Assembly: GCF_000315625.1 (NCBI RefSeq)
Contig: NW_005434548.1
Coordinates: 49,696 to 94,844, forward strand
DNA: 45,149 bases
Origin: Guillardia theta CCMP2712
Taxonomy: Eukaryota; Protista; Cryptophyta
Direction of reading: 5' to 3'
A program made the position numbers and the translations under genes. Positions 1 through 45,149 of the stretch are shown piece by piece (positions within the stretch are counted from its first letter, which is position 1; the number at the start of each line of letters is the position of its first letter). The notes beneath the pieces were generated by a model. The model was not told the DNA's origin and did no database searches. It saw nothing but the letters and a program-made list of their open reading frames with translations.

Positions 1-3000
1 CGCCCAAAGACTGGAAGAGGAGGAGGAGAAAAAGGCGTCTTAGAAATGAAAATGAGTAGAAGGATTTGTTACCTATGGACTGACCCTCCAAGTATAAACA
101 AAACTGCCGAAATGAAGTCATGTCAGGAAATCATGGATGATGAGGAAGTCGAAGAGGGAGTAATGGTGGCATGGAGGGAGAGAGGGAGAAGGAGGGAGGG
201 AGGGAGGGAGAGAGGGAGAAGGAGGGAGACAGGGAGAAGGAGGGAGAGAGGGACAAGGAGGGAGGGAGGGAGGGAGAAGGAGGGAGGGAGCGAGAAGAGA
301 GAGGGAGGGAGGAGAGCAAGATAGCAGGGAGGAGGAGGAGGCTTACCTATCCCTATACTATAGAACAAGCAGGACCAGAGCGTCAGATGTTTAGTGATGA
401 TGAGGAGCTTGAGGTTTACAGCTATCACGAGAGCCTGTAGTATGGCCGTCCCCTGCGGCCCGAGCCCCATTTCCCTCCCCTCCTCCTCCACGATGCTCCC
501 CAGGAACGTCCTGGCGATGACGAAGAAGCAGATGACAGCGTGCAGGATCGCGTGCAGGATCCACTCGGTAAGGACTCTGCCGTTGAAGTCAAGCCGCTGC
601 TGCCCCGAGCTGTAGAGCTGGGGGTAGAGGAGGGAGGAGGAGGAGGAGACGTCTTGCTCCAGCACACCATACGCGATGATGCCCATGGAGGACCAGAAGA
701 TGTTGAAGCCAGCAATCATGAGCGAGTCATACAGGGCTGCGGCAGTGAAGCCGCTGTAGAAGGAGAAGAAGAAGAGTGAGGTGACGAAGAAGCAGTTCTT
801 GTAGAGCGAATAGGCGATCACGACGGCGATCCTCTTGTAGTTGCTCCTCCCATGAACCAGCAGCAGCTTCTCTAGGAACCGGAACTGAGCGATGGCATAG
901 TCCGACGACCGCACTGCCTGCATCCCCTCGTTTCCGCTGATCCCAACGCCCACATGCGCCTCCATGATCATGGGGACGTCGTTGGCCCCGTCCCCGATGG
1001 CGAGAGACAGGGGTCCTCCCTCCTCCCTCCTCATCACCGTCACCACCTGGCGTTTCTGGTCCGGCGACACGCGGCAGGCGATCACGGCCTTACATCCTCG
1101 TGCCACCTCCACGAACTCTCGGAGCAGCGCTGCCTCCTCGCTGCCTCCTCCTCCTCCTCCTCCTCCTCCGTCCTCGTCAGCAGCAGCGAAGATGTGAAGG
1201 AGGGAGGCTCCGTCGACCACCAGTGCCCTCTCCTTCCCTCCCTTGTCCTCCCGCCCCCCCCACGCCTGGCTCAGCCTCTTCACCTCCTCCTTGGCGCGCG
1301 CGAGGGAGTCAACAGAGATCCTCTCGATGTTCATGTTGTCATGCAGAAGGTTGCAGGCGAACCCGATGTTCTCCGCCGTCTCCATCTTGTCCCCAGTCAG
1401 CATCCACATTCTCATCCTCGCCTTCCGCAGCTTCTTGATAGTCGCTGGCACCCCCTCCTGCAGTTTGTCCTCAATCGCCGTCACCCCAACCAGCCTCATC
1501 CCCTGCTCGATCATCTCTGCCGCACGCATCATCTCCTCCTCCCGATCCACCAGCGACGTCGACGCCGCCTTGTACGCCTCGTTCCACTTGCTCCACTGCT
1601 CCTCGCTCAGCCTCCTCTTCCCCAGCACCAGCGTCCTCAGCCCCTCCATGGCGTACCCGTGCAGCACCCGCTCCACTCTCTTCCTCTCCTCCTCCTCCAT
1701 CTTGAGCCTCTCCAACATCACGTTGTCTGCTCCTTTGCACAGCAGGAGGAGCTCCCCGCTCCCCGTGCGGCAGACCACAGACATGCGCTTCCTTGCAGAG
1801 TTGAACTTGTTCACGTTGAGGATCTGAAATCTCTCCTCCTCCCCCGCACGTTCACCACGTGCTCCGTCGCCGTCTTCCCGCAGAAGCAGAAGCCCAGCAC
1901 TTTCGCTGCTGTCACCAGCGCCCCTCATCAGGCGACTCTGCCTTGTAGAGCACGCTAGACGGGTCCTTACTCCCCTCCGGCACCACCGTGTGGCAGACAG
2001 AGAGGAGGAGGAGGAAGTCGCGGATCTCCGCAGCCTCCCTGTGCCCCTCCGCCATCCTCTCGACGATCCTGTAGTCGTCGAACGAGCACTTGGCATCAGG
2101 AAAGATCTGAGCCCTCCGCCTGTCAGCATACTTCTCCTCCTCCCCCTCCCCCCCTTCCCTCCTTTCTCCTCTCCCTCCTCCTCCTCCTCCTCCCTCCCCT
2201 CCCTCCTTTTGCTTGGCAGCAGCGGCAAGCCCGATCTCTGTGGTGCCGAACCCGTAGGAGGAGGAGCCGATGTAGCACTTCCTGAACTCCATCTCGTTCC
2301 TTGTCAGGGTGCCTGTCTTGTCGGTGAAGATCTGCTGGATCTGCCCGAGCTCCTCGTTGAGGTTGGAGGTTCTTGACGTCATCGGCGTGTCTGTCGCCTC
2401 GTGGTACATGTCCAGGTCGTTGTCCATGAGAAACTTCTGCCCGAGCTTTACCAGCTCCCTGCGGTGAAGGTTGGAGGAGGAAGAGGAGGAAGTAGGAGGA
2501 GGAGGAGGAGGAGGAAGTGATGATGATGATGGAGGAGGAGGGAGGAGGGAGGAAGGAGACAGGTGGAGGGAAGGAGAGAGATGGGAGGGGGTGGGGGGGG
2601 AGGGGCTGAGATAGAAGGAAAGAACTCACATGGTGATGTAGAGGGAGATGGGAACGTAGTTGTTGAGGAGGATGAAGTAGGAGAGCCATATCGCAGCTTT
2701 CTCTCCATTGCTCTCGTTCTCCAGGTACGGCATGTACCAGGTTGCGCTGTTCTTTCCACTAGCCCAGATCGCATGTCCGATGGTTCTGAAGGGGAGGAGC
2801 AGGCAGGGAGTCAGAGACCATGGAGGAGACGAGGAGATGGATGGGGGAGGAGGGAGGGAGCACAGTTGGTAGAGGAGAAGAGAGGAGCAAGAGGAGAAAG
2901 CAAGGAGAAGCAAGGAGAGGAGGAGGAGGAGGCGGCAGCAGGTGACGATTGAGAAGGAGGAGCGAGGCCATTGGAGGTGAAATGGCGAATTGAGAAGCAA

Positions 3001-5605
3001 GAAGGGACAGTGGGCAGGAGAAAGGTAGGGAGGAGTGGGCAGGAAGAGGAGGATGGTAGAGGGCGAGCGATAATGAAGGAGGAGGAGCAGGAGAGAGGAG
3101 AGAGGAGAGAGGAGGAGGAGAGAAATCCAGCAGCGTACCCGATGCAGCACATTGCCAGCTCGAACAAGAGGATCCCAGCAAGGATCCTGTTGGTGCTGTG
3201 CTCTACGTTGCTCCTCTTCAGCTTCCCCTTCTTGTTGTTCATCATGATCTTTGTCTGCCTCCCCGCGTACACCACCACTCCGATGACCCACTTGGTGTTT
3301 CGCAGCACGGCCCCCCGCAGGAGCACTGACTCGTTGTCCACTGCGATCTCCTCCTTTCCCATCCTCAGCTTTCCCAGGAAGGTGTAGAGCCGCTGCGAGG
3401 TGACTCAGAGGAGGATGGGGAGGGGGAGGAGATGGTGGTGCTAGTGGAGAGCGAGGCTAGGGAGGTTGTGTGTGGGGAAGAGAGGAGGAGGGAGGAAGGA
3501 GAGAGAAGAAAGAGAGGGAGGGGGGGGGGAGGAAACGAGCAACAGGAAGAAGATGGCAGTCAGTCACTGTGCTGACCTTGTTCGGCGCTTCATACTCGAG
3601 CTCAGCCTTCATCTTCCTCACCGCACTCTCGCCTGCCTGTCCAGGAGGGAAGGCGACGGAGGACTTGAGCTTCAAGTTTGTTTCCCCGTCCAAGTCGCAC
3701 GTGTCGATGTAGCAGGCCCCTCCCTCCTCGCTGGAGCACAGCACCACGACGTCCGCAGGGAGCGGCTCGTCCTTGCCCACCTTGACCATCGTCCCCACCA
3801 CCAACTCCTTCCATGCGCACAGCTCCTCCTCCTCATCCGCCGGCAGCACGTGTGCGTACCTGTTGTTGACCTCCCGGTCGTCCCGATGCCTCGCCGAGTC
3901 CTCCCACACCTCCCTGATCATGTTTGCGCTCACTACAAGCAGCAGGGGCCCAGCGGTGCTGTAGCGGCTGGTGGGGGAGAGGCTGGTGAAGAGCTGGAGG
4001 ATGGAGATGATGAGGAAGTAGATGTTCGCCAGCCTCGAAAACTATAAAGGCAGCAGAGGTCAGTAGCCAGGAGCAGCGAGGAGGAGAGAGGAGAAGTAGC
4101 ACGCACACGAGGCAGCACGGAGAAAGTGAGGTAGGAGGAGGGAGGGAGGGAGGGAGGGAGGGTGGGAGGGAGGGAGGGAGGGGAAAACAAACTGAAGGGA
4201 AGGGAAGCAGTAGGGTTCAAACGAGCAGGAGGAGGAAATGGCAGAGGGGGTTGAGGAGGAGGAAAGAGAGGAGGGGAGAGGATGTATAGAAGCGTGAAGT
4301 TTTACCTGCTCGTAAAGATTGACAGGCAAAAAGTTGTAGAGGTTGTATTTGCTCGTCGCAACCATGTTGTTGAAAATCTTCTTCCCCACCTGCAAGTCCA
4401 CCTTGAGTGTAAGCGACTTCCGGAACAGCAAAGAGAGCAGGGGCAGGAGTAAGAGAAGCAGCAGGAGAAGTAGCAGGAGCAGGAACAGGAGTTGGTGGTG
4501 GAGGAGTAGAAGGAAGAGAGAGCAGGAGGAAGAGTAGAAAAGAGAGGAGGAGGAGGAGGAGGAGGAGGAGGAGGAGGAGGAGGAGGAGGAGGAGGAGGAG
4601 GAGTAGAAGCAGCAGCAGCAGCAGCAGCACCTTAGCATGCTGCTTGCGATATTCCAAGTTCCACTCCTCGTCGTTGATTCGCAGGCACCACGGCTCGCCC
4701 TGCAACCCGTTACAACATCCGTTATAAATACCGCAACGCCGTAACGCACCTCAGACATGCTGTGGCTGGAGAGGCCGTTCTGCGCCCGAGGTTGAGAAAG
4801 CTTGCGATACTTGGTCTCGTCCAATTCCAGATCGGAGAAAGACTCCTGGTCGTCCTCCCGCTCCTGCTGTCCCTTTCCCGACTCACCTTCGTCCGACTCG
4901 CCCTCCTTCATCATCTCAAACTCCACCTCCTCGTCTGAAAGCTCTTCCGATCGGTGCCTGGCGGAGGATTGAGCCGCTGCAGTGGACGCTGCCTTCCCCT
5001 CCCTCCCTCGCTCCGAGAGCTCTCTGGTCAGATCCGCTCTGCACTCTAGCGACGGGCAGACTTTCCAGTCAGCTCTAGCAAGGTGGACGTCAGCAACTTG
5101 AAGCCATACCCTCGATCAGCAAGGAACCTGACGGGAAGGTCACAGCTCCAGCATCTTGACCAGTTCTGCGTCGGGGAGAAATCAATCAGATGCTGGTGAC
5201 TCAGCAAGGCAGGCTGGAACCTGCCACTTAGACAAGTCGAACCGATGAGACCTTGCCCGCTTCCGACTCTCGGAGACTGACAGGACGAGCCTGGAGAGGT
5301 CTTTGCCTGCACGAGAGTTGAGCCACACTTGTGCCGTGCTCTTGCATCTTCAACCTCTGGAGGAAACTTTGTGCTCAGATCGTGTCCTGTCCGTACCAAA
5401 GACTGGCCTGCCGCTCAAAGATCACAAGAAGTTGGAGGAATCATGAGGTAAGAAATGTGAGTAGCTGATTGTTGGGAAATCAAGCCTGAGAAAGAGCTAG
5501 AATGAAAAGGTGAGAATCACGCTATTCTCACCTTCGGGTTTTCCTATCCCTCTTGGTGTGCATGTAGAGGAATGCTTGGTCACCGCCGACATCAGGCCCG
5601 TCCAT
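1..5605 (-). CDS. P4-type ATPase (phospholipid flippase, DRS2/ALA/ATP8-like); multi-exon, 3' end beyond the window
   Basis: Spliced exons (approx. 4750-5074, 4631-4699, 4306-4389, 3577-4041, 3139-3392, 2630-2785, 347-2458, 73-103, 1-10) give [117 protein letters not shown] and [14 protein letters not shown]. Two apparent frameshifts at ~1853 and ~1922. Start codon at ~5605 is tentative. Confidence 0.95.
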
Positions 5606-6383
5606 CGCTTCAGTGCCACTCTCCCGCCTGCAGCTGTTGTTTCCCTCCTCCACTTGCTTCTCTTCTACTGTGCAGGTAGCAAATTCACTCAATGTTACAA
5701 TTAGTTCTCTTCCCCTCTTGTCGACTCCCTGCTGTTGCTGCTCCTCTTACTTCTTCTTCTCTTTCTCCTCCTCCTCCTCCTCCTCCTCCTCCTCCTCCTC
5801 CTCCTCCTCCTCCTCCTCCTCTCGCCATCTCCTACTCCCTGCCCCTTCTCCTCGTTTCTTTCTCCTCTCCCACAGAAATGCACTCACAACAACAATCAAA
5901 ATACCCCCACCCCCTCTTTCACCTCAACGAACCCTCCACCCTAGCATTCACCGTTACTTTCATGATAATGGACCCGTACTTTACCAACGAATCAAATAGC
6001 CAAGTACCCCCACCCCTTCCTGTCCCTCCTAATTTTGATTTGTTTCTTTCGACTCTTCGAAGTACCTTGAGCAACTGAGGCGAGCCCGGTCTGTTTGACC
6101 GGCCGGGCCGCACGGCCCGGCACCGAGTCAGTACGCCGGAAGGCTGTCACCGCTACCGCCGCTCGGCAGGCTGAGCCATGAACGCAGCGGAGGCTCGGAG
6201 GCTTTCCGAGTCGCAGACTCATCGGACCGGCTGTCAGCCGACTGAGCATCGGACTCGGGCGGCTCAGCCTCCGAGCTCAGCCGAGTCATCAGACAGACGG
6301 TCAAGGTTCGGAACTTCCGAAGTTTGGAAGTTCAGAGAGTCCGACCTTCAGTCAGTCTACGGGCACTCGGTGCTGCTGCAAGG

Positions 6384-8178
6384 GTCATGATACTTGTCCG
6401 GCGGAAACTTTGACTGCCAGTCTGAACACAGAGTGTCGCTGCCTGTTTATTAGTTTAGGCTGCCATGATGCGGCGCAGCAGCTGGCGAGCCTGACCGCCT
6501 CCTCACAGAGGCTGACGGTCAGTCCTCCTCACACGACCTGAGTGACACAGGAGCAGCAGGTGGGCTTGGGAGCACTTCTCTTGCTCCGACGAGCTCCAAA
6601 GTTGCTGCAGAGAGGCATCAAGTTCTTCAAGAGGTTCAGGAGCGCGCTCCTCTCCATCACCGAATCCTTGATCCCTCGAGCCCTGCCGGAGTCCACGAAT
6701 GACATGGAGTTGGTCTGCAGACAAGTTAACTATGTCGCACAACCACCACCACCACCACCTCCTCCTCCTCCTCTTCCTTTCCTCCTCCCTCCTCCTCCTC
6801 CATGATCTGGTCGCGCGAAAAGACAGAGAGAGCGGGTTGCCTGTCTCACCTGCTGATAGCCCTGGAGGTAATCCTGCACCTTGCAAGACGAGTTGACGAT
6901 CATGCTGAACTTGTACATCTCTTCTAGAGGGACGGCGTCCTTGTCGACAACACAGTCCACTTGTTGGACCTGCATGTCATTTTCAGCACTCTCCTCTCCT
7001 CTCCTCTCCTCTCCTCTCCTCTCCTCTCCTCTCCTCTCCTCTCCTCTCCTCTCCATCAAGTTGTAGAGTTTGTGAACACCTGATTTGTTGAAACATCAAA
7101 GAATTTGATGCTGAGCACGCGAAAGCGACCGTCGTAGATCTTCTCTTGATGGGATTTGTTCTTAATGTTGTTGATGATCTTCGACTCGATGGAAGAGCCG
7201 TTCAATTGGTCGGTGCTGAACTTGAAGCTCATCTGGCCATGGTAGATGCACTTGGAGCAGCATGAAAGGCACCATATCCAGCAGTATCTACAGATGCAGC
7301 AGCAGTCGCAGCAGCAGCACTCGCACTTACAGTCCTTCGCCATGTTGACGTTGCGGAGGACCTTGAGCCTGTCAGATCGCTCGCACTTCACTCCTCCTGG
7401 TGTGAGGTAGTTGACGGGCACGGAGCTGACCTTGTCCTCAGCCTCTCGCACCCCCAAGTGCGAGTATGAACCAGAGTAAATCCTGCAGCATTGAAAGCAG
7501 CCGCAGCATCCAACGCAAGGGCACGAACACCATGTTGTTCCCTTCAAGGTCTCCTCAGCAGCTGCTTCCCACTTGTAGTTGCTCCAGAGGAAGTAGAGGT
7601 TCTTGTCCGTCAGCAGGACGCTGCCTGACCCAGCAAGCTCTTCCCCTGAGTTGGGGAATCCGATGAAGCCGACAGTAGTCAACTCTGCTATGACAGTCTC
7701 GTTGGAAGGAACGAGATTCCTGAGCATAATGTTGTCCTTGCACGACAGGTTGTTATGTACAGCCTGAGCCAAGTCCTGAGTCGCCATGACTCTCTCAACT
7801 CTCTCTTCTGGGAAATCTTCTTTGAATCTAGGGGTGACGGAGACTTTGGAGCCGTTCTTGCCAGCGATGCTCTCGACGAAAGGTCTCTTGATCCCTCCCT
7901 TGTCGTCGAAGACCTCTCCAGCACCAGCAAGAAGAAGCTCCTTGACTTCCTGCGCTTCACCTTGTCAAGCACGCGCTCTCCCTCTCCAGACTGAAGGGTC
8001 GTACCTGAGGTTGGAAGTAGGTCTTGAAGGTATCGTGCTTCAGCTTCTCTGCTTCCTTTGAGTTCATGGGAACAGCATCAGTGGAATCTTCGAAGACCAG
8101 TTCTCCTGTAAGCATCTTCTTTACAGCCGAGTTGGTTTCTGTGCAAGAGGGAAAGAAATCAGGAACTGCTCGGTGCAT
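6384..8178 (-). CDS. Cysteine-rich hypothetical protein; multi-exon
   Basis: Long clean exon ~7079-7970 (includes ORF 7056..7787) with two Cys clusters (WCSCPCVGCCGCFQCC; CKCECCCCDCCCICRYCWIWCLSCCSKC). Further exons at ~8004-8178, ~6850-6969 and ~6539-6715 have GT-AG ends. Gene ends are uncertain. Confidence 0.65.
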
Positions 8179-8492
8179 TGAAACTTTCTCTTCCTTGCAA
8201 GATCACCGAGATTCCAAGGCTCTCATGCAATCAGAAGATAAAAACAGCAGAGCACATTCAAGGAGTGCGAGCAGGAATGGAAGATAAAGCAGAACGTTCG
8301 TTGGTGATTACAAGTGATTCAGTGCGGGAGTAAGAAGCAACGGGGTTGCGAAGACATGACAAACTTGATGGCAACGAGGAATGGGGGGGGGATGAGGATC
8401 AGTTCAGTGAGAGCATTCAAGGGGCGGTGAGGTTGAGAAAGCAAGAATGTGAGAAGGAGAAGTCAAAAGGGAGGAGGGGACATGAAAGGAAC

Positions 8493-8689
8493 GGGAGAAG
8501 GAGCCATGGAGGGGAGAGGAGAAGGAGCCATGGAGGGGAGAGGAGAAGGAGCCATGGAGGGGAGAGGAGGAGGAGCCATGGAGGGGAGAGGAGAAGGAGC
8601 CATGGAGGGGAAGGGAGAAGGAGCCATGGAGGGGAGAGGAGAAGGAGCCATGGAGGGGAGAGGAGAAGGAGCCATGGAGGGGAGAGGAG
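8493..8689. repeat. 24-bp minisatellite, about 8 copies (GGAGAAGGAGCCATGGAGGGGAGA)
   Basis: Direct tandem units visible in the sequence; they produce the spurious periodic ORFs at 8346-9101. Confidence 0.95.
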
Positions 8690-8869
8690 GTCAACGAGGG
8701 CTCTGATCGCAACCAGAGCTCTGACGGGTCAAATTCAATTCATCCCCACCCCCCACTCCCCCTACCACCACCCCTCCATCCCCTGTCACCCCACCGTTTC
8801 AAATTTTCTGCTGGGCTGGAAGCATGGGGTCTCGAAATCGAGTCTTTTGGTAATTTTACTACAGTACTC

Positions 8870-9530
8870 AACGGTCCGTCTTGCCGCGCGGCCGCATCCC
8901 GCAGAAACTCCGAGGGGTCGCGCTTGGCACTGGGCCCGCGTGCTGGGCCCAAAGGTCACGTCCCCCCGTGCCAAGTCTTGGTCACTGAGTCCGACGGTCA
9001 CCGAGTCACGGTCCCCGCGGCGGCGGGCCCGGGACCCGGGCCCGGGTGCCTCGACACAGCAGCATACTGATAATACTGATTTTTCACTTAACTTTGAGTA
9101 AAAAGATAATGACTGATTTTACTCATCAAGTTACAACGGTAGTGCGACCTACGGCAGCCGCACTTTATTGGCAGTCTCAACACAGACAACACTGACACAA
9201 CTTACACACATCACACGACTCAGTTAGACACACACTGTGACAGGAAGTTCGCACTGCCGCGCCTGCCGCGCAGTGCACAATAGCACATAAGACTCATACA
9301 CACTCACACAACTTGACACAAAGTGGCTCGAAGGCTCTCGAGTCACTGCCAGACTCCTGAGTCGAGAGACTCGTGAGGCCGCAGTGGCTCAACACCGTGG
9401 CACGGAGCCTCGAGGGCCCGGGCCGGGCGACCGCGGCCCCGGCGCACTGTGACTGGCGGCAGCGGCGACTGGCAACAGGTTCGCAGCTCAAGTTCCGGGA
9501 GGTGAGCCAGGCTAGCAGCTGGGCGGTCCA
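8870..9530. promoter_or_regulatory. GC/CCGG-rich intergenic island with an internal AT-rich motif (putative promoter region)
   Basis: CCGG/CGCG-rich non-coding blocks flank an AT-rich element at 9074-9102 that recurs at 15830 and 16128. Confidence 0.4.
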
Positions 9531-9537
9531 GCTGATC

Positions 9538-12103
9538 TCACGAAGTGATCTCCTTTCCCAGCTCGACATCTGAACAGAACCCGGAAGCGTCAGTCACGTG
9601 ACCTGCACGTTGTCGCTCCGTCAAGCTTCTCACCTTGCACCCCCTCGTTGGACACCGTCTTGGGCCCCTTCTGCTCCTCCTCCTTCTCTTCCTGCCTGCT
9701 CTGACCCCTGCTGTGTGAGGGCAAGCTTGTCAGCTGCTGCTGCTGAGAAGGAGGAGGAGGAGGTGATGGTGGTGGTGTAGAGGAGGAAGTGTAGAGCAGG
9801 CAGAGTAGAGGAGGTGGAGGTGGAGAAGATGGAGGATGAGAGGTGGTGGTGGTGGTGGTGGTGGTGCAGGTGGTGGTGGAAGAGGAGCAGGAAGTTGTTA
9901 TACCGGGCCCAGCGCACCGCCAGGAAGGTCAAGCAGAGGACGACGAAGGCGATCAAGAATCCGAAACCAACCCAGGCAGCAGCTGAGATTTTCCTCTTGG
10001 ACTTGTCCGGCTCGTAGAGGTCAGCTGGGGTGTAGCTGACGACCCAGCGGGAGAAGTGATCGGTCTCGACGGAGATGGTGGAGCCATAGACTTTGGAACC
10101 TTTCTGAGAGAATAGGAGTGAGGAGAGGAGGATGAGGAGAAGGAGATGGAGGAGGCGGTGGTGGTGGTGGTGACGGAGTAGGAGTAGGAGTAGGAGTAGG
10201 AGTAGGAGTAGGAGTAGGAGTAGGAGGATAGAGAAGATGGAAGAGGAGGAGAAGGAGTAGGAGGAGGAGGAGGAGGTGGTGGTGGTGGAGGAGGAGGATG
10301 AAGAGGAGGTGGTGGTAGTAGTGAACGGGGAGGAAGAGCATTCAAGTACCTGCTCCTTCCATGTCCTAGTAGCATCGTCGAAGTAGAGCACTTGGAGCTG
10401 GATCGATTTCCCTTGCAGCATCTCGGGGGGAAAAGCGAAGGTGAAGTTGAGGGTGACAGGCTTGAGGAAGCGAGCACCATGGGGGGAGAGTTCGAACAGC
10501 TGCGAGCATGGGGTGCCTTGTGTCTTCCTGCTGAGAAGATAAGGAAGGAGGAGGAGGAGGAGAAGAAGAAGGAGGAGAAGGAGGAGCAGGAGCAGGAGAA
10601 GGAGACAGAGGAGGAGAAGCAGGAGGAGGAGGAGGAGGAGGAGGAGGAGGAACAACGATGTTGGTGCGATGAAGTAAGGCAGCAGCAGTAGCAGTAGCAG
10701 TAGCAGTAGCAGCAGCGCCAACAACATTGACAAGAGAAGGAGGAAGAGGAGGAAGAGAGGGAGGGAGAGAGCAATCTCGTCAACCTGTCCTCTGCTGGAA
10801 CGCTATCGAGCGTGAAGGCCTCGAGCATGATGGTCTCTTGGGAGGACAGCGCGTTGGGAGGGATGACTATCCACTGATGATCCCGAAGAGACACCTGCAG
10901 AAGGCAGTAAATCGAAAGGACCTCCTCCTCCTCCTCCTCCTCCTCTCCCTCCCTCCCTCCCTCCTCTCCCCTCCTCTCCTTTCGTCTCGTCTCATGTCTC
11001 TCTCCTCCTCTCCTCTCCTCTCCCCTGCTGCCACTACCTTTCCGCCCGCGGAGCCTACAACGGCGGAGGAGGCGATGGAAGGCTTGAGGGCAACTTCACA
11101 CTTGGACCCGAAACGACGAGGGAGGCAGGAACATGTTCCCTCCTCTCCCTGCCAGCCTGTCGGCAGGCAAGACTGACAGCTGTCTCAGTAGAGGCTAGGA
11201 AGATGAAGGAGGGTGGAGGTAGATGAGGAGGAGGCAGGCGGGAGGACGAGGAAGAAAGGAGGCGGAGGAGGAAAGGGAAAACATGAAGATGTCAGCAGTG
11301 AGGAGAGAGGAAGAGATGAGATGAGATGAGATGAGATGAGATGGGATGGGATGGGATGAGATGAGATGAGATGAGATGAGATGAGATGAGAGGAGATGAG
11401 AGGAGCAAACAAGCAGCATACCCTGACACTTCCAGTCCTCCGCATGAACTCGTTCTCACACAGTAACAGGCACTTCTCTCCATCCTCTTTCTTCTGCGTG
11501 TGGCAGCTGGACGGGACGTACGACCCCATGGGCTGCTTCGGGAGTGGCAGACAGGAAGCAGGGACGTGCTCGCATCTGTCTCCTGCTCGAGGGGAGGGGC
11601 AGGAGCAGGTGAAACCTTTGCGAGCTCCTGTGTTGACACAAGTGCCTCCGTGCGAGCAGGGGTTGGGGAGACAAGGATGGCAGAAGAAACCTGAGAGGAC
11701 GAAGACAAGTGAGATGGTGATGGTGGTGACGAGGATCAAGATGATGATGATGAGGAGGAGGATCAAGAAGAGGAGGAGGTGGTGGTGGAGATGAAGGTGG
11801 AGGAGTAGAGGAGGAGACAGAGTAGAGCAGCAGAGGAGCAGAGGAGGAGGAGGAGGAGGAGGAGGAGGAGGAGGAAAGGGGGAGGGGGGGGGGAGGCTAA
11901 CCGGCCATGACAAGAAGGTCCTTGTTGACATTCTCACAGTCTAACCTGCATTTGACAAAGAGAAAGACAGAAGTCAAGAGAACAAAATCATCAATGAGAT
12001 GTAGAGGTAGAGAAGATGGCAGAACCGAGCATTAGAAACAACACGATAAAAACAACCAAAAATATAACACCTCATCGTCATCGTCATTGTCTTCTTCATC
12101 ATC

Positions 12104-12139
<36 letters not shown>

Positions 12140-15100
12140 GTCGTCGTCGTCGTCGTCATCGTCATCATCATCATAACCCTAGCATCTTTCAGACTCATCC
12201 TCTCAGTCTCTCAACCTGTCCGGACAGGCCTCAGCTTCCTTGTCCGTCCAGTTTGCCGGGTTCTCCCCGACCCGCAGGCCCTCGAGCCCGGGAGTCCGAG
12301 CAAAAAGAGCAGAGCAGTTCTTTCCGTAGGAGTGAAAGATAACCATCCTCTCGTTGTAGTTCGTCATGTGAGCTGAGAAATCTGGCCGCTCTCCTACATC
12401 CACCCTTCTTCCCGTACCTGGGATCCCCACCTGATCCCTCACCTGGCACGTGAGGTTCCGAGTCCCCCAACAGCTCTCCCCCGGTGTCGTGCAGGCCAGG
12501 TTCAGCTGGGCAGGAGCTGGAGGAAGAGGTTGTTCGTCTTCCTTGCAGGCATCGTCCACCTGGATGTAGTTGACTTCCTTCGTCAGCGCGTTGACGAACC
12601 AGAGCCGGCAGGAGGCATCTTGCCCGCTGCTGCACTGGAGCTCAAGGCCGGTCACTCCAGCTGACCCCGTGCTGAACTCCCCAGGGTCTTCCCAGCTCGG
12701 TCGAAGGCGACGATCCTCCCCGTGTCATAGTCCGAGACGAAGAGGCGACCCTGAGGCGAGAGCGCGAGGCCTGAGGGAGACTGAAGGGAGGAGGTGAAGA
12801 CCTGGGTCACCTGGTAAGAAACGCTCCCTGTCGACCTCTCCTCTCCCCTCCTGCTCTTGCTCTCCCCTGCCCTGCCCTGCCCTGCCCTGCCCTGCCCTGC
12901 CCTGCCCTGCCCTGCCCTGCCCTGCCCTGCCCTCTTCTCCTCTCCTCCTCACCTCACCTCACTCTCCTCCCCTCCCCTCCCCTCCCCTCTTCCCCCCTCC
13001 TCTCCTTACCTCAAACTCGGTGCATCCCCACAGCTCGTACTCGAACGAGTCGCTCGTCTCCGTGAAGGTCGTGTAGCAGCCCAGCCCGTCCTCCATGGCG
13101 CACGGCCCTCCCCGACACCATCCTGATGACGTCATCGGACCAAGACGGGAGAGCAAAAGACGAAGACGAGGAGGGAGGAAGCAGAGGAGGAGGAGGAGGA
13201 GGAGGAGGAGAGGTAGATGAGACAGCAGAGGAGGATTAGTTGGAAGAAGCAAATACAGGATACAGAGAGCGTTCCAGTGAGTAAGGGACGGGGACGGCCA
13301 GGAGGAGGTGGTGCTGCAGGAGGAGGAGCAGAACAAGGAGCAGAGCGAGGAGGAGGAGGGAGGAGGAGAAGGTGCTGCAGCAGCTGCTGCAGGAGGAGGA
13401 GGAGGAGGAGGAGGGCGGATCGCTCTGCTTCTTACCAGCCTCGCAGTTCATGTTGCAGATGTCTGGTCGGCATCCCGTGGCTGTTCCTCCACAAGTGTCG
13501 CTGGACTGACCCTCACAGAATTGCTCGCATTGCGACCTGAAGCACGAGAGTGAGAGAGTGAGAGTGAGAGTGAGAGTGAGAGGGAGGGAGGGAGGGAGGA
13601 AGGGAGGGAGGGAGGGAGGGAAGGTGAGAGGGAGAGAGTAGGGAAGGGCGAGGAGAGAACAAGGGAGGGAAGAGAGAAGGAGTGACATGCAAACGAGAAG
13701 AAGAGAGGGAGTAGACGAAGGAAGAGGGGTAGAGGGTAGAGGAAGGAGGAGGGGTAGGTTCAGCATGTCTAGCACTTGTTCTGGTAGGTAGTCGATCTAT
13801 TTGTGCCGCATGTCCATCTGGAGTTGTGATTCCAGAAACATTCGTCCGGCACACACATCGCTCCTCGAAAGAACTTCCCGCTGTCCGCGTTCACCCGCAG
13901 CACCCGCTTCCCACCTGTTTCCCCCTCCCCACCGTTAGAAGCTGCGCAGGCTCAACGGACCTCCTTGTTCTCGTCCTCGCATGATTTCTCCCTTCCTCTC
14001 GCCACCACCACCACCACCACCACCACCTCCTCCTCCTCCTCCTCCTCCCCCTCCTCACCAGTGTCAGCAACGTAGACATGCCGCGCCTCCGCGTCGACCA
14101 CTATGTGGCCGGGGACGTCTGAGCAAAGAGGTGAGGGGAGGAGGAGGAGGAGGAGGAGGAGGAGGAGGAGGAGGAGAAGGAGGAGGTCTCGGCGAGTACC
14201 GGCGCGACGGCTGATGTCAACATCGACGTACCGACGGATGTTGGCGAAGCGATGATCCATGACCTTGACACCATGCAGAGAGTCCTACATGCCACTTGCT
14301 GTCAGTCTCGCCCTCTTGTCCAAGTTTGACATCCTCTTTGTCAAACTTTCACATCCTCGTCAGTTCTCACTTACCATGTCAAATCGCATTAACTTGCCCC
14401 TCACGCCGTCCACATACCAGACGATGTTCCCTGGGACTCTACTTCTGTTCTGTACGGGAACGTTGAGGCGTGTTGGTCCTGTTGTGGCCTGAAGAGCTCA
14501 AGTCAGAGAGGGCAGGAAGACGTAGAAGATTGAGGGTTGACAAGTGCAACAAACTCGAGCACAAGCTGCGTCAGGCTCTACCTTGCTGTCATGGGCGATG
14601 CCAGTGCATAGAGGAGACTCGTGAAGCATGTCGGAGTGGATGACGAAGCACTGGGACGCCCCCTCGGAGCCAGGAGTGCAGTGGCTGCCGTCATGCGATA
14701 CCATTTGGTTGTCGCAGCCTCCTCCTTCCTTCATCTTGCCATAGCCCCCCTCGCAAGGATAGACTTCGAATGCGCTCGGGCCCTGGAAGTAGTTGGGCCC
14801 CTGCGACCCCGCGTACGTGTTGGTGCTCTCCTGGCAAGTGAAGACAACCTTTCCTTGCTTGTCGAAGGATAGAGCCGCAATATTGTCCATGTAGTGGTAC
14901 GCGGCGCGATCTCGCACTGTGAACGACCTCTGGTCCTTAGTGCCTGCGTTCTCAATGACGAAGAGCCCGCTCGACGTCGCGTCTTTCTTGTCCGCGCTCG
15001 CTACCCAGAGCTCGTTGGGTCTCATAGGATGGAACTGAATGTCTCGGGGGGTAGCGAGGCCTTTCGTGCTGCTCGCTACTGTCACGATCGTTCTTGCGGA

Positions 15101-15217
15101 GCCAAACGGGGGGACGCAAGAGGAACTGGCGCGGGGGAGGGCATGAAGGAGGAGGAGGACGAGAGACAGGACGAGGCTCTCGCGCCATATCTTGCTCGCT
15201 GCGCCCAGGGACAACAT
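9538..15217 (-). CDS. Type I membrane receptor-like protein: signal peptide, NHL/beta-propeller, Cys-rich insert, EGF, CCP/sushi-like, ZU5 with HFS motif, TM helix, short tail
   Basis: N-terminal hydrophobic signal (LVLSLVLLLLHALPRASS). Propeller blades GLATPRDIQFHP..NELWVA, VPGHIVVDAEARHVYVADTGGKRVLRV and LQSPSGLALSPQGRLFVSDY. EGF CLPNPCSHGGTCVNTGARKGFTCSCPSPRAGDRCE (~11570-11680). ZU5 VVGSAGGKVSL..IVIPPNAL...FELSPHGARFLKPVTLNF...VETDHFSRW. TM AWVGFGFLIAFVVLCLTFLAV. Stop at 9538. About 17 exons; one apparent frameshift at ~12680. Confidence 0.8.
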
Positions 15218-15779
15218 GGGGAACTGCAAGGAGACGAAAATCAGAAGCTATCATTCCCCGCGGCAGGCTCCCACCCTCAGCCTGCTATCGGGCTTCACTG
15301 TTTCCCTCCTGCTCTTTTTCATCATCCATGTATCACTCTCCATGGTCACTCCTGCCTTACTAATCTCATCTGAAACTTCCTTCAGACAGCGAATAACTGG
15401 AGTATGCGCGGTACCAGAGAGAATCTCACAACTAACCACCATCATCCTCCAGTCCTGGACTAACTTGCGGACCTGAATGATTTTTTCTTATGTCATTTCA
15501 GCTTGTATGGTTTTTGAACAAGATGGTTTGTGTAACAAACACACATCTGCCCTCCTCGCTCTATCCCTCAGTTCCTTTCTCCCTCTCCTCTCCTCTCCTC
15601 TCCTCTCCTCTCCTCTCCTCTCCTCTCCTCTCCTCTCCTCTCCTCTCCTCTCCTCTCTGAGCCTGTCTCCTCCTCTGTCAAGGCTGGATCAGTGACTCTC
15701 CCCCCAACCCACACCAACTTCACTGGCTCCGCCATTGTCCTTTATAACTTTGACCCCGGTAGAAAAAAAGAATTAGTCA

Positions 15780-16400
15780 ATTGTCAAACTTGTAAGCCGC
15801 CGCGCACGTTGCGGCTGCCGTAAAACTTCTTTACTCAAAGTTAAGTTAAAGATCAGTACGAGGACAATCAGGAGAGTCGAGGAGGCTTGACCCTGACACT
15901 GTCGCACAGGCCAAACGGCGAGAAGAGAAAAGACAGCGAGAACCAAACCCAATCCTGCCGACTGCTGTCCCCCAAACTTAACTGATACCTCCGTAAAACA
16001 GTCCGGGCGGCGAGGACCCGGTGACCCGGTGCCGCAACGGTCAGTGACCGCCGGGCCCCGGCCCTCCCGGTGGCCCCGGTGTCAGACGGTACCGGGGCCC
16101 GGCCTGCCGGCTCGGAGAGTCCGATCTTTTACTTAAAGATAAGTTAAAAACCAGTGAGGCTCGTCACCGTCTCCGGGCCCGGCGGCCCAGCCTGAGTCCA
16201 GCGGGCCGCCGCGCGGGTGACCGCCCGGGGCCTGAGCTGCTCGCCGGGGCGGGCTCACAAGGCGGCCCGGCGCCGCGACAGTCATGATCATTTTGAGTTG
16301 AACATTTGAAATATATTAATCAAATTTACAAATTTTCCACTTTATTTCAAATTTTAAGATTAAATTTCATTTCATGTGATTCAAACTGATTGACAAAAGA
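15780..16400. promoter_or_regulatory. Divergent promoter region between the receptor gene (-) and YAK1 (+): GC-rich island plus AT-rich block
   Basis: CCGG-rich non-coding DNA between divergent genes; two copies of the TTTACTYAAAGWTAAGTTAAA element; AT-rich block at 16290-16390. Confidence 0.45.
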
Positions 16401-17219
16401 GCAACAACGCTTTGTTGACCGACGGGTGGGTGCTCCGGTCAAAAGGGTGGGTAACCAGTTAGAGGAATAGGGGGTGGTCCAACCTCTTCATCACCGGTGC
16501 AAGGTTCCTGAAGTTCTGTGTAGTAAAGGGGGGTGGGGCGTAACGAGAAAGGAGGGGGGGCCTTTAGAGAGGGGGTAGGGGTACACTTGCAATGGGTAGG
16601 TACGAACTAATACAATAAAAGGAGGGGTTGGGGTGGTATGAAGGGGATCACAAACATACCAAGTACCAGGTGTTTTTCACTCAGGAGTAGGGGTATATCG
16701 AGAACCAATGGGGTACAATTGAATATCAAGTACCCCGGCACTGATGTTCCCATCTTTTCCTGGTACGGGTGTAATGACAGTGTATTGGAGGGGTGGTATG
16801 TGGGTTTACTAGGAAGGGGGGTGTAGCAAATGGGGTGGGTGGGTAGTCTGCTGAAGAATTTTATGGTTGCAGGGTGGGTGTAGTAGACTGCGGGTAGGTA
16901 GCATAGAGGGTGATACGCCCGGCAGGTGAAGGTGGGGTGGGTGGTGCTGATTTTAACCGGGGTGAGGGTACCAGATATGCACACGAAAACCTCGAGGTAG
17001 GTGGGTGATATTGCTGAGTAGGGGTATTTCTCCCAGGGATATTTGTAGTAGATAGGGGTGGATATATGGGTTCGCAGGTGGTTTTCTGGAGGTAGGGGTG
17101 GGGATGTAGGGTTCTGGAGTCGGGGTGGGGTAGGTGCATTGAAGGTGGAAGCCATGCAGGCCGAGCGCTTGAGGAGGCAAAGGAGGAGGGAGGAGGAGGG
17201 AGAGGAGGAGGAAGTGAAG

Positions 17220-20200
17220 TATGGAGGGAGCAGTTGAGAGAGATCCAAGGTAGGATGCGTTTCGAGGGACGAGGAGAGATATGACAAGAGCCTGACTGCC
17301 CCAACAAACTTCTTCGTCTACCGATTTGGTTCCTGCGTTGGTAAGGGAAGAGGATCCCCCAGTAGGCAAGTCGCAGAGTGAGGATGGCGTGTTCGGTGAA
17401 CTAGAGAGTCAAAATGAATATGCGCGAACGAGGGATGACGGGCAGAGCTGATCATGGCTCAAGCAGGAAGAAGTTTTCTGTTTGCTCTTGCAGAATCCCA
17501 AATTTGAAGATACTTGATGAAGAGTTCAAGATGAGTGGGTTGTGGGGGAGCTCAAGGGATTCGTTGTCAAGACCATGAATTTGGGACAAGATTGTCACAT
17601 AAGATCGAAGTAGAGATGTTTTGAGAGGTATACCTTGTCATAAAGAGCTGTTGAGGTATCCGCGTATTATCAAGGAAGGGTATACTAAGACATGCTAGTG
17701 GATAAGATGGTGTCTGAGCGATGTTTCACGTTCACCACTTGAGCTGCTGACTGCTGCTCATGGTCTGAATGGGTCTTCCAGGCAGAGTGTGTCTCAGCTT
17801 TCACTCGATGAGCCGGATCCTCGGTGAGTGAACGTATCTCACAGATATATACCGCTAGCGGGCCGACTGCTGAGACCTTGCACAGGTAGAGGTGAAAGCA
17901 ACATCTCCAGCCCATAGCTGTCTGATAGCAGCTCTTCAAAACATCCGAGGCTGATCGTTTGCTCTACCCGAACTGGACAATGACGAGCAAGATATTGACT
18001 TCAGGGAGGGGCAGTCTGTTAAGTGCAACACTGCCACTACTTGGCTGAAGCAGAGGGACATTGGGTTAAATGTCCACCTTATCTCTTCCCTCTGGCCGAT
18101 CGCCTGGAAGCAAGGACCTGGGAGCTCTTGAGATCCAGTTCAGTAGGCTCAATTTCCATCCGTATGGGGATGGTAAGCTTTAGTATTAATTCGTATACAG
18201 TTGCATTGACATGTTGATGTAGAAGACAAGAGCAAATCGAGCTCGAAGGGCAATTCACAAAGTGAGGGAAAGGTCAAGGTGATGATTCCTGAGCTCACAG
18301 GCCCTTCCCCTGTTTTCATTTTCTGAATAATGAAAACAGTCTAGACTTCTTCTCAAGGCTTCTGTGAGCCTTCTCGAAGTTTACAAGACTTGTCGGTGAG
18401 TAGTGTTTGAGCATGAGGGTAGCGATTTCAGTGGAAGCCGTAGGGAATGCAGCTGTTCACTCTTGATGGTAGGTCGGATTTTCGCTACCAAACAAGTTTG
18501 AACCCAAAGAGATGCCTCACAAAGCCCTCGGAAATCGAGGGGGAGGGGCACGACAACAGAGAAGCTGGTTTGCCTGCCAAGGAATCGAAACTTTCTTTGA
18601 CGGACGATGTGTGATTAGATCTTGTGATTTATGTGAACGATGAGCTGGTTTCTTCGACATCTGGGTAATGAGTCCAGGGCGCCTTGTTGTGTGTGACAGT
18701 TCTCCTAGTCGCAAGTATGTTGTGATCGACAAGCTGGGGCAAGGGACCTTTGGACAAGTGATTCTTCGGTGACATAGTGGAATTGTAATGACAATTGTTT
18801 TAGGTGGTGAAATGCCTCGGGGAAAATGATGAGCACTTTGCTGTAAAGGTACAAGAATTTAAGCGCGATGACTCAGTCGGTGGTAAAATGTGCTACTTAG
18901 ATTGTCCGGAACAAACCAGCGTACACGAATCAAGCCCTGGTTGAAAACATGATCCTTTCAATTGTAAGATTTTGAGCGTTGATGGAATTCTATCCAGATG
19001 GTTCAATTAATATGTACTTGTAGATCAACCAGGACAACAGCAATCATATTGTGAAGTATTATGAGGTTACCGATGCAAAGAGAATCAATTTATGTCCTGA
19101 TAGCATTTGCAGTGTTTTACGCACAAGAATCATCTTTGCCTCGTGAGCAAAATGAATCTCTTTGCAGTCTCGAATCATTGGTAACATAATCTCTAGGTCA
19201 CTGAACTTCTGAGTGTGAACCTATACGAGCTTCTACGTCAGGTTGACTCCTGTGCTCGAACGTCTAGAGATTGTAGCAACTTATTTGTGTGTTGCAGAAT
19301 CAATTTCGTGGTCTGTCCATGAACTTGATCAGAGTGATTCTCCGTCAGGTAGATTGACGTCGGGTTTTAGCGAATTGTGACGGTTGATTTCCTTTCCTGG
19401 ACGACATCCATTGCCTGCCACAGTGCTTGGACGCTTTAGCAAAGCTGACTGAGCGAGACATCGTCCACTGCGATCTCAAGGTTGTTCTAGCATCTTGTTC
19501 GTGTAGGCTGTTCTTACTCTTCACGTGTGAAGCCCGAAAATATCATGCTCAAGGCGATGACGTCTCCACAAATCAAAGTGATTGATTTTGGCTCTGCTTG
19601 TTTCGTCAACCAGGTCTTTCAAGGCCGCGGTCCTTATCGTCGGCTCACTTTTCCTCACACAGGCAGTCTACACTTACATTCAGTCAAGATTCTACCGATC
19701 GCCAGAAGTTCTGCTTCGCCTGCCTTACTCTAGTGGGATAGACATGTGGTCACTGGGATGTATCGGAGTTGAGCTCTTCCTCGGCCTGCCTCTTTGGCCG
19801 GGAACGTCAGAGTACAATCAGATGTGCAAGATAATCGAGTCACTCGGGATGCCTCCAAAAGAGATGCTGGACAGGGGGAAATGGACTGATCGATTCTTCA
19901 ATCGATTCACCGACGAGCAGGGGAGGATGGTTTACTCTCTAAAGACACCACAGCAGTTTCAGGACGAAAACGACTGTGAATTGCCAAAGGACAGGAACTA
20001 CTTCAAGTTCAAGATGATCCATGAGCTGATTGAACATTACCCGTTCAAGAAAGGCCTCTCGCCGGAGGAGCTGGACAAAGAGAAAGTCATCCGGCAGAAG
20101 TTTGCTCATTTCTTGAAAGGAGTGCTCGTATATGACACGTACTCGAGATGGACGGCAAAAGAGTGTCTGCAGCATCCTTTCTTCACCTCACAGGAGCACG

Positions 20201-21682
20201 ACCCCAGCTGGAAGCCAGACAGGTCGGAGGAGAGTGGAACCCTCCCGCAGATGATTTCGCATCCTCATGGCAACTTGCGAGCCCGAGCCCGAGAGCACTT
20301 CAGCCTGCATGGCTTCTGCGTGCATGGGTACCCCTTGTCGTTCCATGCAGACGGAGCCTCTTGGCCTGGAATCCCTCCGATGCATGCGGGAGAGTGGTGC
20401 AACTGCTCCAAAGGCTACGGCGAGACCTTCGGCCGCACATCCTCGCTCCTGCAAGCGAGTCCTGGCGGGACCATGTATCCTCCCTGGGCTCCTGGCAGCA
20501 TCGGGCAGCAACGAGGTCTCCCCATGCACAGCCCAGGGTCAGCAGCGTTCAATCCAGGCTCGAGCCCAGGAGTAGCTTCTGGATTCTGGATGGCGCAGGG
20601 GATGGGGGTGTTGGGAATGGCGTCGAACAAAGGGAGTGGGGGGATGAACAAGTCACCTTACGGTTCGCCGACTGACAACTCAGTGCTTGCTGCTCTCTAC
20701 CAGTAACATGCACTTGCCGTCTCTCTCCGTTGCTGACCTCCTCCCCTCCCAGTCAACATGGCGTCGGGTCTCACCCACACTCATCGTCTTGGAACGGCGG
20801 GGGATGGAGCGCACAGCCTGCCTCACGTCCCTCGCACCATCATGTACGTGCTGGAGGTGATGTCACCCCTCCTCCTGACTCTCCGTTGGCAGCTGGACGT
20901 AGCTGGCTCCAGCCCACATTGGAACCACACACATGGACACCATGAGGAGGACGGGCCTCGTTCCCCTAACCACATGCCCCGGTCGTCTCGGGCTCGGAGG
21001 AAGAAGCACGTATGTTGCCCAGCACGAGATGTTAAGGGTTGACGAGTGGCAGGAGCGGAGGAGCAAGGAGAGGAAGGAAGCAGGTTCTAGTCATCCCCAG
21101 TCATCCATAGAAGGGGAGCACGAAATCGTCAGGGAACATGGGTTTCATGTCAAGAATCACTTCCACGCCTCCAGGTACCTTCACCTCTCTTGTCATCAGG
21201 CTCTCTGTTTCGCTGCGGCCCCTTCTCCCCTCTCCTCCCCTCCTCCGTCCCCTGCACTCCCTGGCCTTCTGCCATTCTTGTCTCCCCCTCCTATCTCGCA
21301 ACTTCCTCTACCTCTCCCCCTTCCCTCTATCTCTCCCCCTTCCCTTCCGCCTCTCCTGCCGCCATTGTCGCCCCCCCTGAGAGAGAAGCTGGCAGGCAGC
21401 CGTCAAGCGATTCCAAACGCGAGGGAGGGCATCACAACTCGCATTACACCGCCGACTTGGACGACAGGTGTTGAACAATCTCCGTCTCCGTGACCTCCTG
21501 CCCCTTCTCTCCCTCTCTCCCTCAATCTCCATCCTTTAATCCATCTCCGTCTCCTCCCCCTCCCGTCGCTGCCTCTCACGGCCAAGATCAGTTGTGGAAG
21601 CAGCCTGACAGACTCGCCTCCCTCGCCTACTCCCCTGCAACTGGACCACGGAGGCCTGTTCTCCATGGACGAGGCAACATGA
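17220..21682 (+). CDS. YAK1: YAK1-type DYRK-family Ser/Thr/Tyr protein kinase; multi-exon
   Basis: YAK1-type pre-kinase segment LSVSLLEVYKTC..DFRYQTSLNPKRCLTKPSE..GHDN..DLVIYVNDEL (18350-18660). Kinase motifs LGQGTFGQVVKC, AVKIVRNKPAY, HLCLVTELLSVNLYELL, HCDLKPENI, IDFGSAC, YTYIQSRFYRSPE and IDMWSLGC are spread over short exons. Exons before ~18340 and the start codon are unresolved; predicted stop at 21682. Confidence 0.9.
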
Positions 21683-21729
21683 CTGATCGACAGGTCTTTT
21701 AACATCGGACTGATGAATAAACATGTTGG

Positions 21730-22401
21730 TCAAGGTACTGCCTGGAGACCGCTAACATATCTCAGCAGTTCTCTCCCCATGCCGAGATAGGCGCGAGAGG
21801 ACTTCCTCCTCGTCCTCACCAGCACATCCATCCAGTATTGCCTGTCATGGACCCGCCGCAGTAACGCGCGTCTGCTCGGTCGGTGTCTGCGATCACCTGC
21901 ACTCCTCGTCACTTCACTAGCGAGCCCCTGCTCCTTCCGCTCCTCACCTGCTTCTCCTGCGCCATCATCTGCTTGTACGCGTTCTTGCCCAGAGCTCTCC
22001 GCTCGTCGGCATCGATGCCTGTAGTCGCCGACATCAGCTGAGTCGTAAAATCGCCTGCTCCACCCCCCAGCCTCCCTCTCCGCTCTCTGACTCTTTCTTG
22101 CTCCTCCCACTCATTGCCTCGCCACTTGGATCCCTGCCTTATTACTATCTCATCTCCTCATCTCATCTCTTCATCTCATCTCTTCATCTCATCTCTTCAT
22201 CTCATCTCTTCATCTCATCTCCTCATCATCATTCCCATGTACTATCGCAGTCTTCATCCTTCAAATCCTCTTACTCTCATTCCATTCCCCTTTCTGAGAT
22301 TTTCTTTGCAGGGAATTCCTCCTTCCCAATCATCACCCTCGTCCTCGACCCTGCCCTCGACCACTGCCTCAACTTCGTCCTTCCCTTCATCCTCGTCCTC
22401 A

Positions 22402-22442
<41 letters not shown>

Positions 22443-22492
22443 CTCCTCGTCTCACCATTCCCGGCGATCTTCTCCTTCAACAACGAAAGCAT
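21730..22492 (-). CDS. Small hypothetical protein (~77 aa, 5 exons)
   Basis: GT-AG splicing gives MLSLLKEKIAGNVVEGRVEDEGIDADERRALGKNAYKQMMAQEKQVIADTDRADARYCGGSMTGNTGWMCCGLQAVP* with consistent intron phases. No homology recognised. Confidence 0.5.
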
Positions 22493-22682
22493 CTCCAAGT
22501 GTCAGGTTGCACCCCCACCCCCTCAAGTATCACCAAACAACCCCACCCTCTCTCACTGATTACCACTACCCGTCCGTTTCTCCTTTTCATCACCGGGTCT
22601 TTGGATGGACCCCCCTCACCCCCCTTTTGACTCAATACTACCCCACCCTCTATCTCCTTTCAACGGACATCATCGACCAGCA

Positions 22683-22733
22683 ATGTCGGGAAAAGCGATC
22701 AGCGAAAGTTTCGACACTTACACGAAGATGTGA

Positions 22734-22773
<40 letters not shown>

Positions 22774-22823
22774 ATGATGATGATGATGATGGAGATGATG
22801 ATGATGATGATGATGATGATGAC

Positions 22824-22876
<53 letters not shown>

Positions 22877-24137
22877 CGATGATGATGATGATGATGATGA
22901 CGACGACGATGATGATGATGATGATGATGACGACGACGATGATGATGATGATGGAGATGATGACGATGACTAGCCGATGAAATTTTGAAAGCTGTCAACG
23001 GTGTTTGTCGGACTCGGTGACCCCCTTTTTATGGTTATCCAGGTACCCACAAGTGCAGGCAGCGATAAACTTTGCTATGAAGGAGTTGATAGCTAAGGTA
23101 CGGATCCCTTGCCGCTCTTCCACCCTTGCCGCTCCTCGTGCTCACTTGAACCTCTTACCTCTTCTCTTACTGTCAGAGACCGGCCGATCCTTTCTCTTTC
23201 CTATCAGAGAAGCTAAGGGAGGCGAACATTTTCATCAAGGTCGAGGCGATCCACATGAGGAATTGTGCCATGAAGATTCAAGCAAGGGTTCTCTGCCCTC
23301 CTCTTCCTGCCCCCTGGGCTGATCCCTCGAGCGTGCAGGCCCGGGGCATGAGGGATCGGCAGAAGGTGGCGCGGCAGAAGGAGACCAAGGCGAAGGAAGC
23401 AGCAGCTCTCAAGATTCAGAGCCGTCAGCGGGGGATCAAGGCCAGGGAAATGTGAGAGGAGGGTGGGAGGGGATCCTGCCTGAGGCTTCAGGGGTTGCAG
23501 AAGCAAGCACAGGAGGAGCAACATGCTCGTCTGGTTGTACGGGCTCTTCGAGAGGATACGAAACAAGCAGGTGCTGCTAACAGCAATGTCTGCCCTCTTT
23601 CCCTGCTGCTGCTACTTTACATAATCATGTTTATGGACGAGCAGGGTGTGGAGAGTCAAGTCCTGATGAAGTATTTGCAATGGTGCATCCAGCCTCCTTC
23701 CTCTCAACCGCTGACTCTTCTTCTTGCCAGTGACCCTGACACCGTCCAGTCCCTCGACCTTCCCAGAAAGTGCGAGGGCAGGAGGCAGGAGGATGTTGGC
23801 TCTTACGTCCTCTCTCGCAGATACTACACGTACCCTAGCTTCTTCCAACAAAATGCCACCGCAGCCATTCCTGTCCTCGCAGAGACTCCATCCAAGGTTC
23901 GTCTACCTCGACACCTGACTCCTCCTCCTCATTCTCCCTGCAGACTCTTGACTGGAGTGACTTCTCTGCCCTCTTCGGTCTGAGCCCAGAAGAAGCAGAG
24001 GAGACGCGCAAGCAGCATGCGGCTGTGCAGATCCAGGCAACTTCGAGCATCTCAGAGCTGCGGGAAACTGACGGGGAGGGGCGGTGCAGGCGATTCAGCG
24101 AGGACGAAGGACGAGAGAAACGATGAAGAACAAGTAG
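22683..24137 (+). CDS. Dpy-30/RIIa-like dimerization-docking domain + IQ-motif protein (possibly flagellar)
   Basis: Spliced MSGKAISESFDTYTKMYPQVQAAINFAMKELIAKRPADPFLFLSEKL (D/D-like). Three IQ motifs: KIQARARGMRDR, KIQSRQRGIKAR, QIQAIQRGRRTR. Stop TAG at 24135-24137. Confidence 0.75.
22734..22970. repeat. (GAT)n microsatellite inside intron 1 of the IQ gene
   Basis: Imperfect GAT/GAC array between the donor at ~22730 and the acceptor at 23042. Confidence 0.95.
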
Positions 24138-24439
24138 CCGCATGTAACAAGAGGAGAAGAACTTCCTAGAAGTAGAAGGCTCTTCCGGACGGGACGCCGT
24201 GCGCGTTCTGTAGAATGAGATGTCAGAGCAGGAGAGGGAGGGAGGATGGAGACAAAGAAGGAGACGAGGAGGAAGAGAAAGAAGGGGATGGGTTGGAAGA
24301 GCAAAAGGAGGAGAAGGAGGAGGGAAGAAGAGGAGGACTTCGTGGTCCATACATGGACGGGCTGGGGTTCGATCTTGGCATGGTAACGAGGGCTCTCTAC
24401 TGGAGGCGTCAGGCACAGAGCTAGCTGTATCTCACGGCG

Positions 24440-27190
24440 CGTCACCTGCGATCACGCACGTCGTGTACGGATCTCGCTCCTCCCTCTCCTCCCGCCTGGG
24501 CTGCGCAGGAGCCGTCATGTAGTGCTGCGGGACGTTGTGGGCGACCCGGGGAGCCATCTGACCCTGCCATGTCCGCGTCAAGAGCAGCAGAGATCCCCCC
24601 TCCTCCTCGTCCCTTGGTTGTCCTGCTCCTCCTCTACCTCACCTGCACTGCTCTGTTGAACGTCTGGTTGATGTTCCCGAGCAAGTTCACTCCCGCGCTC
24701 ATCCAGGCTGCCTGCAGGGACTGGGAGGGAGTGAGGGAGGAGGGGGCGGCAGGGAGGAGCAGGGGACCTGAGGGAGCGAAGATCTCTGACCCCCAGCATC
24801 TTCTTGCATCCTGAACTGCCGGAGGAGCTGAGGAGGAGGAGGGCCGCTGACGGGGCGGGGGACGGCAGAGGGGATGTGCATCCAGGACCTGACGTTGTCC
24901 TCCAGCGACTGACGCGCCGACTGGTGGACGTTGGCGCTAGTCTGGAAGCGACCGAAGGGGTGGAGTAAGAGACCTTGTAGCCGACGAGCTCGGTCTGCGC
25001 CAGGGAGGCGAAGTGGCGGATGATCTGAACGCAGATCCTCATGTTGGGGGCGCGGAAGAGGTTGAGGCGGCAGAAAGAGCCGCCGGGGCAGGGCGTCCCC
25101 TCCATGAGCCTTGCGCACTCCTGCAGAGACAGTCCTGCGAACACAGCAAGTCACACCGACCCTGCACCTCCTGCCTCCTCTCCCTCTGTTCCTTCTTCCC
25201 ACCTTGCAGCCACACGTTGTCGACAGCCTCGATCACATCCTCGACCATGAGCTGCTTAGAGAGGAAGGCGGGGCCATTGGGGTGCATCCCAGCTATCCGA
25301 ACCCTCTCCGAGTGGTCCCTCGAGACCTGCAGGCCCAGGGAAGGAACGTCGAGGCTGTTCGGGGGGCCGGAGGAGCGGATGCTGTTCTGCGAGGAGAGGA
25401 GAGGAGGCATGTTGTAGCTCTGCACGTTCTCGATCATCTGCTTCATACGCATCTCAAGTTTGCTCCTCAGCCTCATGTTGGAGTGAGTGAGTGGCAGGGA
25501 GCTCCCGATCACGCACTCGTAGTTGAAGATGGCCTCTGTGAGGAGAGCACACGCGTACTTGAGCTCGGAGAGGTCGATCAGGTCCTTGAACGCTGCCTCC
25601 AGCCCAATCTGCGTCGCCTGCTCCAGCTCTCGCCTCGCCTCCGTCAGCCTCTTGCTCCTGCGGCTCTGCGTGAGGGCAGCAGACTGCACGTCTGCTAGCT
25701 GGGGCCTTGCAGGCACCATCAGCTCGGGGATCACAGCTCGCTCCGCCAGGATCTCTGCGTTGACCGCAGCCGTTGGCACTCCCGCGTGAGGCTGCGACGT
25801 CGACGAGTCAACCTCCGGGGAGGCGCCGCGGTGCCGGAGGATGGACGCGGCCTTGACGATGGGCTGGGAGATCCGACGGTCCAAGGACTGCCTGATCTCC
25901 GACGAAGTGTTCCCGTAGAGGTCCTGCTCCTCCAGCTTGCTCGAGCCCATCACCGTCTGGATCCGCCGCTCCACAGCCTCTCGGCTGTCGAGCTCCTCGT
26001 TGAAGGACCTCCTGAGCGACCCGGCGATGCTCGTTGGAGTCTTGACAGGGACCCAAGTCGACTGCGGCGTCTCTGACCGCTGCCTCTGCTCGTGCCCCTC
26101 AGCTCCCATCGGCGACATGGACAGTCTCATCCCAGCGCGCGGCTGCTGCTCAGCCTCCCTCGCGCTCTCTGCCCCACCCGTCGCTCCCATCACTGTCTCG
26201 ACCCGACGCTCCACAGCCTCTCGGCTGTCGAGCTCCCTTGCCGCCCCGATCATGCCTTGCAGTCTCAGTCCTGCCAATCCACCTGCCTCCTCCTCGTCCT
26301 TCCCCGTCCTCATCTCAGCCCTGTCTGCGCTTCCTGGCGCGTCAACCTGGTCGGCGGCTGAGGGGCTGACGGTAACGGTGAGGGACTGGCACCAGTCGTT
26401 GACGAAGGAGGAAGCGCCGCTGCCGTCAGAGGATGCATGCGCGTCTACCGCAGGAGAGCTCTCCCTTCCCGCCTCCCGATCTTGGAAGATCGAGACAGTG
26501 TCAATGCCCTTCAGCAGCCTGTCGATTCCATGCAGGATGTCGGTCAACTGTTTCGTGGCATCCGAGGCCTCCACGGTGGCTCGTTCCCTCACCAAGTGGT
26601 TGGGGGTGGATCCGACGCTGCTGATGGTGACGTCATGGGTGTAGGTCTTGCCCTCCTGTACCGCAGCCATCACAGAGAGCAGGCACGCAGCTCGAGGAGG
26701 GGGAGTTTGAGCTGGAACAAGCCTTGTTACCTTGTTCATGGCGGCGGAGCGGTCGCTGAGGCCAGCCCGATGCTCCTGCCTTGCAAGACTTGCGTTCCTC
26801 GGGGCGGACGCGTTGACGATGTTCTCCTTTACGGCCTCAAGTATCCCCTGCTGTTTGAACTGATGATCGAGACTCTTGACAGGCTCAGAGAGGTCCTGCA
26901 TGGCAAGGTCAAGAGCGCGTGCGAACCAGAGGATTTCTCCCTACCTGATCGAAGCGACTTCGGTTCTGACGCATTTCTGCGCTGCTGCACTTGATGAAGA
27001 TGGAAGGAGTTGTCATCTGCTTCGCAGGACAAGGCGCTTCTGAGAGTTGTACAGCAACCTGAACAGAAGCCACGTGTCATCCAGGGCCGATCAAAAGACG
27101 CAACAAGGTTTACAGGAGATCGGTTTGAGAAGGTCTCGTGCATGGTCGAACTGTTTGGTGGCAAGAAAAAATCGAGTTGTCCTGCCATGG
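24440..27190 (-). CDS. PDZ domain-containing protein with a long low-complexity N-terminal region; multi-exon
   Basis: Large exon in ORF 25039..26901. PDZ-like segment SLGLQVSRDHSERVRIAGMHPNGPAFLSKQLMVEDVIEAVDNVWLQ|GLSLQECARLMEG spans the intron at ~25135-25203. Both gene ends are approximate. Confidence 0.75.
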
Positions 27191-28792
27191 CAGACGATAA
27201 GACCTTGAAAGATAAGAGGAGCGACAAGTCTCAGGGTATGATGAGACGAGTTGATTGGAACATGCAGTCGAGAGACAAGATGAAATCCAAGAGTTGAAGA
27301 TCATTCGGCATGAGCCAGGACATGAAGTTGAAACATTGAAATGAAACAGCAAGTTGCAAGACATCGGAAATCTCTTGACATCAGAATCGTTTGAAATCTT
27401 TCCTTCTCTTCATGTTCTCTTGCTTGCTGTTCTACACCAACCCTGTTCAAACAAGTTCACCCCTGACTTCCTCTATCCTCTGAAACTTTCATCCCCTTGA
27501 TCCCTGCTTCGTCCTGCTCTTCTCTATTTTTCTCCCCTGACTCTCCCTGCCTGTATCACTCTCGCTCCTCTCTCCTGCCCCTCTCTCCCCACTTCCTTCC
27601 TCCACTCCCTTCCTCCCCATGTACGCCTGCATGCTCGCATGCCTACCTCCCATCCTCCTTGCTCTCTCCTCCCCTCTCTCCCTCCCTCTCTCGCATCTTT
27701 CTCGCTCCCTCGTTCAGCATCCCCTGTTCGGCTTCGTTCCTCTCGCCATTTCGGCGCCTTCCGAATTCAGAAGGGCCGTACACAGTTGAAGGGGAAAGGT
27801 ACCTTTAAGTCCCAGGAGGGTGGGGTGATACCAGGTACCCCAATCTTGTAATCGTTTGTCTCCAATATTACGTGGGTAGTATTGATAGGAGATCTTATTG
27901 TAGGGGGTGGGGGTGATGGAAGTGAATCTCGAGGAGGGGTAGGTCATACTTCAATGACGGGCCTATTAGCTAAACCCTCCAAGATTTGAAATTCAAATTT
28001 TTGAACAAGGCGGGTATGAAGCGTGTAACGGTACGGTAGCTCCGATGGTTTTTCAGTCAACCGTTCGTCAAGTTGCATTCACCGTCTACTACTACTCCCA
28101 CTACTGGTGATCATCGGATTCAGCCCGGCTGTCCGACGGTCCGGGGAGTCCGTCAAGGCTGAGAGTCCGTCACGGTCTTTGACACTTCAGCCCGGGCCCG
28201 CGGCCCTCGGCCTGGCGAGCAGTCATCAACTTGCCAAATTGATGCAAATGCTGGAGATTTTCGTAGTCCCAGTGCCCGTACAATCTGCTTACAATCGGCA
28301 TCTACCGTGACTCGAGTTGAACTTCAACCAACTTGCAACTGGAGGGTAGTCCGTCACTGACACTGACTGGCAGTGGTGCGCTGACTGTACGCGTGAAGAC
28401 CCTTCGGATGAGTCCGGCTGGCAGCTGGGGGGCAGCTGGTGTAGAAGCCTGATAAAGCCATGAAGGCTCGGAAGTGACCGTCGGTAAGGACTTGTGCCGG
28501 GTCGGACAAGCGCCGCGCGAGGTAGCTGCAGATGAGAGCAAGGAGAGAGGAAGGCAGGAGGGGGTACAGGAGAGAGGAGGTGAGCTGAGTTGAGAAGAAG
28601 CCTCGGAGGGCAAAGAGGGAGACAAGTAACAGAGCACCAGGCAAACGATCACATTCAAAGTGCTGCCCATGACTAGCTATGTAGCTCTATGGTTCCGAGC
28701 AGCCATAAGCCTTTCGCTGCGCTATTCCCTTTCCTCGGCTCATTCCGAAGCCGTTACTGGTTGTCAGTCTCCTCGAAGCCGACGCTCCTGCC

Positions 28793-28793
<1 letters not shown>

Positions 28794-28879
<86 letters not shown>
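28794..28879. repeat. (CTG)n trinucleotide microsatellite, about 28 units
   Basis: Perfect CTG array just downstream of the IMPase stop codon. Confidence 0.95.
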
Positions 28880-28880
<1 letters not shown>

Positions 28881-28944
28881 AGTTGACCGAAGGCTGCATC
28901 GGTGCCCCAGCATCCATGATGATCTTCTTGAGCTGCCACGACCG

Positions 28945-30710
28945 TTAGGTACAGATGGAGTAGATCACTTGGAAGACGAGATCCGCGACTTCATACCTAC
29001 TGCTGATCTCTGCTTCNNNNNNNNNNNNNNNNNNNNNNNNNNNNNNNNNNNNNNNNNNNNNNNNNNNNNNNNNNNNNNNNNNNNNNNNNNNNNNNNNNNN
29101 NNNNNNNNNNNNNNNNGGAGGGAGGGAGGGCTACCTGCGGTTGAATTTTTGCATTGGCCACCAGTGTCCGTCGGGCTGTGATGCTGAAGGCTGATCCATC
29201 CAGATCAGTGACCTGCAAACAAAAGGAAAGTGTCAGATCCAGGCAGGAATCGGGGGAAAAAGGAAGGCGGAAGGAGAAGAGAAGAGAGGAAAGCAACGAG
29301 GAGAGAGTAGAACGGATCGTTGGAACGAGGGGAGGGCGGGTGGGAGGAGGAAGAGAGAGAAGGAGGAGGAGATGAAATGTAGCGGGGCAACAAGGATAGG
29401 AATCGTGCTCTTCACCACTGCTCCTGCCTCTGTGCAGATCAAGAAGGCAGCTGCGACATCCCAAGGATGCATCCCCCATTCGTAGTAACTGAGGAAGGGA
29501 GGGAAGGAGCCGTCAATGGCAGCATGCAGCTGCAGGATCGAGTTCCTACCCATCCACGTTCCCAGAAGCGACCGCGCACATGTTCAGGGCACAGGAGCCA
29601 AGACAACGGAGCTGCTTGCAAGTTCAGCAGCAACGAGGCCGAAACAAACGGTCGAAATCACCGCCTGGACTGGGCTCTGAATGACCTTGTGCATAATGTC
29701 CACCTTCTTCTGCACGACCTCAGGGTCTCTGTTCGCCCCGAACTCCGTGCAGATGCAAGCAGAAGGCATGTCCTCGACCTGGGCTGCGTCATCCTCCGTG
29801 CTTCCCCGCTCACTCTCCTTCCCTCACCTGGGAGGGAGAGATCTTCTCGTCGTTCATGAAGGCTCCTTTGCCGCGGACAGCCTTGTACATCTCCTGGGTG
29901 ACCTGCCAGTCAAGGCTCAAGGAGCTTCTTCGAGCACAAGACGAGGGGTTGTACTGGATTGAACACAACGCCCACCATTGGCATCTTATCCACGACAAGT
30001 GCAACACCTGTACGTTCCTTCACCTCGAAGCATCACAGCCCATCCTGTTCGAGACTCACTGACACAAGTCCACTGCAGTCCATGCACGAAATTTGCAGTC
30101 CCGTCGATAGGGTCCACAACCTGTAAAGGCAAAAAGTGAGGAACTAAGAGGTCGCAGCTACGGATGGAGGGACCCAAGTGGGATCGTCGCTAAGGTTGTA
30201 ACTGCCCTCGAACGATTCTTCACCTAGAAACTTGTGCGTCCTGAAGGTACCCAGTCACACGGGAACGTTCAAGGGCATTGGACTGACGGGAAATGTTTGG
30301 CAATGAGGGCCCGGAGGAGGTCCTCGCAAGCGAGATCGACCTCCGTCACAGGATCAGTCAGAGACTTCTTCTTGTTCACAACATCCCTGCCGGGCGAGTC
30401 ACAAGACACGTTCATCGAGAGGGGAAGGAGAGGAGGGAGGGAGGGAGGGAGGGAGGGAGGGAGGGAGGGAGGGAGGGAGAGAGGGAGAGAGGGAGGGAGG
30501 GAACGGGGCGGGTTTGGTGGAGGAGGGGAGTGCGAAGGCTTTCAAGCGTACTTCCTAAAGCTCTTCAGGATCAGCCCTCCTGCTCCCTTCGCCCCTTCGA
30601 TCGCAACTTGAAGGGCGAGGTCAAGATCCACTTCCTGTAAACTCCCTGTCACGTCCCATTCTATGTAGAGCCAGATTAGATACCTTGGTGGCTTCTTCAG
30701 CAGCAGACAT
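28945..30710 (-). CDS. IMPA1: Inositol monophosphatase; multi-exon
   Basis: Exons encode DPVTEVDLACE, HFP..HKFLGEES, PTW|VVDPIDGTANFVHG, GVVFNP|VTQEMYKAVRGKGAFMN, CTEFG, YYEWGMHPWDVAAAFLICTEAG and VTDLDG. The last exon lies beyond a 100-N gap. Confidence 0.93.
29017..29116. other. Assembly gap (100 N)
   Basis: N run. Confidence 1.
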
Positions 30711-31459
30711 GGTCAAGAATGAACGAACTTCTGATAGGACAGCAACAGTCATGGTTGCTAAGTGTAGAGGTGGAAGGCTCAGCATATGAGGGGAAGAGAG
30801 GGTTCCGTGCGAAGGAGGCAGAGCATGTGCAGCTTTGTGATGGACCGATTCCCTTGTAGGATAGAATTTGCATGAGATAAACGAATGGAAAAGGGGGAAT
30901 CCAATCCATTCAGTGTGAAGGAAGGATACACGAAAATCAGTATGAGGAAAGTCAGGGGATGACAAATGTGCTGCATTGTAAAAGCATGCAAGTGAGGAGG
31001 AAAGGAACGCCGAGGTCATTGGATGCCAACCCGGCCATCAAGAAATTTCATGTTGGTGCGAGTGGGTAAAACAGTGAAATACGACGGCGGGAGGGGAGGG
31101 GGATGTGGCGAAAAGATCAGATGGCGCAGACAAACGCGTGAAACCACAAAGGAGGAACAAAGAATCCTGGGAAAGAATCAGCTGAGAAACGAGAGCGATC
31201 GCTTCATTGAGCTGGAGCAAAGCGGGGAAGGGTGAAGTGGGAAGTAGAGATCCGGGGCCAGGAGGGGAAAAGCGGAACAAGGAAAGGCAGAACATCGGAA
31301 GGCGGGTCAAAGCAGGAGAGGGTCATTGAGAGCAGAGGAAGGAAGGGAAGGGAGGAGCGCAGACGCGAGGAGGGAAGGGGAAGCGACTCGTGCCGGCTCC
31401 CTTTGTCCCCTTCATGGCGCATGAAGGCGTTTCCGGTACCCCATTCCCCGCTATGTGAC

Positions 31460-32135
31460 GCTGTTTCCCCGGGCCGCCCGGGCCCGCCGCTGAGCCTCCG
31501 GGTGAAAGGCTTGACTCTGTGGACAGTTGATTGCGGCGGCTCAGCCGCTTGCCAAGTTCACTGCTTCACCCGGTGAGTTGAACATCGGAATGTTCGGAGC
31601 CTACACCTTGCCCGGCGCCGGGGGCGCGGCGGGCTGCCGGCGTGAGTCGCCGTACTACCGTACGTGGGGCCCTGGCCCGGCCTCCGGGCCGCTCGTCGGA
31701 CCGTACTGAGTACGGTCGTCCCAGACAGGCTCCGGAGGCCGGGCTAAGCCTCCCGCCCGGCCCGGCGCGCCGGCCGGCCCGGCGGCCGCGTGACAGTGCG
31801 TGGCACCCGGTTACCCGGCGGCGCCGGGGGCCGGCGGCGGCGGGCCCGGGCGGCCCCCGCCGCCGGGGCCGCAGGCCGGACCGCCCGGGGCCGCCGGGGA
31901 CTCACGGTGCCAGGACTGAACTTCGGGCGTTGAACGGTCAAACTTTGGCAGTGAAATCGAGTCACCGAAATGAGTCGTTCAACACTGAATCAAAAAAAGT
32001 ATACTCGCCCACCGGTGGGCGAGTATACTCGCTCGGTGGGCGAGTATACTTACTATCGGACAGAGCCTGTAGTAAAAAGGGCCAGCTGCTGACGGACAAA
32101 AGGCTCACCGTCACCGTTCACGAGTCAAGTTAACT
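31460..32135. promoter_or_regulatory. GC-rich intergenic island upstream of IMPase, containing a perfect palindrome
   Basis: Extremely CCGG/GGCC-rich non-coding DNA; palindrome at 31998-32029. Confidence 0.45.
31998..32050. repeat. 32-bp perfect palindrome with an overlapping 17-bp direct repeat
   Basis: AGTATACTCGCCCACC|GGTGGGCGAGTATACT at 31998-32029; CGGTGGGCGAGTATACT at 32013-32029 and again at 32034-32050. Confidence 0.95.
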
Positions 32136-32239
32136 CGGCCCTTCACTGGATACAACTCAATTGCTCCTACAGGCGGCTGGAGTGAAGTAAAACTTCTTGG
32201 GAAGCTTCCACGAACGCCTTAGGTAACGTGACTGTTGCT

Positions 32240-33576
32240 GACAACTCATGACAAGAAGGCAGAGTTTTCAGCGAAAAAGACTCTCTTCGTGAAGTCTGAC
32301 ACGAAAAGGTTGTACCCGTGCCAGGCATCCCACGTGACAGACTGGAAAACGCAGCGGTCCGTGACCCCGGAAAAGGGTTGTAGGGAGCGTTCTTTCGAAG
32401 ATGCAAAGCACTGTAAATTATCCTTGAAAGCTTCACCCGCAACACATAGATCTTCCTGTGTCCTCCTGCCTTCGCTTCTCAGCATCCTGCCTGCCTGCCT
32501 GCCTGCCTTCTCCATTTCTCTTTCCTCTATGACCTCCTTCTGCTCAATACCTTTGTTCCCCTCCTGCGCTTCTTTCATGTTGTCTTCATTACCTTCCTCC
32601 TCTCATGACTGGAGTATGCCTCTCATCTCACCGCTCTCCTCCTCTCTGGGTGTCATGTCCGGCATGGAGCGAGCTGGCGTCAAGACTGTCATGGCCGTTG
32701 CAGTCATGCAGCTCGTCCTGAGCGTCTCTCTGCTTATCGCTCTTGCTCGTTTGGTCGTCGCGGCTGCCCTGTGGCTGCTGGAGGAGGAGGAGGAGGAGTT
32801 GGAGACGGAGTTGCTGAGGCATGAAAGCAGTATAGAAGCGTGGCGCAGGGGCCTGCTGGAAAGGAGGAGTGAAGTGGGAGGCTTTGATAAGAAGAAGATG
32901 CTACAGCCGCACTTCGGCCAGACGTTCAAGTTCAAACGGGTGGGGGTGAAGTGAGGAGGGGAAAGCTGAAGGGATGTAGAGTAGATTGTCTGTCATGTAA
33001 TAAACTTGAATGCACGTTTGCTCGAGGGATACTTGATTCACACTGGGTTTTGACTCTCCTGGGCTAGACAGCACACTCGGACTTTGGGTCGGTGTTTATA
33101 CAGAGCTCTGTACCCTGTACCCGCTAGTAAAAGACTCTCACTCAGTTCCGATTCCTTCCGCTTGATGCACAAGTCTGTAAGAATCTTGTGATCGAGAGCG
33201 AAGATGTGGTGAGCAAAGAGTCTTTGCCCCAGGAGATGAAGCAGGTGCAAGATCGTTCTCACAAGGTGGAGATTTTTGTTCTAGTGGTCTATCATGCCCT
33301 CGACGTTTGTGTATACAGCAGTAACTCGGCGGATTGTAGAGGTATTTGCTGACTGAACAAGACAGGAGCAAAACTCTGGATGCAACTCTTCACTCACTCC
33401 ATGCGGGTGCAAACGCTGCTTTCCTCCTGTCAGTCTTGCGCTCTAGCGACCTCCAACTTCGAGTACTGCAACTGCATCAGGCATTGTCAAGAAAGGGGCC
33501 TTCCTGCTTGGCTACAGCACAAGGCCACGTGGCTTGGACATGCTCAAGGTGGAAGGAAGAGGCAGCTGCTGTTGTC
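32240..33576 (-). CDS. Hypothetical protein (weak multi-exon model)
   Basis: Several open segments with plausible GT-AG ends on the minus strand (e.g. 33140-33350). No recognisable domain; strand and structure are uncertain. Confidence 0.3.
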
Positions 33577-33617
33577 ATTTCGCTCAGGTTTTCTTCCTCC
33601 TTTGTACGCGCTACTGC

Positions 33618-34948
33618 TTAGGACGGCAAAGCGTAGGGTAGGACTCTGCTAGCAGTGTAGGACTTTACTAGAACTCCAAGGAACCCGGGTAATCTGCATA
33701 CGTCTCCCATGATCCAACAGTGGATGCGTATCGCTGCCAGAAGGTCCGGCCCATAGACTCCTGATTGATTTTGTTTTCCTCCGCCTCCACCCGCTCCGGC
33801 CGGTACTGGTCCAGCCTGCATCATAATCAGCCCGTCCTCAAGAGTATGTGCGGCCAGCGTACCAGAGCCTCCCGCTCCTGATGATTTCGCAGTCTCTCAC
33901 CCTCAGCAGCCTCCCGTGATCCCCTGCTATCCTTCAGAACACAGCGCAAGAAGCAAACCCCAACCCCCTCCTCCTCCCTCCTCTTCGCTTCTCCTTCTTC
34001 TTGCTCTTGGTCTCCACTTTCACCTCCCTCTGCTCTCTCCCTTGTCTATATCATTTCTCCCTGAACCTTTCCCCTCCTCTCTCAGTTATCGTCCTCGTCC
34101 TCATACCTCCCTCCTCCCCCTCCCTCCCTCCTCTCTCCCTCTCTCTCCCTCACTATCTCACCAGGATGAAGAACTGAGAAAGCACAGACACAATCACGGA
34201 TGTCACAGGAGCTCATCAGCAACGAGCTCTTTCCTCCCGTGCTCACTCCCTTGGCACAGTGTTCCACCTCGCAGTCCGAGACGACAGCAACAGCATGGCC
34301 GTACACGATGAACCCGCAGCTGGCCTGATACTTCGAAGTACCTCCCACCACACACCGACGTACTCTAACTCTCGACGTGTTGCTCAGCAGCACGCAGGCG
34401 TCTTGTCGCATCTGAACCACACAGTCGCTCACATCCCACCTCCCGTCGTAGATCCATAGGTGCCCTTTAACTGTAATGTTCCTGAGCACACCGCCCGAGC
34501 CGAACGACATTCGCAGACCACCATTGAGCACGGCTCCGTCCTCTCCTACCAGATTCAGCCGCTTCGAGATGACGACAGGCTTCGAGGCATTGGGTCCTAG
34601 GAAGTGCTCTCCAGTTCGCACGAGGATAGTCTGTCCGTCCACCGCCGCCTCCACCGCCTTGGCGACTGTCGGGTAGTCATCAGGGACGAGGACAGGGCAC
34701 TCTAAAAGAGACAGGACGATGATGCGCATGATATGGTCATCCAGCGCTGAGAGGGAGCTATGCCTGCCGAGACGCTTGTGCCATGCCATAGCGACAGTGA
34801 GCGCGAGCTCTCGCAGAGTATGGTTCTCGTCTAGCTCCTCCCACTGCGGGTGATCCCTCCTTTGCTTCTCCTCTCCCTCCATCATCTCCTCTAGCTCCCT
34901 CCCTCTCCTCCTCTCCTCCTCCCTCTGTTCTCCTCCCTCTTCGTTCAT
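33618..34948 (-). CDS. Protein with an F-box/SOCS-box-like motif and right-handed parallel beta-helix (PbH1/CASH-like) repeats
   Basis: ORF 34082..34948: AMAWHKRLGRHSSLSALDDHIMRII, then VPDDYPTVAKAVEAAVDGQTILVRTGEH..VVISKRLNLVGE (pectin-lyase-fold cap) and repeated x-D-C-x-I/V strands. Short 3' exons lead to the stop at 33618. Confidence 0.75.
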
Positions 34949-35794
34949 CCTCGCTCTCCTGCCACCGCCTGTCCTCGGTCGCGGGCCCCCGCAGCAGCTG
35001 CTGTCTCAGTAGCGTCGTAGCGGCCTAGTCAGTACCGGGTACCGTACCGGGTCAGCCGCCGGCCCGCGGCCGCATCACTACTCAGTGCCTGAGTGCCGGG
35101 CACGGTTTAGTACGGTGGGTCCGGCCGGCACCGTGACAGCAGATTGACAGTGTCCTCGTTTCAGGTAGTTCAGTTCAACTTAACTTTGCCACGGAGAGAC
35201 GACCGACGACATGACTCAGTGAGCCAATTTCTGTTCAAAGACTGCTTTCAATGACTGAGCATCGGGTATTACTCAGCCAGTGACACTGAGGTAGGCATTT
35301 CAAAAAAGTTTCAAACTACATAGTTACTAGTGACTCGGAACGCCAGCCCGGTCACTGGCCGGGCCGCGGCTTTGCAGTTTTCAGTGCCACGCTAGTAGGG
35401 CCTGGCTCCGACAGGCAGCGGCTCGGCGCGGCAAAGCACTGGCCTGCCAGCCAGGCGAGCTATCATACCGAGTCACTTCAACTTGGATTGAAGTTCAACG
35501 GTGGCACTTCCGAGAGATCGGACCACCAACCTGTCCAACAGTTAGAAAAAGAACGAAAAAGAAGAGAAATTAAAGGGACGATACTGAAGATAAATAACGC
35601 CGGTGAGGTGAGGTGGGAGGAGGAGGAGGAGGAGAAGGAGGAGGAGAAGGAGGAGGAGGAGGAGAAGGAGCCCGGGGAGAGGAGGAGAGGGAGGAAGAAC
35701 GGGTAGACATATATGAGAAAGGGGAAGGCGGCGGAGAGCATAGCGGAGTATTGGGAAGGTCACTGCATCGGTCTAATCTCAAATCTTCATCACC

Positions 35795-37636
35795 TCACTT
35801 AATCTTCGTCAGCTCCGCGATTCTGGTCTGGTTCTCCCGATTGTCCTTTCCGATCTGGTCGAGGGCCCTGCGTGCTTTTTCGCCGATGGTTTCCTCCCCC
35901 GGGAAGTTCCTCTCCCATCTGTGGGCCCCCATTGTCCTCACTACGAGCTCGATGCCACCGGCCTCACGGATCCGAGTCTGATTCTCCTGGTTCCCATCCG
36001 ACAACCTGCCGAGGGCGACGCTGGCAATGTCCTGCAGAGGGGAGCAGCGACGGTGCTGTTTCATAGCGGCAACGATCGCCTCGATCCCCCTGGCCTCCCT
36101 CACCAAGTCCTGATCCTGCTTGCTTGACATCGCAAACACGCTGATGGCAGTGCAGGCTGCGTGCAGGACCAACTGGTGCAAGGGGTGAGTAAGCATGGCC
36201 CCCACTGTGACCTCGATTCCACCAGCCTCTCTAATCAACTCCTGGACATCTGGGTTATTTTTCGCCAACACCGAGAGCAGGAGAGCTGCTTCCTGTTGCA
36301 CTGAGACGTCCTGTCTGTGTTCCTTGAGCGCTGATATGACGAGATTGATCCCGTTCACCCTTGCGATCATGCCTTGCACTGAGTTCATAACGTTGATCAT
36401 TGTCATAAGAACTCGGAAACCTTGGATCTGCACTAGGGCATCCTTTGGGTAGGCTTTTATCGCCGCTATGATGCATGCAAATCCCTGCACCTCAATGATC
36501 TCTACCACATATCTGAAATTATCGTTCGCCAGATAGCCAAACGCTCGGCAGCCCAGCGTCTGCACCTCAGCCACATCAATACAGTTGCTCATGGACATTG
36601 TGATTGCCCCGATACCATTGGCATTTTGGATGGCCATTTTACAGGACCTGCCGCAGGAAGCCATGTTAGACAGTATCAGGCATGCGTCCGTCTGTAGTTC
36701 GTCGAACTCCCAGTTCTGGCTCATCGCATCTAGTACGACTGGGATCCCCCCGTGTTCTCTTATCAACTCACAGATCCGGGGGACTTTTGAGAGTCTCGAC
36801 AGGATCCTGCAGCCTTCCTCTAGCACTGCTTCCTCCGTGTGGAGCTGCAACGCATCCACGATCGCCTTGACACCATCTTGGTTCCCGATGAGCTCGAGGT
36901 TCTCCTCGTGTGCTCCTTCTACAAGGCTGGTCAGCGCTGAGAAGGCTGCCTTAATGATTACTTCTTCCTCTGCATGGTCCTTGATGACGGTAAGGATTGC
37001 CTCGATGCCTCCTGCCTGCCTGATCCGATCCTGATTCGGAGTGTATCCCGTGCCAGAGATCAATCCGAGCGCGGCACACGCGTTCCGCACCAAAGATAGA
37101 CGCGTTGGGAATCGCTTCATTGCCGCCACAAGGGCCTCAACCGCGCCGGCCTCACGAGCACGGGCAATGCATAGGGGCAGCCGAAAGATGTTGAAGGCGC
37201 AATGGGAGATACAGCAAATGTCGAGGACGTCTTCATTGTCGCTGTGACGTCTCATGCACTCAGTCACAGAGCTGATCACATCGTTCTCTATGACGAGTTC
37301 AATCATGCTCAAGTTCTCTACCATGGCCAGATGCAGAATCTTCTGGCAGCATGCATGCATGACTTTGTTGTGCAGGGACTCCTTCATGCACCTGATGATC
37401 GCCTTGGCCTGATTACGAGTACATGCGACGGTCAAAAGTGGATCCTGGCGAATGGCCTCGGCAAACTGCATCAGCAGAAGCTCTTGAGTGCCAGGGCTAC
37501 TTTCCAGCTCGAATTGTTCCAGCAACTTTTGGACAAGGGACCTGGATTTCACTTTCTTGCTGAGAGCAGTCTTCCTCTTCTTGGAGCGTTGGGCATCGAT
37601 CTTGATTCTTTGAGAAGGACTTTGTAACTTTGACAT
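35795..37636 (-). CDS. Armadillo (ARM) repeat protein, apparently intronless (~613 aa)
   Basis: About 10 tandem ~42-aa repeats of the form NQxxIREAGGIEAIVxAMKxH..VQxxACxALxxL. Clean ORF from MSKLQSP (37636) to the stop at 35795. Confidence 0.9.
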   Translation of the reverse strand: MSKLQSPSQRIKIDAQRSKKRKTALSKKVKSRSLVQKLLEQFELESSPGTQELLLMQFAEAIRQDPLLTVACTRNQAKAIIRCMKESLHNKVMHACCQKILHLAMVENLSMIELVIENDVISSVTECMRRHSDNEDVLDICCISHCAFNIFRLPLCIARAREAGAVEALVAAMKRFPTRLSLVRNACAALGLISGTGYTPNQDRIRQAGGIEAILTVIKDHAEEEVIIKAAFSALTSLVEGAHEENLELIGNQDGVKAIVDALQLHTEEAVLEEGCRILSRLSKVPRICELIREHGGIPVVLDAMSQNWEFDELQTDACLILSNMASCGRSCKMAIQNANGIGAITMSMSNCIDVAEVQTLGCRAFGYLANDNFRYVVEIIEVQGFACIIAAIKAYPKDALVQIQGFRVLMTMINVMNSVQGMIARVNGINLVISALKEHRQDVSVQQEAALLLSVLAKNNPDVQELIREAGGIEVTVGAMLTHPLHQLVLHAACTAISVFAMSSKQDQDLVREARGIEAIVAAMKQHRRCSPLQDIASVALGRLSDGNQENQTRIREAGGIELVVRTMGAHRWERNFPGEETIGEKARRALDQIGKDNRENQTRIAELTKIK

Positions 37637-37814
37637 GCTGATCAAGTTACGATTCTTACTACGTTTGCTGTAGAAATGTCTTAAGACCAGGAGGACTGGT
37701 AACAATGAAGGTGAGAGTAGGGAGGAGGCACCAATGGGACAGAGTTTTGGAGGGAGGGAGGGAGGGGAGGGAGGGAGGGGAGGGAGGGAGGGAGGGAGGG
37801 AGGGAGGGTAGGGA

Positions 37815-38663
37815 NNNNNNNNNNNNNNNNNNNNNNNNNNNNNNNNNNNNNNNNNNNNNNNNNNNNNNNNNNNNNNNNNNNNNNNNNNNNNNNNNNNNNN
37901 NNNNNNNNNNNNNNNNNNNNNNNNNNNNNNNNNNNNNNNNNNNNNNNNNNNNNNNNNNNNNNNNNNNNNNNNNNNNNNNNNNNNNNNNNNNNNNNNNNNN
38001 NNNNNNNNNNNNNNNNNNNNNNNNNNNNNNNNNNNNNNNNNNNNNNNNNNNNNNNNNNNNNNNNNNNNNNNNNNNNNNNNNNNNNNNNNNNNNNNNNNNN
38101 NNNNNNNNNNNNNNNNNNNNNNNNNNNNNNNNNNNNNNNNNNNNNNNNNNNNNNNNNNNNNNNNNNNNNNNNNNNNNNNNNNNNNNNNNNNNNNNNNNNN
38201 NNNNNNNNNNNNNNNNNNNNNNNNNNNNNNNNNNNNNNNNNNNNNNNNNNNNNNNNNNNNNNNNNNNNNNNNNNNNNNNNNNNNNNNNNNNNNNNNNNNN
38301 NNNNNNNNNNNNNNNNNNNNNNNNNNNNNNNNNNNNNNNNNNNNNNNNNNNNNNNNNNNNNNNNNNNNNNNNNNNNNNNNNNNNNNNNNNNNNNNNNNNN
38401 NNNNNNNNNNNNNNNNNNNNNNNNNNNNNNNNNNNNNNNNNNNNNNNNNNNNNNNNNNNNNNNNNNNNNNNNNNNNNNNNNNNNNNNNNNNNNNNNNNNN
38501 NNNNNNNNNNNNNNNNNNNNNNNNNNNNNNNNNNNNNNNNNNNNNNNNNNNNNNNNNNNNNNNNNNNNNNNNNNNNNNNNNNNNNNNNNNNNNNNNNNNN
38601 NNNNNNNNNNNNNNNNNNNNNNNNNNNNNNNNNNNNNNNNNNNNNNNNNNNNNNNNNNNNNNN
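37815..38663. other. Assembly gap
   Basis: N run flanked by (GGGA)n repeats. Confidence 1.
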
Positions 38664-38988
38664 GGCCAGGCAGCAAGGAAGGAATGAGTAGGAAGGAAGG
38701 AACGGAGGAAGGGAGGGAGGGAGGGAGGGAGGGAGGGAGGGAGGGAGAAATGGAATTGATCCAACATTGACCGCACTCTGACCCTGAACCCTCAGGCACG
38801 TACTCAGTACGATAGTTGTGGCACTGGACAACATGCAAGGTGCAGGAGTCAGTTTCTGTGCTGATACAGTGTGAGCCAACTGATCTCGAGCAAGAGTAGG
38901 CTCCGTAGGCTACCTCATCAGCCTTCCTGTCTTGATCGATCCTGCAGGTGCACCTTTTTGTTCCCCTAAGAGAGACAGAGCAGTCACC

Positions 38989-45149
<6,161 letters not shown>

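What the first reader, a model, noticed from the sequence alone, without database searches (positions are those of the whole stretch)
9538..11160. Juxtamembrane ZU5 domain ending in H-F-S: a candidate self-cleaving receptor
Seen: the spliced exons give a full ZU5 fold (VVGSAGGKVSL..IVIPPNAL; FELSPHGARFLKPVTLNF; VLYFDDATRTW) ending in VETDHFSRWVV, about 25 aa before a single TM helix and a ~47-aa tail. Known: PIDD1 ZU5 domains autoproteolyse at HF|S, as does Nup98, and adhesion-GPCR/polycystin GAIN-GPS domains cleave at HL|T/S just outside the membrane. Animal ZU5 domains (UNC5, ankyrin, PIDD1) are cytoplasmic. Inference: here the ZU5 is extracellular and placed like a GPS site, suggesting a sheddable or mechanosensitive two-piece algal receptor built on ZU5 rather than GAIN.
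Basis: partly seen in the sequence, partly recalled or inferred. Interest (0 to 1): 0.85.

Follow-up and report, generated by a model that had tools for sequence, protein, structure and literature searches.

The report
Membrane-proximal self-cleaving-type ZU5 domain, Guillardia
A cryptophyte alga (Guillardia theta) encodes a single-pass membrane protein whose outer part ends, right at the membrane, in a bacterial-type ZU5 domain that keeps the His-Phe-Ser self-cleavage motif, so it is probably cut into two pieces held together like adhesion-GPCR or mucin-type receptors; the cut itself is untested.

Summary
Minus-strand exons 11172-11038, 10894-10785, 10527-10350 and 10103-9904 splice (all GT..AG) into a complete ZU5 domain. 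It scores above the Pfam ZU5 cut-off. With an alignment, the AlphaFold model matches ankyrin ZU5 crystal structures best (VIA-align Z 11-12.4). The domain ends in H-F-S (10058-10050), 23 residues before one transmembrane helix and a 36-42 residue tail.

The gene is Guillardia theta GUITHDRAFT_118361, which UniRef already names "ZU5 domain-containing". The annotated model is truncated at its 5' end:
- A canonical EGF module lies in frame upstream of the annotated Met.
- One exon, encoding the first ZU5 strand, is skipped.

EGF next to ZU5, with no membrane span between them, places the ZU5 outside the cell.

They are 31-34% identical and carry the same "SVET.HFS.W" motif. Extracellular autoproteolytic ZU5 domains, and ZU5-GPS homology, were proposed for bacteria in 2012.

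In the model, HFS sits in the turn between the last two strands. By end-of-range arithmetic it falls on the BAI3 GAIN scissile bond.

I rate this a new variant of a known kind, of moderate interest.

The parts
11422..11690 (-). Exon I: a canonical EGF module (residues 4-41 of its translation) followed by a Cys-rich stretch. The annotated start Met (11529) lies inside this exon.
   Evidence: Acceptor ctctcag|G at 11690 and donor AGG|GTATGC at 11422. phmmer against PDB hits Notch1 EGF repeats at E 1.5e-12.
11038..11172 (-). Exon E1 (45 aa, phase 0/0), absent from the public model. It holds the end of the Cys-rich module and the first ZU5 strand with the GG motif (VVGSAGGK).
   Evidence: AG/GT borders. 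Including it raises the score against a bacteria-only ZU5 HMM from 52.7 to 62.7 bits and extends the alignment to the 'IGaaGG' strand. There is a weak laminin-EGF hit.
10785..10894 (-). Exon E2: ZU5 strands (VSLRDHQWIVIPPNAL...).
   Evidence: It aligns to ankyrin and ZO-1 ZU5.
10350..10527 (-). Exon E3: the ZU5 core (FELSPHGARFLKPVTLNF ... VLYFDDATRTW).
   Evidence: On its own it hits Pfam ZU5 (E 0.0069) and only ZU5 chains in PDB. ESM Atlas feature search gives 0.93 to a ZU5 cluster.
9904..10103 (-). Exon E4: the last two ZU5 strands with the HFS turn, a 14-residue linker, the transmembrane helix and the start of the tail.
10050..10058 (-). His-Phe-Ser codons (CAC TTC TCC). The predicted scissile bond is Phe|Ser.
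   Evidence: The motif is in register with HFS of bacterial ZU5 lipoproteins. It sits in a two-residue turn between strands 117-124 and 127-134 of the model, where the 10-residue block has pLDDT 93.
9915..9983 (-). Single transmembrane helix (AAAWVGFGFLIAFVVLCLTFLAV).
   Evidence: Kyte-Doolittle maximum 2.75. It is helical, with pLDDT 80-90, even in the single-sequence AlphaFold model.
9538..9710 (-). Cytoplasmic tail exons. Annotated model: 9707-9634 plus 9569-9538 (36-aa tail). Alternative: 9710-9590 (42-aa tail). The 9710/9707 acceptor is a NAGNAG pair.
   Evidence: No Pfam family matched the tail at E <= 1.
12203..15217 (-). Upstream same-strand exons: signal-peptide-like start (Met 15217) and an NHL-type propeller region. 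They are annotated as a separate 512-aa gene and may be the N-terminal part of the same protein.
   Evidence: NHL repeat PF01436 at 27.1 bits. Annotation layout. Phase-compatible donors at 12418 and 12226 fit acceptor 11690. The join is unproven.

Best explanation
This is a type I membrane protein of Guillardia theta. Its ectodomain (at least EGF plus a Cys-rich module, possibly also the upstream NHL propeller) ends in a bacterial-type ZU5 autopeptidase domain placed 14 residues above the membrane.

The conserved His-Phe-Ser turn most likely undergoes cis-autoproteolysis, as in PIDD1, Nup98, NLRP1/CARD8 and GPS sites. The Ser hydroxyl attacks the Phe carbonyl (N-to-O acyl shift) and the ester is then hydrolysed. 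That would cut the protein into two pieces:
- an ectodomain fragment ending ...VETDHF;
- a stub starting SRWVVSY, followed by the helix and a 36-42 aa tail.

The stub's first strand would remain inserted in the ZU5 sandwich, so the two pieces would stay together non-covalently until force or ligand pulls them apart and the ectodomain is shed.

Shown here: domain identity, motif conservation, its position in the fold, and the extracellular context. Inferred: the cleavage, the two-piece state, the shedding and any signalling.
For: - ZU5 by sequence: Pfam above its cut-off, and only ZU5 chains among the seven best PDB hits.
- ZU5 by structure: the AF2 model built with a 30-sequence alignment has pLDDT 77.5 and pTM 0.72. 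The 16 Foldseek PDB hits at E <= 0.001 are all ankyrin ZU5. VIA-align gives Z 11-12.4, then GAIN domains at Z 7.9-9.4, NLRP1 at 8.8 and UNC5b at 7.6.
- The ESM Atlas's own model of P0001 has PIDD1, UNC5, UNC5CL and bacterial ZU5/SpvB-Rhs clusters as structural neighbours, TM 0.59-0.67.
- Motif: tblastn hits chosen without the motif (Thermus, Allomeiothermus, Deinococcus plasmid lipoproteins) carry SVET.HFS.W in register.
- Of 42 further metagenomic or bacterial relatives, 41 have a [HSG]FS motif: 38 HFS, 2 GFS, 1 SFS. This matches the HF|S of PIDD/Nup98 and the SF|S of CARD8/NLRP1 (PMC3210808).
- HFS lies just before a long beta strand at the end of ZU5, as that paper describes for the cleaving proteins.
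- Range arithmetic puts S126 of the model on BAI3 S857, the residue after the scissile bond.
- Extracellular context: an EGF module lies in frame upstream, the helix follows, and the bacterial relatives are lipoproteins (lipobox-like start in 25 of 42).
Against:
- The protein is an orphan. No other eukaryotic relative appeared in three protein searches, so conservation within eukaryotes cannot be assessed.
- Part of the motif statistics is biased. The 29 genome loci were fetched with a pattern containing HFS, and the word-indexed searches may favour motif words.
- In about 17 of the 41 bacterial relatives with the motif the protein ends only 6-7 residues beyond the motif Ser. Cleavage there would free only a heptapeptide, so the motif might be conserved for folding rather than for catalysis.
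- Some positions nearly invariant in the bacterial set differ in Guillardia (D after HFS is R; Q in 'YQD' is F).
- No UPA or Death domain, and no signalling domain, follows.
Confidence: 0.55

Rival explanations
1. The domain is a non-cleaving ZU5: a structural stalk or binding module next to the membrane, like the ankyrin, UNC5 and ZO-1 ZU5 domains. The HFS turn would be kept for folding (buried Phe anchor) or simply inherited from the bacterial donor.
For: The best solved-structure matches are the non-cleaving ankyrin ZU5 domains. Many bacterial relatives end 6-7 residues beyond the motif Ser, where cleavage seems pointless. BAI3 keeps an uncleaved GPS in its crystal (PMC3321182). His is only partly needed in Nup98 (PMC3210808).
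Against: Ankyrin, UNC5 and ZO-1 lack the H-F-S triad (UNC5b has Leu at the Phe position). Here the whole triad is kept across Deinococcota, Bacteroidota, Myxococcota and the alga at about 30% overall identity. Every ZU5 protein named with an [HS]FS site in the papers read here (PIDD, CARD8, NLRP1) and Nup98 cleaves there.
Confidence: 0.25
2. The annotated 233-aa model is right: translation starts at Met 11529 without a signal peptide. The ZU5 would then be cytoplasmic, as in animals, anchored by a C-terminal helix.
For: It is the public gene model. Charges flanking the helix are positive on both sides, so they do not fix the orientation.
Against: - The annotated Met lies inside a Cys-rich module. 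A canonical six-Cys EGF module (E 1.5e-12) is in the same frame and the same exon just upstream, after a good acceptor.
- The model skips an in-frame exon that supplies the first ZU5 strand (+10 bits).
- The closest relatives are exported lipoproteins.
Confidence: 0.07
3. The locus is a silent or decaying relic of a bacterial gene transfer and makes no functional protein.
For: No RNA holder was found. It is a single-copy orphan with no eukaryotic relatives. The introns are full of microsatellites.
Against: The frames are open across at least six exons with canonical GT..AG sites. The alignment to the bacterial profile runs through three splice junctions without breaks. Codon-usage scores are positive in the coding frame only. 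Introns inside the domain argue for long residence under selection.
Confidence: 0.1

Closest known systems
Bacterial surface or lipoprotein ZU5 autopeptidase domains (Zhang, Aravind et al. 2012, PMC3482391). Here: about 430-520 aa lipoproteins of Deinococcota, Chitinophagaceae and Myxococcota, e.g. Thermus oshimai WP_015065240.1
   Same: They give the best sequence match: 31-34% identity over about 140 aa and blastp E 5e-15 to 4e-12. They share the 'SVET.HFS.W' end motif, sit outside the cytoplasm, and are predicted to process themselves at the cell surface.
   Different: In bacteria the ZU5 is N-terminal, behind a lipid anchor, with the cargo C-terminal. In Guillardia it is C-terminal to the ectodomain and followed by a membrane helix, so the fragment that would be released is the opposite one. 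The Guillardia gene has spliceosomal introns inside the domain. Cleavage by the bacterial proteins is itself a prediction.
PIDD1 / UNC5CL / NLRP1-CARD8 FIIND (autoproteolytic animal ZU5)
   Same: Same fold (Atlas TM 0.59-0.65, TM 0.76 to a Death-domain ZU5 cluster). Same [HS]-F-|-S site at the end of ZU5, before a long strand (PMC3210808).
   Different: The animal proteins are cytoplasmic, are followed by UPA and Death or CARD domains, and act in cell-death and inflammasome signalling. None of these domains is present here.
GAIN domain / GPS site of adhesion GPCRs and polycystin-1
   Same: The autoproteolytic turn lies between the last two strands of a beta sandwich just outside the membrane. 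VIA-align gives Z 7.9-9.4 to the CD97, BAI3 and BAI2 GAIN domains, with the last strand in register with the cleaved strand. The predicted outcome is the same: a non-covalent two-piece membrane protein.
   Different: There is no helical subdomain A, no GPS Cys/Trp pattern and no Pfam GPS hit. The site reads HF|S, not HL|T/S. One helix follows instead of 7 or 11, and there is no evidence for a tethered agonist.
SEA domain of membrane mucins (MUC1 type, G|SVVV)
   Same: Functional analogy only: a membrane-proximal self-cleaving module in a single-pass protein that gives a sheddable ectodomain (from general knowledge, not tested here).
   Different: It is an unrelated fold with a different motif. 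No SEA hit appeared in the Pfam scan.

Membership tests
ZU5 domain (Pfam PF00791; ZU5 fold) | Match to the family HMM above the curated cut-off | tested here: met
   24.1 bits against a cut-off of 21, E 4.4e-5, profile positions 20-81 of 97, on P0001, which lacks the first strand.
ZU5 domain (Pfam PF00791; ZU5 fold) | Beta-sandwich fold that superposes on solved ZU5 domains | tested here: met
   Foldseek: the 16 hits at E <= 0.001 are all ankyrin ZU5, E 5e-5 to 8.5e-4, TM 0.55-0.63. VIA-align Z 11.1-12.4, rmsd 2.4-4.0 A over 117-129 residues for eight of nine entries (5.4 A over 137 for the ninth).
Autoproteolytic ZU5 (PIDD1, UNC5CL, NLRP1/CARD8 FIIND) | [H/S]-F-S triad at the C-terminal end of ZU5, directly before a long beta strand | tested here: met
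   HFS at model residues 124-126, between strands 117-124 and 127-134. The description of the site is in PMC3210808.
Autoproteolytic ZU5 (PIDD1, UNC5CL, NLRP1/CARD8 FIIND) | Ser-dependent self-cleavage shown experimentally | not testable with these tools
   This needs expression of wild type and the Ser-to-Ala mutant.
Autoproteolytic ZU5 (PIDD1, UNC5CL, NLRP1/CARD8 FIIND) | ZU5 followed by UPA and a Death-fold domain, in the cytoplasm | tested here: not met
   No UPA, Death, CARD or FIIND hit at E <= 1. A membrane helix follows 23 residues after the Ser. EGF upstream implies an extracellular position.
Bacterial cell-surface ZU5 autopeptidases (PMC3482391) | Closest sequence relatives are exported bacterial ZU5 proteins with the same end motif | tested here: met
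   tblastn E 5e-6 to 3e-3. Alignment at 31-34% identity with SVET.HFS.W. Bacteria-only HMM scores 62.7 bits.
Bacterial cell-surface ZU5 autopeptidases (PMC3482391) | Encoded in a bacterial genome, at the N-terminus of a surface or toxin protein | tested here: not met
   The gene lies on a 198-kb Guillardia theta nuclear scaffold. Three GT..AG introns split the domain. The ZU5 is C-terminal to the other modules.
GAIN domain / GPS | GPS sequence motif (Pfam PF01825) and helical subdomain A | tested here: not met
   No GPS hit at E <= 1. The domain has about 150 residues, all beta apart from short turns.
GAIN domain / GPS | Scissile turn between the last two strands, immediately outside the membrane | tested here: met
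   Model 1-135 aligns to BAI3 704-866, with L856|S857 as the site. This rests on range ends, not on a residue-by-residue alignment.
GAIN domain / GPS | Followed by a 7TM or 11TM body | tested here: not met
   There is one hydrophobic helix and then a 36-42 aa tail to the stop codon.

The most novel reading that the evidence does not exclude
A cryptophyte captured a bacterial surface ZU5 autopeptidase and placed it next to a membrane helix. That would create, independently of animals, a two-piece adhesion or sensor protein that works like a GAIN/GPS or SEA receptor: force- or ligand-driven loss of the ectodomain exposes the SRWVVSY stub, which then signals or is processed further. It would be a living intermediate supporting the proposed descent of GPS-type membrane-proximal cleavage modules from bacterial ZU5 domains.
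Probability: 0.15. Interest if true: 0.8.

Novelty: new variant of a known kind. Interest (0 to 1): 0.55.

Why it matters
If the cleavage is real, this would be, as far as my searches show, the first eukaryotic case of an extracellular, membrane-proximal ZU5 autopeptidase. It would be a simple single-pass counterpart of the GAIN and SEA modules, and a concrete link between bacterial surface ZU5 domains and eukaryotic self-cleaving receptors. It is cheap to test (Ser-to-Ala mutant, N-terminal sequencing), and the bacterial relatives offer an even easier test bed for a prediction that has stood untested since 2012. It also shows that the public gene model is truncated and lacks an exon. Its weight is limited: it is one orphan gene without expression data, and both the domain call and the concept are already in databases or the literature.

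Tried and rejected
No RNA-seq test of splicing was therefore possible. I sent no reference covering 10728-10775 to any search tool afterwards. The whole window was used only inside local scripts.
- The metagenome scan with exon E3 found no relative.
- Exhaustive phmmer with E3 against 1.84 billion representatives found only the protein itself, plus two repeat-rich proteins of no evident relation (P0002, P0003).
- The search for homologous proteins with P0001 found only itself.
- The single-sequence AlphaFold model was poor (pLDDT 48.6), and its Foldseek hits were meaningless. I discarded both.
- The search for related loci with alignment A1 failed because no stretch was conserved enough. I repeated it with A2.
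- NCBIfam gave nothing useful.
- A second RNA-run search with exon E4 alone found no RNA holder. The small shares seen in metatranscriptomes therefore do not come from E4.
- I considered donor 12418 as the join from the upstream gene. The stretch it would remove scores as coding, so the join remains open.
- A Sushi/CCP reading of the Cys-rich stretch across the exon I/E1 junction was made by eye only. I could not test it, because the spliced sequence has no reference.
Full report
**What is there.** The window is nuclear DNA of the cryptophyte Guillardia theta CCMP2712 (scaffold JH993090.1). The protein search returned the window's own product as GUITHDRAFT_118361, 233 aa, which UniRef names "ZU5 domain-containing". 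The gene is on the minus strand and has microsatellite-rich introns. I rebuilt the public model exactly from window exons 11529-11422, 10894-10785, 10527-10350, 10103-9904, 9707-9634 and 9569-9538, all with GT..AG borders.

**The public model is incomplete in two ways.**
- Its start Met (11529) lies inside exon I (11690-11422). The first 40 residues of that exon, in the same frame and behind a good acceptor, are a canonical six-cysteine EGF module. It hits Notch1 EGF repeats at E 1.5e-12.
E1 encodes the "VVGSAGGK" strand. With E1 the protein scores 62.7 bits against a profile built only from bacterial ZU5 domains, against 52.7 bits without it. The alignment then reaches the "IGaaGG" first strand of the family, and it runs unbroken through the E1/E2, E2/E3 and E3/E4 junctions. 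This is comparative support for the splicing, but it is not RNA evidence.

**Is it a ZU5 domain?** Yes.
- Exon E3 alone gives a weak Pfam ZU5 hit, and its only PDB sequence hits at E <= 10 are ZU5 chains.
- P0001 passes the Pfam cut-off, 24.1 bits against 21. Its seven best PDB sequence hits are ankyrin and ZO-1 ZU5 domains.
- The ESM Atlas holds its own model of this protein. Its structural neighbours over residues 30-176 are PIDD1, UNC5, UNC5CL and bacterial ZU5/SpvB-Rhs clusters (TM 0.59-0.67).
- A single-sequence AlphaFold model was useless.
- With a 30-row alignment (A3) the model reached pLDDT 77.5 and pTM 0.72.
- Foldseek then gave 16 PDB hits at E <= 0.001, all ankyrin ZU5. Behind them came the GAIN domains of BAI2, BAI3 and CD97, then UNC5b, ZO-1 and NLRP1.
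- VIA-align gave Z 11.1-12.4 for ankyrin ZU5, 9.4 for CD97, 8.8 for BAI3, 8.8 for NLRP1 and 7.6 for UNC5b.
- An Atlas shape search gave TM 0.64-0.76. The best row (0.76) is an animal Death-domain/ZU5 cluster. The others are mostly bacterial clusters, two of them carrying Pfam ZU5.

A tblastn of the domain against plasmids, made without any motif, found lipoproteins of Thermus oshimai, Allomeiothermus silvanus and Deinococcus aetherius (E 5e-6 to 3e-3). They start with a lipobox (…LLGAC) and carry an N-terminal ZU5. They align to the Guillardia domain at 31-34% identity, including "RTLSVETRHFSDW" and "RTVSVETNHFSTW" against the alga's "STISVETDHFSRW".

A pattern scan of bacterial genomes then fetched 29 more members from Deinococcota, Chitinophagaceae and other Bacteroidota, and Myxococcota. 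HFS in those 29 is there by construction of the pattern.

Two further searches found 42 short and 41 longer metagenomic or bacterial relatives, and no eukaryote other than Guillardia. Of the 42 short ones, 41 have a motif: 38 HFS, 2 GFS and 1 SFS. The remaining one appears truncated at that point. Phe-Ser is thus kept in every relative that has the motif region, and the position before it takes the residues known from PIDD/Nup98 (His) and CARD8/NLRP1 (Ser). One caveat: the word index may favour motif words.

**Where the motif sits.**
- In the model, HFS (residues 124-126, that is P0001 148-150, window 10058-10050) forms the two-residue turn between the last two strands, 117-124 and 127-134. 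The 10-residue block holding it has pLDDT 93. D'Osualdo et al. place the cleavage motif of CARD8, NLRP1 and PIDD in the same position: at the C-terminus of ZU5, just before a long strand, with the Phe buried (PMC3210808).
[quoted passage not shown] In BAI3 it is L856|S857 (PMC3321182).
- VIA-align pairs model 1-135 with BAI3 704-866. Since 135-126 equals 866-857, Ser126 falls on Ser857 if the last strand is ungapped. This is an inference from range ends, not from a residue-level alignment.
- After the last strand come 14 residues (ADLYEPDKSKRKIS), one helix (9983-9915) and a tail of 36 or 42 residues that matched no Pfam family at E <= 1.

**Topology.** Charges beside the helix do not decide the orientation. 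The argument is therefore the EGF module, a disulfide-bonded module typical of secreted and extracellular proteins, directly upstream with no hydrophobic span before the ZU5. The exported bacterial relatives agree with it.

How the protein begins is open.
- The annotation places a separate 512-aa gene upstream (window about 15025-12203). It holds an NHL repeat and, from Met 15217, a signal-peptide-like start.
- Donors at 12418 (strong) and 12226 (weak) have the phase that acceptor 11690 needs. However, the stretch that the strong donor would remove scores as coding.
- An ATG at 11928, followed by a microsatellite-encoded hydrophobic run, could instead start a separate gene.
- Either way the EGF and the ZU5 end up outside. 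Only the annotated start would allow a cytosolic ZU5, and it cuts a Cys-rich module in two.

**How it probably works.** Self-cleavage at Phe|Ser by an N-to-O acyl shift would give an ectodomain fragment and a membrane stub. The stub's first strand would stay in the sandwich, so the result would be a non-covalent two-piece protein that can shed its outer part. I put this at about 0.55 overall: the domain identity is near certain, the extracellular position is likely, and catalytic competence is plausible.

Doubts remain.
- There are no expression data.
- The gene is an orphan among eukaryotes.
- In about 17 of the 41 relatives with the motif, the protein ends only 6-7 residues beyond the motif Ser, so cleavage there would free just a heptapeptide. 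The motif may therefore also serve folding.
- Nothing suggests that the tail signals. "Receptor" and "mechanosensitive" are guesses.

**Comparison with what is known.**
- Zhang, Aravind and co-workers (2012) united ZU5, GPS and the Nup98 autopeptidase in one superfamily.
- I found no paper on ZU5 in Guillardia. The one other paper that turned up for ZU5, algae and transmembrane, a cnidarian pattern-recognition-receptor study, was not read.
- What appears new is the context: a eukaryotic, intron-bearing, single-pass membrane protein with the domain just above the membrane. Compared with the bacterial lipoproteins, it is the opposite piece that would be released.

**Verdict.** This is a new variant of a known kind, of moderate interest (0.55), with a simple decisive experiment.

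Noticed in passing
window 11422-11690 and 11038-11172 (minus strand): The public gene model GUITHDRAFT_118361 starts at a Met inside a Cys-rich module, leaves a canonical EGF module untranslated just upstream in the same frame, and skips an in-frame 135-nt exon. By eye, the Cys/Trp spacing across the exon I/E1 junction (…SVR|SCLPTGWQGEEGTC…) looks like the end of a Sushi/CCP module.
   Followed up: partly
proteins P0008-P0045: Many small bacterial or metagenomic ZU5 lipoproteins (about 190-210 aa) end only 6-7 residues beyond the motif Ser (…TDHFSGYLLAE). Self-cleavage there would free only a heptapeptide strand. What that would achieve is unexplained.
   Followed up: partly
L002, L003, L004 (Thermus, Deinococcus, Allomeiothermus plasmids): The ZU5 lipoprotein gene sits in a similar neighbourhood on all three plasmids: a cupin-domain gene upstream on the same strand. 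A BTAD transcriptional regulator is nearby in two of them and a tail-fiber-domain protein in one.
   Followed up: no
window 9707-9710 (minus strand): There is a tandem NAGNAG acceptor (cacag|CAG|GGG) at the first tail exon. The two choices differ by one Arg. A further strong donor/acceptor pair (9634/9569) is used in the public model and changes the last residues of the tail.
   Followed up: partly
Atlas shape search, rows 1, 6, 8 and 10: ZU5-like folds (TM 0.70-0.73) appear in clusters without a ZU5 annotation: molluscan 'Protein DD3-3-like', bacterial metallophosphoesterases, thioredoxin-domain and DUF11 proteins. This hints that the fold is wider than Pfam ZU5 shows.
   Followed up: no
window 11690-11937 (minus strand): An intron-like microsatellite stretch stays open in the EGF frame. 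From an ATG at 11928 it would encode a poly-Pro run and then a 30-residue Leu/Ile run directly before the EGF module. It is either an intron or an odd signal anchor.
   Followed up: no
window 29017-29116, 37815-38663, 41948-42945: Assembly gaps (runs of N) in the window.
   Followed up: no
I sent no part of it to any search tool afterwards.
   Followed up: no

Follow-up and report, generated by a model that had tools for sequence, protein, structure and literature searches.

The window studied here, a stretch of 45,149 nucleotides from the cryptophyte Guillardia theta CCMP2712, carries on its minus strand a gene of at least 14 exons that runs from 15217 to about 9904, as delineated by splice sites, intron phases and collinearity. 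In order, this gene encodes a signal peptide, a six-bladed propeller of the NHL type that is interrupted by a Cys-rich insert, a conserved linker, an EGF module, a CCP-like stretch, a probable ZU5 domain and a TM helix. It is present as a single copy in the 87.1-Mb G. theta genome. On balance, we regard it as probable that the gene specifies a type I surface protein with a metal-site propeller head, that the propeller family went through an old exchange between bacteria and eukaryotes, and that the fusion to EGF took place before Guillardia emerged.

Gene structure of the propeller–EGF locus

All 13 introns have GT-AG boundaries with matching phases, and every exon other than exon 8 is open in the required frame. 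The gene is intron-rich, in keeping with an earlier sequence-only reading of this DNA. An environmental, intron-poor contig (L002) is collinear with the G. theta gene from the signal peptide through the TM helix. Exon 1 (14582–15217), which ends at a GT donor at 14581–14580, supplies the start codon, the signal peptide and blades 1 and 2, and its initiating methionine also opens a protein of 96% identity in a close relative. The seven motifs on which the sequence-only reading had relied were all found on the minus strand of the window, four of them in exon 1: PRDIQFHP..NELWVA, RDRAAYHYM (continuing as RDRAAYHYMDN), TCQES.N.Y..GPNYFQGPS (with its segments FTCQES.N.Y and NYFQGP) and HSDMLHESPLCTGIAHD. 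Exon 2 (14375–14488; AG/GT boundaries in phase 0, collinear with L002 and with the homolog P0194) forms blade 3 and holds NIVWYVDGVRGKLMRFDM and the motif WYVDG..G.LMRFD. Exon 3 (14200–14284), supported by its splice sites and by invariant alignment columns, contains LHGVKVMDHRFANIRRYVDV and LHG..DH..IRRYVDV with the invariant H, DH and R, and exon 4 (14059–14118), placed by splice sites and phases, contributes VPGHIVVD..VYVADTG in blade 4.

The Cys-rich insert that was said to interrupt the propeller is real, and it begins earlier than claimed, at about 13857 in exon 5 (13776–13914). This exon comprises the end of blade 4 and the start of the insert (CVPDECFWNHNSRWTCG...), and it is conserved in L002, P0194 and a further homolog, P0038. 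The insert runs through exon 6 (13436–13536), with seven Cys and no counterpart in bacterial members, and ends in exon 7 (13010–13122), where the propeller resumes (FEYELWGCTEFE) with 62–66% tblastn identity to L002 and P0194. As a whole, the insert is missing in bacterial members and in many eukaryote-type ones. Exon 8 (12216–12810) encodes blades 5 and 6, with an NHL repeat (Pfam PF01436; E 3.7e-06, 27.1 bits, cutoff 20), followed by a eukaryote-specific linker module (ERPDF..HSYGKNC..CPD). After the splice from 12216, exon 9 (11902–11945) reads CPD-R-LDCENVNKDLLVMA, the conserved propeller–EGF junction, a string that recurs in P0194 (CPDRLDCANMNLDLLVMAG) and in L002.

In the stalk, the EGF module was confirmed in exon 10 (11422–11690; PF00008, E 3.2e-10, 40.5 bits, cutoff 21.5). 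Pfam did not confirm the proposed CCP/Sushi module, with no match (PF00084) in the window ORF, L002 or the closest homologs; what is seen of the CCP-like stretch is a 4-Cys plus GW pattern, split by an intron, that starts in exon 10 and ends in exon 11 (11038–11172; C..GW), next to a short EGF-like Cys stretch. The probable ZU5 domain is distributed over three exons, namely exons 12 (10894–10785) and 13 (about 10530–10350), which are separated by an intron (10350–10894 overall), and exon 14 (9904–10103), where it ends with D-H-F-S-R-W ahead of the TM helix AAAWVGFGFLIAFVVLCLTFLAV and the residues RWA. The window ORF piece scores below the Pfam cutoff (PF00791; E 0.061, 14 bits against 21); the collinear L002 gives E 9.9e-07 and 29.4 bits, and the window shows the H-F-S motif.

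The public model of the locus (P0017 = EKX35446.1, GUITHDRAFT_118362) is a truncated propeller of 512 aa only, and correcting it exposes a complete receptor-like protein that had been hidden. Missing from GUITHDRAFT_118362 are the signal peptide, conserved segments and the greater part of the second half of exon 5, and the model terminates at an in-frame stop at 12203. Taken at face value, this stop would imply two separate genes—a secreted propeller and an independent EGF-ZU5-TM protein—an arrangement that the sequence-only reading had named as counting against it and that we consider very improbable. A GT donor at 12215–12214 and an AG acceptor at 11947–11946 restore the conserved string CPD-R-LDC..DLLVMAG, which is uninterrupted in P0194 and L002, the EGF exon has neither a start codon nor a signal peptide of its own, and the omissions listed above speak against the public model itself; the exons would then be expressed as a single mRNA. 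Exon 8 raises a different question, as its length is 595 nt and its flanking phases require 3n+2. A one-base frame shift occurs at a G-run (12679–12682), after which the first frame stops at 12654–12652, and such a break, if real, would truncate the protein ahead of the stalk. The gene could in that case be a recently inactivated pseudogene with a product ending after blade 5, which we deem unlikely: the frame break is the sole defect among exons that are otherwise open, in phase and conserved, the invariant residues are all retained in the window, and a base-calling error in the G-run is an equally simple explanation. Moreover, exon 1 appears constrained in a comparison with a 93%-identical relative, with a divergence of 4.4% against 13.5% for the 5' flank and with 13 synonymous and 7 non-synonymous changes among the differing codons. 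A word search with the 150-aa exon-8 ORF for transcripts that cross the frame break or the EGF junction returned none within the length window it covered.

Two other exon choices were rejected. The 62-nt intron of the public model removes a conserved NHL segment, and a 49-nt intron within exon 8 (12447–12399) disrupts a conserved continuous frame.

A propeller family abundant in Myxococcota

The motifs are far from chance: in a family search of 1.84 billion proteins, exon 1 alone retrieved 330 cluster representatives at E ≤ 1e-3. The comparison with a Myxococcota protein gave 38% identity at E 1e-30. The bacterial relatives are lipoproteins of 350–450 aa with lipoboxes at their N-termini, encoded at no fewer than 592 loci in GTDB species genomes, mostly of Myxococcota; Myxococcota-type names account for 53 of the best 80 of these at least 592 loci, and a match is present in 45 of the 151 Myxococcota genomes sampled. 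The resemblance of the motifs to an uncharacterised secreted family of Myxococcota and Bacteroidota, proposed in the sequence-only reading, is supported for the former phylum, where the family abounds, and a link to the latter is provided by one long member with a T9SS sorting tail typical of Bacteroidota. No conserved gene neighborhood emerged on the bacterial side, where a given family recurred at most twice among 52 same-strand neighbors.

A few copper- or redox-related neighbors (MopE, a multicopper oxidase, a MauG-type peroxidase and AhpC) were seen, too rare to count. Among long members, Cu_bind_like was matched in 2 of 66 and YtkA in 3 of 66, and both were absent from the 50 eukaryote-type clade members. 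Thioredoxin-like or cupredoxin-like N-terminal regions, suspected by eye in some eukaryote-type members, were set aside, as Pfam did not support them in those checked.

The signature of this family has escaped the domain libraries. The motif-rich N-terminal half is without a matching model in either Pfam or NCBIfam, and only the last blades match NHL or SGL; NHL is matched in 16 of the 50 eukaryote-type clade members, and SMP-30/gluconolactonase/LRE (PF08450) remains below cutoff in the window, over one blade only (E 0.017, 15.2 bits against 26.3). NCBIfam returned ScyE/ScyF/Vgb matches only, all far sub-threshold, exon 1 drew no match from the PDB by sequence even with E relaxed to 10, the family profile matched PDB entries only over the last blades, and the ESM Atlas gave only clusters labelled 'hypothetical' or 'NHL repeat'. 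We found no paper on this gene in the literature, and a sizeable group of proteins with a sharp His/Asp signature is still without a name.

The propeller call of the sequence-only reading agrees with structure prediction. We folded the closest intact homolog, P0194, in place of the spliced protein of the window, and it is on this AF2 model (pTM 0.80) that the six-bladed, NHL-type architecture was judged. P0194 is a single 697-aa ORF with signal peptide, propeller, EGF and TM helix. Foldseek and VIA matched its model exclusively to six-bladed propellers of the NHL, SGL or DFPase type, with VIA Z scores of 24–27 over about 250–280 aligned residues; for the propellers derived from Thin, TRIM2, Lin41 and PknD, Z was 25–27 at an rmsd of 2.2–2.6 Å over about 250–260 residues. 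These likenesses are generic, since VIA Z scores are tied between enzymes and pure binding domains.

Conserved residues and origin of the fusion

Across 118 sequences, conservation reaches 90% or more at D94, H99, H179, D181, H184, D231, H236, D242, H243 and R250 (in P0194 numbering), all of which the window keeps. The conserved-looking His and Asp of the sequence-only reading are near-invariant across bacteria and eukaryotes; the ten positions comprise five His and four Asp together with a single Arg. Judging from sequence conservation, the near-invariant His and Asp residues of blades 1–4 would most likely form a metal-dependent site. A point against this is that, by the strand order, these residues may fall into two separate patches, at the top face and in a bottom loop of blade 3. 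The propeller head would then be the working part of the protein, with a metal-dependent site that binds or chemically processes an extracellular ligand and a stalk that holds this site away from the membrane.

The history of the gene was approached with an unrooted IQ-TREE phylogeny, in which a branch with SH-aLRT support of 100 separates the 44 eukaryote-type sequences from the bacterial ones. The Guillardia sequence sits deep on the eukaryote-type side, beside P0194 and P0038. Named members of the clade come from Guillardia, Hanusia and Picozoa, and the eukaryotic origin of most others is deduced from domains, introns and neighbors; one, for instance, lies on a 640-kb contig near Pfam matches to a ferric reductase, a family X DNA polymerase, 60KD_IMP (Oxa1/Alb3) and HECT. 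Across the 50 clade members examined, EGF occurs in 17 and TSP1 in 9, with no bacterial-only domain in any of them. The propeller–EGF junction (CPDR.DC.N.N.DLL.MAG[FY].CH.C.P) is common to the clade, and L002 preserves the entire propeller-EGF-ZU5-TM layout, with a single 584-aa ORF spanning the last blades to the TM helix; together, these two observations place the fusion before Guillardia. Homologs of the same architecture exist in other eukaryotes, in what looks like a patchy rather than broad distribution, which counts in part against the sequence-only reading. The propeller family would have been exchanged once, long ago and in either direction, between Myxococcota-like bacteria and eukaryotes, and the EGF fusion would have arisen in an early eukaryote that carried the propeller rather than in Guillardia itself.

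The sequence-only reading had favored another course of events, in which a bacterial domain was intronised and came by shuffling to sit on an EGF-CCP-ZU5-TM stalk; the version weighed here has a recent transfer to Guillardia and a stalk that was already in place. The abundance of the family in Myxococcota, its rarity in named eukaryotes and the single copy of the gene would fit such a chimera, which is nevertheless very improbable: the nearest relatives are eukaryote-type proteins at 44–54% identity, against 35–38% for bacterial ones, and they have the same junction and Cys-rich insert; the strongly supported split and the whole architecture of L002 argue likewise. As regards function, there is a limited chance that the propeller serves adhesion or ligand binding without any catalysis, comparable to the TRIM-NHL, YWTD and teneurin NHL propellers, in which the His and Asp residues are structural or hold a structural ion. 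Binding propellers (Thin, TRIM2/3/71, Lin41, PknD and LRP6) do feature among the top structural matches, the partner domains are adhesive (EGF, TSP1 and fasciclin) and the bacterial genes have no conserved enzyme partners adjacent to them. However, if the role were purely structural, the retention of five near-invariant His at an overall identity of about 35% would be unusual, and the enzymes PAL, DFPase and Diels-Alderases reach equal scores. Returning to the metal-site head, we can only tentatively take the reading further, to a new extracellular class whose head is catalytic or binds metal, which would have moved a single time between Myxococcota-like bacteria and early protists before being mounted on EGF/TSP1 stalks—an independent, non-animal parallel to the origin of teneurins with new NHL chemistry. 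Should the conserved site prove to be metal-binding or catalytic, the role of the algal head could easily be approached through myxobacteria that grow in culture, such as Plesiocystis pacifica SIR-1.

Comparison with known propeller proteins

Teneurins provide a close parallel, as they too join a six-bladed, bacterial-type NHL propeller to EGF in a eukaryotic single-pass membrane protein. As in the G. theta family, their relatives in bacteria resemble lipoproteins and are concentrated in Myxococcota, more than 20% of whose species are reported to encode a teneurin-like protein (PMC13018210). Both cases can be read as an old inter-domain transfer. The G. theta protein differs in being type I, whereas teneurins are type II, and in being carried by protists, not by choanozoans or animals. 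It also contains no FN-plug, YD/RHS shell or toxin domain, with no RHS/YD or FN-plug match in any exon or homolog, and the Pfam TEN_NHL model stays sub-threshold (E 0.075 in the window and 0.0016–0.006 in homologs). The gene would offer a second instance, this time from outside animals, in which an NHL propeller of Myxococcota type is combined with EGF on the eukaryotic cell surface.

The YWTD-EGF unit of the LDL-receptor family (LRP6, LRP4 and megalin) also places a six-bladed propeller before EGF in a type I receptor, and the family profile matches LRP6 over the last blades (E about 4e-11). Yet the blade motif differs, a conserved linker of about 100 residues separates propeller and EGF in the G. 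theta protein, its motif-rich N-terminal half has no counterpart there and LDL-A repeats are absent from it. Among enzymes, PAL (PDB 3fvz) is an NHL-type six-bladed propeller of the secretory pathway that uses His-bound zinc. The P0194 model aligns with it over 271 residues (VIA Z 25.4) at an identity of only 10% and with a Z score tied with non-enzymes, which keeps the likeness at the level of the fold; PDB searches with exon 1 and the family profile gave no sequence-level match to PAL. By sequence profile, the last blades also match NHLRC2 and SOQ1 (E 6.5e-16 and 2.5e-14, respectively), which combine a thioredoxin-like domain with NHL; in contrast, Pfam detects no thioredoxin in the G. theta gene or its clade, and the compartment differs. 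Finally, HHIP carries two EGF modules and a membrane anchor behind a six-bladed propeller whose family, that of the glucose/sorbosone dehydrogenases and not the NHL type, is largely bacterial.

Exon structure and continuity of the gene

On the minus strand, the gene resolves into 14 exons running from 15217 to about 9904 in the window, with a GT start and an AG end in all 13 introns and with consistent phases, each exon being open in the frame dictated by the preceding one. Exon 1 (15217-14582) opens with a signal peptide and carries PRDIQFHP, RDRAAYHYMDN, FTCQES.N.Y, NYFQGP and HSDMLHESPLCTGIAHD, and the remaining three motifs fall in exons 2-4—every motif that the sequence-only reading had picked out was located in these four exons. 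Exons 5-7 encode the Cys-rich insert and then re-enter the propeller, whose final two blades, including a significant NHL repeat (E 3.7e-06), lie in exon 8 along with the linker. Exons 9-14 supply the junction, EGF (E 3.2e-10), a CCP-like pattern of Cys residues, a ZU5 domain with D-H-F-S-R-W and a TM helix. A single copy is present in the 87.1-Mb, 669-contig genome of G. theta CCMP2712. CTC/CCT/CAC/CAT-type microsatellites fill most of the introns (window 9630-14260), yielding long, spurious L/S/H/E-rich ORFs on both strands. Elsewhere in the window, GC fractions of 0.185 (38001-39000) and 0.025 (42001-43000) probably reflect assembly gaps (N runs), not true AT-rich DNA.

As judged from sequence, the propeller and the EGF-ZU5-TM parts are portions of one gene, not two. 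Joining the donor at 12215-12214 to the acceptor at 11947-11946 restores CPD-R-LDCENVNKDLLVMA-G-FFCHPC, a junction string that is uninterrupted both in P0194, the closest intact homolog (CPDRLDCANMNLDLLVMAGFYCHPC), and in the environmental contig L002. The latter, which has only two or three introns, matches the window collinearly from the signal peptide through to the TM; one 584-aa ORF spans the last blades, EGF, ZU5 (E 9.9e-07) and TM. P0194, from a 2.8-kb contig, encodes a signal peptide, a propeller with the same insert, the linker, EGF and TM in one 697-aa ORF. The Cys-containing linker, ERPDF..HSYGK.C..CPDR.DC (window 12216-12440 and 11902-11945; residues about 476-580 of P0194, mostly helical in the model, pLDDT 66-92), is conserved, limited to the eukaryote-type clade and matched no Pfam family. 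In the environmental homologs P0018, P0024, P0022 and P0162, two propeller-linker-EGF units lie in tandem within a single ORF, resembling a repeated or polyprotein-type transcript.

The sole defect of the gene lies in exon 8, which measures 595 nt where the flanking phases require 3n+2. A one-base frame shift occurs at the G-run 12682-12679 (minus strand; region 12652-12810), and the initial frame runs into a stop at 12654-12652; homologs are conserved with the exon on either side of the break, which may be a base-calling error or may have arisen by recent mutation. L005, a close relative from an environmental sample (93% nucleotide identity), covers exon 1 only. Its divergence from the window is 4.4% in that exon as against 13.5% in the 5' flank, the differing exon 1 codons being synonymous in 13 cases and non-synonymous in seven, and the single indel keeps the frame.

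P0017, the 100% hit, is the public model of the gene itself (EKX35446.1 / XP_005822426.1, 'hypothetical protein GUITHDRAFT_118362'; 512 aa), in which we counted five defects. The model begins at Met65 and so lacks the signal peptide, retains ten residues of intron, leaves out the conserved opening portion of the Cys-rich insert and gets around the exon 8 frame shift with a 62-nt 'intron', at the cost of a conserved NHL blade segment. Finally, it ends at 12203, and the stalk is consequently annotated separately from the propeller. In the sister cryptophyte Hanusia phi, the EukProt sequence P0002 reads exon 1, then intron-1-like sequence, then exon 2, and has the appearance of a transcript that is unspliced or retains an intron.

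Distribution and evolutionary history of the propeller family

Exon 1, searched by itself and not joined to other exons, matched 330 cluster representatives among 1.84 billion proteins (E<=1e-3). At least 592 bacterial loci occur among GTDB species genomes. The link to Myxococcota suggested earlier was borne out: Myxococcota-type names stand on 53 of the best 80 GTDB loci, including Plesiocystis pacifica SIR-1, and 45 of 151 sampled Myxococcota genomes yielded matches, commonly one to three per genome. Bacterial members are 350-450 aa long, with a lipobox at their N-termini. Eukaryotic carriers with a name comprise Guillardia, Hanusia phi and Picozoa sp. COSAG01, most other eukaryote-type members coming from environmental samples. 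One of these sits on a 640-kb contig that looks eukaryotic by its neighbouring genes, which include Pfam matches to ferric reductase, family X DNA polymerase, 60KD_IMP (Oxa1/Alb3) and HECT. P0218 (MGB1594361.1) bears the database title 'MAG: calcium-binding EGF-like domain-containing protein [Promethearchaeia]', yet in a comparison with L002:2650-4401 it shares 98% identity with a portion of a eukaryote-type gene that is split by introns. Rather than being an EGF protein of archaea, it probably stems from a eukaryotic contig that was binned into an Asgard MAG.

An unrooted tree of 90 propeller cores (IQ-TREE, LG+C20+F+G4), confined to sequences that span roughly three quarters or more of the domain, set the 44 eukaryote-type sequences on one side of a branch with an SH-aLRT of 100. 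Guillardia joins P0194 and another near relative, P0038 (98), within an insert-bearing subclade. FastTree gave the same picture with 180 rows; the only two lipobox-labelled 'bacterial' rows on the eukaryote-type side are mislabelled N-truncated fragments. Among 50 eukaryote-type clade members examined, EGF occurred in 17 and TSP1 in nine, and the bacterial-only domains found across long members overall (such as T9SS tail, Big_1, PEGA and YtkA) were absent. The propeller-EGF join is common to the whole clade of protist proteins and is therefore older than Guillardia, leaving unsupported the earlier proposal of a bacterial domain that was intronised and shuffled onto an EGF-CCP-ZU5-TM stalk. A single ancient exchange between eukaryotes and Myxococcota-like bacteria, in either direction, fits the data. 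The nearest described parallel to this history is that of the teneurins (PMC13018210); their defining superfold is absent from the gene. Our literature search found no paper on the gene or the propeller family.

Structural features of the propeller head

Matches of the family profile to solved structures were confined to the last blades (NHL-derived Pizza designs, NHLRC2, SOQ1, PknD, Vgb lyase and LRP6), and the motif-rich N-terminal half of the propeller was matched by no Pfam or NCBIfam model. The fold was modelled on the homolog P0194. Its AF2 model, built with 118 family sequences, had a pTM of 0.80 and blade pLDDT above 90, with lower confidence in the insert (residues about 300-378), which falls outside the aligned core. 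Foldseek and VIA returned exclusively six-bladed propellers of NHL, SGL or DFPase type, with VIA Z scores tied at 24-27 (25.4 for PAL).

Sixteen residues are at least 90% conserved across the 118 members (P0194 numbering: D94, H99, F135, G137, P138, H179, D181, M182, H184, P187, G191, D231, H236, D242, H243 and R250), and all are present in the window gene. Judging from strand order in the model, the top face over blades 1-3 should carry H99, H184 and the N..Y..F.GP loop, and the same reasoning would put D231, H236 and D242/H243 within a loop facing the other way on blade 3. With moderate confidence, we propose that the propeller head of this surface receptor-like protein holds a putative metal-dependent binding or catalytic site; the main rival reading is that the head is purely adhesive.
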